Source of the DNA: Gammaproteobacteria bacterium
GTDB taxonomy: Bacteria; Pseudomonadota; Gammaproteobacteria; SURF-13
Direction: 5' to 3'
Length of the DNA stretch: 64,000 nucleotides
Assembly (NCBI GenBank): GCA_016195665.1
Contig: JACPZD010000009.1
Location: forward strand, 12,915-76,914
In this document: positions 1 to 64,000 of the stretch, one piece after another
How positions within the stretch are numbered: position 1 is the first letter of the stretch
How the letters are laid out: each line of letters starts with the position of its first letter
Notes under the pieces: model-generated
The model's database searches: none
What the model was told of the DNA's origin: nothing
Seen by the model: the letters and a program-made list of their open reading frames with translations, nothing else
Position numbers and translations under genes: made by a program

Positions 1-947
1 ACGTGCTGCCCATCTATAAATTTTAGTTTGTCGGAGTAGAAGAGAATTCGCTGACCGCCCACAAAGTACATGTCTGAATAACCTTCCCGCCCAAGCTTCA
101 TCACAACACTTGCGTTGGCCTTGGAGGCGTCAATCATCTCCCGAGCAGCACTGCTAACCGCAGAGTAATCCGGTCGAGCAAGCTGAATCACACGCCTAGC
201 ATTCTTCAGAACGAAGTCAGATATTCTTTTCTCATATTCTTCGCCGAGTTCTTTTTTGAGGCCTCTTTCGGGCAGACTCAGGCTCCGCGCGAATGCACTT
301 GTAAGAGTTGTAAATTTCCAGTGCAAAAATGGCTCGTCGAAATTTTCGATATATTGGCCATATCTCTTATCTCGCTCGGCACGTGCGGTGAAAACGCGGT
401 TCGGGCTCCATGCCGATTTGTTCTTCGCGTAGATGAGTACAAAGTTTGTTGTGCTAACCACACCGGGGTTGATCGACTTATGCCCAGTCGCAGATCCCTG
501 CTTGAAAGTGACGACGGAAACCCTGTTCGGCCTCCCAAATACTTCATCGAGCATAACAATCAGATACCCGAGTTCGTTGTCGTCGATATGCACGAACAAC
601 GTACCATCTTCTGAAAGTAGTCTCCGAAGAACCTCAAGCCGATCGCGAATCAAGCCAAGCCAGATTGAGTGTTCATATCCATCGTCGTAGTGCTCAAACG
701 CTTGCTGGGTGTTGAATGGCGGATCAATATAGATGCACTTCACCTTGCCCGCGAACTCCGCCTCCAGCGCCTTCAGCGCCAGCAGGTTGTCCCCGAAGAT
801 CAGCCGGTTGTCGAAGATGTCGTTCTCCGTCACACGATGCTTGGCGTGATAAGACTGCACCGGGTCTTCCAGCAAAATGCGAGGCTCCAGCTTCGGCCGG
901 TTCTCCTTCCCGATCCAGGTGAGTTCGAGTTTTTTCTTACCACTCAT
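1..947 (-). CDS. Type III-like N6-adenine DNA methyltransferase (Mod), N-terminal part; continues past the left edge
   Basis: Open frame missing from the ORF track because it has no stop in the window. Hand translation from ATG 947: MSGKKKLELTWIGKENRPKLEPRILLED...FGDNLLALKALEAEFAGKVKCIYIDPPFNTQQ. This includes a DPPF catalytic motif and an LELTWIGK N-terminus typical of Mod-type enzymes. Confidence 0.8.
   Translation of the reverse strand, partial: MSGKKKLELTWIGKENRPKLEPRILLEDPVQSYHAKHRVTENDIFDNRLIFGDNLLALKALEAEFAGKVKCIYIDPPFNTQQAFEHYDDGYEHSIWLGLIRDRLEVLRRLLSEDGTLFVHIDDNELGYLIVMLDEVFGRPNRVSVVTFKQGSATGHKSINPGVVSTTNFVLIYAKNKSAWSPNRVFTARAERDKRYGQYIENFDEPFLHWKFTTLTSAFARSLSLPERGLKKELGEEYEKRISDFVLKNARRVIQLARPDYSAVSSAAREMIDASKANASVVMKLGREGYSDMYFVGGQRILFYSDKLKFIDGQH
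893..947. repeat. Direct repeat R1: the genuine 5' end of mod
   Basis: 912-947 matches 2504-2539 at 29/36 positions (22/23 in the core GATCC[A/T]GGTGAGTTCGAGTTTTT). 893-911 versus 2485-2503 matches about 16/20 by hand alignment. Confidence 0.75.
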
Positions 948-1897
948 GAGCGGGAGCCTTTTGGCCCCACCTTCTTCTTTGCCGCCGAATCGAAGACCTC
1001 CTGATTGATTGGCGAGCGAAGTCGGTCGTTGTTGAGGAGCTTCAGCAGTAGCTCGATGGTCTCGGGCTCGACAACGATCTTGCCGTTTTCGACTTTCAAC
1101 TCCCAGCCTTCCTCGACGCTCACTTCGGTGAGTCGTTTCAGATAGTCTGGTTGTTGGTAATAACCAGCTTTCCGTATCGAGGCCAGTTTTCTCAGATGAT
1201 GAAGATTGTCCCCGACATACTCGCGAATTGGAGCAACGTCGCTCAAGAAGGCGAGTGACTCGAACTGCGCAAGCAACTCGCTCCGGTGGTTTTTCATGCC
1301 CTCACGGAAGTTCATTGAGCTTTCAAACTCCCGCTTGTGTGCGATAAAGGTTATGCCTTCATAGGCAAAGAAATCGAAATGCGGGTCAATAAGGAAAACT
1401 TCGTCCTCGGCAATATCGGTTAGTCTGTGGTTCTGGAAGAAGAGCGCTTTCCTTGACTCCACCTTCCTGGGCTGGGTCATGGCATTGATCTTTCGCCATG
1501 CGTAGACATGCTCGCCGCCGTGTTCGAGGTGGATAACGTATGCCCAGGAATTTAGGAGGTCGCTGTACTCCTTCGCGCGTTGGTTGTCGAAACCCTGCTC
1601 GATGGCCTGCTCCACCTTCGGAAAATCAGTAGTGTCGGAGTCCAGCGTCAGTAGCACGTCGTCGGCATCCGCATTACTGAAGTCGTATTCGTCCAGATGA
1701 AAGTCGCGGCTTTGCAATTGTTGCTTGACATAGTTCCTGAAGCGTTTCTGGAGTTTCGTATCGATGTCAACGCGAAGCACCGAGTAGCTTGCCTCGCGCT
1801 GTGCCGCCTTTCGCTTAATCAGCCAGAACGTGATGGTCCACGAGCCAAAATCCATCGACTTCAGTTTCTTGAATGCTCTTGCAGGCTTGGTTGTCAT
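944..1897 (-). CDS. Soluble ~317-aa protein, candidate KwaB (DUF4868-like) of a Kiwa-type pair
   Basis: ORF 944..1966, trimmed to ATG 1897 (MTTKPARAF...), which has a GGAGAG Shine-Dalgarno and lies 13 nt after the upstream stop. Size and pairing with a ~190-aa 4-TM protein fit Kiwa. Family membership was not checked by HMM. Confidence 0.5.
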   Translation of the reverse strand: MTTKPARAFKKLKSMDFGSWTITFWLIKRKAAQREASYSVLRVDIDTKLQKRFRNYVKQQLQSRDFHLDEYDFSNADADDVLLTLDSDTTDFPKVEQAIEQGFDNQRAKEYSDLLNSWAYVIHLEHGGEHVYAWRKINAMTQPRKVESRKALFFQNHRLTDIAEDEVFLIDPHFDFFAYEGITFIAHKREFESSMNFREGMKNHRSELLAQFESLAFLSDVAPIREYVGDNLHHLRKLASIRKAGYYQQPDYLKRLTEVSVEEGWELKVENGKIVVEPETIELLLKLLNNDRLRSPINQEVFDSAAKKKVGPKGSRS

Positions 1898-1910
1898 TTG
1901 CTCTCCGAAC

Positions 1911-2486
1911 TCAAGAACAGCTTCTAGGGTGTGCAACGATGTACAGGTAGTGCGACATCCGTTCAATCACATAAGACTCGCCGATCTTGAGTGGTGCCTT
2001 TGTGATAACAAGTGCTTGGGTCTCTGTTGCACCGCGCTTAAAGGTGCAATCGATCAACATGTACCCGGCCAGAGCCAGCACCGGATTGACGAACACCGTT
2101 TGCGTTCGATATGCGACCACGAAGAGCATCGCGAGGAAAATGAAGAGGCTGAGTAACGTCTGCCAGTCTCCGAGATCGATGCGTAAGAACGAGACCATGT
2201 ACGGAATCGTGTATCCAAACATCTCCCCCGACTTGTTCGATGCCTTGGTAACCTCAACCGAAAGACCACTCTGTACGTCGCGGACCGCATGCAGAATGCC
2301 GATGCAACTGCCAATTGCAATCAACAAGAGTGCAGCAGAGAACAATGGATGCTGTGGCAGCCAGTGTAACTGCTGGGAATCGTAGTCCTTGATCACAAGG
2401 ATCAATAACAACGGGGAATAAGCACTCAGAAATAGCAGCAACGACGCCCAAGGGTGGAGCCGTAATGCTGGATCAGGTGAGGTCAT
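1911..2486 (-). CDS. 191-aa multi-pass membrane protein, candidate KwaA
   Basis: About four hydrophobic helices: WASLLLFLSAYSPLLLILVI, LFSAALLLIAIGSCIGIL, LLSLFIFLAMLFVVAY, VFVNPVLALAGYMLI. It lies immediately upstream of the KwaB-like gene. Confidence 0.5.
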   Translation of the reverse strand: MTSPDPALRLHPWASLLLFLSAYSPLLLILVIKDYDSQQLHWLPQHPLFSAALLLIAIGSCIGILHAVRDVQSGLSVEVTKASNKSGEMFGYTIPYMVSFLRIDLGDWQTLLSLFIFLAMLFVVAYRTQTVFVNPVLALAGYMLIDCTFKRGATETQALVITKAPLKIGESYVIERMSHYLYIVAHPRSCS

Positions 2487-2539
2487 ACCAGGGTCTCCTT
2501 GCTGATCCTGGTGAGTTCGAGTTTTTGTTTCTTAGTCAT
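2483..2539 (-). pseudogene. 18-codon relic of a mod 5' end (direct repeat R2), now a leader ORF ahead of the kwaA-like gene
   Basis: Encodes MTKKQKLELTRISKETLV*, compared with the real mod MSGKKKLELTWIGKENRP. Its TGA overlaps the kwaA-like ATG (TCAT at 2483-2486 on the plus strand). Confidence 0.7.
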
Positions 2540-2553
2540 CAATTTCTCGCTGC

Positions 2554-4869
2554 TTAGATACGGACGCGCGCGCGTTCGCGCGCCTGCAACTGCGCACGGA
2601 TCTCTGTATAGAGCCGCGCCTCTTCGTTTTCGCGATCGCTCATGCGGATCACCAAGGCATAGGGTTCTTCTTCCAGCGTAAACGGCGGGATGCCCCATGC
2701 ATGATCGTTGCGTGTCACGGCAACAAACAATTTTTCCGTGCGGGACTGCTTGATTGCCCATGTAGATGCCTGCACTGTCCCGTAGGCGCGCTTCTGGGCG
2801 CCGTAGGTTGTCTTGTTGCAGTTGATTTCCTTGATGCTTTCAACCTCATCGACTGTTGCCTTGTCGAAAGCGGACACGGCATCTTCAAGAGTCCCCGCTT
2901 CCACCAGCCGGAACTGGAAACGGCTGGCCTTGTAGTCGAAGCGCGTTGTCCGGACCGGGGGGCAGTGGGCGAACGCGACGGTGATTTCACGCCTGCGACT
3001 TTTCTTGCCGCTGTTGTAGAAACTCTCCGGGATCGGTACTTCATAGAAGTGATGATGCTTGTCGATGAGGGCCGATTCAGAAATTAAAATTACCTGCTCC
3101 TCGGTGGAGCGGTACAGATTGGAAACATCGACCATTCCGTAACCGACTACTTGCGCGAGTTGGTCTTCCTCACCACGGAAAAGATCATGGCTGGCGGCAG
3201 GGATCCTTCCGTTCGCAATCAGCAACGCGCGGAGCAGATTCATACTGGCATTGGGTACTTCCGTCAACAATCGAGCGGCGGCATGGGCGACATGAGGGGC
3301 CGCGAAGCTTGTGCCCGCTCTTTCAGAAAGTAAACGACCCTCAGCAAAATCTTTGTCGGTGGACAATTCTCCCAGCCACCGATCCGATATGTGTCCTCCA
3401 CGGGGATCAATGGCCTGGTTTCCGCCATACGCCACCAACTCCGGTTTGATTGCCCCTTTTATGGAACAACCGCAGCGGGTAAACGATGACGGCTGGTCTC
3501 TTTGCGCAATCGGGTTTTCCGGCAAATCGTGTGGCCAGCGCCATGCCTTGGCGCTCCGATCCCAGCGGGCAAGACTCCCAATGGTAAGCACGTTTAATGC
3601 CGGAGCTGGATCTACCAGCTTGGCTTCATCTCTGAAAAGGTAATGCGGATATTCGTTTTTCAACCACTCGATTGGTATATCCAGGAAGTTTCCGGTTGGC
3701 ACGACGAATAGTACATCTAATTCGCGCGCAAGTCGGTCGAGCGTGTACGCAAGACCACCAACTCGGCCCCCAAGGTAGGGCTTATTCAAGTTGCCGTAGG
3801 AAAGGTTGAAGACACGGCAGCCATAGTTCTCGTGGAAATATCTAACCGCTTCTTCCACGATGTTCTCGATGAAGCGCGCGTCGGATTCGGCTTTGTGATC
3901 GAGCACGCGCCCACTCAACAAGCGCAGTTGTGGAATGAACTCCTTGGCCTGGGCACAGGCTTCGACCTCCCCATAGAGTGCGATACCTGCCACGATGGTT
4001 CCGTGACCGTTATCGTCATGGGAGGCTTTGTCGGGGAGCAGGAACCCCTGAGCGTCACCCAGCGCCGGAGCAAGGAGTGGGTGTCCTTCGGCAATACCGC
4101 TATCGAGTACCGCCACCAACGGGGCATTATCTGGAGGCGTGGATTGCCTGACTTCCTGAATATCGAGCTGCATGACGCCCAACTCCAGCCCCAAGCGTGG
4201 CGGCAGGTCGGCCGTTCGGACGTCGCGATGTCTCAACAGCAATTCAGCTTGCTTCCGGAGGAGTCTCAGCCGATAGGCAACAAAGTCTTCCGCGTTGATG
4301 CGATCCCGTATTACGGCTCCCTCTTTCGCCAGCCAGGCATTGAAAGCCGACGTCATTGCCTCACGCTCATCGCGTCGCCCAAGCGGCCATAACTCCACAT
4401 CAAGGATGAAAGGTTCCTGAGCCGGTAGCCCATCACGCCTCAAGGCCCAGCCCTTACGATCTTCCGGCGTCCAGTGATCGAACGCTTCCAGTGCATAGAG
4501 GATGTTGGCGTACTTGGGTGTTTTACCATCGGCGAGTTGGCTAAGCCTGGCCTCGAATTCATCCAGTGCGGTCTTATCGGCGAAGGCAAGCGCGTAGCCG
4601 CCATCTTCTTGGCTGACCACCTCAACGCCGGGGAATGCTCGCTCAATTTGTTCCGGCGGCAGCGCGCCGACCTTCAGCTTGAAAAGCGGGTGGTCGTCAA
4701 AACCACCGATGTCTTTACCGGCCTCCTCAATTGAGACCGTAAGGCTCTTTTGGAGTTTGCGCGCATGTCCAGGCAAGTCTGCTGGCCTCGAAAAGCGGGG
4801 AGGTTGTCCGGGCCGCTTCTGTTTGATGGGTTGCTCGCGCTCAAACCTTAGATGGGGGTAGGCTTCCAT
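2554..4869 (-). CDS. S8 (subtilisin-like) serine peptidase, IetS-type
   Basis: Catalytic triad motifs VLDSGI (Asp), HGTIVAGIA (His) and GTSFAAPHVA (Ser). 771 aa. Starts 6 nt after the AAA ATPase stop. Confidence 0.8.
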   Translation of the reverse strand: MEAYPHLRFEREQPIKQKRPGQPPRFSRPADLPGHARKLQKSLTVSIEEAGKDIGGFDDHPLFKLKVGALPPEQIERAFPGVEVVSQEDGGYALAFADKTALDEFEARLSQLADGKTPKYANILYALEAFDHWTPEDRKGWALRRDGLPAQEPFILDVELWPLGRRDEREAMTSAFNAWLAKEGAVIRDRINAEDFVAYRLRLLRKQAELLLRHRDVRTADLPPRLGLELGVMQLDIQEVRQSTPPDNAPLVAVLDSGIAEGHPLLAPALGDAQGFLLPDKASHDDNGHGTIVAGIALYGEVEACAQAKEFIPQLRLLSGRVLDHKAESDARFIENIVEEAVRYFHENYGCRVFNLSYGNLNKPYLGGRVGGLAYTLDRLARELDVLFVVPTGNFLDIPIEWLKNEYPHYLFRDEAKLVDPAPALNVLTIGSLARWDRSAKAWRWPHDLPENPIAQRDQPSSFTRCGCSIKGAIKPELVAYGGNQAIDPRGGHISDRWLGELSTDKDFAEGRLLSERAGTSFAAPHVAHAAARLLTEVPNASMNLLRALLIANGRIPAASHDLFRGEEDQLAQVVGYGMVDVSNLYRSTEEQVILISESALIDKHHHFYEVPIPESFYNSGKKSRRREITVAFAHCPPVRTTRFDYKASRFQFRLVEAGTLEDAVSAFDKATVDEVESIKEINCNKTTYGAQKRAYGTVQASTWAIKQSRTEKLFVAVTRNDHAWGIPPFTLEEEPYALVIRMSDRENEEARLYTEIRAQLQARERARVRI

Positions 4870-4875
4870 TGCGCA

Positions 4876-5874
4876 TTACACCCCCGACAGTTGTCGCTTT
4901 CTGTTCAACTCACGCTGCTGAGCTTTTTCAATATGGCGAAGCTGAAGGAACTCCTGTCCCTTGAGGATCATGTCCTTGATGGCATGCCGTAACACGCGCT
5001 CCACGTCGGCATGGGACATCTCCGAGAAATATGAAAGAACCCGCTCGTCATCCAATTCAAAATCGCGACGTACGCCGCGTAACTTGATCTTCAGAAGCTG
5101 CGCAAGCTGTTCCCGCGTGGGTAGGCCGAATACCAGCACTTCCTCAAAGCGTCGCCAGATGGCGGAATCGAGCATGCCCTCGTGGTTAGTCGCCGCAATG
5201 ATGAGGCTCTTGCCCTGATAGGCGTCGAGCATTTGCAGCACAGCGTTGACCACGCGCTTGAGTTCGCCGTGTTCGCTGGCATCCGCCCTCTCTTTACCTA
5301 AAGCATCGAATTCGTCGAAAAGAGCCACCATAGGGGTGGAATCGATGAAGTCAAAGACCTTGCGCAGATTGGCGGCGGTTTCGCCGAGATAGGAGGATAC
5401 CACGCTGTCGAGGCGAATGAGTGCAAGCGGAAGGCCCAGTTCCGTGGCAATAACCTCTGCCGTCAGAGTCTTTCCGCAACCCGGCGGGCCGCAAAAAAGT
5501 ATTTTGTCAGCTGGACGTAGACCATGGCTTCTGAGTACATCGGCTCGATGGTGCTGTTCAAGGATGTCCTCGATGACCTGCTGGTTTTCATCGGCGAGAA
5601 CGACTTCTTCTAAACCGCGTGCTGGCTCGCGGAAACCAAGGAGCGGCAGGCCGCGCTCCTGATCTACAGGGATGCGCTCCGAGAGTCCTCGGGTTGCCAT
5701 GGATATGGGGCGATGGCCTCCACCATAAAGGATTTGCTCTAGGTCGTTGGCGAGCAGATGATGCTGTTTCTGCCGCTCTTCCCGGATGATGGCCTCGGAT
5801 GCCTGCCGGAAGGCGTTCGCATCTCCGGCCGATCCAGCCTTAATGATCTGTCTCAGTATCTTCCCGCTCGCCAT
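4876..5874 (-). CDS. AAA+ ATPase, IetA-type
   Basis: Walker A GPPGCGKT and Walker B ALFDEFD. 332 aa. Paired with the downstream S8 peptidase, as in the ietAS defence architecture. Confidence 0.8.
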   Translation of the reverse strand: MASGKILRQIIKAGSAGDANAFRQASEAIIREERQKQHHLLANDLEQILYGGGHRPISMATRGLSERIPVDQERGLPLLGFREPARGLEEVVLADENQQVIEDILEQHHRADVLRSHGLRPADKILFCGPPGCGKTLTAEVIATELGLPLALIRLDSVVSSYLGETAANLRKVFDFIDSTPMVALFDEFDALGKERADASEHGELKRVVNAVLQMLDAYQGKSLIIAATNHEGMLDSAIWRRFEEVLVFGLPTREQLAQLLKIKLRGVRRDFELDDERVLSYFSEMSHADVERVLRHAIKDMILKGQEFLQLRHIEKAQQRELNRKRQLSGV

Positions 5875-6332
5875 GATGTTCTCCCCAATTTTCGTGATTT
5901 TACCCTATTGACTAGCTCATTAGATGAGCCTTATGGCTTGGTTCCTCAAGTCTATAAGGTTTTGCTATCTTCAAGCGTCCTCAATTCAAATCCCTCAATC
6001 TCCTGCAACGACTTGCCCGCAATCCCCTGCAAGTCCCCATACATTCGGAACAAATTCTGGGGCAAGTCTTGCATTGCAACATTACTGGACTCAGCCTGCA
6101 CTCCACCCAGGCGATCCCACGACATCGCCGGTCGATCATTGCGTTTGTTTCTGTTTCTTGTTGTGTAACCACCGCCCCCCTATCCCCGCTGGCTTTCAAA
6201 TTTACCGAGAGCCGACTTCGCTCGGCCTACTCCGTGGCCGTGCCCGGCGCCGCACTACTTCCGCCATCCCGCGCAGCGGCGATGATATATCGTAACTGCG
6301 GATGGGTCATAAAGACAGGCCGACCTGAGTAT

Positions 6333-6767
6333 TTATATGTTTAGCGTTTTGAGGAATTGATCGGCGGTTATGATGGGGCAGATAAACTGACCAGCGAGGC
6401 TCAGCAGATCCCGATCCCCAGTAACAAGATAGGCAGCCTTGCCTGCGCTGGCAAGCTGCAGAAAGGGCACGTCGAACGGATCGCGGCAATGTGGCATTGC
6501 GGCCATTTTGGCAGGCATGCGTACCGTGGTGCAGTAGGGCAAATAGTCGGCAAGCAGTTCTTGCTGTTCTGCCCCGGAGAGTTTGAATTTCGAGTATGCA
6601 AGCGCACGTAGCAGTTCCGCCGCAGTGGCGTTTGATACCAGCGGCTGACAGCGGGCGCCTTGCCAGGCATAGCGCAATGGTGTCAGCCGCCCTTGGGCAA
6701 ACACCAGTGCAGATAGCACCAGATTGGTGTCGATCACCACGCGCGGCGCGCGCGGGGAACCGCTCAT
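6333..6767 (-). CDS. PIN-domain toxin (VapC-like)
   Basis: MSGSPRAPRVVIDTNLVLSALVF... fits a PIN N-terminal strand with an acidic residue. Its start overlaps the antitoxin stop. Confidence 0.7.
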   Translation of the reverse strand: MSGSPRAPRVVIDTNLVLSALVFAQGRLTPLRYAWQGARCQPLVSNATAAELLRALAYSKFKLSGAEQQELLADYLPYCTTVRMPAKMAAMPHCRDPFDVPFLQLASAGKAAYLVTGDRDLLSLAGQFICPIITADQFLKTLNI

Positions 6768-7021
6768 TTCTTGCGCCGGCTCTTTACAGGGGCCTGACCG
6801 GGCGCTTGCCGCGCCCATGCAACCGCGGCGTTAATGTCCTGCTCCTGCAGGTCCAGTTCAGCCAGTTTGGCGCGCACGGCATCGCCACGCTGGATGCGCA
6901 CCGGGGTCAGCACGATCTGGCCGTTACGGGTTTCCACGTCAAAATATTCTGCGGGGCCGACGTCTGCGGTCACGCTCTTGGGCAGGGTAAGCTGATTTTT
7001 TGCGGTCAATTTGGCAAGCAT
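6764..7021 (-). CDS. AbrB/MazE/SpoVT-type antitoxin
   Basis: MLAKLTAKNQLTLPKSVTADVG... fits a swapped-hairpin AbrB-like N-terminus. 85 aa, upstream of the PIN gene. Confidence 0.7.
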   Translation of the reverse strand: MLAKLTAKNQLTLPKSVTADVGPAEYFDVETRNGQIVLTPVRIQRGDAVRAKLAELDLQEQDINAAVAWARQAPGQAPVKSRRKK

Positions 7022-7041
7022 GGCAGCGCTCCAATTCGAAA

Positions 7042-7084
7042 AGTAAGGATTCCTTACTATATGCTATTGACGATAATTTGGCAA
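7042..7084 (-). promoter_or_regulatory. Sigma70-type promoter plus palindromic operator of the TA pair
   Basis: On the minus strand: TTGCCA (7084-7079), a 17-nt spacer, then TATAGT (7061-7056). The palindrome AGTAAGGA-T-TCCTTACT (7042-7058) abuts the -10 element. Confidence 0.45.
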
Positions 7085-7127
7085 CAAACGAGGGATTGTT
7101 GCCTGCACCCGCGGACCTCAGTGCGCA

Positions 7128-8108
7128 TTATCCCTGAGGCAGTTGCAAGACCAGCGACACGCGGCGATTATGCGCGCGACCTTCCGCTGTGGCGTTATCG
7201 GTGCGTGGGTGCGTGTCCGCATAACCGATGGCGCGCAACCGGCCGGCGGTGATGCCACGCACGATCAGATAGCGCGTGACGTTGGTTGCCCGCGTGCTGG
7301 ACAATTCCCAGTTCGATGCAAAGCGCAGATTTTCGATGGGGATATTATCGGTATGCCCTTCGACAGAGACCGAATAATTCTGGTTCACGAGCAGCGCAGC
7401 CAGTTCATCCAGCAGTTGCCGGCCAAGCGGCTTAAGCGTAGCGCTGCCGGGCTCGAACAGGATATTGTCGCTGATTTCGAGATTAACGCTGTCCGGATGG
7501 GCGGTCACTTCAATGCGTGTCCCGAGCGCGCTGGCCTGAATAGTTTCGAGAAAATTATTCCGTGCGGGTGCCGTCGCCGAGGCATCAGGCGGTGGTTCCT
7601 CTGTACTAGCGTTTGTCAGGTTCGATGGACGACCCTCTTCTTGCAGAACGGGTGGCGTCTCAGGTTCTGCCTGTAGCGGTGGTATCACCGGCCGCTGTGC
7701 GGTTTCCTTAGGCAGCGTGATATAACCCCGCTGCGTCGCACTGATGCCTACCATGGGCAACGAAACCTGCTCGATGATGGAAGAGACAAGCGGTTGCGCA
7801 GCAGGCGTCGCAGATGGGCGCAGACTGTGCGTCGTACTACGAGCTTGTTGGCTCACCGGGCTCGACACCGATGTGACCTTTGCATAGGCAAGCAGCAGGA
7901 CGAACAGGGCAAGCAGCAAGGTCATGATGTCCATGTAGCTGATCATCCATACTTCATCCTCGCCTGCTTGGGCCAGACTGCTTTCTGTAAGGGCAATGGC
8001 ATCGTGTGTGGCTTGCGTGTCGGTGTGACGTGCCGGTACGCGTGACAATGGAGTAGCAGACCTATGCGCCATAGGGGCGAGCGGGTGCATTCTGGACAAT
8101 TGACTCAT
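7128..8108 (-). CDS. MotB/OmpA-family stator protein
   Basis: Single TM helix (ISYMDIMTLLLALFVLLLAYA), a Pro-rich linker, and a C-terminal OmpA-like domain (VEGHTDNIPI...NWELSSTRA...NRRV). Confidence 0.75.
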   Translation of the reverse strand: MSQLSRMHPLAPMAHRSATPLSRVPARHTDTQATHDAIALTESSLAQAGEDEVWMISYMDIMTLLLALFVLLLAYAKVTSVSSPVSQQARSTTHSLRPSATPAAQPLVSSIIEQVSLPMVGISATQRGYITLPKETAQRPVIPPLQAEPETPPVLQEEGRPSNLTNASTEEPPPDASATAPARNNFLETIQASALGTRIEVTAHPDSVNLEISDNILFEPGSATLKPLGRQLLDELAALLVNQNYSVSVEGHTDNIPIENLRFASNWELSSTRATNVTRYLIVRGITAGRLRAIGYADTHPRTDNATAEGRAHNRRVSLVLQLPQG

Positions 8109-8121
8109 TACTGCGTCACCA

Positions 8122-8943
8122 TCAGGCGGCATTCATCCAGGCAAGCTTGGTAACCTGATAGGAAGCGTCCTCCTGATGAGAAAGGTAGGCATCCAACGTC
8201 TCACGAATGAGGATCGGATGTTGCCTGTCGTACAACAGCAGGATGCCTTCCTGCAGCATGTTCATGGATACCAAGCGCTGCTGAGTGCGTCGTTCCATTT
8301 TGATGGACAGTGGCTTCAGTACCAGGTTGGCAGCGAGCAGGCCGTACAATGTGGCGGCCATGGCAAAGGCCATAGTTGCACCGATCTCCTGGAGGCCACT
8401 GTGGCCAAGCCCGGACAGCATATGTACCAGACCGAACAAGGTGCCGAGCATGCCGAAGGCCGGGGCCAGCGTAGCCATCGTGCGCAGTATTTGGGCGTCG
8501 GCCTGCTCGCGCGCGCGTAACCCCGCTATGCGCCACTGCAATACCTTGGTCAGGTCCTGCAGTGGGCCCCGGTCGATCACCAGTTGTATACCACTACGCA
8601 AAAACGGATTGCTGACATTGGCCAGCTCTCTCTCGGCGGCCCGGATATTGCCGTGCCGATACCATTCGGCGACCCGCAGCAATTGTTCAATCTCGTCCCC
8701 GGCGCTCGGCTGTTCATCCGTAGCCAATTCCGGCAGGCTACGCAGCACCCGGATTACATCCGTAATCGGCCGGCTCACCACCGTCGCCGCCAGTGTGCCG
8801 CCGATGACCACGATCAGCCCCGGGATATTGAAGAACGCGCTGATATGCTCCGGTGACAGCAGTATCATGCCAAGCACCAGTACACCACCACCGAGAAGCC
8901 CGATGACGGTGGATTTTTTCATGTCTTGCAGTTTGATTCGCAT
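8122..8943 (-). CDS. MotA/TolQ/ExbB-family proton-channel protein
   Basis: 273 aa with MotA-like TM helices and the ...APAFGMLGTLFGLV... motif. Lies 13 nt upstream of the MotB-like gene. Confidence 0.75.
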   Translation of the reverse strand: MRIKLQDMKKSTVIGLLGGGVLVLGMILLSPEHISAFFNIPGLIVVIGGTLAATVVSRPITDVIRVLRSLPELATDEQPSAGDEIEQLLRVAEWYRHGNIRAAERELANVSNPFLRSGIQLVIDRGPLQDLTKVLQWRIAGLRAREQADAQILRTMATLAPAFGMLGTLFGLVHMLSGLGHSGLQEIGATMAFAMAATLYGLLAANLVLKPLSIKMERRTQQRLVSMNMLQEGILLLYDRQHPILIRETLDAYLSHQEDASYQVTKLAWMNAA

Positions 8944-9220
8944 TACACCACCCGATATTTGCCTATTGTGAGTCCGTTGCTTCGAGACTCAAGCAATTAT
9001 CGTTCCCGATATCACGACGGGAGGGCGATACTCTTTAACTTATTGTTTTACTAGGCAAGTAAAGGGACAACTGGACGGAAAGCCAAGACGCAGAGAAGTG
9101 GCTGGGTACAGTAGGGCAAGATGTTGCCGCCCCTTTTCCTGTGCGCGCCGCAAAGCGGCAATTTATTACTAGGCCTAACAGGTTGTTAAAAAAGTCCATC
9201 CATGGTCTTTTTCGACTCAT

Positions 9221-9331
9221 AAAGCAAAAAGTGCGATTTTTGCTTTACTCCATTTTTCAAGCACCTACCCCATGCTTGAAAAATAGCGGCGCGTCCGTGC
9301 GCCGCACGCAGGCTGTTTTTCAACAGCCTGC
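9221..9331. repeat. Four tandem perfect or near-perfect hairpins (REP-type composite)
   Basis: Stems: 9221-9230/9237-9246, 9253-9263/9273-9283, 9286-9292/9299-9305, 9308-9317/9322-9331. The sequence is related to the composite repeat at 48081-48212 (shared cataaag..gcgattttt and aaaaatagcgg strings). Confidence 0.7.
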
Positions 9332-9334
9332 TAA

Positions 9335-9355
9335 TCATTCCCATTCAATTGTTTC
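9335..9355 (-). pseudogene. Relic copy of the last guaA codons (…ETIEWE-stop)
   Basis: Minus strand reads gaa aca att gaa tgg gaa tga. The real guaA end is gcc acc atc gag tgg gag tga (17354->17334). TIEWE-stop is identical, and all differences in those codons are synonymous third positions. Confidence 0.55.
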
Positions 9356-9408
9356 CGAAGTCCGGAAACCCTCATGGAACCTGGCTTTCATTGTTATGAT
9401 CATCGCAC

Positions 9409-9429
9409 TTTACCGTCACTTTTACCGTC
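9409..9429. repeat. Two direct TTTACCGTC iterons (left island arm)
   Basis: TTTACCGTC at 9409-9417 and 9421-9429, spaced 12 nt apart. Confidence 0.6.
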
Positions 9430-9770
9430 TAAAAACGAGCGCTTTTGCTGGCGCGGGAGATGGACTCGGTTTGACGGGCGGCTACTCCAGCGCATCAATC
9501 GTCAACTATCCGAGCAGCCGGGGCACTTCTTTTGAAAAGTATAGACATACGTAGCGCAACTACGACTTCAGCCCCCAAATAAACTTACCTGTCGTTTGAA
9601 ATAGTGATAAATATCGTAGCATGGCTACGACTGAAAGAACCAAGCTATTGCGCCGGACTGTTACCGCATAGGATGGGCGATGCGATCGCCGGAGCACCGG
9701 CCCAGCACGCACCCCGCGTGAAGCATTTGACTTGCGTTCTCGATGTGTATAAAATTTTATACAAAGTGAA

Positions 9771-9983
9771 ATGATGAGTGACGAAAAAGAGATTCGCTGG
9801 ATGGGTTCCGCCTACGACGACTTGTTGGCATTCCCGGACGACCCACGTCGCTCCGCTGGTTTCCAGTTAGGTAAGTCCAAGCACTGCTTCCAGAAGAAGA
9901 CTCAGGCGACCAGCAAGCAGGACAAGGGCATTGCCGAGGCGCGCTATCGCGCCGTGGTCAACGCGAGAAAGGTACGGAAATGA
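9771..9983 (+). pseudogene. Internally deleted RelE/HigB-like (Gp49/DUF891-type) toxin
   Basis: The N-terminus IRWMGSAYDDLLAFPDDPRRSAGFQLG joins directly to the C-terminal HCFQKKTQATSKQD... About 40 central residues expected in this family are absent. Confidence 0.55.
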
Positions 9984-10005
9984 AGATCGGCACCGAATCC
10001 GCCAT

Positions 10006-10311
10006 GTGACAAAGCCGGGAGCGAACCTCTTCCTGGAGCTTGGCTTCGCGCCCGCTGAGGCCAAGCGCTTGCAGGCAGCCTCTCGCAAGCAGATCAAAGA
10101 CACCCAATTGCTGAAGCAGCAGTTGATGGACGAGCTGTCCGCCTGGATTGCCGAGCATCACCTGAAGCAAGCCGAAGCGGCCGAGATCCTGATGGTTTCG
10201 CGTCCGCGCGTATCCGACGTGGTGAACAAGAAGACGGCCAAGTTCACCATTGACACGCTGGTGGAAATGCTCAGCCGCGTCGGCAAGCCAGTCAAGCTGG
10301 CCATCGGTTGA
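10006..10311 (+). CDS. XRE-family HTH antitoxin partner
   Basis: GANLFLELGFAPAEAKRLQ...LKQAEAAEILMVSRPRVSDVVNKKTAKFTIDTLVEMLSRVG. A GTG start at 10006 is assumed. Confidence 0.6.
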   Translation: MTKPGANLFLELGFAPAEAKRLQAASRKQIKDTQLLKQQLMDELSAWIAEHHLKQAEAAEILMVSRPRVSDVVNKKTAKFTIDTLVEMLSRVGKPVKLAIG

Positions 10312-10336
10312 CGCGCTGAACGACTGACCGCTTCCA

Positions 10337-10674
10337 TCAATTCCCGCACCAGCGGCGGTAAGCGTCAATTCTTTCCGCCCCCTCTGGCGGCGGGTCCGGT
10401 ATCGGCGGATCGAGGATCGGAATTGCTTGAGTTGCTTTTCCGCGCACGCAATAGCGACAATTTGGTCGCGCCAGGTGAGATCGATCTTGGCCACCGTCAC
10501 TGCCTGCCCAAGCACCTGGGTCGTGAATGGAAGGGAGAGATTCTCTTCGATCATGGCGAAGAACCCGCCAGCCTGCTCCGATTCGTCGTAGGCATCCGTG
10601 GTCGCCTCCTCGATAAGTTTATCCAGGTATTCCGCGGTGAACTTCGTCGTCTTTTTCGTTTTCGCTTTTGTCAT
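10337..10674 (-). pseudogene. Frameshifted small protein of the family usually annotated 'calcium-binding protein'
   Basis: The frame from ATG 10674 gives MTKAKTKK...EATTDAYDESEQAGGFFAMIEENLSLPFTTQVLGQAVTVAKIDL...IVAIACAEKQLKQ. The expected C-terminus IPILDPPIPDPPPEGAERIDAYRRWCGN* is in another frame from about 10420. Confidence 0.5.
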
Positions 10675-10799
10675 CGCGAAGACTTCTTCCAGAGCCCCGT
10701 ATTTGAAAAACCTTCTTCTTCGAAAAAGCGATGGAAGAGGCTGGTAATATCCAAAATATTCTTATCATCAGCTTCAACAATTTTTATATCGGCAGTCAT
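10671..10799 (-). pseudogene. 42-codon N-terminal fragment of a GNAT-like acetyltransferase
   Basis: MTADIKIVEADDKNILDITSLFHRFFEEEGF... then a stop. It shares ATGA overlaps with both neighbouring genes. Confidence 0.35.
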
Positions 10800-11428
10800 T
10801 TGCCTGTTCCTTTGCCACGTATACGCGCACGATGCGCCGCGGCTTTTGCGCGGTTGCCGCACACCGCCATGCTGCACCAACGGCGGGCATGGCTTTTGGT
10901 GCGGTCATAGAACATCAATGTGCACGCATCATTCTCACAGCTACGGATAAGGTTGAAATCCGCATGGCACACCAGATCACCGATGGCTTCCGCGATCGGC
11001 AATAATAATTCTTCAGGTTTTTCCCATCGGCGCATTTGCTGCATGCTTGGCGCATTCCCATCACTTGCTACTATTTGGAAATAAATTCCATCCCGCGCCA
11101 ATAACTGGTTAAGCGGTTCGAGTTCCTTAAGGATGTTTTGCCGGAATGGTTTACCTGCATGCTGCTTGGCAAAATCGCGCAGCCATTCACGCAACACCCG
11201 CGCTTCGGCAGCGACGTCATCGAGTGCGCGCGTATTTTCTGAACGGAAACACTTTGCAATTTTGGCATCGATAACGCCCGCCTGCAGCAGCCAGTTGACC
11301 AGATCAGCACCATTCGCCAGCCATTCGATCTGCTCCCCCGAAGGCATGGCCACACTGTTCAGGAAATCCATCGCCAGATGGTCACCCACAAAAAATGCAT
11401 CTGGTCTGGGGTCTGTGGAGGATGTCAT
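10796..11428 (-). CDS. CGNR zinc-finger (ABATE-domain) putative regulator
   Basis: The C-terminus CENDACTLMFYDRTKSHARRWCSMAVCGNRAKAAAHRAR carries the CGNR motif. Confidence 0.75.
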   Translation of the reverse strand: MTSSTDPRPDAFFVGDHLAMDFLNSVAMPSGEQIEWLANGADLVNWLLQAGVIDAKIAKCFRSENTRALDDVAAEARVLREWLRDFAKQHAGKPFRQNILKELEPLNQLLARDGIYFQIVASDGNAPSMQQMRRWEKPEELLLPIAEAIGDLVCHADFNLIRSCENDACTLMFYDRTKSHARRWCSMAVCGNRAKAAAHRARIRGKGTGK

Positions 11429-11502
11429 TATGTTTTGCCCTTTTCCTGATACATCAAGCGCTAAAGTAACCTTAAAAATATCTTTTGACAAGTTATCTTA
11501 TC

Positions 11503-11541
11503 TATAGTAACCTCTAAAAATATATTATAATGGTTACTATA
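11503..11541. promoter_or_regulatory. Inverted repeat in the divergent promoter region
   Basis: TATAGTAACC (11503-11512), a 19-nt spacer, then GGTTACTATA (11532-11541). A third half-site, AAGTAACC, lies at about 11464. Confidence 0.35.
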
Positions 11542-11566
11542 AACTAACCTCCAACCAACAAAAAGG

Positions 11567-12478
11567 ATGCCCTCCATGCCAAACACAACAGCCACAATCC
11601 ATTATCGCACCACCAACGTTGATGGCGTGGAGGTCTTCTACCGCGAGGCGGGTTCTACTAAGGCTCCTACCCTTTTGCTGCTACATGGGTTTCCAACCTC
11701 CTCGCATATGTTCCGCAACCTTATTCCTTTGCTGGCTGACCAATATCATATCGTGGCGCCTGACTTGCCTGGGTTTGGTTTGACCGTGGCGCCTGACCGC
11801 AGCCAATATAAATATAATTTTGAGAAAATTGCGAAGACCATCGGCCGCTTCACCGATATGATCGGCTTAAACCGCTTCGCGATTTATGTTTTTGATTACG
11901 GCGCACCGATCGGCTTTAGACTTGCCCTGGCACATCCTGAAAAAATCACTGCCATCATTTCGCAAAATGGAAATGCTTATGAAGAAGGGCTCAGCCAAGG
12001 CTGGAACCCGATCCAAAAATATTGGCAAGAACCTAGCGAAGCCAACCGCACCGCCTTACGTGATTTCCTAAAGCCCGAAACAACCAAGTGGCAATACACC
12101 CATGGCGTTGCCGATGAGACGCTGATTGCGCCGGAATCCTATCAACTCGATTCCGCCCTGCTTTCGCGGCCGGGTAATGATGAAATCCAGCTCGATCTAT
12201 TTTTGGATTACGCGAGCAACGTCAAGCTCTATCCGAAGTTCCAGGAATATATACGTGCGCATCAACCTCCCTTGCTGGCCGTATGGGGAAAGAATGACCC
12301 CTTCTTCCTGCCTCCTGGGGCTGAAGCCTTTAAGCGCGACAATAAGAATGCCGAGGTTCATTTCTATGAAACCGGGCATTTCGCGCTTGAAACGCATGCC
12401 AATGAAATCGGGGCGGCCATGCGTGATTTCCTTGCGCGGCATTTAACGATCAAAACGGTTAAATCCACTACGCGATAA
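11567..12478 (+). CDS. Alpha/beta hydrolase (epoxide hydrolase/haloacetate dehalogenase-like)
   Basis: LLLLHGFPTSSHMFRNLIPLLADQYHIVAPDLPGFG; 303 aa. Confidence 0.75.
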   Translation: MPSMPNTTATIHYRTTNVDGVEVFYREAGSTKAPTLLLLHGFPTSSHMFRNLIPLLADQYHIVAPDLPGFGLTVAPDRSQYKYNFEKIAKTIGRFTDMIGLNRFAIYVFDYGAPIGFRLALAHPEKITAIISQNGNAYEEGLSQGWNPIQKYWQEPSEANRTALRDFLKPETTKWQYTHGVADETLIAPESYQLDSALLSRPGNDEIQLDLFLDYASNVKLYPKFQEYIRAHQPPLLAVWGKNDPFFLPPGAEAFKRDNKNAEVHFYETGHFALETHANEIGAAMRDFLARHLTIKTVKSTTR

Positions 12479-12493
12479 CGAGGAGAAATAACA

Positions 12494-13468
12494 ATGCGCG
12501 CAATTATCATCAAGGAATTTGGTGGACCGGAACAGCTGGTTATCCAGGAACTGCCTGATCCCAAGCCAAAGGCAGATCACGTAATCATCGAGGTCAAGGC
12601 TTTTGGTATCAATCGGGCTGAGACTTATATGCGGAAAGGCGCCTGGAGCGAAGCCGCTAAAGTCAGCGGGGTCGAATGTGTTGGATTAGTACGGTCGGAT
12701 GCCAGCGGTAAATTTGCCGCGGGTCAAAAAGTCGCCGCCATCCTGGGTGGAATGGGACTTACGATCAACGGCAGCTATGCGGAATTGACGCAGGTGCCGG
12801 TAACCAACGTCATGCCGTTTGAGTCTGACCTCTCTTGGGAGGAGTTAGCGGCGATTCCAGAATCCTACTCTACTGTCTGGGCTTGCCTGCATGACAATCT
12901 GGCTTTGAAAAAAGGACAAACGTTACTGATCCGCGGCGCCACATCGCCTATGGGGCAAGCTGCCCTTAACGTCGCCGCGAATATCGGCGCCCATGTCATA
13001 GCCACCACACGCAAAACCGAACGCTTTGCTTTATTGAAATCCCTGGGGGCAAAGGAAACATTGCTTGAAACGCCGGAGCTCGCCAAACAGGTGCGTGAGC
13101 TGCACCCCAAAGGGGTGGATGCCGTGCTCGAGCTTGTCGGCAATAGCGTACTTTTGGATTCACTCAGTGCCGTGAAGCGCGGGGGACACCTTTGCTTAGC
13201 CGGGTTTGTTGGCGGCCTGGCCCCCCTTGTCGATTTCAACCCTTTAAGGCAAATGCCGAGCGGTGTGCATTTCAGTTTCTTCGGCAGTTTTTTATTTGGC
13301 ACGCCGGACTTTCCGTTGGATGTCCCGCTACAAACAATCATCGACCGGGTTGAGGACGGCACCTATAAAGCCAAACCCGCAAAGGTTTTTGGCTTTCATG
13401 AAATCCAGGATGCCCATCGCCTGATGGAAAGCTACCAAGCCGCCGGCAAAATTGTGGTCAAGATATAA
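12494..13468 (+). CDS. Zinc-type alcohol dehydrogenase/quinone oxidoreductase family protein
   Basis: MRAIIIKEFGGPEQLVIQELPDPKP...EVKAFGINRAE; 324 aa MDR-family pattern. Confidence 0.75.
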   Translation: MRAIIIKEFGGPEQLVIQELPDPKPKADHVIIEVKAFGINRAETYMRKGAWSEAAKVSGVECVGLVRSDASGKFAAGQKVAAILGGMGLTINGSYAELTQVPVTNVMPFESDLSWEELAAIPESYSTVWACLHDNLALKKGQTLLIRGATSPMGQAALNVAANIGAHVIATTRKTERFALLKSLGAKETLLETPELAKQVRELHPKGVDAVLELVGNSVLLDSLSAVKRGGHLCLAGFVGGLAPLVDFNPLRQMPSGVHFSFFGSFLFGTPDFPLDVPLQTIIDRVEDGTYKAKPAKVFGFHEIQDAHRLMESYQAAGKIVVKI

Positions 13469-13531
13469 AATGAAGGGCACGGGAAGAACTGTCTGTTTAC
13501 ATTTAACTTTAAACTTTAAGGAGATTACAAC

Positions 13532-14005
13532 ATGAAAATCAATAAAATTAAATTGCTGGTAACAACGATCGTACTGTGCGCCTCGGTCACTGCAGTCGCA
13601 GCTACACAAGATAAGATTTCGGGTGGCCCATCTGTCAACATACCCGTGACGCAACTCAAGTACTTCGACACAGGCATTGGTAAAAATAGTGGAGTGGGAA
13701 CGTTACAAGCTGCTGCTGCTTATGGCGACCTGCAACATGGCGCACATGGAACATTTATCAAAATGCCGGCCGGGTTTGTCAGTGCTGTCCATAGTCACAC
13801 TGGCGAATATTGGGGAGTGGTTATCTCAGGCGTGGTTGTAAATGGCGCACCAGGAAGCGCAGATGTGCCGCTGCCGGTAGGTTCCTATTGGTCGCAAAAA
13901 GGCGGCGAACTCCATGTGACAAAATGTATTTCTCCCAACGAATGCATTGTCTTCATCAATCAAACCGTGAAGTTTGACGAAATAGAAGAAAGCAAGAAGC
14001 ATTGA
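13532..14005 (+). CDS. Secreted cupin-like protein (DUF4437-like)
   Basis: Signal peptide MKINKIKLLVTTIVLCASVTAVAA and a cupin-like HSH...GELH pattern. Confidence 0.5.
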   Translation: MKINKIKLLVTTIVLCASVTAVAATQDKISGGPSVNIPVTQLKYFDTGIGKNSGVGTLQAAAAYGDLQHGAHGTFIKMPAGFVSAVHSHTGEYWGVVISGVVVNGAPGSADVPLPVGSYWSQKGGELHVTKCISPNECIVFINQTVKFDEIEESKKH

Positions 14006-14030
14006 TGAGTTATGCGAAAAGAGGTGCACC

Positions 14031-14594
14031 GTGAAGAAAATTACAATGGGAAAGGTGATTGGAAAACGCAGCCTTGTGACCACCGAGTCCAAACCGGTGG
14101 AAATTCCAGACGCCAAGGATATCGTTCATCTTCAGTTTCGCCGGTTCGCGGGCTGTCCTTTTTGTAGTGTGCACCTGCGCTCCATTGCGAAGCGCCACGA
14201 CGAGATCGCCGCAGCGGGCATCCGGGAAGTGGTCGTGTTCCGCTCGACCGAAGCGGCGTTACGGCGTCATCATGCCGACACACCTTTCGCGGTTGTTCCG
14301 GATCCCAAGGATGAACTGTATGCCGAGTTCGGGGTCGGGTCCGGGCTGCGGGCACTGCTCGACCCGCGCGCTTTATTGGGGGCGATGTCCAAGGTCATCC
14401 GCGTGCTTCCCAAGCTTCCGGGTATACCGCCGTGGGGCAAGGGCGTGTTGGGGCTTCCCGCCGATTTTCTGATTGCGACCGATGGGCGCGTGCTTGCGTG
14501 CCAGTACGGAACGCACGCCGACGACCAGTGGTCGGTGGACGAGCTCCTCGCTCTGGTTCGTCAGCACGTATCGTCGAGGAGCGCCTGCGTTTAA
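14031..14594 (+). CDS. Peroxiredoxin-like (AhpC/TSA-redoxin family) protein
   Basis: FRRFAGCPFCSVHL CxxC-type motif; 187 aa. Confidence 0.6.
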   Translation: MKKITMGKVIGKRSLVTTESKPVEIPDAKDIVHLQFRRFAGCPFCSVHLRSIAKRHDEIAAAGIREVVVFRSTEAALRRHHADTPFAVVPDPKDELYAEFGVGSGLRALLDPRALLGAMSKVIRVLPKLPGIPPWGKGVLGLPADFLIATDGRVLACQYGTHADDQWSVDELLALVRQHVSSRSACV

Positions 14595-14764
14595 GTGCAA
14601 TGTTTTAAACATGAATGACTTTCAAAGAAAATACGGCCCTTGGGCCTTGGTAACGGGAGCCAACGCGGGAAATAGCTTCATTCGGGACGTGTTAATCGGA
14701 CCTTGACATCTCAAAACACACTGTACGCCGTTTCTCCACTTTTAAACCCAACGAGGAAACCACC

Positions 14765-15385
14765 ATGAAACTGTTATACGTAAAAGGATCACCCCGTGGC
14801 GATAAATCCACCTCGGCGCGTGTCGCCGAATCATTTCTAACCGCTTATCGCACAAAAAATCCAAATGCGCAGATCGACGAAATCGATTTGTGGCAGGAAG
14901 CCCTGCCTGAGTTCAATGGCGACAGTGCCGCCGCAAAGATGTCCTTCTTCGGTGAAGGCACACTTGATGGCGTGCGCAAGACTGCATGGGATCGGATTGT
15001 CTCGATCACCCAGCGCTTTACCAGTGCCGACGACTACCTATTCACCGTGCCCATGTGGAATGGTGGAATCCCTTACCGGCTCAAGCTCTACATCGATATC
15101 ATGACCCAGCCTGGTTTATTGTTCGGTTTCGATCCGGTGGCGGGCTATTCGGGGCTATTGCATGGCAAGCGCGCCACGGCCATCTATACAAGCGGCGTCT
15201 ACGCACCCGGTGTGCCTCCTGCTTTTGGAGTCGATTTTCATTCGACTTACTTCAATGACTGGCTGTGCTTCATCGGTATCTCGGAGATCGCCACGATTCG
15301 ATACCAACCTACCCTGCTCACCAACGACCCAGCTGCGGGTCTGGCTGCCGCGCAAGCAGACGCAGTCAGGGCGGGACAGCGTTGA
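14765..15385 (+). CDS. azoR: FMN-dependent NADH-azoreductase
   Basis: MKLLYVKGSPRGDKSTSARVAESFL...FTVPMWNGGIPYRLKLYID; 206 aa. Confidence 0.75.
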   Translation: MKLLYVKGSPRGDKSTSARVAESFLTAYRTKNPNAQIDEIDLWQEALPEFNGDSAAAKMSFFGEGTLDGVRKTAWDRIVSITQRFTSADDYLFTVPMWNGGIPYRLKLYIDIMTQPGLLFGFDPVAGYSGLLHGKRATAIYTSGVYAPGVPPAFGVDFHSTYFNDWLCFIGISEIATIRYQPTLLTNDPAAGLAAAQADAVRAGQR

Positions 15386-15450
15386 ACAGATGAAGCGATT
15401 CGGAGGTGGTGGTAGTCAATGTTCCTTCCCTACTGGAGTAGATCAGTCAC

Positions 15451-16113
15451 ATGAAACGCCAATATCTCGGTGATTCGAAGGACAGCTTCAAGTGGGACTA
15501 TCATGACTATCTTGTGGAGGCGCTTGCCTACGATCACCTGAAGATCGCATGGATGATGACGCCCGATGACGGCGGGACACACGGAGCTAGCGCGCCGGAG
15601 CTGTTTCCGGCGAGGCCGGGAATACTGCGCTTTTGCAACCGGTTACGATCAACCCGGGACCCGGCCTTGGTGCTGGGATTGCCGGCTATTATGGGTGCGA
15701 AGTATCGGGTCAGCTTTCATGATCCGGACGAAAACAAGAATGACGCGAATCACCGATCGTGGTTTTCAGGAATTCTACCGGGTTCCGGCCAGGTCATTTT
15801 CCTCGATCCGGATAACGGCTTCGAGCCCGAGCGCTGTGGCACGGACAAACACGTCCGTTATGCCGATCTCGATGGCCTGATCAAGCTGGCGCCATCGGAC
15901 ACGGTGTTTAGCGTGTTTCAGCATCATCGCCGGAAGAAATTTCCCGACGACTTCGCCCGTATTCGGAAAAGACTCTTAAGCGGATACGCAACGGCAATCT
16001 ATTGGCGCTCATTGATGTTTGTCAATGTCGCATCGTCTCGCAAGACGATTCGTCAAGTTGAAAAAATCAACCGGGAATATGCCAAACATCGTCCGGTAAA
16101 AGTTCTTGCCTGA
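15451..16113 (+). CDS. Hypothetical protein (220 aa), family not recognised
   Basis: Clean ORF: MKRQYLGDSKDSFKWDYHDYLVE...VIFLDPDNGFEPE... Confidence 0.5.
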   Translation: MKRQYLGDSKDSFKWDYHDYLVEALAYDHLKIAWMMTPDDGGTHGASAPELFPARPGILRFCNRLRSTRDPALVLGLPAIMGAKYRVSFHDPDENKNDANHRSWFSGILPGSGQVIFLDPDNGFEPERCGTDKHVRYADLDGLIKLAPSDTVFSVFQHHRRKKFPDDFARIRKRLLSGYATAIYWRSLMFVNVASSRKTIRQVEKINREYAKHRPVKVLA

Positions 16114-16132
16114 CGATATTAATCCTTCAGCA

Positions 16133-16718
16133 TCAACCCATGCGCTGCTTCAGAAAGTCGATCATGACACGCACTTTGTTCGGCAGGTGCGCCCGGCTCG
16201 GGTACAGAAGCCAGATGGCGGTATCGAAGTCGGTCGCGGTGACGCGATAATCCGGGAACAGATCGACCAGCCGTCCCTCCTTGATATCCTCATCGATCAG
16301 CCAGTTCGCGAGCAGCACCGGTCCCATTCCCGCCAAGGCGCGGGCGCGCAACGCGAGGGCGTTCAGGATCGTCACGTCGCCGCGCATCGGCACTTCCTGT
16401 ACCTTTCCCCGGCGGTCGCGAAATAACCAGCGCGAACGGAACTCCGGCAAAGCGAACAGGAGACAGCTGTGCTGCCGTAACTCGTCCGGAACAGCGGGCG
16501 CCTTCCTGACTCCAAGGTAGCCAGGACTGGCACAGACCCGGTACTGCGTATCGACTAGTTTTGTGGCGACAAAATCCGCGTCGAAACGACGCCCGAGACG
16601 AATGGCGAAGGTCCACGCGTTCGGCCACCAGGTCGAGCACGGTGTCGGTCAACAGCCGCTCCAGTTTTACGCCGGGATACCGTTCGCGAAAAGTCTTTGT
16701 TCCGAGATTGTTGTAGTT
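16133..16718 (-). pseudogene. LysR-family regulator remnant: 5'-truncated (no HTH) and frameshifted
   Basis: The effector-domain sequence FRERYPGVKLERLLTDTVLDLVAERVDL / AIRLGRRFDADFVATKLVDTQYRVCASPGYL...LLYPSRAHLPNKVRVMIDFL is split by a 1-nt frameshift near 16605-16610. An in-frame TGA lies at 16719-16721. Confidence 0.65.
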
Positions 16719-17077
16719 TCAATTACAGCAGCAAGGGGTAGCGAAAACCTGGACCAGGTCACTTTGAGTGAATAAGGTGCGTCCGACTTCGCTCGCAATT
16801 GCGGCTGTTCGGCCCTGATCGTTGGCGAGGTGCCGGAACACATACTCGGCAATCATTGTCCCGGACGATAGATTTCGGATACCGTAAGGATACAAGTTTT
16901 TCGCCTGACATCATATTTATCACGCAGTTCGTTTCTCCTTGAGGGACGAATTGAGCGAAAAACATCGATATTCAAAGAAACAGCGATATTTACCGCGCAG
17001 TAAATATGAACCGGAACGCCACTACGAGATACACAAGCTCGCCGAAGCGTTTTTAGTTTATGTCGCTCTTGTTTGGT

Positions 17078-17161
17078 TTTACCGTCTGGAAGCCACGCGG
17101 ATACGACGGTAAATGCAGACACCAAGATTTCAAGAACAAATCTACCGTCAGGTTTACCGTC
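17078..17161. repeat. Four TTTACCGTC-type iterons (right island arm)
   Basis: Sites: 17078-17086 (direct), 17105-17113 (inverted GACGGTAAA), 17141-17149 (TCTACCGTC), 17153-17161 (direct). Confidence 0.6.
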
Positions 17162-17333
17162 AAATCCTCGCGCTGCACGCGCGAACCGCCGACAGATGAG
17201 AGGCGCGAAGCCTTTCGACATCAATCGCTTACCGCCGAAAATCCGCGCAATTGACGATGTAGCCGAAGTGATCGTCTAAAACCAACAAGCCCCCTGATAA
17301 TGCTGAATAAATTTTTTCCGCTTCGGATGCCCG

Positions 17334-18905
17334 TCACTCCCACTCGATGGTGGCGGGCGGCTTGCCTGAGATGTCATACACCACGCGGCTCACGCCGGGC
17401 ACTTCGTTGATAATGCGCGTGGAGATTTTATCCAGCACGTCGTAGGGCAGATGCGCCCAGTGCGCGGTCATGAAGTCCACGGTTTCCACTGCGCGCAGGG
17501 AGATGACATGATCGTAACGGCGCGCGTCGCCCATCACGCCCACGGACTTCACCGGCAGGAACACGGCGAATGCCTGGCTCACCTTGTCGTAGAGGTCGTG
17601 TTTGCGTAGTTCCTCGATAAAAATGGCGTCCGCCTTGCGCAGCGTGTCGGCGTAGTCTTTTTTCACCTCGCCCAGGATGCGCACGCCGAGGCCGGGACCG
17701 GGGAACGGGTGGCGATAGACCATTTCGTAGGGCAGGCCCAGCTCCACGCCGAGACGGCGTACTTCGTCCTTGAACAATTCGCGCAGCGGCTCGACCAGCT
17801 TGAGCTTCATCTTTTCAGGCAGGCCGCCGACGTTGTGATGTGATTTGATGACGTGCGCCTTGCCCGACTTGGCGGCGGCGGATTCGATCACGTCGGGGTA
17901 AATGGTGCCCTGCGCGAGCCATTTGATATTGCGCAGTTTGACGGCCTCTTCCTCAAACACCTCGATAAACAACCGGCCGATATGTTTGCGCTTTTCTTCG
18001 GGGTCAGCGACGCCTTTCAGCGCATGGAGAAAGCGCTGCTCCGCATCCACGCGCAGCACCTTGATGCCCATGTGCTTGGCGAAGGTCGCCATGACCTGAT
18101 CGCCTTCATGCAGGCGCAGCAGGCCGTTGTCCACGAACACGCAGGTCAACTGATCGCCGATGGCCTTGTGCAACAGCGCGGCGACCACCGAGGAATCCAC
18201 GCCGCCGGACAGGCCCAGCAGCACTTCATCCGTACCGACCTGCTTGCGCACCTGCGCGAGGCTGTCGGCGACGATGTTGTGCGGCGTCCACAGCGCGGCG
18301 CAGCCGCAAATCTCCAGCACGAAACGCTGCAGGATGCGCGCGCCCTGGCGCGTGTGCGTGACCTCGGGATGGAATTGCAGGCCGTAAAAATGGCGCGCCT
18401 CGTCGGCCATGCCGGCGAGCGGCGCCGACGGGGTGCTCGCGATCGCCTTGAAGCCGGTTGGCAACCGCGCCACACGGTCGCCGTGGCTCATCCACACGTC
18501 GAGCAGGCCGTGGCCTTCTTCGTTGGTGCGGTCTTCGATATCGCGCAGCAGTTCGGAGTGGCCGCGCGCGCGCGCCTCGGCGTAACCGAATTCGCGGTGA
18601 GCGGAACTCTCCACCTCACCGCCCAACTGCGCCGCCATGGTCTGCATGCCGTAGCAGATGCCGAGCACCGGCACGCCGAGCGTAAAGACCGACTGCGGCG
18701 CGCGCGGCGTGCCCTGCAACGTCACCGACTCCGGCCCGCCGGAGAGAATCACGCCCTTGGGGGCGAAGGCGTGCAGTGCGGCGTCATCCATGTCCCAGGG
18801 ATGAATTTCGCAATATACGCCGAACTCGCGCACGCGCCGCGCGATGAGCTGGGTGTATTGCGATCCGAAATCGAGGATGAGGATGCGGTGGGCGTGGATG
18901 TTCAT
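17334..18905 (-). CDS. guaA: GMP synthase (glutamine-hydrolysing)
   Basis: [27 protein letters not shown]...KPPATIEWE; 523 aa. Confidence 0.97.
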
Positions 18906-18910
18906 AAAGG

Positions 18911-19008
18911 CAGATAAAAGGGCAAAGATACAAGAGGAAAGTTAAAACCTTCCACGCAACATCTCTTCTGTTTTTCCCTTTCCTCTTTTCCCTTGTATCT
19001 TGTATCTG
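18911..19008. repeat. REP-type imperfect inverted repeat between guaA and guaB
   Basis: Arms 18911-18941 and 18978-19008 (…AAGATACAAGAGGAAAG / CTTTCCTCTTTTCCCTTGTATCTT…). Confidence 0.6.
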
Positions 19009-19010
19009 TT

Positions 19011-20555
<1,545 letters not shown>

Positions 20556-20676
20556 CTAGATCTCCTTCGTAATGCCTAAAGACCCTATGCGGGCTGTTTT
20601 TTAGGGGTCGCGGGATAGCCTGCGCAAGGTGAAGTGGCTGTCGCTGTCGCACTCAGCCTTGATCGGTGATAGGGAT

Positions 20677-20705
20677 TTGACATGAGTTTATTGGAAGTTT
20701 AGAGT
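20677..20705 (+). promoter_or_regulatory. Candidate sigma70 promoter of the bEBP gene
   Basis: TTGACA (20677-20682), a 17-nt spacer, then TAGAGT (20700-20705). Confidence 0.3.
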
Positions 20706-20740
20706 GAAAACTTACTATACATTTTGATAAGATAATACCC

Positions 20741-22195
20741 ATGAGTGTTAAAGGTCGTTCGGTCATCCTCGTTGTCAACAACGAAGAAAAAATCCGCGCG
20801 TCCCTCCACCGCTGTCTCATAGAAGACTACACCGTAGTGACGGCCGCAACGGCGGAAGAGGCATTACGACTGCTCGAGGGCCGAGAGGTTGATCTGGTAC
20901 TGTGCGACCAATGGATGCCGGAGATGAGCGGCGTGGAATTCCTCCACCAGCTGCGCGTCTCTCACCCGGAAGTCGTGCGCATTCTCATCACCGACTATAC
21001 TGATCCGCACGACATTATCAAGGCGATCAACGAGGCGGCGGTGTATCAGTTCGTGCCCAAGCCGTGGCAACCGGAGCAATTGCAACTCATCATCAAGCGC
21101 GCCTTGGAGAGCTGCGAACTCGCGAGACGCCATCGCTACTTGAGCCGCGAACTCAAGTTCGCGGAAGACGTGTTGTGGCGGCAAAACGACCGTATGGTGC
21201 GCCTGCTGCAGGATATCTACGAGTTCGACAAGCTGGTATTCGCCAGCGATGCGATGGTTGAGGTCTGCAATCTCGCGCGCAAGGCGGCAGCCACCGATTT
21301 GCCGGTCCTCATTCAAGGCGAGACGGGGACGGGGAAGGAGTTGATGGCGCGGGCGGTGCATTTTTTCAGCACCCGCAAATCGTTCCCTTTCCTGGCGCAA
21401 AACTGCGGTGCTTTTCCCGATGAACTCTTGCACTCGGAACTGTTCGGGCACAAGCGAGGCGCCTACACCGGCGCAATCAGCGACCGGCTGGGCCTATTTC
21501 CGGCAGCGGATGGCGGCACAGTGTTCCTCGACGAAATATCGGAGGTCTCGCCCTCGTTCCAGGTCAGCCTGTTGCGCTTCTTGCAGGAGGGAGAAGTAAA
21601 GCCCCTGGGTACCCATCAAACCCGGCAATGCAATGTGCGCATCGTTGCCGCCACCAACCGGCCGCTGGCGGAACTGGTGGAACAAGGCCAGTTTCGCCGC
21701 GATCTTTACTACCGGTTACGCGGTTTTGAGATCAATATTCCGGCGCTGCGCGAGCGGCCCGAGGATATCCCGGTGCTTGCGGAACATGCCGTCCACAAGT
21801 ATGCAGCATCTATCAACCGCAAGATCGCCGGTATCGCCTCCGAAGTCATCCAGCGACTCAAGCATTATGCCTTCCCGGGCAACGTGCGCGAGCTTGAAAA
21901 TGAGATGCGCCGTATGGTGGCCATGGCCGAGGATGGAGAAATACTCACGGTCAAGCACATGTCGCCTGAGCTTATGCGCCTGACGGCGCCGCCGGACAAG
22001 ACCCTGCCAACGGATTTCCTGGCCGGCGCAGGCGCGCTCAAGGAACGTGTCGAGGCCTTGGAGACGCATCTGGTCGCACAGATGTTGCTTAAGCACAAAT
22101 GGAATTACAGCCGCGCGGCCCGTGAACTGGGTCTTTCGCGCGTCGGGCTTGCCAACAAGATCAAGCGCTACAAACTCGATCAGAAACCCATTTAG
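20741..22195 (+). CDS. Sigma54-dependent response regulator (NtrC/HoxA/HupR-like bEBP)
   Basis: REC domain, AAA+ domain (GETGTGKE, GAYTGA loop) and a C-terminal Fis-type HTH. Lies directly upstream of the hydrogenase genes. Confidence 0.9.
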   Translation: MSVKGRSVILVVNNEEKIRASLHRCLIEDYTVVTAATAEEALRLLEGREVDLVLCDQWMPEMSGVEFLHQLRVSHPEVVRILITDYTDPHDIIKAINEAAVYQFVPKPWQPEQLQLIIKRALESCELARRHRYLSRELKFAEDVLWRQNDRMVRLLQDIYEFDKLVFASDAMVEVCNLARKAAATDLPVLIQGETGTGKELMARAVHFFSTRKSFPFLAQNCGAFPDELLHSELFGHKRGAYTGAISDRLGLFPAADGGTVFLDEISEVSPSFQVSLLRFLQEGEVKPLGTHQTRQCNVRIVAATNRPLAELVEQGQFRRDLYYRLRGFEINIPALRERPEDIPVLAEHAVHKYAASINRKIAGIASEVIQRLKHYAFPGNVRELENEMRRMVAMAEDGEILTVKHMSPELMRLTAPPDKTLPTDFLAGAGALKERVEALETHLVAQMLLKHKWNYSRAARELGLSRVGLANKIKRYKLDQKPI

Positions 22196-22247
22196 TCCGT
22201 AAGCGGAGCTCACTTCGCTGTATAGCCGCTTAACAACGCCCTTGATT

Positions 22248-22266
22248 CTGCAAACAAGGTTTGCAG
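22248..22266. promoter_or_regulatory. Palindromic candidate enhancer (UAS)
   Basis: CTGCAAAC-AAG-GTTTGCAG, about 100 nt upstream of the -24/-12 element, with an AT-rich stretch between them. Confidence 0.4.
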
Positions 22267-22354
22267 CATCACCCCCTCTAATGTTTACAGCATTGATTAC
22301 ATAACAACAATAACTATTTGTTATAGAAATAAATTTTATCTAAAACATAATGAC

Positions 22355-22369
22355 GGCATAGTCATTGCA
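22355..22369 (+). promoter_or_regulatory. Sigma54 -24/-12 promoter
   Basis: GGCATAGTCATTGCA has correct GG-N10-GC spacing. It lies 75 nt upstream of the small-subunit ATG. Confidence 0.6.
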
Positions 22370-22443
22370 CTCTCGATTCAGTGGTTTTCACCGCAAAGGC
22401 ATTGCGGTCGAAAACGAAACTCACAACAACATGGAGGAGCGCA

Positions 22444-23406
22444 ATGGCCAATCTACTTTGGTTGCAGGGCGGTGCCTGTTCGGGCAACACAATGTCCTTC
22501 CTGAACGCAGAAGAACCGAGTGCCTGCGACTTGGTAACCGACTTCGGCATCAACATTCTGTGGCATCCCTCGCTCGGTGTGGAACTGGGCGATAACATGA
22601 AAAAGATTCTGCGCGATTGCGTCTCCGGCGCCACTCCGCTCGACATCTTTGTATTCGAGGGAACGGTGGTGAACGCCCCAAACGGCACGGGCGAATGGAA
22701 TCGCTTCGCCGGCCGGCCGATGAAGGAGTGGGTGCGTGAACTGAGCAAGGCCGCACAATTCGTGGTCGCCATCGGCGACTGCGCGACCTGGGGCGGCATT
22801 CCCGCGACCGCGCCGAACCCGTCGGAATCGCAAGGGCTGCAATTTCTGAAGCGCGATTACGGTGGCTTCCTCGGCAAGGGCTGGAAGGCCAAGTCTGGCC
22901 TACCCGTGATCAACATCCCAGGTTGCCCGGCGCACCCGGACTGGATTACGCAGATTGTCGTCGCCGTAGCCACTGGCCGCGCGGGCGACATAGCTCTGGA
23001 CGATTTGCAGCGTCCGAAGACTTTCTTCTCCAGCTTCACGCAGACCGGCTGCACGCGCAACATGCACTTTGCCTACAAGGTATCGGCCACCGAGTTCGGC
23101 CAACGTAAAGGCTGTTTGTTCTATGACCTGGGTTGCCGCGGACCGATGACCCATTCGCCTTGCAACCGCATCCTCTGGAACCGTCAGTCCTCCAAGACAC
23201 GCTCGGGCATGCCATGCCTGGGCTGCACGGAACCGGAGTTCCCGTTCTTCGATCTCGCGCCCGGCACTGTGTTCAAGACGCAGACCGTCATGGGCGTGCC
23301 GAAGGACATGCCGTTGGGGGTGGACAAAAAGGGCTATATGGCGCTCACCTCCGCAGCCAAGAATGCCGCGCCCGCGTGGGCCGAACAGGACATCTTCGTA
23401 GTCTGA
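22444..23406 (+). CDS. [NiFe]-hydrogenase small subunit without a Tat signal (group 2a, HupS/HucS-like)
   Basis: MANLLWLQGGACSGNTMSFLNAEEP... starts directly at the conserved core. A GGAGGAG Shine-Dalgarno precedes ATG 22444. Confidence 0.9.
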   Translation: MANLLWLQGGACSGNTMSFLNAEEPSACDLVTDFGINILWHPSLGVELGDNMKKILRDCVSGATPLDIFVFEGTVVNAPNGTGEWNRFAGRPMKEWVRELSKAAQFVVAIGDCATWGGIPATAPNPSESQGLQFLKRDYGGFLGKGWKAKSGLPVINIPGCPAHPDWITQIVVAVATGRAGDIALDDLQRPKTFFSSFTQTGCTRNMHFAYKVSATEFGQRKGCLFYDLGCRGPMTHSPCNRILWNRQSSKTRSGMPCLGCTEPEFPFFDLAPGTVFKTQTVMGVPKDMPLGVDKKGYMALTSAAKNAAPAWAEQDIFVV

Positions 23407-23445
23407 ACGGCACGCCTCACAAATACCTTTAGGAGGACACACATC

Positions 23446-25041
23446 ATGGCAGTGCAAACACTTGACATCTCTCCCGTCGGGCGCGTTGAGGGCGATCTCG
23501 ATGTGCGCGTGGATATCGAAAACGGCGTCGTCACCAACGCCTGGACCCAGGCGGAGTTGTTCCGTGGTTTTGAAATCATTCTGCGCGACAAGGACCCGCA
23601 GGCCGGGCTGGTGGTGACGCCACGCGCCTGCGGCATCTGCGGCGCCTCGCATCTCACCTGCGCCGCATGGGCGCTGGATACGGCCTGGCAGACTGAGGTG
23701 CCGCGCAACGCAATTCTGGCCCGTAATCTGGGCCAGATCGTCGAAAGTCTGCAAAGCCAGCCGCGCTATTTCTACGGGTTGTATGCGATTGATATGACCA
23801 ACAAAAAATATCGCCGCAGCAAGTACTACGAGGAGGCGTGCAGGCGCTTCGCGCCGTTTACCGGCACGTCCTACGAGGCAGGTGTGACCATCTCTGGAAA
23901 ACCCGTGGAAATTTATGCGCTGCTGGGCGGCCAATGGCCGCATTCCAGCTACATGGTGCCCGGCGGTGTGATGTGCGCGCCGACGCTCACCGACATCACC
24001 CGCGCTTGGTCATTGCTCGAGTATTTCAAGAAGAACTGGCTCGAATCCATCTGGCTCGGCTGCTCACTGGAACGCTACGAGCAAATCAAGACCCACAACG
24101 ATTTCATGGTTTGGCTCGACGAAAGTCCGGCACACGCCAACTCCGACCTTGGGTTCTATTGGCGCATGGGTCTGGATGTGGGGCTCGACAAGTTCGGCGG
24201 CGGCGTCGGCAAGTATATCTCGTGGGGGTACCTGCCTCACGAGGACAAGTACCAGAAGCCGACCATCGAGGGCCGCAATACCGCAGTTATCATGAAGAGC
24301 GGGGTGTATGACAGCATGACCGACAAGCATACCCTGATGAGCCAGGATAAGGCGCGAGAGAACACGACGCATTCCTGGTATGATGAAGGCGGCGCCGATG
24401 TGCATCCATTCGATCGCACCACCAGGCCTATCCAGAAAAACAACATTGATTTCAGCGGCAAATACACCTGGGATACGGCAGTGCTACATTCGGATTTCGG
24501 GCGTTTGGAGGCCGGACCGTTCGCACGGCAAATGGTCGCGGGCGGCAAGCACGGCGAACCGTGGCAGCACTACGACGGGTTCATCCTCGACATGTTTAAA
24601 AAGATGGGCGGCCCGAGCCTGCACCTGCGCCAGATCGCGCGCATGCACGAGACCATCAAGCTCTATCGCCAGGCCGAGCGCTGCCTGCGCGAGTTTCGTC
24701 TGAACGAGCCTTGGTACATCAAACCGAAGGAGAAAGACGGCCGCGGCTGGGGTGCGACGGAAGCGATCCGCGGCGCGCTCTGCCACTGGATCGAGGTCAA
24801 GGACGGCAAGATCAAAAATTATCAGATCATCGCGCCGACCACTTGGAACGTCGGCCCCCGCGACGCCCAGGGCCATCGCGGTCCGATCGAGGAAGCCCTC
24901 ATCGGCGCACCGATTGCGGATGCGACCGATCCGGTGGAGGTCGGCCACGTGGCCAGGTCCTTCGATTCGTGCCTGGTGTGCACGGTGCATGCCCACGACG
25001 CGAAGACCGGCAAGGAGCTGTCACGATTCCGTATTGGTTGA
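23446..25041 (+). CDS. [NiFe]-hydrogenase large subunit (group 2a-like)
   Basis: N-terminal RACGICGASH and C-terminal DSCLVCTVH, followed by a 16-aa extension (AHDAKTGKELSRFRIG) that is a protease substrate. Confidence 0.92.
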   Translation: MAVQTLDISPVGRVEGDLDVRVDIENGVVTNAWTQAELFRGFEIILRDKDPQAGLVVTPRACGICGASHLTCAAWALDTAWQTEVPRNAILARNLGQIVESLQSQPRYFYGLYAIDMTNKKYRRSKYYEEACRRFAPFTGTSYEAGVTISGKPVEIYALLGGQWPHSSYMVPGGVMCAPTLTDITRAWSLLEYFKKNWLESIWLGCSLERYEQIKTHNDFMVWLDESPAHANSDLGFYWRMGLDVGLDKFGGGVGKYISWGYLPHEDKYQKPTIEGRNTAVIMKSGVYDSMTDKHTLMSQDKARENTTHSWYDEGGADVHPFDRTTRPIQKNNIDFSGKYTWDTAVLHSDFGRLEAGPFARQMVAGGKHGEPWQHYDGFILDMFKKMGGPSLHLRQIARMHETIKLYRQAERCLREFRLNEPWYIKPKEKDGRGWGATEAIRGALCHWIEVKDGKIKNYQIIAPTTWNVGPRDAQGHRGPIEEALIGAPIADATDPVEVGHVARSFDSCLVCTVHAHDAKTGKELSRFRIG

Positions 25042-25076
25042 TCGATCCCATATCGAGGCTAACTTAAGCAAGCGAT

Positions 25077-25109
25077 CAGGGGTGCAACCCCTATTTGCAC
25101 CCCTGTTTT
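25077..25109 (+). terminator. Intercistronic stem-loop with a T-tract (attenuator or stabiliser)
   Basis: CAGGGGTGCA-acccctatt-TGCACCCCTG followed by TTTT. Confidence 0.4.
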
Positions 25110-25123
25110 GCTGCGGAGGATCA

Positions 25124-25438
25124 ATGCAACGGGAACAAGAAGACGCGCTTCGCGAGCGGATCGCCTCGTTATTGCGCGCGGGCCTGAAGACCAAGACAGA
25201 GCCCTTCCCGGAGAACGACCGGGAATTCGCCAGTCTGCTGGCTGAACTGCAGCACCTGCCGTCGGATGATCTTGAGGGAAAGCTCGTGATCTCCGGTTTC
25301 GTTGACCACCCTTACGGCGAAGATCAGATGCGCTGCCAGGAGTGCATGTATTACCTGGTGCACCGCAAGTGGTGCGACCTTCCCGAACTCGCACTGCCGG
25401 TGGAGGCGCACTGGTGGTGTCGGCTTTGGCGCATCTAA
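25124..25438 (+). CDS. HiPIP-like Cys-motif protein, paralogue 1 (104 aa, no signal peptide)
   Basis: The C-terminus CQECMYYLVHRKWCDLPELALPVEAHWWCRLWRI has C-x2-C-x9-C-x14-C spacing and a WC..W ending, as in HiPIP. Confidence 0.5.
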   Translation: MQREQEDALRERIASLLRAGLKTKTEPFPENDREFASLLAELQHLPSDDLEGKLVISGFVDHPYGEDQMRCQECMYYLVHRKWCDLPELALPVEAHWWCRLWRI

Positions 25439-25465
25439 TGCGCTCCCCTTGTTGCCGCCGAGTCC

Positions 25466-25777
25466 ATGGACGACGCTCAGCTCAGATCGCGCCTCGCTGA
25501 ACTGCTCGAAAACGGTCTGGATAACTCGCCGGAAGTTCGCGCCTACACGAGCGAAGACGTAAATCGCGTCGTCGCCGAATTGCAAAAGCTCGTCCCCGGC
25601 GACTACGTCGGCAAGCTCACAGTAGCCGGGTTTACCAGTACGCCTTACGACGATGACGAGCTGGAGCAATCGTGCGCGACGTGTATGTATTATGTCGTGC
25701 ACCGCCAGTTTTGCGAGTTGCCTGAACTCATGCTCCCCGTACGCTCAAACTGGTTGTGCCGCTTGTGGAGAATCTGA
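25466..25777 (+). CDS. HiPIP-like Cys-motif protein, paralogue 2 (103 aa)
   Basis: CATCMYYVVHRQFCELPELMLPVRSNWLCRLWRI. Aligns with paralogue 1 over its full length. Confidence 0.5.
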   Translation: MDDAQLRSRLAELLENGLDNSPEVRAYTSEDVNRVVAELQKLVPGDYVGKLTVAGFTSTPYDDDELEQSCATCMYYVVHRQFCELPELMLPVRSNWLCRLWRI

Positions 25778-25781
25778 TCTG

Positions 25782-26261
25782 ATGCTCACGATCATCGGGT
25801 GCGGCAACGCGACGCGCAGCGACGATGCCGTCGGCGTGCTCATCGCGCAACGGCTGCGCGCGGATTTTGATGGCGCCTTGCCGGAGAATGTGCGTATTTT
25901 CGACGCAGGCACCTCCGGTATCGAGGTTATGTTCCATGCGCGGGGCACGACCGCACTCATCGTTGTGGATGCCATGAACAGTGATGCTGAACCCGGCGCT
26001 ATTTTCGAGGTGCCGGGACGGGAATTGGAAACGATTTATGAACCCTCCTTCAGCCTGCACGACTTTCGCTGGGACCACGCGCTCGCTGCGGGCAGAAAAA
26101 TTTTTTGCGGCGCCTTTCCCGAGGACATAACGGTCTATCTCATTCAGGCCGGTAAGCTGGATTTCGGCCTCGAACTTACCGCTCCCGTGAGAACGGCGGC
26201 GGAAAAAGTCATCGCTCGCATCGGGGAGCGGATTCGCGCGTATGGCGCCGCTAAAGCCTAA
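25782..26261 (+). CDS. Hydrogenase maturation endopeptidase (HupD/HybD/HoxW family)
   Basis: MLTIIGCGNATRSDDAVGVLIAQRL... carries the GxGNxxxxDDxxG motif. Confidence 0.85.
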   Translation: MLTIIGCGNATRSDDAVGVLIAQRLRADFDGALPENVRIFDAGTSGIEVMFHARGTTALIVVDAMNSDAEPGAIFEVPGRELETIYEPSFSLHDFRWDHALAAGRKIFCGAFPEDITVYLIQAGKLDFGLELTAPVRTAAEKVIARIGERIRAYGAAKA

Positions 26262-26267
26262 CTAGCC

Positions 26268-26600
26268 TTGGAGGAAACAACGTTATCTTGCAGCGTAACG
26301 GTGGCGCGAGGCAATATCTATTTCAGCCGCGAGATCTACGACGCCTACTTCTCCGGAGCGAGCGCCGTGGCGCTGGTCGAGCGGGAGCACCGCTTGTTTG
26401 TGGTCCCCCTGATTATCCCATCGAGCGGCGGACTGCTGCTCAAGGTGCGCAATACGCGCGGCGACCGCGTGCTGCACGCTCAAGAGTTTTTTCGTGGTCA
26501 TGGTTACGGCGAAGACTTCGAGAAACGTGTTTACCCGGTCGAATTGAACGTCGAGCTGGCGGCGCTGGAAATTATCGGTATCCCACGGCTGACTGTATAG
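26268..26600 (+). CDS. Hypothetical protein in the hydrogenase operon
   Basis: 110-aa ORF with a TTG start. No family recognised. Confidence 0.4.
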   Translation: MEETTLSCSVTVARGNIYFSREIYDAYFSGASAVALVEREHRLFVVPLIIPSSGGLLLKVRNTRGDRVLHAQEFFRGHGYGEDFEKRVYPVELNVELAALEIIGIPRLTV

Positions 26601-26783
26601 TGAAGCACTCAGTATTACCGCCGCTTCTAGGTATTTAATCAGAAACAATCTCTCCATTCGCCTAAAAGTGTAAACATAGTTTTCAATATGAAATAGCAAT
26701 TGACATGTTTTAGAGGGCTACCTACACTTATCGTTAATGTCCCAGCAGTAACGAGACCTATAAAAAACTGGAAGGAGGAAGCG

Positions 26784-27791
26784 GTGGCGCAAGATATCTC
26801 ATCAGCAGAGTTCGCCGCGGCCATCGCCGCGGTCGAATCGGATGCCGCCTCAGCCGGTGAAAAGGCCGAGATGCTCATGGAAATCGCCGTGGGCATGCAA
26901 TCTCGCCCGAAGAGCACGGGACAACTGCACCGCGCGGTTGTGCTCTACGAGCGCGCTCTCGAACTGTGTCCGCGCGAATCACCACTGCTGCGCGCGCGCA
27001 TTACGGCACGCATGGGGACAGCGTTGCAGAGGTTGCCGGATGGAAGCAGCGACAGTTTGTATCGCGCGCAATCCTGTTTCGAGACCGCACTCTCGGTGCT
27101 GCGCGATGGCGGCAGGCCGGAAGAGGTCGCGGAAGTCGAAATGAACCTCGGCTTGGTGCTGCAATCGCTCGCCGGTGCAGGGCAGGCGAAAATTCAGGAC
27201 GCCATCCAGTATTACCACCGGGCGTTGCGGGTATTCACGCGCGAGGCCTATCCGCAGGAATTTGCAATCCTGCACAACAACATCGCCATTGCCTATCTAT
27301 CCCTTCCGGTCACCGACGAGCGCGCCAGGATGCGCGAGGCGCTCGCCGTGCAATCGTTCGAGGAAGTTCTCAAAGTAATCAATATCGTAGACCACCCCAG
27401 CGAATATGCGATGGTGCAGAACAACCTCGGTAACGCCTTACAATACGTATCCAGCAGCCATGTCGTGGAGAACAACCTGCGTGCGTTACAGGCCTATGAT
27501 GAGGCGCTCAAGGTGAGAAACGCGCGCGACACGCCGCTCGAATACGCGAATACCCTCGCCAACAAGGCGAACGTGTTACGCAACCTGCCAGATGACCCCG
27601 AATGTCCGGAGTCGGGCCAGCGGGTAAATCTGCTCGAGGCGACGCGCATGTACGAAGAGGCGAAGAAAATCTTTGCGCGCTTCCATCAGACCGACAGTGC
27701 CGCTGCCCTCGGGGAGGCGCTCGATGAGCTTGCCGAGGCGTTTCGTCCCTATGCTTCCGCTAATACCAATGACGCCGCCGGGCTGGTTTAA
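26784..27791 (+). CDS. TPR-repeat protein
   Basis: Repeated A..Y..AL / NLG.A helix pairs. GTG 26784 follows a GGAGGAAG Shine-Dalgarno. Confidence 0.7.
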   Translation: MAQDISSAEFAAAIAAVESDAASAGEKAEMLMEIAVGMQSRPKSTGQLHRAVVLYERALELCPRESPLLRARITARMGTALQRLPDGSSDSLYRAQSCFETALSVLRDGGRPEEVAEVEMNLGLVLQSLAGAGQAKIQDAIQYYHRALRVFTREAYPQEFAILHNNIAIAYLSLPVTDERARMREALAVQSFEEVLKVINIVDHPSEYAMVQNNLGNALQYVSSSHVVENNLRALQAYDEALKVRNARDTPLEYANTLANKANVLRNLPDDPECPESGQRVNLLEATRMYEEAKKIFARFHQTDSAAALGEALDELAEAFRPYASANTNDAAGLV

Positions 27792-27833
27792 GACAATTCC
27801 ATCACACTCAGCCAATGCACAGGAGTTTATAGA

Positions 27834-28067
27834 ATGCAGGAGTCTTTCATCGCGCAGCTCGCCGCCGGACACATCACCTGGAGCACGGGGCTCGTTTGGA
27901 TAATGGCTTCGTTTCTAATCGCGCTTTTAGGTGGGGCCGCCGCCGGGGTAAAACTTGCCGGCAAGAGTCTGGGCGATGAACTTGCGGCGCTGATGGGCGC
28001 TATGTTCGGACCCACGGGCGCCGTGCCGGCGATCCTGCTGGGACTCATTCTGCTGAAGTTCATCTGA
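27834..28067 (+). CDS. Small membrane protein (77 aa, about 2 TM helices)
   Basis: GLVWIMASFLIALLGGAAAG and GAVPAILLGLILLKFI. Confidence 0.5.
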   Translation: MQESFIAQLAAGHITWSTGLVWIMASFLIALLGGAAAGVKLAGKSLGDELAALMGAMFGPTGAVPAILLGLILLKFI

Positions 28068-28080
28068 AGGAGACGCCGCC

Positions 28081-28305
28081 ATGTGGGATATGTTTCTCAA
28101 CTCGCTGAAACTTTTCTTGCGCGGCAAGCTGTTCCGCGAGCCGAAGGCCGTCGCAAGGCAATGGCTCATCGGGTTCGGCATCGCGCTCGTTATTTTCCTC
28201 GTCCTTGCCAAGATTGGCTTGCCGGTTTGGTTCGCTGTTGTCGTAACCGCCTTCGGCGCGGGATTTCTACAGCCGTATCTCTTCAAGGATCTCAAGTACA
28301 ACTAA
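28081..28305 (+). CDS. Small membrane protein (74 aa, about 2 TM helices)
   Basis: WLIGFGIALVIFLVLAKIG and LPVWFAVVVTAFGAGFL. Confidence 0.5.
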   Translation: MWDMFLNSLKLFLRGKLFREPKAVARQWLIGFGIALVIFLVLAKIGLPVWFAVVVTAFGAGFLQPYLFKDLKYN

Positions 28306-29220
28306 GTGACAGGGGCCGCCGTGAATGCGCAGGGTGTGACGGAGAGGATAGCGAATCAGAATGGTGAACTGGACCACCTAGTTCAGACTATTGTCAGCCT
28401 AGAGGCCATCGTCGGCGATTGGGACGACCGTCAACGGATGACCGTGCAGGCGCTCAAATCCGCCATCGAAGATCTGCATAAGGAAGCCCTCAAGCGGCTC
28501 ATCCGCGCGCTCAAAGATGATCCCGCAGCTGGCGTCAGGTTACGGGAGGCGCTGGGCGATCAGGTCGTCTACGGCGTGCTGCTATTTCATGGGCTGGTGC
28601 GTGAGCCGCTTGAGGTTCGCGTGCAAAAAGCTCTCGACGAGGTGCGCCCATTCATGCACCAGCATGGCGGCGACGTGGAACTGGTTGCGGTGAGGCCGCT
28701 CGACACCGTGGAAGTGCGGCTCGTTGGCGCCTGTCACGGCTGCCCCGCCTCCAGCCAGACGCTTACCGAAGGCGTGGAGAGAGCGATCCGGCAACATTGC
28801 CCAGAGATTCTTCACATCCATCAAGTGAGCAAAGGCCGGACTGAGACTAAGCCTGCAGGGAATGGCGTCGCGACGCTGCACTTCGTCAGCCCCTTCGCAC
28901 TCAGGACACGCGACGGTTGGATCGATGCGGCACGGCTCGACGAAATTCCCGACGGTAGCATTCTCGAGCGCGAACTGAAGGGGCGCTCGTTGCTGCTCTA
29001 CCGGCAAGGTACACAAGTGAGTTGCATGGACAACCGTTGCGCCCACCTCGGCATGGCGCTCGAGATGGGCGAGATCGTGGACGGCGTCATTACCTGTCCC
29101 TATCACGGCTTCAAGTACCTGCTGGAGACCGGCGAGTGCCTGACGGCGCCCGAAGTGCAGCTCACGGTGCACGCCGTCAAGGTGATGGGCGAGCGCGTGC
29201 AAGTGCGTCTGGAGGAATGA
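28306..29220 (+). CDS. NifU(C-terminal)-like plus Rieske [2Fe-2S] fusion protein
   Basis: HGGDVELVAV...GACHGCPASSQTL (Nfu-type CxxC), then CMDNRCAHLG...CPYHGF (Rieske CxH...CxxH). Confidence 0.8.
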   Translation: MTGAAVNAQGVTERIANQNGELDHLVQTIVSLEAIVGDWDDRQRMTVQALKSAIEDLHKEALKRLIRALKDDPAAGVRLREALGDQVVYGVLLFHGLVREPLEVRVQKALDEVRPFMHQHGGDVELVAVRPLDTVEVRLVGACHGCPASSQTLTEGVERAIRQHCPEILHIHQVSKGRTETKPAGNGVATLHFVSPFALRTRDGWIDAARLDEIPDGSILERELKGRSLLLYRQGTQVSCMDNRCAHLGMALEMGEIVDGVITCPYHGFKYLLETGECLTAPEVQLTVHAVKVMGERVQVRLEE

Positions 29221-29221
29221 A

Positions 29222-30433
29222 GTGACGACGGCGCTGCGCGTAAGCCTCACCCCCGCGCTGAAGCGCGAGGCAGCGCGCAGCGATGCGTTTCCCTTGCTCG
29301 ATCCAGTGGGCCCGCAGGTTTCTCTCGGCGGTACGTGCGGTGACGACAGACTTGCGATTCCCGTTGTGCCTTCCGCAGCCACGCTCTTCGGGCCGCGCGG
29401 CGCTTGTCTCGGGTCGCCTGGAGGCCCCTTGTGGGTATGCGACACCGGCCATCACCGCCTCTTGGGATGGACACGCATCCCTCTGTCCGACGGCGCGCCG
29501 GCCGACTGGATCATCGGCCAGCCGGACTTTCACTACGAAGGACGCAACGCCAAGAACACGCCGGGTCCGGCCACGCTCAACGTGCCTACCGGGATCTGCC
29601 TCTGCGGAGCAGGATTGGCCGTTGCCGACGCATGGAACCATCGCGTGCTGATCTGGCGCGAGCTGCCTACGCAGAGTCATACACCTGCGGATATCGTGCT
29701 CGGGCATAGCGGCTTTGAGAGTGTTGAAGCCAATCGCGGCGGGCAGACGCCAGACGCCGATACCCTGTTCTGGCCCTACGGCGTCCATTGGGACGGAGAG
29801 CGGCTGTGGGTTGCAGACAGCGGCAACCGCCGTGTACTCATGTGGCATGGCCTTCCGGATCACACTGGACAGGCGGCGGACTTGGTGTTTGGGCAATCCG
29901 GCATGTGCTGGCGTGACGAGAACGGCGGTGGCGATCCGTCGGCCATGTCCATGCGTTGGCCGCACGGCATAGTGCTGTGGGATGGTCGGTTGTGCGTGGC
30001 CGATGCGGGCAACAACCGGATTATGGTTTGGGACACGGTTCCGGACCAGAACAATAAATCCTGCGACTACGTGCTGGGACAACAAGATTTCGTGCAGGTT
30101 GACCACAACCAGTCGCTCTACTGGCCTGGCGCGGCGACACTTAATATGCCGTATGGCATTAGCGCCGCGGGCGAGTGGCTGCTGGTCGCCGATACCGCCA
30201 ATTCGCGCCTGCTGGGCTGGCGCGCGGACGACTGCGCGTCCGGTGCGGCGGCACGCGCCCTCACCGGCCAGGCCGATTTCATGGCGAAGGGCGACAACCG
30301 CTGGCAGTTGCCGGCGCGCGACAGCCTATGCTGGCCTTACGCCGTCAGTGCATGTGGCGAGACTGTTGTGGTGAGCGATTCGGGCAACAACCGCGTCATG
30401 CTGTGGCGCCTGAACGAAGGAATGCGAGCGTGA
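29222..30433 (+). CDS. NHL-repeat (beta-propeller) protein
   Basis: Repeated VAD(A/S/T)xNxR(V/I/L)(L/M)xW units, at least 5 copies. Confidence 0.8.
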   Translation: MTTALRVSLTPALKREAARSDAFPLLDPVGPQVSLGGTCGDDRLAIPVVPSAATLFGPRGACLGSPGGPLWVCDTGHHRLLGWTRIPLSDGAPADWIIGQPDFHYEGRNAKNTPGPATLNVPTGICLCGAGLAVADAWNHRVLIWRELPTQSHTPADIVLGHSGFESVEANRGGQTPDADTLFWPYGVHWDGERLWVADSGNRRVLMWHGLPDHTGQAADLVFGQSGMCWRDENGGGDPSAMSMRWPHGIVLWDGRLCVADAGNNRIMVWDTVPDQNNKSCDYVLGQQDFVQVDHNQSLYWPGAATLNMPYGISAAGEWLLVADTANSRLLGWRADDCASGAAARALTGQADFMAKGDNRWQLPARDSLCWPYAVSACGETVVVSDSGNNRVMLWRLNEGMRA

Positions 30434-32829
30434 ATGCACCGGAGCGCGTGATTGAAACTTCTGAACGCGCAGAGCGCATTGTGGTACGCGGGCTGGTGCA
30501 GGGCGTCGGCTTCCGGCCTACAGTCTGGCGCTCCGCGCAGCACCATGGACTGCGAGGCACCGTGGCCAATGACGGCGATGGCGTGGTGATCCACGTGTCC
30601 GGCGAAGCCTGCGCGCTGGAGGATTTTGTCACCGCGTTGCGGACTGATCCCCCGCCGCTTGCGCGCATTGACGAGATCGTTCGCGGCCCGTGCGAGATCA
30701 CTATCTATGCCGATGATTTCCGCATTGTGGAAAGCCGCGCCACGCACGTGACGACGGGTGTTCTGCCTGACGCGGCGACCTGTAGCGAGTGCTTGCACGA
30801 AATCTTCGATCCATTCTCGCGCCGCTACCGTTATCCGTTCACTAACTGCACGCACTGCGGTCCGCGCCTTAGCATCATCGAGGCGATCCCTTACGACCGG
30901 GCGCGAACCACCATGGCGCATTTTCGCATGTGCCCGTCTTGCACCTCCGAATACGGAGACCCGCAGGACCGCCGCTTTCACGCGGAACCCACCGCCTGCC
31001 ATGCCTGCGGGCCGAGAGTTTGGATCGAACGAGCTGACGGCAAAGCCGTGGCCGTTCACGCCTACACGATGATGGACGACGTGGACGCCGCTTGCACGCT
31101 CTTACAGCGCGGACATATCGCCGCCATCAAAGGGCTGGGCGGTTTTCAACTGGCCTGTGATGCGACCCATGGTGCGGCCGTTGCACGGCTGCGGGAGTTG
31201 AAGCGGCGCGGGGGCAAGCCCTTCGCGCTCATGGCGCGCGACGCGGGCGTGATCCGCCGCTATGCCGAAGCCTCCGATGAAGAACTGGCGCTGCTTGCGA
31301 GTGCTGCTGCACCCATCGTGTTGCTGCGCGCCGCCGCTGAACGCTTGCCCGAGAGCGTCGCACCCGGCGTAGCGACGCTGGGGTTTATGCTGCCCAACAC
31401 GCCGCTGCATCACCTCTTATTAAAGCGCATGACCCGGCCCATCGTGCTTACCAGCGGTAATCTCTCCGATGAACCGCAGTGCATCGCTAACGGCGACGCG
31501 CGGCAAAGACTCGGCGGCATCGCCGAGTTTTTCCTGATGCATGACCGCGACATCGCCTGCCGTGTGGATGATTCGGTCGTCGCCGTGAGCGCGGGCGAGG
31601 CGCGTATCCTCCGCCGCGCCCGTGGTTACGCGCCTGCGCCGCTCCGCTTGCCCGCAGGCTTCGAGACAGCGCCACCCGTGCTCGGCATGGGCGGCGAGCT
31701 CAAGAATACATTCTGCCTGTTGCGCGAGGGCAAGGCCATCCTAAGCCATCACATGGGCGACCTCGAAGACGCATATACGTTTGCCGATTACGAGTCGTCG
31801 TTGCGGCGCTATCAGGCGCTGTTCGAGTTCTCGCCCGCGGTGATCGCCATCGACGCCCATCCGGAATACCTCTCGTCAAAACACGGCCGCGATCTGGCCG
31901 AAACGCAAGGCCGCACGCTTATACAAGTGCAGCACCACCATGCGCACATCGCCGCCTGTATGGCGGAAAATGGACTCCCACTGGACTCCGCGCCGATACT
32001 CGGCGTCGCGCTCGACGGTCTGGGCTACGGCGCGGATGGAACCTTTTGGGGCGGCGAATTCCTGCGCGCCAATTATCGCGATTTCACCAGACTCGCCACC
32101 TTCAAGCCGGTGGCCATGCCGGGCGGCGAGCTCGCCGTTTACGAACCCTGGCGCAACACCTATGCACACCTCATGGCGGAGATGGGTTGGGCGCACTTCA
32201 CCATGAACTATGCCGAGCTTGATCTACACGACTTCTTAGTAAAGCAGCCACGCGCGTTACTGGATGATATGATCAAGAAGGGCGTGAACAGTCCGCCGGC
32301 CAGTTCCTGCGGCAGACTTTTCGATGCCGTCGCCGCGGCATGCGGTATCCTGCGTGAATCCGTGAGCTACGAAGGCGAGGCCGCCATCAGGCTGGAGGCC
32401 TTGGTGGATGAAAAGACACTCGAAGAAGAAGATGAGATACTCGCCTATCCATTCTCAATTCCTCGTCTCAATGTAAATAATCTGCCCTACATCGAGCCGT
32501 TCGCTATGTGGCAGGCGCTGCTCGGCGACTTGATCCTCAAGACGCCCGTGCCAGTGATCGCAGCGCGGTTTCATAAGGGGCTCGCCATCGTGATTGTGCG
32601 CATGGTGGACAAGCTCTCGCGGTATGAGAGCGTCGAGGAGCCCGTTCGCACCGTCGCGCTCTCGGGTGGCGTGTTTCAGAACGCAGTGCTCATGGAGCAG
32701 GTGGTAAAACGGCTGCGCGCGCTGGACTTCACCGTACTCACCCACCGCCAGGCGCCGACTAACGACGGCGGGCTCGCGCTCGGTCAAGCCGCTGTCGCCG
32801 CGGCGCGTGCCGCACATTCTTCCTTATAG
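30430..32829 (+). CDS. hypF: Carbamoyltransferase HypF
   Basis: Acylphosphatase-like VRGLVQGVGFRP, zinc-finger CxxC pairs, and YrdC and Kae1-like regions. GTG 30430 overlaps the upstream stop. Confidence 0.92.
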   Translation: MNAPERVIETSERAERIVVRGLVQGVGFRPTVWRSAQHHGLRGTVANDGDGVVIHVSGEACALEDFVTALRTDPPPLARIDEIVRGPCEITIYADDFRIVESRATHVTTGVLPDAATCSECLHEIFDPFSRRYRYPFTNCTHCGPRLSIIEAIPYDRARTTMAHFRMCPSCTSEYGDPQDRRFHAEPTACHACGPRVWIERADGKAVAVHAYTMMDDVDAACTLLQRGHIAAIKGLGGFQLACDATHGAAVARLRELKRRGGKPFALMARDAGVIRRYAEASDEELALLASAAAPIVLLRAAAERLPESVAPGVATLGFMLPNTPLHHLLLKRMTRPIVLTSGNLSDEPQCIANGDARQRLGGIAEFFLMHDRDIACRVDDSVVAVSAGEARILRRARGYAPAPLRLPAGFETAPPVLGMGGELKNTFCLLREGKAILSHHMGDLEDAYTFADYESSLRRYQALFEFSPAVIAIDAHPEYLSSKHGRDLAETQGRTLIQVQHHHAHIAACMAENGLPLDSAPILGVALDGLGYGADGTFWGGEFLRANYRDFTRLATFKPVAMPGGELAVYEPWRNTYAHLMAEMGWAHFTMNYAELDLHDFLVKQPRALLDDMIKKGVNSPPASSCGRLFDAVAAACGILRESVSYEGEAAIRLEALVDEKTLEEEDEILAYPFSIPRLNVNNLPYIEPFAMWQALLGDLILKTPVPVIAARFHKGLAIVIVRMVDKLSRYESVEEPVRTVALSGGVFQNAVLMEQVVKRLRALDFTVLTHRQAPTNDGGLALGQAAVAAARAAHSSL

Positions 32830-32839
32830 GAGCCATGAC

Positions 32840-33121
32840 ATGTGTTTGGGCATTCCAGGACAAATCGTAGAAGTAACCGATCCGCACAAGAAACTGGCGG
32901 TCGTTGACGTAGGCGGCGTCAGGCGCACGATCAACATCGCGTGCGTGGTAAACGAGGAACATCCGGCCGCATCGTGCGTCGGAGACTGGGTGCTCGTACA
33001 CGTGGGTTTTGCCATGAGCCGCATTGACGAGGCAGAGGCGGAAAAGACGCTGAAGCTCCTGGCGGAACTGGGTGAGGTTCAGGCTGAGATTGACGCCATG
33101 CGGCAATCCGCGGCGATCTAA
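32840..33121 (+). CDS. hypC: Hydrogenase assembly chaperone HypC
   Basis: MCLGIPGQIVEV N-terminus. Confidence 0.92.
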   Translation: MCLGIPGQIVEVTDPHKKLAVVDVGGVRRTINIACVVNEEHPAASCVGDWVLVHVGFAMSRIDEAEAEKTLKLLAELGEVQAEIDAMRQSAAI

Positions 33122-33133
33122 GTCGAGACAGTT

Positions 33134-33826
33134 ATGGCCAACACGCGCGACGCGCTCAATGCACTGTACCCCTTCCTGCGCGGCGACCGGCAGGATACGG
33201 GCACGCTCGATCGTGCATTGGCTGAATCCGTAGCACAGAAAGCGGCGGACAGCATTGCTGTGAAGCAGACGTTCTTCGCGGCAAATCGCGAAGCGATGGT
33301 AAAAGTAGCCCGCGCAGTGGCGCGCGTCTACGAAAATAACGGGCGTCTTTTCACCATGGGCAACGGCGGGTCGAGTTGCGACGCCGCACATGTAGCCGTG
33401 GAGTTTCAGCATCCGGTCACCGCCGGCCGGCCCGCGCTGACAGCGGTGAACCTGGTCGCCGATACCGCGATGCTGACCGCAGTGGGCAACGACGTGGGGT
33501 TTAGTCACGTGTACCTGCGTCAGCTCGTCGCGCTGGCGCGGCGGGGGGATGGACTGATCGGCATTTCCACCAGCGGTAATTCGGAAAATCTCATCGCGGC
33601 GTTCGCCAAGGCGCGCGAACTGGGGGTCGTCACCATCGGGCTCAGCGGAGGAGATGGAGGAAAGATGGCGCGTTCCGGGCTGCTCGATCATTGCCTGGTG
33701 GTGCCGAGCCAGAGCATTCATCGAATTCAGGAAACGCACGTGGCCATCTACCACATTCTGTGGGACCTCGTGCACACACTGCTCGCCGACCGACGCGGCG
33801 GCCTCGTGAATAAGGAAAGCCTGTGA
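33134..33826 (+). CDS. SIS-domain protein (GmhA/phosphoheptose isomerase-like)
   Basis: GRLFTMGNGGSSCDAAHVAVEF...GISTSGNSENL. Confidence 0.75.
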   Translation: MANTRDALNALYPFLRGDRQDTGTLDRALAESVAQKAADSIAVKQTFFAANREAMVKVARAVARVYENNGRLFTMGNGGSSCDAAHVAVEFQHPVTAGRPALTAVNLVADTAMLTAVGNDVGFSHVYLRQLVALARRGDGLIGISTSGNSENLIAAFAKARELGVVTIGLSGGDGGKMARSGLLDHCLVVPSQSIHRIQETHVAIYHILWDLVHTLLADRRGGLVNKESL

Positions 33827-34974
33827 AGTATGTAGACGAGTTTCGTGATCCCGAAAAGGCGCGCACGCTGCTCGCTGAAATCGCCGTGCTGGTGAAATCC
33901 ACCAGCCGCGTCCGCAATCGTCCGTTGCAGATTATGGAAGTGTGCGGTGGTCACACTCACTCCATCTTCCGTTACGGCATCCAGCAGATGCTCCCGCCGG
34001 AAGTGGAGTTCGTGCATGGCCCCGGCTGCCCGGTGTGCGTGTTGCCGATGGGACGTGTGGACGACTGCGTCGCGCTCGCCGAGCGGCCGGAGGTGATCTT
34101 CACTACCTTCGGCGATGCGATGCGCGTACCAGGCTCGAAAAAGAGCCTGCTCAAGGCCAAGGCGGACGGCGCGGACGTGCACATGGTGTATTCGCCGCTC
34201 GATGCGCTGAAGCTCGCGCGCGAAAACCCGGATCGTGAAGTGATATTCTTCGGCCTCGGCTTCGAGACCACCATGCCCAGCACGGCGTTTACCCTGCTCC
34301 AAGCAAAGGCCGAAGGGACTAAAAATTTTTCGCTGTTCTGCAATCACATCACCATCATTCCGACCATCAAGGCTATACTGGATTCACCTGACCTGCAGAT
34401 CGATGGCTTTCTTGGACCGGGGCACGTGAGTATGGTCATTGGCACGCGCCCTTATGATTTCATCGCAGCGCATTATGGCAAACCGATCACCGTCGCAGGA
34501 TTCGAGCCACTAGACGTGCTGCACGCCCTATGGATGGTGATAAAGCAAATCGCGGAAGGTCGCGCCGAAGTGGAAAACCAGTACAGCCGCATCGTGCCCC
34601 GCGATGGCAACGCCGCCGCGCTCGAGGCGGTGCAGGAAGTCTACGAACCGCGCGAATTCTTCGAGTGGCGCGGCCTGGGCTCGATCGATCATTCCGGCGT
34701 CAAGATCCGCGAGGCTTACGCCGCCTTCGACGCGGAGCGGAAATTCCTGGTGAAGACGGTGAGCATCGCCGATGCTACCTCCTGCCAGTGCGGCGAGGTG
34801 TTAAAGGGCGTCATCAAGCCGCAGGCGTGCAAAGTCTTCGGCACGGCTTGCACGCCCGAGACGCCGCTCGGCGCACTGATGGTCTCATCGGAAGGCGCAT
34901 GCGCGGCTTACTACAACTATGGCCGCATTGACATTTCCGGGTTGAAACGTCAAACCGATGCCGTCGTTGCCTAG
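33823..34974 (+). CDS. hypD: Hydrogenase maturation protein HypD
   Basis: MKYVDEFRDPEKA...CGGHTH...GPGCPVCV. Confidence 0.95.
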   Translation: MKYVDEFRDPEKARTLLAEIAVLVKSTSRVRNRPLQIMEVCGGHTHSIFRYGIQQMLPPEVEFVHGPGCPVCVLPMGRVDDCVALAERPEVIFTTFGDAMRVPGSKKSLLKAKADGADVHMVYSPLDALKLARENPDREVIFFGLGFETTMPSTAFTLLQAKAEGTKNFSLFCNHITIIPTIKAILDSPDLQIDGFLGPGHVSMVIGTRPYDFIAAHYGKPITVAGFEPLDVLHALWMVIKQIAEGRAEVENQYSRIVPRDGNAAALEAVQEVYEPREFFEWRGLGSIDHSGVKIREAYAAFDAERKFLVKTVSIADATSCQCGEVLKGVIKPQACKVFGTACTPETPLGALMVSSEGACAAYYNYGRIDISGLKRQTDAVVA

Positions 34975-36046
34975 ACTCGCCGACATGAATCCCGTCCGCG
35001 TCCTCAAGCCTCTCAGACTACTACGCGACACGCAGATCAACATGTCGCATGGCAGCGGCGGGAAGGCGATGCGCGACCTCATTCAAGACGTTTTCGTCGG
35101 CGCCTTCGACAATCCCTTGCTCGCACGCCTTGAAGATCAGGCGGTGATCCCCCTCGCCGAATTGGCGTGTTACGGCGACCGGCTCGCCTTCACAACCGAT
35201 ACCTACGTCGTCGATCCGTTGTTCTTTCCCGGCGGCGATATCGGCACGCTCGCGGTGGCAGGCACGGTCAACGACCTCGCAGTAAGCGGCGCGCGTCCGC
35301 TGTTTCTTTCCTGCAGCATGGTGATCGAGGAGGGCTTGCCGGTCGAACTGTTGCGCCGGGTGGTGGCCAGCATGCAGGCCACGGCCGCAGCGGCGGGTGT
35401 TATGATCGTCACCGGCGACACCAAAGTGGTGGAGCGCGGCGCGGCGGACAAACTGTTTATCAACACGGCGGGCATCGGCGTCGTGCGCGCCGGAGTAAAT
35501 ATCGCCGCGGCGAACGCCAGGATAGGCGATGTAATCATCGTGAGCGGTCATCTCGGCGACCACGGCGCGGCGATTCTCGTCGCGCGCAACGAGCTTGCAC
35601 TGGAGACCTCGGTGGAAAGCGACTGCTGTCCTCTCAACGGGTTGATTGATGCGATTCTGGATGTCTGTCCGGCGGTACGCAGCCTGCGCGATGCGACGCG
35701 CGGGGGGGCTGCGACGGTGCTTAACGAATTCGCGCAAAGCTCGGGACTGGCCATGCGCATCCGTGAAGCGGCGCTGCCGGTACGCGAGGAAGTCAAGGGC
35801 GCCTGCGAGATCCTTGGGCTCGACCCGCTCTATCTTGCGAACGAAGGCAAGCTCGTCGCCATCGTCCCGCGAGAAGCGGCCGACAGCGTGCTGGCCGCCA
35901 TGCGCGCACATCCGGTGGGCGGACGGGCAGCGCTCATCGGTGAAGTATGCGCCTCGCCCGCGGGGATGGTTGTGATGGAAACCTCCTTCGGCGGTAGCCG
36001 CATCGTGGATATGCTGGTGGGCGAGCAATTGCCGCGCATTTGCTGA
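34958..36046 (+). CDS. hypE: Hydrogenase maturation protein HypE (start uncertain: 34958, 34985 or 35039)
   Basis: HGSGGKAMRDLI...C-terminal PRIC. Confidence 0.9.
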   Translation: MPSLPRLADMNPVRVLKPLRLLRDTQINMSHGSGGKAMRDLIQDVFVGAFDNPLLARLEDQAVIPLAELACYGDRLAFTTDTYVVDPLFFPGGDIGTLAVAGTVNDLAVSGARPLFLSCSMVIEEGLPVELLRRVVASMQATAAAAGVMIVTGDTKVVERGAADKLFINTAGIGVVRAGVNIAAANARIGDVIIVSGHLGDHGAAILVARNELALETSVESDCCPLNGLIDAILDVCPAVRSLRDATRGGAATVLNEFAQSSGLAMRIREAALPVREEVKGACEILGLDPLYLANEGKLVAIVPREAADSVLAAMRAHPVGGRAALIGEVCASPAGMVVMETSFGGSRIVDMLVGEQLPRIC

Positions 36047-36056
36047 AGAGGGTGGT

Positions 36057-36386
36057 ATGCACGAGCTTTCCATCACCCGCAATGTGGTCGCCATCGTGAG
36101 TGAGCATGCGCAACAGCGCAAAGTGCTGCGGGTCACACTGGAAGTCGGCGAGCTTTCGGCCATCATGCCGGAGGCGATCCGCTTCTGTTTCGATATATGC
36201 ACCCAAGGTACGCCGCTCGAAGGGGCGCGCCTGGACATCATGCAAACGCCCGGCAGTGCGACATGCCGTGATTGCGGCGCGGAGTTTGCGCTCCATGACA
36301 TCCTCGCCCGTTGCGTTTGCGGCGGTACCCATCTCGTGCGGCGCGGTGGCGACGAATTGAATATCAAGGAAATGGAGGTAGCCTGA
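36057..36386 (+). CDS. hypA: Nickel insertion protein HypA
   Basis: MHELSITRNVV... CxxC...CxC zinc site. Confidence 0.92.
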   Translation: MHELSITRNVVAIVSEHAQQRKVLRVTLEVGELSAIMPEAIRFCFDICTQGTPLEGARLDIMQTPGSATCRDCGAEFALHDILARCVCGGTHLVRRGGDELNIKEMEVA

Positions 36387-37285
36387 TGTGTACGACATGC
36401 GGTTGTTCAAATATGGAGGGAGTCATCATCACTGACCCGGCAAGCGGTGCAATGCGGATACTCACAAAAGCTGAGCGCGATCACATGCATGCCGAAGGCC
36501 ACCCTGGACACCCCCACGCTCATACTGCGATCTACGCACCCGCCCATACGCACCCGCATACGCATGAGGCGGTGGTGGAAGCGATTCCCGCGGCGCTGCA
36601 CGGAACCACCATCGCGCTGGAACAGGAGATTCTGTCCAAGAACCGGCGTATCGCCGAGCGTAATCGTGGCTGGCTTTCCAGCCGGGGCGTACTCGCGCTG
36701 AACCTCGTGAGCTCGCCGGGATCGGGCAAGACCTCGCTGCTCGAGCGCACCCTCCGCGATCTGAGAGGCCGCGTTACAATGTCGGTCATCGAGGGCGACC
36801 AGGAAACCATGAACGACGCCGAACGCATCCGCGCCACGGGTTGCAAGGCGATCCAGATCAACACCGGTAAGGGCTGCCACCTGGAGGCGGAAATAGTGGG
36901 CGAGGCGCTGGCCGCGCTCGACGCACCTGCGGATTCGGTGGTGATGATCGAGAACGTCGGCAATCTCGTATGTCCGGCGCTATTCGATCTGGGTGAGCGG
37001 GCGAAGATCGTAATCCTCTCAGTGACGGAGGGCGACGACAAGCCGCTCAAGTATCCGCACATGTTCCACGCCTCCGAACTTATGCTCATCAACAAGATGG
37101 ACCTCCTGCCGTATGTGGATTTCGATGTCGAGAGGTGCATCGCCAATGCACGACAGGTGAATCCGAACATCCAGGCGCTGCGCGTGTCGGCAACGACCGG
37201 CGCAGGCATGGAAGACTGGTACCATTGGCTGCAAGACCTGCTGCATTCGTCGCAAATGGGACGACTCGTGCACTCCGCGGTATGA
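36386..37285 (+). CDS. hypB: Nickel-binding GTPase HypB
   Basis: MCTTCGCS N-terminus, a His-rich stretch (HMHAEGHPGHPHAHTAIYAPAHTHPHTHE) and a GSGKT P-loop. Confidence 0.92.
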   Translation: MCTTCGCSNMEGVIITDPASGAMRILTKAERDHMHAEGHPGHPHAHTAIYAPAHTHPHTHEAVVEAIPAALHGTTIALEQEILSKNRRIAERNRGWLSSRGVLALNLVSSPGSGKTSLLERTLRDLRGRVTMSVIEGDQETMNDAERIRATGCKAIQINTGKGCHLEAEIVGEALAALDAPADSVVMIENVGNLVCPALFDLGERAKIVILSVTEGDDKPLKYPHMFHASELMLINKMDLLPYVDFDVERCIANARQVNPNIQALRVSATTGAGMEDWYHWLQDLLHSSQMGRLVHSAV

Positions 37286-37998
37286 CGCTCGCGAGCATCC
37301 TGCTCATAGGCGTGCTGCTCGGCATGAAGCACGCCCTCGAAGCCGACCACATCGCCGCAGTGGCCAGCCTCGCCACCCGGCACACGAGGGTAGCCGACGT
37401 CGTGCGTCAGGGCGTGGTATGGGGGATGGGGCACACCATAACCCTGATGACCGTTTGCGGTGGCGTGCTGCTGATAGGCGCCGCGATACCCGTACATTTC
37501 GCGCAGGGATTGGAAATCGCTGTCGGAATCATGCTCATCGGTTTGGGGAGCGAAGTTCTGTGGCGGTTGCGGCGCGCACGCATTCATTTTCACGCCCATC
37601 GGCACTTCGGCCGAGTCCACCTACACGCCCATTCGCACAAGGGCGAGAGCGAGCACAAGTATTCACTGCACCAGCATGAGCACGCCAAGCGGCTGCCGAT
37701 GCGGCCGTTGGCCGTGGGCATGATGCATGGGCTCGCAGGTTCCGCCGTGCTCGTACTCCTCAGCCTCGAGGCGATTCATTCGCCGGCGTGGGGCGTGGTC
37801 TACATCGCGCTCTTCGGCGTCGGCTCGATCGTTGGCATGGCCGTGCTATCGGTGGTGATCGGCATTTCGCTGCGGCTTTCCGCCGCGTATCTCAGCCGCG
37901 CGCATAGCCTCCTGAACGCGGGCGTCGGTGTAGCCACGGTTCTTATCGGCGCGCATCTTATCTACCATATCGCGGTGATCGAACGGCTCTTGATTTAG
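37282..37998 (+). CDS. UreH/NiCoT-related nickel (cobalt) permease
   Basis: GMKHALEADHIAAV signature, several TM helices and a His-rich loop (HFHAHRHFGRVHLHAHSHKGESEH). ATGA overlap with hypB. Confidence 0.65.
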   Translation: MTLASILLIGVLLGMKHALEADHIAAVASLATRHTRVADVVRQGVVWGMGHTITLMTVCGGVLLIGAAIPVHFAQGLEIAVGIMLIGLGSEVLWRLRRARIHFHAHRHFGRVHLHAHSHKGESEHKYSLHQHEHAKRLPMRPLAVGMMHGLAGSAVLVLLSLEAIHSPAWGVVYIALFGVGSIVGMAVLSVVIGISLRLSAAYLSRAHSLLNAGVGVATVLIGAHLIYHIAVIERLLI

Positions 37999-38133
37999 CT
38001 GCGTCGTTGACTCCGTCTAAACGTAGGGCATAGTCCGCTATACGGGCGCCCCACTCCTAAAAGAGCGCAATAAATCTCCGGCCTTATACAAACTGCTCTG
38101 TATGCCTGCCTTGGTCTAGATTATCATCACATT

Positions 38134-39492
38134 ATGTCTGAACCCCTGTTAATACTTGCTCCGGAACGAGAGGTCTATACCATCTCGCGCCTCAACCAGG
38201 AGGTGCGCGCACTGCTGGAGGGCCATTTCCCGCTGCTTTGGGTTGAGGGGGAGATTTCCAACCTTGCCCGGCCCTCCTCCGGGCACCTGTATTTTGCCCT
38301 CAAGGACGAGCAGGCTCAGGTGCGCTGCGCCTTATTCCGCATGCGTAATCGGAATCTGGGTTTTATCCCGGACAATGGCATGCAGGTGCTGGTGCGGGCG
38401 CGCGTAAGCCTGTATGAGGGCCGGGGCGAGTTTCAACTTATCGTTGAAGAGATTGAGCAGGCGGGTGATGGCGCGCTGCGCCGCGCCTTCGAGTTGCTCA
38501 AACAGCGTCTGGCCGCGCAAGGCTTGTTCGATGCCGCGCATAAACGTCCCCTGCCCCGTTTGCCGCGGCGTATCGGTGTCATTACCTCACCCACCGGGGC
38601 GGCGATCCGCGACATCTTGACGACGCTGCGCCGCCGCTTTCCCTCCATCCCGGTTTTGATCTATCCGGTTCCCGTACAAGGTGCGGGCGCGGCGGACAAG
38701 ATCGCACGGGCGATCCGCCTTGCCTCTGAAAGGGCGGACTGTGATGTGCTCATTGTGGCGCGTGGCGGCGGTTCTCTGGAAGACTTGTGGGCCTTCAATG
38801 AAGAGGTGGTGGCCCACGCGGTCTACGACTGCCGAATCCCGCTGGTGGCGGGGATAGGGCATGAGACCGACATCACCATAGCAGACTTTATCGCCGATCA
38901 GCGCGCCGCCACGCCGACCGCCGCTGCCGAGCTGGCCAGCCCGGACGCAACGGAATGGATACAACAGTTTGTCCGTTACCAACGGCGGCTGGCCACACTG
39001 ATGCAGACCCAAATCAAGTATCACCACCAAGCCCTGCATGGACTGGCGCAGCGGGTGCAACACCCTCGACAACTGCTGTTCAGACAGGCGCAGCGTTTGG
39101 ACGAGCTGGAGCAGCGTCTGCAACACGCCCGGCGGGTGTTCTATCGGCATGCCGCTTCGCGTTTGGCGGAGCTTAAGGCACACCTGCAACGCCACAGTCC
39201 CATGCAGCGTCTCATCCAGGCTCATCTTGCCTGTGATCACCTGAGCCAACGTCTGCGTGCCTCGCTCAGCCTCCTTGTGGAACGGCGGCGCGGGCAACTG
39301 ACCTCCGTCAGCCGCGCCCTGGATGCCGTAAGCCCCCTGGCCACCCTCGGCCGCGGCTATGCCATTATTAAACGCCAGCCCGATGGCCGCTTGGTGCGTA
39401 CGGCCAGGGATGTCGCTGTCGGTGATCGCATTGAAGCAAGATTGGCGCAGGGGAGTCTTCTGTGCAGTGTTGATAAAATACATGAGAAATAG
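38134..39492 (+). CDS. xseA: Exodeoxyribonuclease VII large subunit
   Basis: VYTISRLNQEVRALLEGHFPLLWVEGEISNL... Confidence 0.93.
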   Translation: MSEPLLILAPEREVYTISRLNQEVRALLEGHFPLLWVEGEISNLARPSSGHLYFALKDEQAQVRCALFRMRNRNLGFIPDNGMQVLVRARVSLYEGRGEFQLIVEEIEQAGDGALRRAFELLKQRLAAQGLFDAAHKRPLPRLPRRIGVITSPTGAAIRDILTTLRRRFPSIPVLIYPVPVQGAGAADKIARAIRLASERADCDVLIVARGGGSLEDLWAFNEEVVAHAVYDCRIPLVAGIGHETDITIADFIADQRAATPTAAAELASPDATEWIQQFVRYQRRLATLMQTQIKYHHQALHGLAQRVQHPRQLLFRQAQRLDELEQRLQHARRVFYRHAASRLAELKAHLQRHSPMQRLIQAHLACDHLSQRLRASLSLLVERRRGQLTSVSRALDAVSPLATLGRGYAIIKRQPDGRLVRTARDVAVGDRIEARLAQGSLLCSVDKIHEK

Positions 39493-40327
39493 ATTATTAC
39501 TTATTGTTTTTATTTTATTTTTTATAAGAATAAGCCACGCGGATACGCTGCCGCAAACCAGCCCCGTGCCGGGTGGCGTGGCCGTCATACCCCTTGCAAC
39601 CAAGAGTCAGGCCCCTCCCCTCGTCCGCTACGATCAGAAACGGGTCATGGTGCTGCGCACCGAAGGGCGCTGGCAGGCGGTCGTCGGCATCCCTTTGGGT
39701 GCACAGCCTGGCATCCATCACCTGGAGGTCGCAGCGGCCAAAAAGACCCGCAGGATTCCTTTCACTGTTAAGGATAAACAGTACGCAACCCAGCGTCTCA
39801 CCATAACGGACCGGCGCAAGGTGGAGCCCACCCCGGAAGACCTGGCGCGCATCGAGCAGGAGAATAAAAAGATTAGTGCTGCGCTGGCCACCTGGAACGA
39901 CGCCGGCGTAATCCCGGCCGGCTTCTCGCTGCCGGTGGTTGACGGAAAACCCGGCAACAGCTTCGGCATGCGCCGCATTTTCAATGGCCAGGCGCGCAAA
40001 CCTCATAGCGGGATGGACATCTCCGCCGACAGCGGCGCCCCCGTGCTATCCCCGGCGCCGGGAACGGTCATCATGACCGGCGATTATTTTTTTACCGGCA
40101 ACAGCGTTTTCGTGGACCACGGTCAGGGCCTGATCACGCTATACTGCCATCTCGAACAGATTCAGGTCCAGCCTGGCCAGGCTCTTGAACGTGGCGACCG
40201 CATCGGCAAGGTAGGCATGACCGGCCGCGCCACCGGACCGCATCTGCACTGGGGGGTGTCCCTGAATCAGGTATCGGTGAATCCTGCATTATTCTTGCAA
40301 GGCTACGGCGAAGTGTCTGGCCACTAG
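39482..40327 (+). CDS. M23-family metallopeptidase with a signal peptide
   Basis: HSGMDISA...DHGQGLITLYCHL...GPHLHW. Confidence 0.85.
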   Translation: MRNRLLLIVFILFFIRISHADTLPQTSPVPGGVAVIPLATKSQAPPLVRYDQKRVMVLRTEGRWQAVVGIPLGAQPGIHHLEVAAAKKTRRIPFTVKDKQYATQRLTITDRRKVEPTPEDLARIEQENKKISAALATWNDAGVIPAGFSLPVVDGKPGNSFGMRRIFNGQARKPHSGMDISADSGAPVLSPAPGTVIMTGDYFFTGNSVFVDHGQGLITLYCHLEQIQVQPGQALERGDRIGKVGMTGRATGPHLHWGVSLNQVSVNPALFLQGYGEVSGH

Positions 40328-40416
40328 CCCGGTTACACGAACCGTTCTGGCATGTTGTTTGCCTCTAGTTTATGCAATAATAATCACGTTATTGATAATT
40401 AAAGAACAAGAAATTC

Positions 40417-41181
40417 ATGACCGGCGATTACTCATCTTGGCGCAGCCTGAACTGGGCTTTGGCCGTTATGCTTGGGCTGCTATCGGGCTGCGCGACGCTG
40501 CAAAGCACCGAGGAAGACCGCGATCCCTTGGAGGGCGTCAATCGGGGGATATACACTTTCAATGAAAATGTAGACAAGGCGGTCGTCAAACCTCTTGCCA
40601 CCGTATACCGCGACGCCGTTCCGGAATTCGTCAGGACGGGCGTGGCGAATTTCTTCGGTAATCTCGCTTATCCCATCGTGATAGTGAATGACATGCTGCA
40701 AGGAAAAATCACCCAGGGATTGGATGATACGAGCCGCTTCATCACGAACTCCACTTTCGGCCTGCTGGGCCTCCTGGATGTCGCCACGCCCGCGGGCATG
40801 CCGACACATAACGAGGACTTCGGACAGACCTTAGGGGTATGGGGTTTCGGTGAGGGCGTTTATATCGTGCTGCCGTTGCTTGGGCCGAGCAACTTGCGTG
40901 ACTCGGTGGGGCTGGCGGCCGATTATCAGATGGACATACTGAATTACCACAGCGACATGAGTCAACGCAACGTCGCCCGTGGGGGCAGAGCTATAGATAC
41001 GCGCTCGCGTCTGCTCGGCGCGAGTCGGGTCTTCGAAGAAGCCGCAGCGTTCGATCCCTACGGCTTCGCCCGCGAGGCCTATCGTCAGCGGCGCGCGAAT
41101 CTGATTAGAGATAACGGCGGCGCGCCAGCGGATGAATTTTTTGAAGAAGAACCCCCCGCTGACATGGCGCCCAAGAAATAG
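40417..41181 (+). CDS. mlaA: MlaA/VacJ outer-membrane lipoprotein
   Basis: LLSGC lipobox and DPLEGVNRGIYTFNENVDKAVVKP. Confidence 0.88.
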   Translation: MTGDYSSWRSLNWALAVMLGLLSGCATLQSTEEDRDPLEGVNRGIYTFNENVDKAVVKPLATVYRDAVPEFVRTGVANFFGNLAYPIVIVNDMLQGKITQGLDDTSRFITNSTFGLLGLLDVATPAGMPTHNEDFGQTLGVWGFGEGVYIVLPLLGPSNLRDSVGLAADYQMDILNYHSDMSQRNVARGGRAIDTRSRLLGASRVFEEAAAFDPYGFAREAYRQRRANLIRDNGGAPADEFFEEEPPADMAPKK

Positions 41182-41222
41182 CATCTTAGGCTCTCCACAA
41201 CGCCGTTTATAACAAACGATTC

Positions 41223-41284
41223 ACCACGGAGGACGCAGAGAAAAATCAAACAGGGTGAACGTATACCTCTGCGTCCTCTGCGGT
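41223..41284. repeat. REP inverted pair, TACCGCAGAGGACGCAGAG family
   Basis: Arms 41223-41240 and 41267-41284. Confidence 0.7.
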
Positions 41285-41321
41285 AAATGTAGTTTTATTG
41301 AAAGCTATTTATAACGAATCG

Positions 41322-42713
41322 TTAGCTCTTCGCGTGCCTCATCAGCCGTTTGCGTTTTGTGCGCTGGCGTTCCGTAAGAACACTCTTACGTCCTTTATAC
41401 GGATTCTCGCTTGACTTGAATTCCACCCTCACCGGCGTGCCTTCCAATCCAAGCGCATCACGCAAGCTGTTGGCGAGATAGCGCCGGTAGGATTCCGGCA
41501 CATCTTCCGTTTGGTTGCCGTGGATGACCACCAACGGCGGATTGTGACCCCCTTGGTGCGCATAACGCAGCTTGATGCGCCGTCCGCGCACCAGCGGCGG
41601 CGGATGGGCAACCACCACCTTTTCCAAGATACGGGAGAGTTGCGGAGTAGAAAGTTTTTTACTGGCCGAGACATAGGCCCTGTCCACCGAACCGAACAAA
41701 TTGGCCACGCCCGTGCCGCGCAACGCAGAAATAAAATGGATCTTGGCAAAATCCAGGAACGACAACTTGCGGTCGAGTTCCTGCTTTACACGGCTGCGTT
41801 GTTCAAGGTCCAGCCCATCCCATTTATTGACGGCGAGCACCAGCGCCCTGCCCTCTTCCCACACAAAGCCCAGCAAACTTGCGTCTTGATCGGTAATGCC
41901 TTGCTGGGCATCCAGCACCAGAATCACCACGTGCGCATCCGCAATCGCCTGCAGCGTTTTAATCACGCTGAATTTTTCCACTGCTTCGATGACCTTGCCG
42001 CGCCGCCGCACGCCTGCGGTATCAATCAGCGTGTAGTGCTCCCCCTTACGCTCAAAGGGAACATAAATGCTGTCGCGCGTGGTGCCCGGCTGATCGAAGG
42101 CCAATACGCGCTCTTCGCCCAGCATCCGATTTATCAGTGTGGACTTACCCACGTTGGGACGGCCGACGACAGCGACCTTGATTCCCGGAGGCGCTTCTTC
42201 TTCGGCTTCATCAGGCTGCGGCAGGCCGGGTGTAGCCAGCACCGCATTCATGAGTTCCGTCACACCTTCGCCATGCGCAGCGGATATGGCATGAGGATCA
42301 CCCAAACCCAGGCGGTGGAATTCCGCTCCGGCCAGAGCCGTGTTGAGCCCTTCGGTTTTATTCACCACCAGAAAAATCGGCCGGCCCAAACGGCGCAACT
42401 TCGCGGCCAATGACTCATCTTCCGCAGTCATGCCTGTGCGGCCGTCCACCAGAAACAGCGTAGCATCCGCCTCGCGCACCGCAAGCAACGATTGCTGAAC
42501 AACCAATGCCTCCAGCCCCTCTTTTGTCTCACCCAAGCCGCCCGTGTCTATCACCAGACATGAGCGGCCTTCGAGTTCGGCGCCGCCGTACTGACGATCG
42601 CGGGTGAGACCGGGAAAATCAGCCACCAACGCCTCGCGCGAACGCGTGAGGCGATTAAACAACGTAGACTTACCGACGTTAGGCCGGCCGACCAAAGCGA
42701 TGACGGGTTTCAT
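41322..42713 (-). CDS. der: Ribosome-associated GTPase Der (EngA)
   Basis: Two GTPase domains ([14 protein letters not shown] and [14 protein letters not shown]) plus a KH-like C-terminus. Confidence 0.95.
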
Positions 42714-42818
42714 AGTATGTTACTTTATCGGTAGGATTTCGAAATTGGGCTGAGATATTGATATACTGAATACTGCTTCTAAGCAAATGGAGACTGAAGT
42801 CATACCAGGAGGTCAATC

Positions 42819-43151
42819 ATGCCTATAGAGCAAGCGCCTATTATTTCACAGTGGTACAAACATCTCGATAAAGGTTACAAGTTTCAAGTGACGGCCGTGG
42901 ATGATGATGGAGGAACCGTCGAGCTGCAGCACTTTGACGGTGATTTAGAAGAAATAGATATAGATAGTTGGCATGCGATGGACATCGAGCCCATTGAGCC
43001 GCCTGAGGACTGGACAGGGCCGATGGACGACATTGAACGCGACGACCTCGGTTATTCTGAAACCGACATGACGGGTGAAGATTGGGGAGAACCGCTCCGC
43101 GATGTGGGTAAAGACCCCAAAGAGGAGGAGGGCGAAGGCACTGAACGTTGA
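42819..43151 (+). CDS. Small, highly acidic hypothetical protein
   Basis: 110-aa ORF preceded by a GGAGG Shine-Dalgarno. No family recognised. Confidence 0.45.
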   Translation: MPIEQAPIISQWYKHLDKGYKFQVTAVDDDGGTVELQHFDGDLEEIDIDSWHAMDIEPIEPPEDWTGPMDDIERDDLGYSETDMTGEDWGEPLRDVGKDPKEEEGEGTER

Positions 43152-43175
43152 TGGATCGGCGGCATGCTGGCTTAC

Positions 43176-43898
43176 TTATATTTTGCTACTATGTTCGTCA
43201 AGGAGTTTCAGCAATCGGTCAGGCGGGACATAACCCGGCAATAAACTGCCGTCTTCGAGCACCAGTGTCGGTGTTCCGGTCACTCCAATCTTTTTACCCA
43301 TCTCAAATTCCTGCTTGACGGGGTTCGGGCAGGTCTTGGCCTCGACAGGCTTGTCAACCTTGGCGTCAGTAATCGCCTGATTACGATCCTTGGCGCACCA
43401 CACCGAGACGGCCTTGTCGTAAGAAGGCGAATCTATCCCGGTGCGCGGAAAGGCCAGGTAACGCACCTGTATGCCCAGTTGGTTGTATTGGGCGATCTCG
43501 CTGTGCATCTTCCTGCAAAAGCCGCAGTCAATATCCGTAAAAACGGTAATGGTGTGTTTGACCTGTTTCGGCTCAAATACGATCATGTTGCCCACCGGCA
43601 CCGTGCTTAACAACTTGAGCCGCGCCTGACCGCGCTTGTCCTCAGTGAGATTTTTTTCCACACTCAGGTCCACCACGTCTCCTTGCAGCATGTAGCGGCC
43701 GTCTTTCGAGATGTAAAAGATCATCGTGCCGTAGGTGACTTCAAAATAGCCTGGGATGGGAGATAAACCGATGCTGTCCGGTTTTTGGTCGGGCAGCAGT
43801 TCGGCGAGCCGCTTGTTGATGTCAACATTGTCTTCGGCAACCGCTAGAACAGGTAAGCTTAACAACGCGGCCAGCACCATGAAACGTAATGTACTCAT
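43176..43898 (-). CDS. dsbC: Thiol:disulfide interchange protein DsbC
   Basis: Signal peptide and DIDCGFCRKMH active site. Neighbour of xerD, as in enterobacteria. Confidence 0.85.
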   Translation of the reverse strand: MSTLRFMVLAALLSLPVLAVAEDNVDINKRLAELLPDQKPDSIGLSPIPGYFEVTYGTMIFYISKDGRYMLQGDVVDLSVEKNLTEDKRGQARLKLLSTVPVGNMIVFEPKQVKHTITVFTDIDCGFCRKMHSEIAQYNQLGIQVRYLAFPRTGIDSPSYDKAVSVWCAKDRNQAITDAKVDKPVEAKTCPNPVKQEFEMGKKIGVTGTPTLVLEDGSLLPGYVPPDRLLKLLDEHSSKI

Positions 43899-43914
43899 AA
43901 GCTTCTCCACGTTG

Positions 43915-44397
43915 TTAATCACGAAAGTTAATATATTGTAGCGGAAGTCCAACCTTGGCATTACGCAACAAGACGATGACGTCTTGCAGATCATCCCGTT
44001 TTTTGCCGGTGACGCGCACCTGTTCCCCTTGAATTGCGGTCTGTACCTTGAGCTTGCTGTCCTTGATTAACCGGCTGACCTTTTTGGCCGTCTCGGCATC
44101 AATCCCTTGCCGGAGGGTATTTTTTTGCAGTGCCTTGGAACCACTTGTCTCGATCTTGCCTTCCTCAAGGCATTCCAAATCTATACTAGATTTGACCAGT
44201 TTGCCACGCAAAATATCCATAATCTGTTTTATTTGAAACTCGTTGTCGGCATGCAGGGTGAGCACATTTTTGGCCTGCTCGACCTCGGCGCCGGTGCCTT
44301 TAAAATCAAAGCGTGTCGAGATCTCACGGTTGGTCTGATCCACCGCGTTGGTGAGTTCGTGCATGTTGATTTCAGAGACGATGTCGAAGGAAGGCAT
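43915..44397 (-). CDS. yajQ: YajQ-family nucleotide-binding protein (UPF0234)
   Basis: MPSFDIVSEINMHELTNAVDQTNREISTRFDFKG. Confidence 0.9.
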   Translation of the reverse strand: MPSFDIVSEINMHELTNAVDQTNREISTRFDFKGTGAEVEQAKNVLTLHADNEFQIKQIMDILRGKLVKSSIDLECLEEGKIETSGSKALQKNTLRQGIDAETAKKVSRLIKDSKLKVQTAIQGEQVRVTGKKRDDLQDVIVLLRNAKVGLPLQYINFRD

Positions 44398-44437
44398 GGT
44401 TTTCAGCCAAGTACGTTGCAGGCCAAGATAACTGATT

Positions 44438-44494
44438 CCTTTGCGCCCTCAGCGGTAAAAGATATAAACCTTTCTACCGCAGAGGACGCGGAGG
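44438..44494. repeat. REP inverted pair, same family as 41223
   Basis: Arms 44438-44459 and 44474-44494. Confidence 0.6.
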
Positions 44495-44514
44495 AAAATC
44501 GAAAACGCATCGTG

Positions 44515-45450
44515 TCAGCCTCGTGGATGATGATGGGCATGGAGGTCTTTCAGGCGCTCTCGTGCAATATGAGTATAAATTTGTGTGGTGGATAAGTCAC
44601 TGTGTCCGAGCAGCAGTTGTACCACACGCAGGTCGGCGCCGTGGTTGAGCAGGTGGGTCGCGAAGGCGTGCCGCAGGGTGTGTGGCGAGAGGTGTTTGGT
44701 GATTCCCGCTCGCTGCGCATGATAACGGATACGATACCAGAAGGCCTGGCGCGATAGCACCCCACCCTGCCGGCCCGGAAAGAGCATCGAACTGGTATGC
44801 CCGCGCGCGAGTTCCGGGCGCGCCGTCTGCATGTAGCGCTCCAGCCACGCCGCGGCCTCTTCGCCGAACGGCACCAGGCGCTCTTTGTTCCCTTTGCCTG
44901 TAATGCGCACCACACCCTGGCGTAGATTGACCTGATTGAATGTGAGCGAGACCAGTTCCGTGACCCGCAGGCCACAGGCATAAAGCAGCTCCAGCATGGC
45001 CCGGTCGCGCAGGCCTAGCGGATCTTCTATAACCGGCGCCGCCAGCAAGGTCTCGACCTCTTCCTCGGTAAGTAATTTCGGCAGCGGGCGGCCCAGCTTG
45101 GGCGCGGCGATACGCGCACTGGGGTCTTCCGTTATCTTGCCCTCGCGCGTGAGGTATTGGTAAAAGCGGCGCAGTGCGGAGAGCAGGCGCGCGGTGGAGC
45201 GCGGACTGAAGTCGCTGCGTGTGCGTGCGGCGAGATAATCCAGCAAATCCGCACGCTGCGCGTTGACTAGATCCCTGTTACGACTGTTTAACCAGCCCGC
45301 CAGGATTTGCAGATCGGTGCGGTAGGCGCTGCGGGTATGTTCACTGAGTCCGCGTTCCAGCCACAGCGCGTCTACCACCGTGTCTATAAGCCGCGCATCC
45401 GGTCCGCTGATGCCGCCACCGTGCGCAGCGGCGTCAGGCACGCGACTCAT
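44515..45450 (-). CDS. xerD: Tyrosine recombinase XerD
   Basis: ALWLERGLSEHT...GKGNKERLVP...LRHAFATHLLNHGADLRVVQLLLGHSDLSTTQIYTH. Confidence 0.92.
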   Translation of the reverse strand: MSRVPDAAAHGGGISGPDARLIDTVVDALWLERGLSEHTRSAYRTDLQILAGWLNSRNRDLVNAQRADLLDYLAARTRSDFSPRSTARLLSALRRFYQYLTREGKITEDPSARIAAPKLGRPLPKLLTEEEVETLLAAPVIEDPLGLRDRAMLELLYACGLRVTELVSLTFNQVNLRQGVVRITGKGNKERLVPFGEEAAAWLERYMQTARPELARGHTSSMLFPGRQGGVLSRQAFWYRIRYHAQRAGITKHLSPHTLRHAFATHLLNHGADLRVVQLLLGHSDLSTTQIYTHIARERLKDLHAHHHPRG

Positions 45451-45922
45451 GCTCCAGCAGCCGACGCTTGATGCCGAGTGAGGAACCCTTCGTCGCCCCT
45501 GAATAGCCGCCCAATCCGTGCGCGGCCAGTACGCGGTGACACGGAATGACTATAGGTATGGGATTGGCACGGCAAGCATTGCCGATAGCGCGCGCGCCGG
45601 TGCCGAGTTGTCTGGCGAGCTCACCATACTGAGCGGTGCGGCCCGCGGGCAGTTTGCGCAGCGCCCGCCAAACGCGGCGCTGGAAGGTAGTACCGGAAAG
45701 ATGCAGTGGAATGGAAAAGCGTGTATGCGGGTCGGAGAAATAGGCCTGAAGCTCGGCAACGATGCGTCGCGCCAAGGGCGAGGCAGGTTTCAGTTCAGAT
45801 CCTTTGGGCGGCAGAAAGTCTATGCTGGACAAGGCGTCCTGCCGGGTATGCACCCCCAGCCTCACATTCAGGCTGGGGATATAGACTACAGCTTCGTAGT
45901 CAGTGCGGGGACGCTTCGTCAC
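45434..45922 (-). CDS. ogt: Methylated-DNA--protein-cysteine methyltransferase
   Basis: IPCHRV active site. Confidence 0.88.
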   Translation of the reverse strand: MTKRPRTDYEAVVYIPSLNVRLGVHTRQDALSSIDFLPPKGSELKPASPLARRIVAELQAYFSDPHTRFSIPLHLSGTTFQRRVWRALRKLPAGRTAQYGELARQLGTGARAIGNACRANPIPIVIPCHRVLAAHGLGGYSGATKGSSLGIKRRLLEHESRA

Positions 45923-45957
45923 GGCGGCTACGATACACCCCTGGCTGGAAGCCGGCC

Positions 45958-46302
45958 TTACAGCTTTTCCTTGATGCGCGCGGCCTTGCCCTGCAGATCG
46001 CGCAGATAATAGAGCTTGGCGCGCCGGACATGTCCGCGCATTTTCACGGAGACGTCTTGGATGCCGGGGCTGTAGGTCTGGAACACGCGCTCCACGCCCT
46101 CGCCATGTGACATCTTGCGCACGGTAAAGCTCGAGTTCAGGCCGCGGTTGCGTTTGGCGATGACGATACCTTCAAAGGCCTGCAGGCGTTCGCGCGCGCC
46201 TTCCTTGACTTTGACCTGAACCACGACCGTGTCGCCGGGGTTAAAGTCTGGGAGTTTGCGGGACATCTGTTCGGCGTCGAGTTGTGCAATGATCTTATTC
46301 AT
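45958..46302 (-). CDS. rplS: 50S ribosomal protein L19
   Basis: [13 protein letters not shown]... Confidence 0.97.
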
Positions 46303-47045
46303 GGTCTATCATCCTGTTCTTCAATAAATTCGTTCAACAGTTTCTGCTGTTCCTGGTCCAACTGCAAATACTTTAACAAATCGGGCCGTCTTACCCAGGT
46401 TCGGCCCAGGGCCTGTTTCCGGCGCCAGCGCAGGATGGCCTGGTGATCGCCGCTTAGCAGCACCTCCGGCACCTTTAAGCCTGCGACGTCCTCGGGCCGG
46501 GTATAGTGCGGATACTCCAGCAGACCTCCCGCAAAGGAATCGTCCTGCGCCGAATCTTCATGACCCAGCGCGCCCGGCAGGCGGCGCGTCAGCGCATCTA
46601 CAATAACCATCGCGGCCAGTTCGCCGCCGCTCAACACGTAATCGCCGATGGACCACTCTTGGTCCACTTGTGTGACAATAACGCGCTCATCAATGCCTTC
46701 GTAACGCCCGGCCACCAACACCAGTCCAGACAGCGCAGCGAGTTCATTCACGCCCGATTGATCGAGTCGTCTGCCTTGCGGCGAGAGATAAATGACCCGG
46801 CTGCCCTCGCCCGCCGCCCCTCGCGCCGCGACGATGGCCGCGGACAGAGGCTCCACCCGCATCACCATGCCCGGTCCGCCGCCGTAAGGGCGGTCATCCA
46901 CCGTGCGGTGACGGTCTTCGGTGTAATCCCGAGGATTCCAGCAGCTTAGCCGCACGACGCCTCGGTGCACCGCCCGCCCGGTGACGCCGTAATCGGTCAG
47001 GGCCTTAAACATGTCGGGAAACAGCGTGACGACCGCTATTTCCAC
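46299..47045 (-). CDS. trmD: tRNA (guanine37-N1)-methyltransferase
   Basis: VVTLFPDMF...[13 protein letters not shown]. Confidence 0.97.
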
Positions 47046-47070
47046 ACTAAGAACTTATCCATAAATAAAT

Positions 47071-47139
47071 TTACCGCAGAGGACGCAGAGGAATGCCCTC
47101 AAGTAGGGTTTGTTTCTCCTCCGCGCCCTCCATGGTGAA
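47071..47139. repeat. REP inverted pair, same family as 41223
   Basis: Arms 47071-47091 and 47118-47139. Confidence 0.65.
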
Positions 47140-47186
47140 GCCTTTCCATCGCAAGGGACACAGGGGCACTATGTTATGGATATGCT

Positions 47187-47681
47187 CTAAAACTCCGGGT
47201 CCCAATCTACCCGTAAGATTCTGGCTACGGGGTCCGTCTCGCGTATCACGCTGCCCATGATATAAGGGATCAGCCTCTCGCGCTCGCCTTTAACGACCAC
47301 TACATCGTTGGCCCCGGTTTCCAGGAGATGATCCACCGTACCCAGCTCTACGCCCGTCACGGTAATCACCTTCCAGCCTATAAGATCCGTCCAATAATAT
47401 TCGCCGGGTTCGAGACGCGGCAGGCTGGAGCGTTCGACCGAAATCTCGGCGCCGACCCAGCGGCTCACCTGTTCACGCGAGGTGCAACCCTCGATCTGGG
47501 CGACGATGTTTTTGCCGTGGACTCGGCCGTCTAATACCCGCCGCATCTCCAAAGGCCCCTGCCCCACCTGTATAAACCACGGGGCATAGTCCAAAATATT
47601 TTTCTTGGGCTGGGTGTATGAGTACACCTTCAACCAGCCGTGTACACCGTAGGGCCCGATGATGCGCCCTACCGGCACCAT
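47187..47681 (-). CDS. rimM: Ribosome maturation factor RimM
   Basis: MVPVGRIIGPYGVHGWLKV; trimmed to ATG 47681. Confidence 0.9.
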   Translation of the reverse strand: MVPVGRIIGPYGVHGWLKVYSYTQPKKNILDYAPWFIQVGQGPLEMRRVLDGRVHGKNIVAQIEGCTSREQVSRWVGAEISVERSSLPRLEPGEYYWTDLIGWKVITVTGVELGTVDHLLETGANDVVVVKGERERLIPYIMGSVIRETDPVARILRVDWDPEF

Positions 47682-47701
47682 TGGGGAATCCGGCGGTGTA
47701 G

Positions 47702-47944
47702 TCAGGCGCTGTGTTGCTTGATGAGGCCAGCCACCCGTTCGGAGGTCTTCGCTCCCTTGGATAGCCAATAATCCACCCGTTCCTTCTGCACCAAAAAACC
47801 CACCTCTTGCCCCGCCGCAATCGGGTTATAAAAACCTACCCGCTCGATATAACGGCCGTCACGCTTGTTACGGCTGTCGGTGACGACAATGTTGTAAAAG
47901 GGACGTTTCTTGGCGCCGCCGCGGGATAAACGAATTGTTACCAT
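47702..47944 (-). CDS. rpsP: 30S ribosomal protein S16
   Basis: [17 protein letters not shown]. Confidence 0.97.
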
Positions 47945-48080
47945 ACTGAATCCTCTTGCCTATCATGTTGAGGCGGTTCAAAACCATGAACTGCCTCTGG
48001 TTAGCTGATTATTTTAATCAAATTCCGGCCGATAAGGAAGGCTATAAACGGGATTTGTGCCTGTTTTAGAAAGAAGGGCA

Positions 48081-48212
48081 CTTCTAAAAATAGCGGATTT
48101 TGGCTTTAGGCAAGGCGGAATTCTGCGAGAAAGCGGAGTGTACACGGCAGTACATGAGCATTTCGAGCAGAATTCCAACGCCGCATAAAGACAAAGGACG
48201 CATTTTTAGAAG
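48081..48212. repeat. Composite long inverted repeat overlapping the ffh stop codon
   Basis: Outer arms CTTCTAAAAAT.../...ATTTTTAGAAG. Perfect inner arms GGAATTCTGC (48117-48126) and GCAGAATTCC (48167-48176). Confidence 0.65.
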
Positions 48213-49558
48213 CGCCCAGGAATACGGCCTTTTAGGCCGCGTATAAGCTTGGCCATACCGCCTTTGGAGACTTGTTTCATCATCCGTTGCATCTGTTCAA
48301 ATTGTTTCAGCATGCGGTTTACGTCCTGTATCTGGGTGCCGGAGCCTGCGGCAATGCGGCGCTTGCGGGAACCCTTGATGAGATCCGGCTTGTGCCGTTC
48401 CTGGGGTGTCATCGAATTGATCATCGCCTCCAGGCGTTGGGTTTCGCGGTCATTGATCTGGCTCTTCACCGCCTCCGGGACATTGGACATGCCGGGCAGC
48501 TTGTCCATCAGACCCGCCATGCCACCCATCTTGCGCATCTGGCGCAGTTGATCGCGGAAGTCCTCCAGATCGAAGCCTTTGCCCTTCTTGAGCTTGGTGG
48601 CGAATTTCTCGATGTGCTGATGATCCACAGTGTGCTGAGCCTCCTCGATGAGGCTCAGCACATCACCCATCCCCATGATGCGCGAGGCGATGCGGTCGGG
48701 ATAAAAGGGCTCCAGGGCCGTGGTCTTCTCACCCGTGCCCAGAAACTTGATGGGTCTGCCGGTGATGTGCCGGATCGAAAGCGCGGCGCCGCCGCGCGCG
48801 TCGCCATCGGTCTTGGTGAGAATCACACCGGTCAGGGGCAAGGCGGCGTGGAAGGCGGCGGCGGTATTGGCGGCGTCCTGACCGGTCATGCTGTCCACCA
48901 CGAACAAGGTCTCCACCGGCAGCAGTGCCGCATGCAGACGGCGGATTTCATCCATCATATCGGCGTCTATGTGCAAACGCCCCGCGGTGTCTACAAGCAA
49001 TACGTCCAGCAATTGTTTGCGCGCGTGTTCCAACGCCGCTAGCGCTATCACCACCGGATCTTGGGAAGCATCGCTGGAAAAGAAATGGACGCCGACATCC
49101 CCGGCCAGGACTCGAAGCTGCTCGATGGCGGCCGGGCGGTAGACATCGGCGCTCACCACCAACACCGACTTTTTCTTGCGCTCCTTGAGCCAGCGCGCCA
49201 GTTTGGCGACGGTGGTCGTCTTGCCGGACCCTTGCAGACCGGCCATAAGAATCACCGCAGGGGGCGGGACATGGAGATCCAGTTCTTCGTTCGACTCGCC
49301 CATCACCCTGACAAGCTCGTCGTGCACGATCTTGATGAGCGCCTGACCGGGCGTCAGGCTCTGCATGACCTCCTGGCCCACGGCGCGCGCGCGCACATGC
49401 TCCACAAACTCACGTACCACGGGCAGGGCGACATCCGCCTCCAGCAAGGCCATGCGCACCTCGCGCAGGCTGTCCTTGATGTTGTCTTCGGTGAGGCGCC
49501 CCTGTCCGCGCAGATTTTTCAGCGTGCGGGCAAGGCGATCGGTCAGGGTGTCAAACAT
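48206..49558 (-). CDS. ffh: Signal recognition particle protein Ffh
   Basis: MFDTLTDRLARTLKNLRG...GLQGSGKTT. The longer ORF-track start reads through a REP element. Confidence 0.96.
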   Translation of the reverse strand: MFDTLTDRLARTLKNLRGQGRLTEDNIKDSLREVRMALLEADVALPVVREFVEHVRARAVGQEVMQSLTPGQALIKIVHDELVRVMGESNEELDLHVPPPAVILMAGLQGSGKTTTVAKLARWLKERKKKSVLVVSADVYRPAAIEQLRVLAGDVGVHFFSSDASQDPVVIALAALEHARKQLLDVLLVDTAGRLHIDADMMDEIRRLHAALLPVETLFVVDSMTGQDAANTAAAFHAALPLTGVILTKTDGDARGGAALSIRHITGRPIKFLGTGEKTTALEPFYPDRIASRIMGMGDVLSLIEEAQHTVDHQHIEKFATKLKKGKGFDLEDFRDQLRQMRKMGGMAGLMDKLPGMSNVPEAVKSQINDRETQRLEAMINSMTPQERHKPDLIKGSRKRRIAAGSGTQIQDVNRMLKQFEQMQRMMKQVSKGGMAKLIRGLKGRIPGRF

Positions 49559-49588
49559 GAGTAATAAAGGAAACTCTGAAAAATATAT

Positions 49589-49676
49589 CGCCAACCGCCA
49601 AGGCGCCAAGGTCACCAAGAAAAAAGGCTTGAATTTGTAAAGAAAAGTCTTGGCGTTCTTGGCGTCTTGGCGGTTC
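49589..49676. repeat. REP inverted pair, GCCAAG(A/G)CGCCAAG family
   Basis: Arms 49589-49620 and 49648-49676. Confidence 0.7.
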
Positions 49677-49706
49677 AACATGCATAAATCAGAGCTTCCT
49701 AAAGTA

Positions 49707-51104
49707 TTATGGAGAAACGAGATCTTCTGAAAAACGCATTATAACCTTGAGGCCGGGGTGATTATCGGTAAGTTCCAGTTCGGCGTGATGCAACTGCGCG
49801 ACGGCGCGCACCAGGCTCAAACCCAACCCGCTGCCGGGTGTGCTGCGGCTTGTGTCCAGGCGCACGAAGCGCTCCAGCGCTTGTTGCCGCAACGCCTCCG
49901 GGATGCCCGGGCCGTTATCGGCCACGCTGATTTCAAATTTATTATTATAGCGTGCGGCTGTGATCTCGATAAGTCCGCCCGGCGGCGTGTATTTGATGGC
50001 GTTGTCGAGCAGATTGGAAAGCGCCTGCGCAAGCAACTGGCGGCTGCCGTAAAGGCTGAGGCCTTCCTGAATACGGCTGCTGAATGTATGGTTGCGATCC
50101 TCGGCGAGAGGTTGATAGAGCTCGGCGATGTCGCGCACGATAGCGCTGAGATCCACTTTCTCCCAATCATTGCGGCGTCCGCCGGCTTCCGCATGGGCGA
50201 TGCCGAGCAGGGCGTTAAACGTGTCGAGCAGCCTGTCCACCTCGGCAAGCGACTGCTCCATCACGCTGCGGTATTCCTCGACGGGGCGTTCGCTGAGTTG
50301 CGCAAGTTCCAGCCGGCTGCGCAGACGGTTGAGCGGGCTGCGCAAGTCATGGGCGATGCTGTCGGTGACCAGGCGCGTTGCGTCCATGAGCTGTTCGATC
50401 TGATCCAGCATCCGGTTGAGACTCTCCGCCAGCTCGTCGAACTCGTCGCCGCTGCCCGTCAGAGATATGCGCCGGGCGAGATGCCCGGCCATGATCGCCC
50501 GGCTGGTGCGGTTGATGCCGTCTATGCGATGCAGCACATTGCGGCTCATCACCAAGCCGCCCAGCAAACCCAGGGTAAGCGTGATGCCGAGCGCCCATAG
50601 CAGTGTGAGCAACGTGTAGCGGCGCAACTCTTCTCGCTCGTGCAGCTCACGCCCCACCACGAGGTAGTAACCGCCGGGTAAGGCAGTCGTCAATATCCGC
50701 GCCCGATGAGCTTCCTCTTCCTCATCATGATGATTGCCGTTGGCGGACAGTGCGATGCGGGACCAGCCGGCGCCAGGAGGCGACACGCCGGTCCAGACCT
50801 TTATGTTGCCGGCCAGTTGCGTTTGACCCGGGCTTGCTAAAAGATAAACACGCTCCGTTTCATCTCCCGCCGCGCCGCGGCGATCTATACTGCGGCGCAG
50901 CTCATCAAGCCCGCCCTGACGATACATATCGCGCAAGGCATCGGCCTCCGCCGCAATTCCCATATCCGTCTGCTGGTCCATATAGCGGGTGGTGGTCCAA
51001 TAAATAAACCCCAGCAGTACGGTGTTGGAGATTCCGAACAGGCCGACATACAAGAGGGTCAGGCGGAACGCTGTAGTGCGTAACAGATTTACTGAGAAGT
51101 TCAT
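49707..51104 (-). CDS. Sensor histidine kinase (2 TM helices, HAMP, HisKA, HATPase)
   Basis: H-box SIAHDLRSPL and N/G boxes LLDNAIKYTP...DNGPGIP...GSGLGLSLV. Confidence 0.88.
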   Translation of the reverse strand: MNFSVNLLRTTAFRLTLLYVGLFGISNTVLLGFIYWTTTRYMDQQTDMGIAAEADALRDMYRQGGLDELRRSIDRRGAAGDETERVYLLASPGQTQLAGNIKVWTGVSPPGAGWSRIALSANGNHHDEEEEAHRARILTTALPGGYYLVVGRELHEREELRRYTLLTLLWALGITLTLGLLGGLVMSRNVLHRIDGINRTSRAIMAGHLARRISLTGSGDEFDELAESLNRMLDQIEQLMDATRLVTDSIAHDLRSPLNRLRSRLELAQLSERPVEEYRSVMEQSLAEVDRLLDTFNALLGIAHAEAGGRRNDWEKVDLSAIVRDIAELYQPLAEDRNHTFSSRIQEGLSLYGSRQLLAQALSNLLDNAIKYTPPGGLIEITAARYNNKFEISVADNGPGIPEALRQQALERFVRLDTSRSTPGSGLGLSLVRAVAQLHHAELELTDNHPGLKVIMRFSEDLVSP

Positions 51105-51130
51105 AATTAAAGGGACACTTTCCTGCACGC

Positions 51131-51238
51131 CCCCGCCCCTTGTTTAGGGGGCGGGACAGGGTGGGGGTAAGTAAAACAGTTTTCTACTAAGGGATCACAA
51201 AGTAAGTCCAGATTGCTTACTTTGTGATCCCTTAGTAG
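51131..51238. repeat. Two strong hairpins filling the RR-HK spacer
   Basis: A GC hairpin at 51132-51139/51148-51155. A perfect 23-bp stem at 51184-51206/51216-51238 with a 9-nt loop, whose right arm covers the RR stop codon. Confidence 0.75.
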
Positions 51239-51912
51239 GCGGGCGCACGCAGGCAATATCCCGCCCCGCGCACAGTGTGCAAGAGAGGCGTAGCAAAACT
51301 TTTGTCTATCTTCTGGCGTAAGCGGCTGATGTGGACATCAATGACGTTGGTCTGCGGATCGAAATGGTAATCCCAGACCTTTTCGAGCAACATGGTGCGT
51401 GTCACCACCTGGTTGCTGTGGCGCATCAGGTATTCCAGCAAACGGAATTCCCTCGGTTGTAAATCTATGCGCTGCCCGTTGCGCGTCACGGTACGGGCGA
51501 GCAGGTCCATTTCCAGGTCTGCTACACGCAAGCGGCTGTCAACGCGGGCCTCGCTGCCGCGGCGCAGCAACGCCTCGATGCGCGCCACCAGCTCGGAAAA
51601 GGCATAGGGTTTGGTGAGATAGTCATCGCCTCCCGCTTGCAGACCCTTGACTCTGTCATCCACCTCGCCAAGCGCGCTTAGTATCAGCACCGGCGTATGT
51701 TTGCCGTTGTCACGTAAGGACTGAATCAGCGAGAGTCCATCAAGACCGGGCAGCATGCGATCAACCACCAGCACATCGTAACTTTCGGTCATGGCAAGGT
51801 GCAATCCTTCCTTGCCGTCGGCGGCAAGGTCTACGACATAACCCTGCTCCTTCAGTCCCTTGGCAAGATAGTCCGCCGCCTGCCGGTCATCCTCTATAAT
51901 CAATATACGCAT
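51232..51912 (-). CDS. OmpR-family response regulator
   Basis: MRILIIEDD...winged-helix C-terminus VRGAGYCL. Confidence 0.92.
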   Translation of the reverse strand: MRILIIEDDRQAADYLAKGLKEQGYVVDLAADGKEGLHLAMTESYDVLVVDRMLPGLDGLSLIQSLRDNGKHTPVLILSALGEVDDRVKGLQAGGDDYLTKPYAFSELVARIEALLRRGSEARVDSRLRVADLEMDLLARTVTRNGQRIDLQPREFRLLEYLMRHSNQVVTRTMLLEKVWDYHFDPQTNVIDVHISRLRQKIDKSFATPLLHTVRGAGYCLRAPAY

Positions 51913-52050
51913 GCTCTAAATAATAGAGCATAGAACATTTCGATGGAATTACCAATTGTTAATGTTGCGGCAAGGGTTAAGTAATAGGATGTCAGGCATT
52001 CTACTCCCCAGCGCTGAATGGTTCAGCGTTTACAACACTTGGAGGTAGGT

Positions 52051-52323
52051 ATGAAATTGAACAACTTGATATTGAGCGCTGCGATTGCTGCCGCATTGGG
52101 TATAATATCCGCGCCCGCGGTATTTGCAAGTGACCACGGCAAGGGTAAGGAGACGGAAAAGGCCGAATCCAGCAACGCTGCCAATCATAGTGAGAGGCAC
52201 GACACCGACAACAAAGGCAAACTGGAGTCCGAAAAGCACGATCAAGATTCTACGGATAGCGACTCCGAGAAAAACGATGACTCCGAAACGGAATCAGAAA
52301 ACTCGGCTTTAGATTCCCTGTAA
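52051..52323 (+). CDS. Secreted, very acidic Ser/Asp/Glu/His-rich small protein
   Basis: Signal peptide MKLNNLILSAAIAAALGIISAPAVFA. GGAGG Shine-Dalgarno before ATG 52051. Confidence 0.55.
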   Translation: MKLNNLILSAAIAAALGIISAPAVFASDHGKGKETEKAESSNAANHSERHDTDNKGKLESEKHDQDSTDSDSEKNDDSETESENSALDSL

Positions 52324-52347
52324 TCCCATCAGCAGCATGTTTGGAAC

Positions 52348-52380
52348 ATGCCGGGCAGTGCAAACTGCCCGGCATATTTA
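52348..52380 (+). terminator. Rho-independent terminator
   Basis: ATGCCGGGCAG-tgcaaa-CTGCCCGGCAT followed by ATTTA. Confidence 0.6.
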
Positions 52381-52387
52381 ACAGGAG

Positions 52388-53005
52388 ATGTTCATGACCA
52401 GCCGGCACAAGCCGATGCCCCAACAGTGGGACTGGGTCACCCGTTTTCTGCATTTCGGGTTGGCCATCACGGTAACTCTGCAACTGCTCAACAGCTTGGT
52501 TATTGAAAAACCCAAACCTGGACACCCTTTATCTGGATTCGAGGCGCTTATGTTTGATATACACGAGTGGCTCGGCATAACAGCTTTTGCCATCGTACTG
52601 CTGCATTGGGCGTGGAGCCTGTGGGGGTTGGGGGGCTATGGAGTACGCCATCTGCTCCCTTGGAACAGGGAGGGGCGCGCCGAAGTAGTCACGGGTCTGC
52701 GCGAGGTCTTCAAGGGAAGACTGTCATCCGGAGGCCCCAAGGACAAACTTTCCGGCCTTATTCATGGACTGGGTTTATTGGCCGTGCTAGGCGCTGCCAC
52801 CACGGGCGCCGTATTGTTCTTTTTTATGCCTGAGGACGGCAAGCTTACTATGCTCACCGGTGCAGCGAGCGAGCTGCACAAATTCATTTCCACCTTTGTG
52901 TGGATCTATTGGGGCGGCCATGTCGGCATGGGGCTACTGCATTATTTCGTCTCACGTGACGAGGCGCTACCGCGCATGTTTTCTCTTTCTCCAAGCAAGA
53001 AGTAA
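52388..53005 (+). CDS. Cytochrome b561-family membrane protein
   Basis: Four TM helices with conserved His residues (RFLHFG, IHEWLG, LLHW, GGHVG). Confidence 0.6.
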   Translation: MFMTSRHKPMPQQWDWVTRFLHFGLAITVTLQLLNSLVIEKPKPGHPLSGFEALMFDIHEWLGITAFAIVLLHWAWSLWGLGGYGVRHLLPWNREGRAEVVTGLREVFKGRLSSGGPKDKLSGLIHGLGLLAVLGAATTGAVLFFFMPEDGKLTMLTGAASELHKFISTFVWIYWGGHVGMGLLHYFVSRDEALPRMFSLSPSKK

Positions 53006-53039
53006 TCTTTATTCTAATGTTGGAAACGGTGTTGGAGGT

Positions 53040-53408
53040 TTATGAATCTTCGCGCCCCGTAGAGCCGGACTCAATATGAAAACGGTGAAGAAAGCGATGA
53101 ATGATGGGCGCAAAAAGAATCGCCGCAATCATGATAAGCGCAAGGCCGCTGTATAGCGCGTAAACACCCGCGAACACCTTGCCCGCAAAGGTCTGCATGG
53201 GAGCAAGCGGGCCCATGCCGGACAATATCATCGCCGCATTGGCAAAGGCATCCACCCAAGGCATCTGCTCGAAATGATGATAACCGAGTACCCCCACCAG
53301 TAGTGATATGAAAACGAGCAGCAGGCCTGAAGCCGTGCTGAGGATAAGCCGGCGGACGAACGCCGGCCAGGGTAAGAGCGGGTGGGTGTGGTGTTCGAAC
53401 ATGGTCAA
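53040..53408 (-). CDS. Small membrane protein, hypothetical
   Basis: 122 aa with about 3 hydrophobic helices. Confidence 0.45.
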   Translation of the reverse strand: MTMFEHHTHPLLPWPAFVRRLILSTASGLLLVFISLLVGVLGYHHFEQMPWVDAFANAAMILSGMGPLAPMQTFAGKVFAGVYALYSGLALIMIAAILFAPIIHRFLHRFHIESGSTGREDS

Positions 53409-53454
53409 TCTCGGCTAACCACTCAAATGAACAGATGCTATGCCGCGTGGTTTG

Positions 53455-54741
53455 CTATAGTTTCGTTAATACCCGATCTACCGCAGAAAGCGTTGCGTTG
53501 ATTTCGTTGTCGCCATGAGCGGCTGAGACGAAACCGGCTTCGAAGGCGGAAGGCGCGAGATAGACGCCCTCTTCCAGCATGCCGTGGAAAAATTTTTTGA
53601 AGCGCTCAACGTCACAGGCTATGACTTGCGCGAAATTGTGAACAGTGGTTTCTGCCGTGAAAAATAATCCGAACATCCCGCCTACTTGATTCGAGGTTAA
53701 AGGAACACCCGCTTTTTTTGCACGTTCTTTGATGCCGTCGGTTAAGCGCTTTGTTGTTGCGCCGAGTTTGGAGAAGAAATCGGGTTGAGAGATCAGATCG
53801 AGCGTGGCAAAGCCCGCCGCCAGCGCCACCGGATTCCCCGACAGCGTGCCGGCCTGATAAACGGGCCCCAGCGGGGCGATGTGCCGCATGATGTCTTTGC
53901 GGCCGCCGAAGGCGGCGACCGGCAGCCCGCCGCCGATGACCTTGCCGAGCGTGGTGAGATCCGGCCTGATGCTATAGAGTTGCTGCGCGCCACCCAGGGC
54001 AACGCGAAAACCGGTCATGACTTCATCGAAGATCAGTACGCTGCCGTATTCATTACACAGACTACGCAGGCCCTCTAAGAATCCCGGCAGCGGCGGCACG
54101 CAATTCATATTGCCCGCCACAGGCTCGACGATGACGCAGGCGATGTCTTTGCCGTAACGATAAAAGGCTGCGAGCGCCGGCTCAATTTCATTATAGGTGA
54201 GCGTGATCGTATGCTCGGCGAGCGCCGCAGGAACACCGGCGGAACTCGGCACCCCGAGCGTGAGCGCACCGGAGCCTGCCTTGATGAGCAGCGAGTCGGA
54301 GTGCCCGTGATAGCAGCCCTCGAATTTCACGATCTTGTCGCGCTTGGTAAAACCGCGCGCCAGACGCAGCGCGCTCATAGTCGCCTCGGTGCCGGAGCTG
54401 ACCAGCCGCACCATCTCGATGGAGGGCATCAGCGCGCAAATCTTTTCCGCCATCTCGACTTCAATCGCGGTGGGCGCACCGAAGCCCAGACTGCGCGCGG
54501 CGGCCTCCTGCACCGCCTTGACGACTGCGGGGTGGGCGTGACCGGCTATCATCGGGCCCCAGGAGCCGACGTAATCAATATAACGGTTATCGTCTTCATC
54601 AATCAGATACGCGCCTTCGCCCCGCTTGAAGAATAACGGTTCGCCGCCTACGCCACGAAAGGCGCGCACCGGTGAATTGACGCCGCCCGGGATGTGTTGC
54701 TGGGCCTGCAAAAAAAGCGCGTGCGATCGGGACGTGTTCAT
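53455..54741 (-). CDS. hemL: Glutamate-1-semialdehyde 2,1-aminomutase
   Basis: [12 protein letters not shown]...; 428 aa. Confidence 0.96.
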
Positions 54742-54748
54742 TTTCTTC

Positions 54749-55408
54749 TCACAGTTGAAAAAGTTTTGTGTAACGGTTTGCGGCAGAGGTCACGTCCGGA
54801 TGGCCGAACAGGCCATGTATCACCGCCAGCATGTCGGCGCCCGCCTCGATGAGCGCCCTGCCGTTTTCAGGCGTGATGCCGCCGATGGCTACGATGGGGA
54901 TGGATATTTTTTTTCTGACCTCGCGTAACAAAGAGAGGTCCGCCGACACGGCATTGGGTTTGGTGAGCGAGGCGAAGAAGCGTCCGAAGGCGACGTAATC
55001 GGCGCCGGCGGCCTGCGCCTCCAGGGCACTCTCCAGCGAGTTGTAACACGACACGCCGATCAAGGCGCGCGGCCCCAGCACTGCCCGCGCCTCGCCGAGG
55101 CTCGCGTCATCGCGCCCGATATGGACACCGTCGGCGCCGACGATCCCGGCCAGAGCAACGTCGTCGTTGATAATCAAAGGCACACCGTGACGCCTGCAAA
55201 GTGCGAGCAAAGCGCGCGCCTCTTCGCTACAGCACAGCGGGTCGGGTTCCTTGGAGCGGTATTGAACAACCGATGCGCCGCCCTGGATGGCTTGTGCGAC
55301 GCGATCCATCAGATCACTGCCTATCAGGCCGGTATCGGCAATCGCATAGAGTCCACGCCATTGCGTTTTAGCATTGCCACAGCTATGCACGGTCTGATTC
55401 ATGGACAT
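54749..55408 (-). CDS. thiE: Thiamine-phosphate synthase
   Basis: WRGLYAIAD...VQYRSKE...; trimmed to ATG 55408 at the thiD stop. Confidence 0.88.
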
Positions 55409-55409
55409 C

Positions 55410-56225
55410 TCATGTGTCCTGACCTTCTTCGTTGCGCGCCCAGTACAAACGGTTCGGCAGATAGCCTCCCTTACCGATGCGATAACCGTATTTGAGTGTC
55501 TCCCAGGTATAATGTTGCGCTTCGTACACGGCGGTGAACGGTTCCAGTCCGTGCGCCAGCATGCCGGCGATGGCGGACGACAGTGTACAACCTGAACCGT
55601 GGTAGTTATAAGGCAAACGTTCCCACGTAAATGACTCGAGCCGGCGGCGATTGCCATACAGGTTATTGACGACCTCGGGGGTATCCTCGTGCGTGCCGGT
55701 GACGAGCACGAATTCGCTGCCTTGATCCATGAGTTGTTGCGCGCAGGCCTCCAGGGTATCCGCCCCGGACGCCAGCATCCGCGCCTCAAGGCTGTTCGGC
55801 GTCAACACCGTCGTCAAAGGCAGCAGCAACGAAATCATGGCGTCTTGCAGTGAACTGTCGGCCAGGGGGTGGCCGCCGCCCGCGGACAACACCGGGTCAA
55901 GAACAACAGGGATATTGGGATAATCTCTCAACAAGGTGTGTATCGCCTCGGCGTTCTCGCGCGTGCCGATCATTCCGATTTTGAAGGCGGCCGGAGGCAT
56001 TTCCTCCAGCACCGCCCGCGCCTGCTCGATCACCAGGGTTGCGCTCATGGCCGAATACTCTATGACATCATGCGTGTTCTGCACGGTGACGGCGGTGATC
56101 ACCGGCGCTGCCTGGCAACCCATGCTGGCCAGCGTTTCGATGTCGGCTTGGATTCCGGCTCCGCCGGTGGGGTCGTTACCCGCGAAGACCATCACCAGCG
56201 GCACTGCCTGTTGCTTGCTATTCAT
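55410..56225 (-). CDS. thiD: Hydroxymethylpyrimidine/phosphomethylpyrimidine kinase
   Basis: VMVFAGNDPTGGAGIQADI... Confidence 0.93.
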   Translation of the reverse strand: MNSKQQAVPLVMVFAGNDPTGGAGIQADIETLASMGCQAAPVITAVTVQNTHDVIEYSAMSATLVIEQARAVLEEMPPAAFKIGMIGTRENAEAIHTLLRDYPNIPVVLDPVLSAGGGHPLADSSLQDAMISLLLPLTTVLTPNSLEARMLASGADTLEACAQQLMDQGSEFVLVTGTHEDTPEVVNNLYGNRRRLESFTWERLPYNYHGSGCTLSSAIAGMLAHGLEPFTAVYEAQHYTWETLKYGYRIGKGGYLPNRLYWARNEEGQDT

Positions 56226-56329
56226 GTACGCGATTTTACAGCATGTTGGGGCGCTAGCAATTAAAGATGATGTCGTCCATCCATTTAGATCGAGATATAA
56301 TAGGGTAACAATAATCCTTATTGGAAACT

Positions 56330-56494
56330 ATGAAGACTTACATGTGTGTCATTTGCGGCTTTATCTACGATGAGGCCGCCGGATTGCCCAGCGAAGGCAT
56401 TCCTCCGGGTACAAAATGGGAAGACCTCCCGCTCAATTGGGTCTGCCCGGAATGCGGGGCCCGCAAGGAAGATTTTGAAATGGTGGAGATTTAG
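56330..56494 (+). CDS. Rubredoxin (54 aa; below the ORF-track size cut-off)
   Basis: Hand translation: MKTYMCVICGFIYDEAAGLPSEGIPPGTKWEDLPLNWVCPECGARKEDFEMVEI, with two CxxC pairs. Confidence 0.9.
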   Translation: MKTYMCVICGFIYDEAAGLPSEGIPPGTKWEDLPLNWVCPECGARKEDFEMVEI

Positions 56495-57096
56495 CCGCCC
56501 GTCTGACGCAACTTCCGCCACACCAGCGTGCGGTTATTGACGGGCATCTCATAGTCCTTCAGCAATATCATATCTTGCGCGTGAGCCAGGCTATCCAGCG
56601 CTTCGAAGTCCCGGATGCCGCTTGACGGCTCGCGCGCCTTGAGCCATTGATCGAAGCGGACGTTGCTGTCGCTCGTATAGCAGCCGCGATAATTGAAGGG
56701 CCCGTAAAGGGCGAACACCCCGTTGTCCTGCAAGGCCGAGCCCACACCCGCGAACATCCGTTCCACCTGCGGCCAGGACAGGATGTGCGCGGTATTGGCG
56801 CTGAACACGGCGTCGAAGCGTTGCTCAGGCCAATGCTCATCGTCCACATCCAGTCTGATCGGCGGATGCACATTGGGCAGCCGGTACTCGTCCAGCCACA
56901 TCATGATACCCGCGTGATGACCGGCGAGATCACTGGGCTGCCAAATGAGATGAGAAAGCTGCGATCCAAAATACACGGCATGCTGGCCCGTCCCGCTGCC
57001 GATCTCAAGCACGGTGCGGCGATCCTTGAATACTTCCCGCAACACCTTCAGGATCGGAACCTTGTTCTGGTCGCAAGCCTCGGAGTAGGGTTTCAT
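56491..57096 (-). CDS. DUF938-type class I SAM-dependent methyltransferase
   Basis: VLEIGSGTGQHAVYF...; trimmed to ATG 57096. Confidence 0.7.
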   Translation of the reverse strand: MKPYSEACDQNKVPILKVLREVFKDRRTVLEIGSGTGQHAVYFGSQLSHLIWQPSDLAGHHAGIMMWLDEYRLPNVHPPIRLDVDDEHWPEQRFDAVFSANTAHILSWPQVERMFAGVGSALQDNGVFALYGPFNYRGCYTSDSNVRFDQWLKAREPSSGIRDFEALDSLAHAQDMILLKDYEMPVNNRTLVWRKLRQTGG

Positions 57097-57280
57097 GGCG
57101 GTGTATAACGTATTGAGCAGCGCGGGCCGCAGACCCCACAGGTAAGGCTGCTGCTCGTTGAAAGAGAAAACGGTGATCCCAGCATAGCATAGTGCGATGG
57201 CAGCACCATCACCGTCGCGGCTCACTATAATTCCCCACCAGCCGGTACAGGCGCACATAGCGAATTTCTCGTGGCTAATC

Positions 57281-57321
57281 ATGGTTGAATATTCACCACA
57301 TAATGGTGAATATTCAACCAT
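57281..57321. repeat. Perfect 18-bp inverted repeat with a 5-nt spacer
   Basis: ATGGTTGAATATTCACCA-CATAA-TGGTGAATATTCAACCAT. The right arm ends in the ATG at 57320. Confidence 0.85.
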
Positions 57322-58609
57322 GTACTCGCGAAATATTGAATCGGATTTACGTGCGGCATTGGCCGACACCCGGGTGGTGCTGCTAAACGGTGCGCGCCAG
57401 ACTGGTAAAAGTACCCTGGTCACAGCCTTGTCCGGGGAGTTGGGCGCTGACTACGTCACCTTGGACGATGCCACGGTGCTGTCTGCCGCGTCCACCGATC
57501 CGGCAGGCTTCCTCAAGGGTCTGAGCAGCAGGGCGGTGATCGATGAGGTGCAGAAAGCCCCAGCGTTGTTTCCGGCCATCAAGACCCTAGTGGATACCGA
57601 TCGGCGTCCGGGCCGGTTTCTGCTGACGGGTTCGGCCAATGTGCTGATGTTGCCGAAGATATCGGAATCGCTGGCGGGCCGGATGGAGATCATTACTCTC
57701 AACTCCTTGTCGCAGGGCGAATTGCTGGGGCGGCGGGAGCGTTTTATTGATGGCGTATTTGCGGCAAAGATCTCGGCCTTGGCGCGGGAGGATGCGCGGG
57801 ACTTGGCGACCCTCGTCCTGGCCGGGGGCTATCCGGAGGCGGTGCAACGCACCGCGGGCAAGCGCCGCGCAGCGTGGTTCGCCTCCTGCATGACCGCCAT
57901 CTTGCAACGTGACGTACGCGACCTGGCGCATATCGAAGGACTCACCGAAATGCCGCGCCTGCTGACTCTTTTGATACGGCTGGTAGAACAGTTCGTGGCA
58001 GGCGACTGGTTGGTGATTCCGTCACTCTTTCATCAGGAGCCGCTGCGCAAGCGCATATTGCTTGCGCTCAATGTTGACATCATTGTGCATCACCTTCTGC
58101 GCTTTTTACGCGAGCAGAACCAGGAGCGCATCGAACCGGTGTTCGACGAAGAATCGCCGATAGGGTCAACGCGCCATATGCGCACTTGGTACACAACAAA
58201 GGTTTGTTACCCGACGCAGAAATCACAGATCAGTCACATGATAGCCGACAGTGCTTGGGAACAGTACGCCGCCAACGTGCTGGAAAAAAGTGATCGGGTT
58301 ACCGCCTACGCAAAAAACGACCATCTGGGCTTCCAAGTCTACTACTTGTGGAATGGCGCACGGCGGCGCTTCGTTCCGGACTTCCTGATTCGGCTCGCCA
58401 ACGGCAAGACGCTGGTGCTGGAAATCAAGGGCGAGGATTCCGAACAGAACCGCGCCAAGCGCGAGGCGCTGGATGCTTGGGTGAAAGGTATGAACGCGAA
58501 AGGTGGGTTTGGAACGTGGTGTTGGGATGTTGCATTTCAGCCAGCGCAAATCCATGACATCATTTTAAAACACACGGATGAGGGGTTAAAGAGAGCCACC
58601 CCTCGATAG
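57320..58609 (+). pseudogene. Chimeric ORF: N-terminal ~218 aa of an AAA_14/DUF4143 ATPase fused to the C-terminal ~210 aa of a helicase-nuclease (type III Res-like PD-(D/E)xK end)
   Basis: The ATPase part (GARQTGKST...EGLTEMPRLLTLL) stops matching near nt 57971. The tail (...RRRFVPDFLIRLANGKTLVLEIKGEDSEQNRAKREALDAWVKGMN..GGFGTWCWDV) is a typical Res/helicase C-terminal nuclease. Confidence 0.55.
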
Positions 58610-58639
58610 GAAAATGCCGAAAGAGGATACGGTGCTGCT

Positions 58640-58906
58640 ATGAGACTGCCGAAGAATCCGTTCCATCCGGGGGAAGTCTTGCGGGAAGAGTTCCTGGAAC
58701 CGTTGGACGTAACCCAAAGCGCCTTGGCCGAGAAGCTGGGTTGGCGCCGTACGCGGTTGAATGATCTCCTCCAGGGCAAGCGCGGCATCACGGCCGATGC
58801 GGCGCTGGATCTCGCCAAGGCGCTCAATACCTCGCCGAAACTCTGGATGAACCTTCAGGCCACCTGGGATTTGGCACACGCTGTCAAGCGCCGGCACGCG
58901 GCCTGA
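58640..58906 (+). CDS. higA: HigA/VapI-type XRE antitoxin (no cognate toxin upstream)
   Basis: HPGEVLREEFLEPLDVTQSALAEKLGWRRTRLNDLLQGKRGITADAALDLAKALNTSPKLWMNLQ. Confidence 0.8.
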   Translation: MRLPKNPFHPGEVLREEFLEPLDVTQSALAEKLGWRRTRLNDLLQGKRGITADAALDLAKALNTSPKLWMNLQATWDLAHAVKRRHAA

Positions 58907-59006
58907 TTTTTTCCATTTTAGCCCGAAGGGGATAGCCCTTTTCCCGGATCTAGGCCTGCCATTGATAGGAGCCGCGCTTTCTGAAGGTCGCCACTGCTCC
59001 ACTCAT
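58907..59006 (-). pseudogene. Tyrosine-integrase N-terminal relic with an in-frame TAG
   Basis: Minus strand from ATG 59006: MSGAVATFRKRGSYQWQA*IREKGYPLRAK. This fits the RKRG..WQAQ(I/V)R.KGYP pattern of island integrases and is cut off by the higA 3' end. Confidence 0.5.
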
Positions 59007-59176
59007 TGTCGTGCGTCAGGGGATGTAATCAGCGAGCTTATCAAGCACGGCATCTTACGTTTGTCGGCTGTACTCCAATTTGTACTCCACGCTCTCCGTT
59101 CCATGGCGTTTTGATATTGCCTGTGGCTGCTTTTGGAGCACAGGCTAAAAATGAAGGCTTCGTAATTTCTTGAATT

Positions 59177-59251
59177 TGGTGGGCGATGCAAGGCTCGAAC
59201 TTGCGACCCCTGCCGTGTGAAGGCAGTGCTCTACCACTGAGCTAATCGCCC
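59177..59251 (-). tRNA. tRNA-Val (anticodon CAC)
   Basis: GGGCGATTAGCTCAGTGGTAGAGCACTGCCTTCACACGGCAGGGGTCGCAAGTTCGAGCCTTGCATCGCCCACCA. Cloverleaf folded by eye; encoded CCA end. Confidence 0.9.
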
Positions 59252-59354
59252 TGCAGACCGTGGAATTTTACGTGTCTGGGCGTGCAGCGTCAAATTATGC
59301 TGCCTTTGCTTGATAGCTGTTAAAATAGCGCAGTTCCCAATTGTGACGTTAACC

Positions 59355-60761
59355 ATGAGCATCCGCACCCGTTTCGCCCCCAGTCCCACCGGCTACCTGC
59401 ATGTCGGCGGCGCGCGCACCGCGCTGTATTCCTGGCTGTACGCGCGCAAACACGGCGGCACGTTTATCCTGCGCATCGAAGACACCGACCTCGAACGCTC
59501 CACCGCGGAGTCGGTGAATGCGATTCTGGAAGGCATGACCTGGCTCGGACTGGAATACGACGAAGGCCCGTTTTACCAAACGGAACGTTTTGAACGCTAC
59601 CGTGCCGTGATTCAACAATTGCTCGACGAAGGAAAGGCCTACCACTGCTATTGCAGCAAAGAAGAGCTGGATGCGATGCGCGCCGAACAACTGTCCCGCA
59701 AGGAAAAGCCGCGTTACGACCGGCGCTGGCGTGACTCCAAGGCCACACCGCCGCAGGGCGTTCCACCGGTGGTGCGCTTCAAGAATCCTTTGTCCGGCGA
59801 CGTGGTGGTCAACGATCTTATCAAGGGCGCCGTTGTGTTCCAAAATGACGAGCTCGACGATCTCATCATCGCGCGCGCCGACGGCACGCCGACCTACAAT
59901 TTCACCGTGGCGGTGGACGACTGGGACATGGGCGTCACCCATATCATCCGCGGTGACGATCATCTCAATAATACGCCGCGCCAGATCAATATCCTCAAGG
60001 CGCTCGGCGCCAAACCGCCCGCCTACGCCCACGTGCCGATGATCCTGGGTTCCGACGGACAGCGGCTGTCCAAGCGTCACGGCGCCGTGAGTGTGATGCA
60101 ATACCGCGAGGACGGCTTTTTGCCCGAGGCGCTGCTCAATTATCTGGTGCGGCTCGGCTGGGCGCATGGCGATCAGGAGATCTTCTCAATTGACGAGATG
60201 ATCGAGCTGTTCGATATCAAGGACGTCCATCGCGCCGCGAGCGCCTTTAATACGGAAAAACTGCTGTGGCTGAATCAGCACTACATCAAGATCTCCGACC
60301 CCGCGCATATCGCCCATCACTTGAGCTGGCACATGGGCAGGCTGGGTGTGGACCCCGCGCAGGGACCGGACTTGGTGGAAGTGGTCAAGGCACTGCGCGA
60401 ACGCGCCAAGACCCTGGTCGAAATGGCGCAGGCGGCCACGTTTTTTTACCAGGACTTCGAGAGTTATGACGAAAAGGCGGCGGCCAAGCATCTTACCGGC
60501 GAAGTGGCGGAAGCCCTGTCGGAGCTACACGACAGCCTCGCACATGTGAGTGACTGGACACAGGAGGCCATCCACCAGACGATAACCGATGTCGCCGCTC
60601 GGCAAGGACTTAACATGGGCAAGCTTGCCCAACCCCTGCGCGTTGCGGTCACCGGTAAGGCCGCCTCGCCGCCTATTGATGTCACTGTACATCTGCTCGG
60701 ACGCGAAGTGACTCTGCAACGTCTAAGGGACGCGCTTGTCCACATCCGTGCGGCTGGTTGA
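59355..60761 (+). CDS. gltX: Glutamate--tRNA ligase
   Basis: [24 protein letters not shown]...KLSKR-type LSKRHG. Confidence 0.96.
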
Positions 60762-60820
60762 ACAGCAGATTTATTGACGCTAGGGGCAACTACATCGTAA
60801 AATGCAAAGTTATTGTCGGC

Positions 60821-60916
60821 TTGGGGCCATAGCTCAGATGAGGCGCCCTCATCCCCATCCCTTCTCCCCTAGGGGAGAAGGGGGCGAGCCGAGGCGCTAT
60901 GCGCGTTTTGTATGAT
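60821..60916. repeat. 17-nt duplicate of the tRNA-Ala 5' end, followed by a 79-nt palindrome-rich insert
   Basis: TTGGGGCCATAGCTCAG at 60821-60837 is identical to 60917-60933. The insert holds the perfect 24-nt palindrome CCCTTCTCCCCTAGGGGAGAAGGG (60858-60881) and ATGAGG-CGC-CCTCAT. Confidence 0.85.
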
Positions 60917-60918
60917 TT

Positions 60919-60994
<76 letters not shown>

Positions 60995-61003
60995 ACCTCA
61001 ACC

Positions 61004-61052
61004 TGTGACGTACACGGATGCTCTAATGTCGCGTGAGGCAGGATGCCGGGAG
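61004..61052 (+). repeat. 46-nt repeat family, copy A
   Basis: TGTGACGTACACGGATGCTCTAATGTCGCGTGAGGCAGGATGCCGGGAG. Confidence 0.85.
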
Positions 61053-61082
61053 CGATCATACCTATACAATTCAAATTTCATA

Positions 61083-61158
61083 GTCCCCATCGTCTAGAGG
61101 CCCAGGACACTGCCCTTTCACGGCGGCGACAGGGGTTCGAATCCCCTTGGGGACGCCA
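61083..61158 (+). tRNA. tRNA-Glu (anticodon TTC)
   Basis: GTCCCCATCGTCTAGAGGCCCAGGACACTGCCCTTTCACGGCGGCGACAGGGGTTCGAATCCCCTTGGGGACGCCA. Confidence 0.93.
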
Positions 61159-61162
61159 GATT

Positions 61163-61201
61163 AAAAAGGGGCCTTGGGTTTTATCCAAGGTCCCTTTTTT
61201 A
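61163..61201 (+). terminator. Rho-independent terminator after tRNA-Glu
   Basis: AAAAAGGGGCCTTGG-gttttat-CCAAGGTCCCTTTTTT. Confidence 0.8.
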
Positions 61202-61230
61202 ATCTGCTATTCATATGGCAATTCGAATCC

Positions 61231-61279
61231 CTCCCGGCATCCTGCCTCACGCGACATTAGTACATCCGTGTACGTCACA
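61231..61279 (-). repeat. 46-nt repeat family, copy B (inverted relative to A)
   Basis: The reverse complement differs from copy A at 2 positions. It supplies the stop codon of the NlpC/P60 gene. Confidence 0.85.
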
Positions 61280-61787
61280 ACAAGCGCCCGGCGCGCACCA
61301 AACGCTTGCTCCAGTAGCCGTTATCGAGTGTCTCCACGGAAACCTGTTTGCCAGAAACAGGGGCGTGGATAAACTCATTACCTCCCTGATAGATGCCCAC
61401 ATGCGAAACACCACGACCGTTGATCTCGAAAAAGAGCAGATCGCCGGGCAGCAAGTCATCAAGTGTCACTGGCTGAGCTTGCCGGAACAGCCCGGCTGTG
61501 GTGCGCGGGAGATTTTGAATTCCCACCTGCTGATAGGTGTACAGCACCAGTCCGCTGCAATCAAAACCGCGCGGGGTAGCGCCCCCCAGCCGGTAGGGTG
61601 CGCCAATCATTTGTTGGGCAACCAATACGATATCGGCGCGTTGCTGCGCTTCGGGCGAAGGATAACTCTGTGATAGGCGCGGAGGCGTACTGCAGCCTGC
61701 CAACATGAGTAACGTCACGCAAAATAGAGCGCCATAGTGGGAGCGAAGAGAGACCGCCCAACCCTTATTGTCACGAATTGTATCCAT
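61275..61787 (-). CDS. NlpC/P60 (C40) peptidoglycan endopeptidase lipoprotein
   Basis: LLMLAGCS lipobox and FDCSGLVLYTY...SHVGIY...IHAP catalytic Cys/His motifs. Trimmed to ATG 61787. Confidence 0.85.
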   Translation of the reverse strand: MDTIRDNKGWAVSLRSHYGALFCVTLLMLAGCSTPPRLSQSYPSPEAQQRADIVLVAQQMIGAPYRLGGATPRGFDCSGLVLYTYQQVGIQNLPRTTAGLFRQAQPVTLDDLLPGDLLFFEINGRGVSHVGIYQGGNEFIHAPVSGKQVSVETLDNGYWSKRLVRAGRLL

Positions 61788-61830
61788 GAACCAGGCGGTC
61801 TCTCCCTCATCCGGCCTTTCGGCCACCTTT

Positions 61831-61876
61831 GACGTACAGGGAGGGACTAATGTCGCGGGAGGCAGGACGCCGGGAG
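61831..61876 (+). repeat. 46-nt repeat family, copy C
   Basis: GACGTACAGGGAGGGACTAATGTCGCGGGAGGCAGGACGCCGGGAG. Confidence 0.85.
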
Positions 61877-62098
61877 CGACCTCCCGCAGGCGGGAGAAGG
61901 AGAGTCGGTGCAGCCTTCGGCCGCAGGTTTCTGGGTGGGTAACAGGCGGGATGCGTACCGATTGCATTCTTGAATACCCCTTCAGAGAAGCTGGTCTAAG
62001 CTAACCCAGGGTACCCTAAAAATCAAGCCGGACAAGGCTTCGAACCTGTTTAAGACCATCGTGTCAAACCTATAACAAGCACGTATACTGAGCAACCC

Positions 62099-64000
62099 AT
62101 GGTTACAAAATCCCCGGTTCATCGCTTGCCGCCTCTGCGCTGGTATAGCCTGCTGTTTATAAGTCTGCCTATCTTGCTGATAGCGTTCGGGGTATACGTC
62201 GTCTATCTCGATCATACCGTCCAGGTTCAGTTTGAAGGCAAACGCTGGGCCTTGCCCGCGCGCGTGTATGCGCGACCCCTGGAATTGTTTCAAGGCATGA
62301 AGCTCAACCCTGAGATCCTGGCCGCAGAGTTGAATGATTTGGGTTATGTGCAAGTGACTCAACCTGAAGGACCCGGGGCCTATTCGCGCTCATCCGGTGG
62401 CGTACAGGGAGGAACTAATGTCGCGGGAGGCAGGACGCCGGGAGCGCCCGCATTTCGTTTGGTGACACGCAGCTTTCGATTCTGGGACACCAGCGAAGCT
62501 TCACAACCGGTCACGATAGCCTTTGACGGCGACACGCTGAGCGCACTGCAAAATACCCGGACCGGCGCACGGCTCGACCTGGTCCGTCTCGATCCGCTGC
62601 TGGTCGGCGGCATCTACCCGGCGCATCACGAAGACCGTGTCCTGGTGCAGGTCAAGGAGGTGCCGCCGCTGCTCATCAAGGCGCTGATTGACGTAGAGGA
62701 TCGCCGTTTTTATAAACACCACGGCATCAATATCGTCTCTATATTACGCGCCATGTGGGCCAACTTGCGCGCCGGTTCCACGGTGCAGGGGGGCAGTACG
62801 TTGACTCAGCAGTTGGTGAAAAATTTCTACCTTACCTCCGACCGCACCCTCAGCCGCAAACTCAACGAAGTCATCATGGCGGTGCTGCTGGAGATGCACT
62901 ATTCCAAGGACGAAATCCTGGAGGCCTATCTCAATGAAATATTTTTGGGCCAGGACGGTCAGCGCGCCATTCATGGTTTCGGGCTGGCCAGCCAATTTTA
63001 TTTTGGCCGGCCCTTGAATGAACTGGATGTCTCCCAACTCGCCCTGCTGGTGGGGATGGTCCCCGCCCCCTCGATTTACGAGCCGCGGCAACACCCGCAG
63101 CGCGCGATCGCAATACGGAATCGCGTCCTGGACGCCATGCTCACGCAACAGGATATCACCGCCGCACAGGCGGCCAAGGCCAAACAGGCGCCGCTCGGCG
63201 TGACCGCTAAACCCCCTGCGGGGATCTCGCCCTACCCCGCCTTCATGGATCTGCTGCGGCGCCAAGTGCAGCATGACTATAAGGAGGAGGACCTTACTTC
63301 GGAAGGCCTGCAAATCTTTACCGCGTTTGACCCGCAGATACAGCGCGTGGCGGAATGGGCCTTGGCGAATCGTATCGCAGCCCTGGAAAAGGCCTACAAA
63401 ATTCCCGAGGGAAAGTTAGAAGGCGCAGTGATCGTGACCGACACCCAGAATGGCGAAGTGCTTGCGATGGTGGGCGGGCGCGATGCGCGCTACACCGGTT
63501 TCAATCGGGCTCTCAATGCGCAACGCCCGATAGGTTCATTGATGAAGCCGGTTATTTATCTCACCGCCCTCGCCCAGCCGCAAAAATATACGCTCGTCAC
63601 CCCCTTGGATGACGGCGCCTTTACCCTGAAAAACACCGGTGGCAAGCCGTGGTCACCGCAAAATTACGATCATCAGTCACACGGGGAGGTCCCTTTATAC
63701 CTGGCACTGGCGCATTCTTATAATATATCTTCGGCGCGCCTGGGGTTAAAAGTGGGCGTCCCCCGTGTATTGAAGACCCTTTACGCCCTCGGTGTCACGC
63801 GCGAATTTCCGGCCTATCCATCTACCTTGTTGGGCGCCATCGAGCTGAGTCCGTTAGAGGTTACCCAGTTTTACCAAACCCTGGCGAGCGGCGGGTTCCG
63901 CACACCGCTGCGCGTCATTCGCGACGTGCTCACCACGCGCGGAGAGCCGCTGCAACGCTACCCGCTCTCGGTAGAGCAGGCCGCAGATCCGGCCCCGGCA
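62099..64000 (+). CDS. mrcB: Penicillin-binding protein 1B (bifunctional GT51/transpeptidase), 5' part; continues past the right edge
   Basis: Open frame missing from the ORF track. Hand translation: TM anchor, UB2H-like region, EDRRFYKHHG and GGSTLTQQLVKN (GT51), SLMKP and SYN (transpeptidase). Confidence 0.9.
   Translation, partial: MVTKSPVHRLPPLRWYSLLFISLPILLIAFGVYVVYLDHTVQVQFEGKRWALPARVYARPLELFQGMKLNPEILAAELNDLGYVQVTQPEGPGAYSRSSGGVQGGTNVAGGRTPGAPAFRLVTRSFRFWDTSEASQPVTIAFDGDTLSALQNTRTGARLDLVRLDPLLVGGIYPAHHEDRVLVQVKEVPPLLIKALIDVEDRRFYKHHGINIVSILRAMWANLRAGSTVQGGSTLTQQLVKNFYLTSDRTLSRKLNEVIMAVLLEMHYSKDEILEAYLNEIFLGQDGQRAIHGFGLASQFYFGRPLNELDVSQLALLVGMVPAPSIYEPRQHPQRAIAIRNRVLDAMLTQQDITAAQAAKAKQAPLGVTAKPPAGISPYPAFMDLLRRQVQHDYKEEDLTSEGLQIFTAFDPQIQRVAEWALANRIAALEKAYKIPEGKLEGAVIVTDTQNGEVLAMVGGRDARYTGFNRALNAQRPIGSLMKPVIYLTALAQPQKYTLVTPLDDGAFTLKNTGGKPWSPQNYDHQSHGEVPLYLALAHSYNISSARLGLKVGVPRVLKTLYALGVTREFPAYPSTLLGAIELSPLEVTQFYQTLASGGFRTPLRVIRDVLTTRGEPLQRYPLSVEQAADPAPA
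62399..62444 (+). repeat. 46-nt repeat family, copy D, in frame inside mrcB
   Basis: GGCGTACAGGGAGGAACTAATGTCGCGGGAGGCAGGACGCCGGGAG has 2 mismatches to copy C. It is translated as GVQGGTNVAGGRTPG. Confidence 0.85.

Follow-up and report, generated by a model that had tools for sequence, protein, structure and literature searches.

Kiwa, a system made up of KwaA and KwaB, was reportedly described by Doron and others in 2018. The locus analysed here, situated in a 64-kb stretch of DNA (the window), shares with Kiwa a small KwaA membrane protein with four hydrophobic segments and a DUF4868 protein, KwaB, encoded by adjacent and co-oriented genes. However, unlike in the free-standing two-gene Kiwa operon, the kwaB stop codon overlaps the start of a type III mod gene, and kwaA has a leader that appears to derive from mod. 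A search of the text of Zhang et al. (PMC11785009) for restriction and neighbourhood terms brought up no linkage between Kiwa and type III restriction-modification (R-M). In E. coli, RM III and ietAS are among the co-localising pairs, while ietAS and Kiwa co-occur but are not co-localised (Wu et al., bioRxiv 10.1101/2022.08.21.504612). Compared with these E. coli associations, the window packs ietAS, Kiwa and type III R-M into one string, together with the scar of their joining.

Type III mod alleles, such as modA of Haemophilus and Neisseria and those of Helicobacter, are mosaics: their ends are conserved, and the recognition domain between them is shuffled. The present locus is similar in that conserved mod ends would act as recombination substrates, but here whole defence genes before mod are exchanged, beyond the recognition domain alone. 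Another related case is the PrrC anticodon nuclease, which lies inside the type Ic EcoprrI locus. Auxiliary effectors are also embedded in BREX loci (PMC12839542). Like these cases, the window has accessory defence genes within a methylation-based operon, likely co-expressed with it; unlike them, the host is of type III, the slot stands directly before mod with 4-nt overlaps, and 5' relics mark the exchanges.

Homology-facilitated illegitimate recombination, which combines one-sided homology with an illegitimate joint, is known from the natural transformation of Acinetobacter, Pseudomonas stutzeri and pneumococcus. That process would yield the anatomy of the locus, with cargo joined to the mod/res anchor and a truncated piece of the recipient at the other joint; however, the window's own event would have differed by using the relic as a second homologous arm. 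As in islands at tRNA/tmRNA att sites, cargo stands at a defined site between direct repeats from the end of the target gene, and, as in integrons, promoterless cassettes would be read from upstream. In contrast to both, there is no integrase or attC-like inverted repeat (no inverted repeat at either boundary and no integrase-like ORF in 1-9000), and the repeat is a 5' end whose copies are about 80% identical (78–80%), belong to different lineages and enclose only kwaA and kwaB. The terminal inverted repeats, short target duplication and transposase of a transposon or insertion sequence do not describe the locus either.

On the minus strand, the order is ietA, ietS, an 18-codon ORF, kwaA, kwaB and type III mod, and contigs identical to the window add res. 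The features are as follows.

5952..6044, minus strand: 3' relic of a DUF2130 gene (..MYGDLQGIAGKSLQEIEGFELRTLEDSKTL, then stop), upstream of ietA; blastn against L043 and L029
4876..5874, minus strand: ietA, first gene of the string, AAA+ ATPase; PADLOC IetA E=5.5e-102, Pfam AAA
2554..4869, minus strand: ietS, S8 subtilase; PADLOC IetS E=2.1e-257, Pfam Peptidase_S8
2483..2539, minus strand: apparent mod 5' relic, the left repeat copy, an 18-codon ORF (MTKKQKLELTRISKETLV, then stop); 40/51 against 897-947
2495..2500, minus strand: AAGGAG within the relic, probable Shine-Dalgarno sequence of kwaA, read from the sequence
1911..2486, minus strand: kwaA, Kiwa membrane protein; PADLOC KwaA PDLC00215 E=3e-56
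944..1897, minus strand: kwaB, Kiwa, DUF4868; PADLOC KwaB E=1.1e-139 over the full length, Pfam PF16162 E=2.9e-45
897..947, minus strand: right copy of the repeat, formed by the functional mod 5' end; repeat match
1..947, minus strand: type III mod, N-terminal 315 codons, continuing past the window edge; PADLOC MTase_III E=9.3e-86, Pfam N6_N4_Mtase PF01555

L-numbers denote related loci compared with the window. As in IetAS, the AAA+ ATPase IetA is followed by the S8 protease IetS, and these products are 93% and 91% identical in amino acids to those of L027, the source of the closest IetS relative. KwaA is a small integral membrane protein (hydrophobic segments at residues 12-35, 46-71, 105-133 and 131-149; Pfam PF28043 precomputed for an identical protein), and KwaB, with its DUF4868/KwaB domain, is encoded directly after it across a gap of 13 nt, as in Kiwa. 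The mod gene begins at 947 with MSGKKKLELTWIGKENRP. The identical contig L025 extends it to 575 aa and carries, outside the window, a res of 892 aa that overlaps mod by 4 nt (Pfam ResIII E=1.8e-20); this gives the N6/N4 methyltransferase Mod and, encoded after it, the helicase-type ATPase Res of a type III R-M system.

The 18-codon ORF and the mod start form a direct repeat. Positions 897-947 and 2489-2539 agree at 40/51 nt, ungapped and in register, as against 29/51 for the next-best match to the repeat 51-mer on both strands of the window, and the sequence flanking the repeats is at background on either side (10/53 and 14/53). An independent repeat search returned this pair as its top direct-repeat family (899-947 / 2491-2539, 49 nt, 80%). 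A core of 17 nt, AAAAACTCGAACTCACC, is the same in the left copy, the right copy and the mod gene of L027. These values bear out the first-pass annotation where it took the 18-codon ORF for a copy of the mod 5' end; its counts of 29/36 for 912-947 against 2504-2539 and 22/23 for a 23-nt core were reproduced, and its approximate 16/20 for 893-911 against 2485-2503 became 11/19 on recount. The TGA of the short ORF overlaps the kwaA ATG (TCAT at 2483-2486), and the kwaB stop overlaps the mod ATG (TCAT at 944-947). The favoured explanation takes the mini-ORF running from 2539 to 2483 for a non-functional remnant of a type III mod start.

Within the relic, two parts can be told apart. Nucleotides 1-30 (2539-2510) match the L027 mod start at 30/30, and over the 312 nt that lead up to the relic, comprising the ietS 3' end and the spacer, identity to L027 is 93%, whereas nt 31-53 (2509-2487) match the L027 mod at just 14/23. 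When nt 31-53 were compared with the upstream stretch plus nt 1-30 for identity to L027, the breakpoint inside the relic gave a Fisher p of about 2e-7. Therefore, the left copy appears to be a chimera, L027-type in nt 1-30 and, in nt 31-53, taken from an older relic travelling with kwaA; this placement of the left crossover relies on identities over 53 nt, with L027, at only 90%, standing in for the actual recipient. The window relic has 18 codons and 6 residues before (L/I)ELTW, like the L027 mod, and the relics of L043, L050 and L126 have 19 codons and 7 residues. In its 3' half, the derived ATCAGCA and CCTG are common to the L078 relic. The Trp and Gly motif residues, missing from the window relic, are present in all intact Mod starts compared, except for Gly->Asp in L043 and L119.

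On comparison, the bracketed unit proved not to be confined to this genome. Close kwaA relatives (84–95% aa identity) have the same relic/kwaA junction behind Abi_C (L043, L123-125), GMT-wHTH (L045, L048, L050, L056, L078, L122) or a ThsB-TIR cluster (L126), where a mod-like stretch ends in ..CCGGCT followed by ATGA on the kwaA ATG; the junction to kwaA is as in the window in L043, L050, L056, L078 and L121-L126. Alignments by blastn of the window with L043, L048 and L051 run unbroken from within the relic through kwaA and kwaB, and these two genes are 87–90% identical in nucleotides to those of L043, L045, L048 and L051 (kwaA 87–89%). Since the same junction occurs behind three other neighbours, mod'-kwaAB-mod is best seen as an inherited unit. 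The mini-ORF is absent upstream of kwaA in 24 genome loci at 55–65% KwaB identity, where kwaA overlaps a helicase or RhuM stop, so that its conservation before all kwaA genes was rejected. As for plasmid-borne relatives, PLSDB has only KwaB homologues at ≤28% identity. An apparent case of tandem Kiwa cassettes, L102, contained translations of sequencing adapters (VSYTHLDVYKRQ, CIRDR) and was set aside as chimeric.

For the right copy, identity over mod nt 1-57 is 91% with L045/L048, whose mods are Kiwa-linked, and 82% with L027; of the informative sites in nt 1-75, all 8 are Kiwa-type and none is L027-type. Farther in, nt 20-230 are about 87% identical to L027, about equal to the Kiwa-linked mods, and the informative sites in nt 94-260 are mixed (about 10 Kiwa-type and about 8 L027-type); the imported block would end somewhere past mod nt 75. 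An earlier reading of the mod 5' part as clearly donor-type (76% to L027 against 86–88% to Kiwa-linked loci) was an artefact of comparing different spans, and in the finer comparison only nt 1-75 are clearly Kiwa-type. From about nt 230 all relatives diverge because the recognition domain begins there. The recognition domain of the window Mod resembles that of L007, and the mod ends resemble other loci. The idea that L027 is a deletion derivative of a window-like locus was dropped, since its mod start differs from the functional mod start of the window, whose nt 1-75 are without any L027-type variant.

We consider it likely that the whole account holds, namely a mod-start relic, a history of recombination between two loci and a present role as leader; its historical part is largely shown by comparison of the related loci. 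The ancestral state beside ietS would have been ietA-ietS-mod-res, as in L027, and kwaA-kwaB-mod-res would be an old fusion between a separate Kiwa clade and a type III R-M operon. In one Kiwa sub-clade, an older recombination would have stranded about 52 nt from the start of a displaced mod immediately ahead of kwaA, and the unit mod'-kwaA-kwaB-mod would later have entered an ietAS-mod-res locus by recombination. The left crossover would lie inside the relic, at the conserved patch AAAAACTCGAACTCACC or immediately 5' of it, and the right crossover somewhere in mod past nt 75. With a crossover inside the relic, the window relic would consist of the recipient mod start (nt 1-30) and the decayed relic of the donor (nt 31-53). 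The conserved mod 5' patch may act as a short homology arm, with which cargo before mod moves between type III R-M loci. The original relic/kwaA joint may have arisen by illegitimate joining anchored by one-sided homology. The finding is a clear, well-supported case of known defence-island mosaicism, rather than a new mechanism, and the scar offers a base-level record of operon assembly, in which a stub-bearing Kiwa pair would have recombined through its stub into an ietAS-type III R-M locus.

The first-pass annotation had instead derived both repeats from the recipient gene's own start; in such a model, a kwaAB cassette, for example as a circular intermediate, would have entered a resident mod start by one crossover and so duplicated the recipient 5' end. 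This history is improbable. It accounts for the presence of exactly kwaA and kwaB between the repeats and for the identity of AAAAACTCGAACTCACC in both copies and the L027 mod; the recipient-type left nt 1-30 and donor-type right nt 1-20 are what a single crossover in the core predicts, and the similarity of mod nt 20-230 to L027 and Kiwa-linked mods alike is compatible with it. However, immediately 3' of the core, the right copy has the Kiwa-type and not the L027-type state at informative sites 42, 45, 69 and 73, which disfavours one Campbell-type crossover within the 17-nt core, with L027 only a proxy recipient. Moreover, the relic/kwaA junction is older than the window lineage, the copies share only 78–80% identity, and the cassette ends lack inverted repeats and an integrase gene. 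Of the proposed scar at a hotspot, the exchange of cassettes at a recurrent site stands, but the repeats are not a duplicate of the recipient's own start, as the left copy is chimeric and the right copy with mod nt 1-75 has only Kiwa-lineage variants (8/8). Two arrangements that had been predicted were found: in L027 and L035, ietS is directly followed by mod-res without cargo, and in L030 an AIPR/AbiU-like gene lies between a mod relic and an intact mod.

In the two-locus history preferred here, the relic now probably serves as the translation start region of kwaA. It would retain the old mod initiation site, and the short ORF stops on the kwaA ATG (ATGA); the AAGGAG formed by the former mod Lys-Glu codons is 8 nt upstream of that ATG, and a G-rich stretch occupies the same place in other relics. 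A single transcript that starts upstream of ietA probably covers all six genes, since a sequence scan found no promoter- or terminator-like site between ietS and kwaA and the intergenic gaps of the string are ≤14 nt or 4-nt overlaps. A structured RNA in that spacer was likewise rejected (fold z=-0.35), and Rfam gave no match at E≤1 over window 1-7000. Both ATGA overlaps noted at first pass are present, but overlaps of this kind are a general feature of kwaA and of cargo/mod junctions.

It is quite improbable that the mod-like leader has been kept by selection as a working element, whether as a translated uORF coupling kwaA to the preceding gene or as a duplicated cis-regulatory site shared with mod, by which Kiwa and the methylase would be co-regulated. 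All relic-bearing loci keep a frame ending on the kwaA ATGA and a G-rich stretch 7–10 nt upstream, and the Abi_C ORF of L123-125 continues in frame through the relic to the ATGA stop; yet chance alone would leave a frame of 18 codons open in about 40% of cases. In the window, L043, L126 and L050, the core CTCGAACTCACCTGGAT is preserved best, and the rare WIDK variant common to the L043 relic and its own mod suggests gene conversion between copies. Against selection, the relics vary far more than the adjoining kwaA (window against L121, 11/18 nt with KwaA 95% aa identical), the window relic has lost Trp and Gly, and more distant kwaA genes are without a relic and are coupled to whichever gene precedes. 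The fold of the region, no better than shuffles, and Rfam give no help to a regulatory site. As a peptide, the relic is not conserved among related loci. In the GMT-wHTH context it decays strongly (in L045 and L048, with a deletion of about 10 nt, it is hardly recognisable), so that any role would be independent of its sequence. Lastly, chance similarity or an assembly artefact, which the short repeat of 51 nt and the probable origin of the source from a metagenome assembly might suggest, is already refuted by 40/51 against a window-wide maximum of 29/51, by the 30/30 match of the relic to the L027 mod start with matching upstream sequence, by the independent and identical assembly of the arrangement in Logan contigs L025 and L026, and by homologous relic/kwaA junctions in many unrelated metagenomes.

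Kiwa within a type III R-M operon, thought at first to be unheard of, is common within this Kiwa clade: mod stands directly after kwaB in 44/62 dereplicated loci, and kwaAB-mod-res is widespread. The 4-nt kwaB/mod overlap is also present in L007, L016, L043, L045, L048 and L051; its conservation in dozens of lineages opens a functional link between Kiwa and type III restriction to testing. Many different defence genes recurrently occupy the slot immediately before mod, and exchanges leave 5' gene stubs that are turned into leaders for the newcomer. Mod 5' relics of 46 nt precede AIPR in L030 and L028, one of 53 codons precedes the MntA/HepT pair in L057, and relics of 39 codons occur in L022 and in L101, where the relic is fused to a DUF2130 3' end. 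AIPR 5' relics (L005/L040, L041) and DUF2130 5' relics (L027, L048, L056, L078, L111) were also seen. AIPR relatives were considered as a second relic-carrying cargo family and rejected, since those other than L030/L028 have helicase-AIPR-mod-res without a relic. The variable lengths of the 5' relics (46, 52, 117 and about 160 nt) fit the anatomy of homology-facilitated illegitimate recombination, with the ancestral joint too old to read, and the L101 joint lies at a short shared peptide, RV (mod AKRRV, DUF2130 ..IERVMG), a possible microhomology.

A DrmD-like helicase (PADLOC E=1.4e-211), of which the window has none, is encoded upstream of most related loci; its partners there are type III Mod and Res, and the genes examined in related loci include no DrmA, DrmB or DrmC, unlike DISARM class 1, which combines DrmD with DrmA, DrmB, DrmC and DrmMI. 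It is a tentative and rather doubtful proposal that this SNF2 helicase, Mod and Res form a widespread, recombinase-free cassette platform. Cargo would gather in the operon slot upstream of mod, where Kiwa, AIPR/AbiU, IetAS, MntA/HepT, Fic, PDC-M30 and PDC-S06 are seen, and be exchanged between loci by homologous recombination, with the ultra-conserved mod start of about 50 nt (M..KLELTWIGKE) as a portable left-hand handle and the displaced mod copy reused as leader ORF and Shine-Dalgarno sequence of the cargo. If this were true, the tight coupling of kwaB and mod would mean that Kiwa and the type III enzyme work as partners, beyond co-transfer, and if the mod start is truly a homology handle, defence cargo could spread between restriction operons without a dedicated recombinase. 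At the far end of the string, the DUF2130 3' relic, with a 59-nt blastn match of 93% to the end of the intact L043 gene and 85% to L029, marks the left edge of the mosaic island.

The repeat formed by an 18-codon mini-ORF (the relic, or left copy) and the 5' end of the functional mod gene (the right copy) is real. Aligned ungapped and in register, 897-947 and 2489-2539 are identical at 40 of 51 nt, against 29/51 at the next-best position for the 51-mer when both strands of the 64-kb window are considered. Just outside the pair identity is at background (10/53 and 14/53), and a repeat search ranked it first among the direct-repeat families (49 nt at 80%, with a spacing of 1592). Among the match counts in the first-pass annotation, 29/36 and 22/23 were correct, but the 16/20 reported for 893-911 is 11/19. 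The genes concerned are as follows:

5874 to 4876, minus strand: ietA (PADLOC IetA, 5.5e-102; Pfam agrees)
4869 to 2554, minus strand: ietS (PADLOC IetS, 2.1e-257; Pfam agrees)
2539 to 2483, minus strand: 18-codon ORF, the mod relic, read from the sequence as MTKKQKLELTRISKETLV and stop
2486 to 1911, minus strand: kwaA (PADLOC KwaA, 3e-56; Pfam agrees)
1897 to 944, minus strand: kwaB (PADLOC KwaB, 1.1e-139; Pfam PF16162, 2.9e-45)
947 to beyond the window edge, minus strand: type III mod (PADLOC MTase_III, 9.3e-86; Pfam agrees)

Intergenic gaps in this string measure 6, 14 and 13 nt, to which three 4-nt ATGA overlaps are added, and a consensus scan of the ietS-kwaA interval detected no promoter-like or terminator-like site. 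Two independently assembled contigs identical in sequence to the window, L025 and L026, extend the string past its edge and give a full Mod of 575 aa; res comes next, overlapping mod by 4 nt and encoding 892 aa (Pfam ResIII). Mod is itself a mosaic (window 1-947, minus strand, plus L025 2184-3911): its central recognition domain (approximately aa 130-400) has a counterpart of similar sequence only in the Methylomonas locus L007 (55-94% over 40-aa windows), and the N- and C-terminal parts resemble other loci.

The closest relative of the IetS protein is found in locus L027 (IetS 91%, IetA 93% aa identity), where the order is ietA-ietS-mod-res and nothing lies between ietS and mod. The 3' end of ietS and the short spacer are 93% identical between L027 and the window over 312 nt, and nt 1-30 of the relic are identical to the L027 mod start, ATGACTAAGAAACAAAAACTCGAACTCACC. 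The other 23 nt match that gene at only 14/23 positions (Fisher p ~2e-7 for the change in identity). Since the upstream sequence and nt 1-30 match L027 and the rest does not, the mini-ORF begins as a mod start formerly behind ietS, with a breakpoint inside it. The cargo-free order anticipated in the first-pass annotation, ietS followed directly by mod, thus occurs in L027 and also in L035. Its other expectation, different cargo between such repeats, is borne out by L030. There, ietS is followed by a relic of mod (MTKKQMLELTWIGKE..., homologous up to nt 46) and then by a gene of AIPR/AbiU-like type, the stop of which overlaps the ATG of an intact mod. L028 carries the same relic with an AIPR stub, the remainder having been lost.

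The 3' part of the relic belongs with kwaA. A mod-like leader is absent from 24/24 genome loci with KwaB at 55-65% identity, where the gene ahead of kwaA codes for a helicase or RhuM and kwaA overlaps its stop; such a leader is present in all close KwaA relatives (84-95% aa). The leader/kwaA joint reads ..CCGGCT/ATGA in these relatives and CCTGGT/ATGA in the window, and the corresponding sequence in mod is AACCGGCCG. The relics lie in the following contexts:

L043, L123-125: behind an Abi_C gene, ending ..NNRLQSLELTWIDKVNRL and stop
L050-53: MTGDNKNIELTWIKWMDRL and stop
L045, L048, L056, L078, L122: behind a GMT-wHTH gene, decayed forms
L126: behind ThsB-TIR genes, MANHKTSLELTWIGKGNLL and stop
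L121: 3' end alone

By blastn, alignments of the window with L043, L048 and L051 begin within the relic and run on through kwaA and kwaB, which are 87-90% identical in nucleotide sequence to those of these loci. The shared joint and the continuous alignments indicate that the joint arose in a single old event and was passed on. In L043, L050 and L126 the relic is 19 codons long and places seven residues ahead of (L/I)ELTW; that of the window has 18 codons and six residues ahead of the motif, like the L027 mod, and its 3' half has the derived ATCAGCA and CCTG in common with the L078 relic. The simplest reading is that the window relic is chimeric: the recipient's ietS-linked mod gave the 30 nt at its 5' end, and a relic that arrived with kwaA gave the 23 nt at its 3' end. 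The left crossover would then lie in or beside the conserved patch AAAAACTCGAACTCACC.

At the right copy, kwaB and mod overlap in an ATGA that is ancestral to the Kiwa-mod module and also present in L007, L016, L043, L045, L048 and L051. Over mod nt 1-57, identity is 91% with L045/L048 and 82% with L027. The informative sites, those that separate Kiwa-linked mods from L027, are Kiwa-type in the window at 8/8 positions within mod nt 1-75, so the imported block extends at least 75 nt into mod, past the 51-nt repeat. Sites in nt 94-260 are mixed (about 10 Kiwa-type to 8 L027-type), and from approximately nt 230 all mods diverge because the recognition domain begins there. An assignment of the whole mod 5' part as clearly donor-type, which came from comparing different spans, was withdrawn. 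Had one Campbell-type crossover taken place within the 17-nt core, both repeats would be recipient/cassette hybrids; this is disfavoured, as sites 42-73 speak against it, although L027 is only a 90% proxy for the recipient. Integron cassette, att-flanked island and transposon were all rejected for this element on gene content and repeat search. With a chimeric left copy and a Kiwa-type right copy, the proposal that the repeats duplicate the recipient's own start does not hold; the idea of a scar left by cassette exchange at a recurrent slot was right in spirit.

Nor is the arrangement unusual, as had been supposed. Among 62 dereplicated loci, counted as those with a KwaB relative and some sequence 3' of kwaB, a type III mod stands immediately 3' of kwaB in 44, and the order is common in this Kiwa clade; two of the 62 have extra cargo, an AIPR or Fic gene, between kwaB and mod. 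A DrmD-like SNF2 helicase (PADLOC 1.4e-211) lies upstream in nearly all type III mod-res loci linked to kwaAB, ietAS or AIPR (many of L001-L120; e.g., L043 473-3424) and is absent from the window. No DrmA, DrmB or DrmC was seen among the genes examined in the helicase-bearing loci. Helicase, Mod and Res appear to form a conserved frame around defence cargo that varies. The helicase-mod stretch is variable, and its defence or candidate defence genes include IetAS, PDC-S06 with an AbiJ-like protein, PDC-M30A/B, AIPR/AbiU, PDC-S32, KwaAB, MntA/HepT and Fic; RhuM or DUF1016 is sometimes found between mod and res. The joints carry stubs of the displaced gene's 5' end, and a DUF2130 3' stub is also found in the window:

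mod stubs: 46 nt in L030/L028; 52 nt in the Kiwa sub-clade; 117 nt in L022 and L101; ~160 nt in L057
AIPR stubs: L005/L040, L041
DUF2130 stubs: L027, L048, L056, L078, L111 (gene intact in L029 and L043)
5952-6044, minus strand: DUF2130 3' stub in the window, the last ~30 codons, MYGDLQGIAGKSLQEIEGFELRTLEDSKTL and stop, just upstream of ietA, remainder of the gene missing

In L101, a mod 5' stub is fused to a DUF2130 3' stub of the window's kind. In a gap-poor operon, an insertion sparing the upstream gene would have to cut the next one, which would be tolerated only if the incoming DNA carried its own copy of that gene; this would be why the stubs are 5' ends. Such anatomy is the product that one-sided homologous anchoring with an illegitimate joint would give, and an existing stub could serve as the second homologous arm for a later exchange.

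The ietAS-kwaAB-mod-res combination apparently came together on more than one occasion. The order ietA-ietS-kwaA-kwaB-mod-res is found again in at least one further lineage, a distant one (IetS 45% aa). In L005/L040 the stub between ietS and kwaA is the 5' end of AIPR rather than of mod; L073-L075 show the same stub-bearing spacer before kwaA on contigs that end before ietAS; L063 has ietS-kwaA-kwaB-mod (IetS 60% aa) with no visible stub; and L070 belongs with these loci. An apparent tandem Kiwa-mod array in L102 (metagenome contig OEOF01000572.1) was discarded as a chimeric assembly, with adapter-like translations (VSYTHLDVYKRQ, CIRDR, LILSLIHISQPE) at ~1830-2600.

At the peptide level the relic is not conserved. 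Of the LELTWIGKE motif, Trp and Gly occur in all intact Mod starts seen, apart from a Gly to Asp change in L043 and L119; at these two positions the window relic has Arg and Ser. The open 18-codon frame is not significant in itself. Relics diverge far more than the flanking kwaA (the L121 relic matches at 11/18 nt, its KwaA at 95%), and those of two lineages have ~10-nt deletions. This fast turnover beside a slow-changing kwaA suggests that recombination or gene conversion has replaced the relics again and again. In L043, the relic (7947-8003) and the locus's own mod start (9540-9596), 1.5 kb apart, both have the rare LELTWIDK, with Asp for Gly and ATT for Ile, which suggests gene conversion between the two copies. 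What all relics keep is a frame whose stop falls on the kwaA start codon, together with G-rich sequence 7-10 nt 5' of that codon, in the window a perfect AAGGAG at 2500-2495, 8 nt upstream of the ATG. We infer that the relic now serves as the kwaA translation start region. In three loci, an Abi_C ORF without its own stop reads in frame through the relic to the TGA over the kwaA ATG (L123 777-1679, L124 1191-2108, L125 1056-1958), giving 300-305 aa versus 281 aa in L043. On the minus strand, GGAUCAG in the relic (2502-2508) can pair with CUGAUCC in kwaA codons 4-6 (2470-2476), a stem enclosing AAGGAG and the start codon, and both heptamers also occur in L078; the RNA fold around the relic is no better than that of shuffled sequence (z=-0.35).

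PrrC is known from within a type Ic locus, and mosaic mod alleles and homology-facilitated illegitimate recombination are likewise known. The present locus is a well-documented, new form of defence-island mosaicism. On a further, less likely reading, the conserved mod start would act as a portable homology handle and Kiwa would be functionally tied to type III restriction. In E. coli, RM III and ietAS co-localise, and ietAS and Kiwa co-occur, not co-localised (Wu et al., bioRxiv 10.1101/2022.08.21.504612). On restriction, methyltransferases and gene neighbourhood, the text of the Kiwa structural paper describes no linkage of Kiwa to type III R-M (PMC11785009), and auxiliary effectors embedded in BREX loci have been described (PMC12839542).

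A PIN-domain protein (PF13470, E=7e-19) is encoded at 6333-7021 (minus strand), where the defence gene string borders on other genes. A short ORF of 85 aa lies upstream and overlaps it, and the two are probably a toxin-antitoxin pair; they adjoin MotA/MotB-like genes at 7128-8943. Beyond the window's left edge, L025 has two 80-nt direct repeats, 92.5% identical (7167-7246 and 7772-7851), flanking a region 3' of res and a dCMP-deaminase-like gene.

Follow-up and report, generated by a model that had tools for sequence, protein, structure and literature searches.

The gene mrcB carries, in frame, a 51-nt repeat (copy D) that most probably arrived through one insertion of a tiny non-autonomous mobile DNA element, a reading to which we assign a probability of about 85%. 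The repeat is one of exactly four copies (A, B, C and D) recovered by a profile search of the window, the whole 64-kb stretch of DNA analysed here. A 45-mer taken from the mrcB copy recurs with one mismatch at 61834-61878, where shuffled sequence is expected to give 0.00 matches; judged from the sequence, the repeat in mrcB is confirmed as real and a chance match is excluded. The copies and the genes around them are as follows.

61006-61056, plus strand: copy A, between tRNA-Ala(GGC) and tRNA-Glu(TTC); common to L123, absent from L103 and L102
61227-61277, minus strand: copy B, profile match 56.0 bits; common to L123, absent from L103 and L102
61278-61967, minus strand: NlpC/P60 lipoprotein gene, divergent from mrcB (ORF list; Pfam NLPC_P60 on the L264 orthologue; alignment of five orthologues)
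61830-61880, plus strand: copy C, profile match 56.4 bits; absent from L103, L102 and L123
62099-64000, plus strand: mrcB (PBP1B), first 634 codons, with TM helix, UB2H, GT51 and most of the transpeptidase domain; the gene continues past the window end
62378-62464, plus strand: UB2H beta-hairpin flanking the insert, strands at residues 94-98 and 118-122; equivalent to the beta2-beta3 turn of E. coli UB2H (N150|S151)
62398-62448, plus strand: copy D, the 51-nt repeat in mrcB, from alignment of filled against empty sites (L103, L102, L264, L265); profile match 51.6 bits

By its domain content, the host gene encodes PBP1B, a class A penicillin-binding protein with a UB2H domain. Its reading frame begins with the ATG at 62099 and translates without a stop up to the window end; orthologues measure 770 aa, and the last ~150 residues of the window gene lie beyond the window. 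Despite the absent C-terminus, the product scores 745.6 bits against the PBP1B equivalog model TIGR02071 (curated cut-off, 717.75). Pfam detects UB2H (PF14814; E 2.8e-18, two matched stretches) between the TM anchor and GT51, as well as Transgly (E 1e-60) and Transpeptidase (E 2e-15), and the translation contains the catalytic motifs EDRRF and SLMK (SxxK). These 634 open codons, with both domains and their motifs present, bear out the first-pass annotation in its claim that the frame stays open through GT51 and the transpeptidase motifs; the UB2H match and a hairpin modelled with AlphaFold2 likewise agree with its placing of the repeat in a UB2H-like region between the TM anchor and GT51. Full-length dN/dS is 0.21 for the window versus L123 and 0.11-0.14 for the window versus L103 and L102. 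With the insert, mrcB keeps an intact frame and is under purifying selection, so that the gene still looks functional. Its description as essential was overstated, given that PBP1B of E. coli is essential only in the absence of PBP1A.

Comparison with empty-site orthologues delimits the inserted block as the 51 nt at 62398-62448, TGGCGTACAGGGAGGAACTAATGTCGCGGGAGGCAGGACGCCGGGAGCGCC, in place of the 46-nt unit at 62399-62444 proposed initially. Copy D splits the Gly100 codon before its third base (GG^C) and adds exactly 17 residues, G101-P117 (GVQGGTNVAGGRTPGAP), in keeping with the earlier estimate that the protein is ~16-17 residues longer than E. coli PBP1B; an HMMER alignment to the latter (PDB 3VMA; E 2e-133) has a 17-residue gap at the insert site. 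Four close orthologues with 88-96% nt identity (L103, L102, L264 and L265) have the empty site CCGG|CGCA(TTT), while the window and L123 have exactly 51 extra nt at the same nucleotide. The 17-residue loop occurs in 0 of the 120 best PBP1B homologues. A search of the orthologue alignment for alleles lacking the insert was therefore fruitful, and with these empty alleles the initial claim that a dispersed repeat was inserted into mrcB, with frame and gene surviving, stands. No target duplication is found at the mrcB site (CCGG|CGCA becomes CCGG[51 nt]CGCA), which is the only clean filled/empty pair at the nucleotide level.

L123, the one other MAG with the orthologous insert, is a different species-level MAG from an independent assembly and shares 93.9% nt identity with the window. 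Because the two mrcB copies have a rare variant, GGGAGGAAC, in common, they are orthologous; within the insert they differ by two substitutions, both amino-acid changing (G/D and P/T). The copy has persisted in two diverged lineages. Since the window is closer to the empty L264 (96.3% nt identity in mrcB) than to L123, filled and empty alleles are not cleanly sorted on the mrcB tree, and their history requires ancestral polymorphism, precise loss or recombination. A clean clade of the window and L123 with one gain was considered and rejected: distances are star-like, and, if anything, the window pairs with L264 and L123 with L103.

The remaining copies cluster just upstream. Copies A and B form an inverted pair, 94% complementary, around tRNA-Glu, and in L123 an extra copy is nested in copy B. 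The NlpC/P60 gene is touched by two copies, B at its stop codon and C as an N-terminal extension. Its stop codon now consists of the first three bases of copy B (TGA, 61277-61275), while the same protein in L103 and L102, which have no copy B, ends with TAG. Copy C, one nucleotide apart from the inferred ancestral D, lies within a window-specific, in-frame insertion of 186 nt (62 codons) in the 5' part of the minus-strand ORF, where it encodes the peptide VAPGVLPPATLVPPCTS. Neither the 135 nt carrying copy C nor the hairpin after tRNA-Glu has further copies in the loci examined.

Genome contigs contain a 30-mer core of the repeat in 101 stretches, and metagenome contigs in 82. The hosts are free-living Gammaproteobacteria-type MAGs, including Thiohalophilus, Sulfuricaulis and other lineages, with single copies in Vibrio, Photobacterium, Gilvimarinus and Sedimenticola. 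MAGs and metagenomes together yielded 238 distinct copies, of which 215 measure 51 nt and 18 measure 69 nt (together 98%); the 5' boundary is sharp, position 1 being T in 101 of 116 copies. Copies nested within other copies and head-to-tail tandems also occur. On this evidence the 51-nt repeat family is, we conclude, mobile. String searches of the literature with the core sequence, both strands, returned no matching paper. Plasmids and phages searched by BLAST with the consensus gave no match, nor did a scan of viral contigs, and nothing points to a vector of either kind. A three-unit concatenate of the element peptide retrieved only 10 weak, short matches from a protein database whose index needs more shared words.

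The family had been described as an intergenic-type repeat, yet ~69% of the 238 copies lie inside genes, in frame. Under a crude rule combining ORF length and GC3, this share in coding-like ORFs compares with 71.5% when points are drawn at random from those loci. Hardly any copy occupies either of the two frames that contain stops. When the element was removed in silico, 158 junctions were spanned by an ORF on both tests, and about 2 of the copies there break the frame, where random phase predicts one third. Nine of ten host ORFs tested have Pfam domains, among them UvrD, HsdM, HsdR, CsoSCA, ATP-sulfurylase/APS kinase and subtilase, and for ThiC both filled and empty orthologues were found. 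A fixed length divisible by three, combined with four of six frames open, would suit the family to survival inside genes, and selection would remove insertions falling in the two closed frames.

The consensus folds into two hairpins at -8.5 kcal/mol (z -2.7 on one strand, -3.8 on the other). Position pairs 6-17, 7-16, 1-21 and 3-19 of the 5' hairpin covary. The 3' hairpin is predicted by folding; its columns are near-invariant (the 33-41 pair is changed in only 2 of 85 sequences), so that covariation is unable to test it. The ends, TGACG... and ...GCGAC, are not inverted copies, i.e., there are no terminal inverted repeats. Insertions show a weak target motif, C-Y-K-N^C, with C at -4 in 69% and at +1 in 76% (0.5-0.8 bits at these two positions), and self-nesting is recurrent, at fixed sites. 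No transposase emerged from clustering of 1156 ORFs near copies, which gave host-gene families only and no recurrent neighbour; no autonomous parent element was found either, all partial profile matches being halves of copies split by nested copies. A RAYT was also considered and rejected: when 1.8 Mb of loci were searched by tblastn with E. coli RayT as query, a single full RAYT came up, in L195, and the GTAG-type REP on its flanks is unrelated to the element.

The absence of terminal inverted repeats, the lack of a duplication at mrcB, the two hairpins, the weak motif and the self-nesting fit a single-strand, hairpin-recognising transposase of the HUH/Y1 type. Movement by such an enzyme acting in trans is a possibility suggested by this anatomy, to which we give somewhat less than even odds. 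In mrcB, the element entered between the second and third bases of the Gly codon at the tip of the UB2H hairpin. With a length of 3 x 17 nt and no stop in the mrcB frame, it is most simply read through, and would then be translated as a 17-residue Gly/Pro-rich loop. A tryptic peptide expected from such translation would span SSGGVQGGTNVAGGR.

Several alternatives deny that such an insertion took place, or that it is translated. Splicing of the repeat into mrcB by metagenome mis-assembly might be suspected, as the assembly behind the window is probably of the metagenome type and the repeat is multi-copy, with other copies within 1.4 kb. Yet L123, assembled independently, carries the orthologous copy at the identical position and has two substitutions of its own in it, and the insert is exactly in frame between flanks collinear with orthologues, making an artefact extremely unlikely. 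Just as unlikely is copying in the reverse direction, from an ancestral Gly-rich PBP1B loop into intergenic DNA. Such a loop, which the first-pass annotation had itself raised against its reading, was looked for; its absence from 120 of 120 best homologues excludes an ancestral loop copied outwards, the four close orthologues are empty, and the same 51-mer stands at hundreds of unrelated places, genes among them, across many genera. Reverse copying is refuted as an account of how the family arose, and the insertion reading stands; copying in that direction survives solely as a possible local event from D to C, the window-specific copy C lying 520 nt upstream and one base from the inferred ancestral D. 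It is also very improbable that the insert stays untranslated, whether through excision from the mRNA or through ribosomal bypassing of the kind known from T4 gene 60 and the mitochondrial 'byp' elements. The element forms hairpins, and its 51 nt come near the 50-nt gap of T4 gene 60; however, in-gene copies are confined to stop-free frames and to lengths that are multiples of three, which is what translation predicts and what bypass or excision would not need. Moreover, in an Rfam search (E<=10) over 60500-62700 the element itself matched nothing, ribozymes and introns included, all matches lying either in the region of tRNA-Ala and tRNA-Glu or at other positions outside the repeat.

As had been envisaged, the insert was mapped onto a structural model. 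In the AlphaFold2 model of the mrcB product (mean pLDDT 83.8) it forms a low-confidence loop, with residues 102-107 below 50, at the tip of a UB2H beta-hairpin whose strands (94-98 and 118-122 by DSSP) lie on either side. The loop is presumably flexible and surface-exposed, and the enzyme presumably still works. With the UB2H topology taken from PMC6220978 and the offset to E. coli PBP1B numbering checked on E233, the site (N150|S151) lies by sequence position outside both the published LpoB-contact residues of E. coli UB2H (N188, R190 and Q191) and Loop 1 (residues 157-168) (PMC6220978). In relatives, an LpoP-like TPR protein is encoded directly downstream of mrcB, and LpoB is probably the wrong activator partner for PBP1B here.

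The loop might nonetheless have acquired a function in PBP1B, for example by tuning the binding of an outer-membrane activator to UB2H, and been kept by selection. UB2H is a regulator-docking domain (PMC6220978, PMC7267771), mrcB is under purifying selection, and the copy has been kept in two lineages ~6% apart in nucleotide sequence. In addition, copy D as DNA folds no better than shuffles (z +0.26), so its hairpin has decayed and it may no longer be mobile. Against this, the insert is polymorphic among near-identical relatives, with 96% nt-identical alleles lacking it; the two substitutions that separate the window copy from that of L123 are both amino-acid changing; pLDDT is low in the loop, whose peptide is the generic one that the element encodes in dozens of unrelated proteins; and the site, by sequence, avoids the published LpoB contacts. 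We regard such exaptation as improbable. The initial wording, "tolerated or exapted", holds in its first half, and nothing favours the second over simple tolerance. The best reading is that the insert is a tolerated passenger, a selfish insertion and not an adapted feature.

In its behaviour the element recalls the Rickettsia palindromic elements (RPEs), small non-coding repeats that lie in frame in many unrelated, apparently functional genes, add a conserved peptide and can be accommodated by protein folds (PMC10969869, PMC3733652). The 51-nt family, too, was found inserted in frame in many functional genes that are unrelated to one another. However, RPEs are ~100-150 bp long, palindromic over their full length and confined to Rickettsia, whereas the element has 51 nt (69 nt in a variant), two separate hairpins and hosts that are Gammaproteobacteria-type genomes; the comparison is one of size, structure and host. 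REPs and REPINs are likewise short repeats that form hairpins and have neither terminal inverted repeats nor target duplications; some REPs lie in genes, UvrD and repair genes among them, or provide a stop codon, as copy B does. Occasional intragenic copies are known from the GTAG- and CGTC-tagged families (Di Nocera et al. 2013, PMC3733652). CGTC-type REPs have no dedicated transposase, and none was found for the element in the loci examined; the complement of positions 2-5 of the element (GACG) reads CGTC. Yet REPs are mainly extragenic, while the 51-nt family shows no depletion from genes; the GTAG tag is absent from the element; CGTC REPs have stems of 8-9 bp and loops of 4-5 nt, compared with a 4-bp core stem and 6-nt loop in hairpin 1 of the element (PMC3733652); and a REP is a single palindrome of 20-40 bp, whereas the element has a second hairpin and a fixed 51-nt unit. 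In the 1.8 Mb of loci searched, its copies do not flank a RAYT, the sole one nearby (L195) carrying a different, GTAG REP.

With IS200/IS605-type PATEs, which are moved by Y1 HUH enzymes, the element shares the lack of terminal inverted repeats, the lack of duplication (at mrcB) and precise empty sites; hairpins at both ends (the 5' one supported by covariation, the 3' one predicted) and oriented insertion beside a short motif may be shared as well. Known PATEs are longer, however, and target a well-defined tetra- or pentanucleotide, whereas the motif here is weak and TnpA was not found in the loci. Classical bacterial MITEs (Correia/NEMIS, ERIC, RUP and QMITE) are similarly non-autonomous, multi-copy and sometimes fused to ORFs in frame, but they measure 70-300 bp and have terminal inverted repeats and target duplications, none of which is seen in the 51-nt element. 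In short, the element acts like Rickettsia RPEs and intragenic REPs, and belongs to neither family.

We tentatively propose, at odds clearly short of even, that the 51-nt unit represents a previously undescribed class of ultra-small mobile elements that evolved to colonise coding sequence and is moved, without duplication, by a hairpin-recognising enzyme. If so, its fixed length divisible by three (also true of the 69-nt variant), four open frames and loop-forming peptides would allow low-cost, genome-wide spread through genes, and precise excision, if it occurs, would account for the interleaving of filled with empty alleles of mrcB. It would also be the first RPE-like, "gene-dwelling" repeat outside Rickettsia without depletion from genes, and would furnish a steady supply of new surface loops in essential proteins. 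The family may matter more than copy D itself; its in-gene frequency is at the level of chance, and selection visibly purges only stop-containing frames. For annotation it brings a warning, as 17-residue inserts resemble lineage-specific loops or assembly errors. It also offers a compact system in which to look for the enzyme that mobilises such repeats, a question shared with CGTC-type REPs (PMC3733652). In mrcB, a core cell-wall synthase appears able to host selfish DNA in its regulator-docking domain without being destroyed, and the alleles with and without the insert provide a natural comparison for asking how much a UB2H loop weighs in activation. The finding extends the Rickettsia theme of selfish DNA in protein-coding genes to free-living environmental Gammaproteobacteria.

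The mrcB gene, which runs to the window end, encodes the cell-wall synthase PBP1B: its ORF starts with an ATG at 62099 and stays open through 634 codons, and the product scores 745.6 bits against TIGR02071 (cut-off 717.75), carries the Pfam domains UB2H (the regulator-docking domain), Transgly and Transpeptidase, and matches E. coli PBP1B structures with an E-value of about 1e-133. A 45-mer of the repeat within this gene also matches 61834-61878 with one mismatch (0.00 matches expected by chance). Repeat finding combined with a profile built from relatives located exactly four copies in the 64-kb window and none further:

61006-61056, + strand: copy A, between tRNA-Ala and tRNA-Glu
61227-61277, - strand: copy B, at the exact end of a divergent NlpC/P60 lipoprotein gene
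61830-61880, + strand: copy C, within an insertion in the NlpC/P60 ORF
62398-62448, + strand: copy D, in mrcB

Scanning a single genome from each species yielded close mrcB orthologues. The comparison loci L103 (MAG GFS_7033) and L102 have an empty site, ...GCGCTCGTCCGG|CGCATTTCG..., at which the window and L123 (MAG SMAG_U13110) carry exactly 51 additional bases; L264 and L265, close alleles obtained by protein search, are also empty. The first-pass annotation was right that a repeat had been inserted in frame, but its 46-nt unit at 62399-62444 is corrected by the filled and empty alleles to 51 nt at 62398-62448. The insertion splits Gly100 at GG^C and adds G101-P117, with no bases duplicated at the site. 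In the HMMER alignment to 3VMA, the query exceeds E. coli PBP1B by 17 residues at the junction of ...GEFTVQAN and SIEMIRRPF, in line with the 16-17 residues first estimated. The opposite history, in which an ancestral Gly-rich PBP1B loop was copied outwards, is excluded by the empty alleles and by the 120 best PBP1B homologues from a 5.8-billion-protein collection, none of which has the loop.

A variant otherwise unseen, GGGAGGAAC, is common to the mrcB copies of the window and L123, indicating one insertion inherited by descent. Nucleotide identities of mrcB (window-L264, 96.3%; window-L103, 96.0%; window-L123, 93.9%; L103-L123, 95.0%) yield star-like distances, and filled and empty alleles thus form no clean clades. 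Recombination, polymorphism in an ancestor, or precise loss of the insert once or twice could each account for this. No stops or frameshifts interrupt the 634 codons, and dN/dS over the full length is 0.14 for the window against L103, 0.11 against L102 and 0.21 against L123, which also carries the insert; purifying selection has thus been kept up while the insert was present.

In an AlphaFold2 model of the insert-bearing protein (99 sequences, mean pLDDT 83.8), the insert is flanked by strands 94-98 and 118-122, and pLDDT falls below 50 at residues 102-107, suggesting a floppy extension of a beta-turn. The same turn is tight in 120/120 homologues, comprising two residues (G/D/N). In E. coli numbering, with the offset verified on E233, the site is N150|S151 in the beta2-beta3 turn of UB2H. 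In this domain, short turns connect four long strands that come after a helix, and N188, R190 and Q191 matter for the binding of LpoB (Egan et al., PMC6220978). From strand alternation, we infer that the beta2-beta3 turn lies at the sheet end opposite Loop 1, distal and exposed. LpoB, originally named as the activator that the domain contacts in E. coli, is probably not the relevant partner here. In L264 (4476-5051) and L265 (2785-3351), the stop codon of mrcB is shared with an overlapping gene for a TPR protein, which has as best natural PDB match the P. aeruginosa PBP1B activator LpoP (6W5Q, E 1e-13), for which UB2H is also the docking domain (PMC7267771); the lineage's activator is thus probably LpoP-type. 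The position of this gene falls past the window end.

The mrcB copy is best explained as a selfish insertion that is tolerated at a surface turn of UB2H (probability about 0.85). The first-pass annotation had allowed for tolerance or exaptation; the former is favoured, whereas the latter, possible in principle, finds no support in these data and appears very improbable.

The four copies span <=1.45 kb, for which we estimate a random-placement probability of roughly 5e-5. Copies A, B and D are common to the window and L123, C is confined to the window, and L123 has an additional copy nested within B; none of the four is present in L103, L102 or L264. A resembles B and C resembles D (C being one base off ancestral D), which suggests local copying. 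The first three bases of copy B, TGA, form the NlpC/P60 stop in place of the native TAG. Copy C lies within a window-specific in-frame insertion of 186 nt (62 codons; 61754-61937, +/- 3 nt) in the N-terminal region of the NlpC/P60 ORF, together with about 135 nt of other sequence that contains short GC hairpins and has no second copy in the collected loci. With the internal ATG that this insertion supplies (MDTIRDNKGWAV...), the signal peptide would again be of normal length. The inverted A/B pair (61006-61277; 53-nt arms, 94% complementary) brackets tRNA-Glu(TTC), directly after which lies a terminator-like hairpin of ~66 nt (61159-61226, AAAAAGGGGCCTTGGG...CCAAGGTCCCTTTTTT) that is window-specific, being missing in L103, L102 and L123. 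A separate short repeat family (ACCGCAGAGGACGCAGAGGAA-like; 41211-41294, 44464-44496 and 47061-47168, direct and inverted) is unrelated to the 51-nt element.

Beyond the window, the 30-mer core occurs in 101 genome-contig and 82 metagenome-contig stretches. Dozens of copies reside in a few MAGs, GFS_7033 and SMAG_U13110 among them, and single copies in Vibrio zhanjiangensis, Photobacterium, Gilvimarinus, Sedimenticola and Arenimonas. Alignment of the copies gives a 51-nt unit, TGACGTACAGGGAAGTACTAATGTCGCGGGAGGCAGGAYGCCGGGAGCGAC, with a sharp 5' edge (T at position 1 in 101/116 copies), a 3' end of GCGAC and no terminal inverted repeats. Covariation at positions 6-17, 7-16, 1-21 and 3-19 (T-A to C-G and similar) delineates an imperfect 5' hairpin, and the 3' half hardly varies. 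Two hairpins are predicted for the consensus (-8.5 kcal/mol; z of -2.7 and -3.8 on the two strands), and copy D no longer folds better than shuffles. A 69-nt variant (18/238 copies; loci L009, L017, L030, L044, L066, L067, L074 and L096) has an 18-nt block, AGCGNNAGCGAAGGGTTC, added in loop 1, again a multiple of three. In L071, L085 and L255 (698-850), two or three units follow one another head to tail as exact tandems, every 51 nt and without a spacer (GCGAC|TGACG). Other copies are nested in opposite orientation within further copies, at recurrent points after model positions 26, 29-30 and 33 (L096 1295-1396, 3172-3272, 5218-5337; L123 301-402; L090 7554-7655). A preferred target thus seems to lie within the element itself. 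The nested pair in L090 is still in frame within a DsbH-like gene. Flanks show a weak preference for C-Y-K-N^C.

Among 238 distinct full-length copies, 215 measure 51 nt, 18 measure 69 nt, four 50 nt and one 52 nt; the 74 outside ORFs are mostly 51 nt too. Under a rule requiring an ORF of >=150 codons, flanks of >=25 codons to either side and a GC3 more than 0.1 above GC2, 164 copies (69%) lie inside genes, versus 71.5% of random points in the same loci under the same rule; the repeat is thus not "intergenic-type," as it had been called. The copies inside genes lie in frame +1 (xDVQGGTNVAGGRxPGAT, 73 copies), -0 (VAPGxLPPATLVxPCTS, 57), -2 (21) and +2 (13), and stops are present in the remaining two of six frames. 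After in-silico removal of each copy, 158 junctions were ORF-spanned by both tests, with only about 2 frame-breaking copies where random phase predicts one third. Pfam supports nine of ten tested host ORFs as real genes: a UvrD-type helicase, two HsdM, HsdR, a carboxysome carbonic anhydrase, an ATP-sulfurylase/APS kinase, a subtilase, a spermidine-synthase-like protein and a DsbH-like protein. ThiC carries the insert in two Sulfuricaulis MAGs and lacks it in three orthologues. The single-copy cultured genera (Sedimenticola, Gilvimarinus, Vibrio zhanjiangensis) carry the element in genes for type I restriction-modification (R-M; hsdM in L018, L023, L079 and L091; hsdR in L078, 3666-3716), and the hsdM insertion site is identical across several genera, suggesting that this copy moved with a horizontally transferred R-M cassette.

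The lack of inverted repeats and of a duplication at the mrcB site, the 5' hairpin and the predicted 3' one, oriented insertion and exact empty sites point tentatively to mobility through an HUH/Y1-type transposase, which would recognise hairpins in single-stranded DNA and act in trans. Profile hits in the collected loci revealed no long element with the same ends that could be an autonomous parent, no recurrent gene adjoins the copies, and plasmid, phage and viral sequences gave no match. The 1.8 Mb of loci contain one RAYT only; it is flanked by classical GTAG REPs, and RAYT was accordingly rejected as the mover. That RAYT, 48% identical to E. coli RayT, and its GTAG REPs, which are perfect and inverted (GTAGGGCGCAATAACCGAAGGGCATTGCGCC), form a canonical REPtron (L195, 3385-4009) on a metagenome contig also bearing the 51-nt element; the two coexist there as distinct systems. 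For CGTC-tagged REPs, too, no dedicated transposase has been found (Di Nocera et al., PMC3733652).

In-frame repeats within genes are known from Rickettsia RPEs (PMC10969869) and occasional intragenic REPs (PMC3733652), which the 51-nt family resembles in behaviour but not in defining features. It lacks the tag of GTAG REPs, differs from CGTC families in stem and loop sizes and, unlike REPs, is not extragenic; it is shorter than the 100-150 bp RPEs and not rickettsial, and it has neither the terminal inverted repeats nor the target duplication of a MITE. No Rfam family matches the element, and no paper in the searchable literature contains its core string. The main value of the finding lies in the family itself, a very small, coding-compatible mobile repeat.
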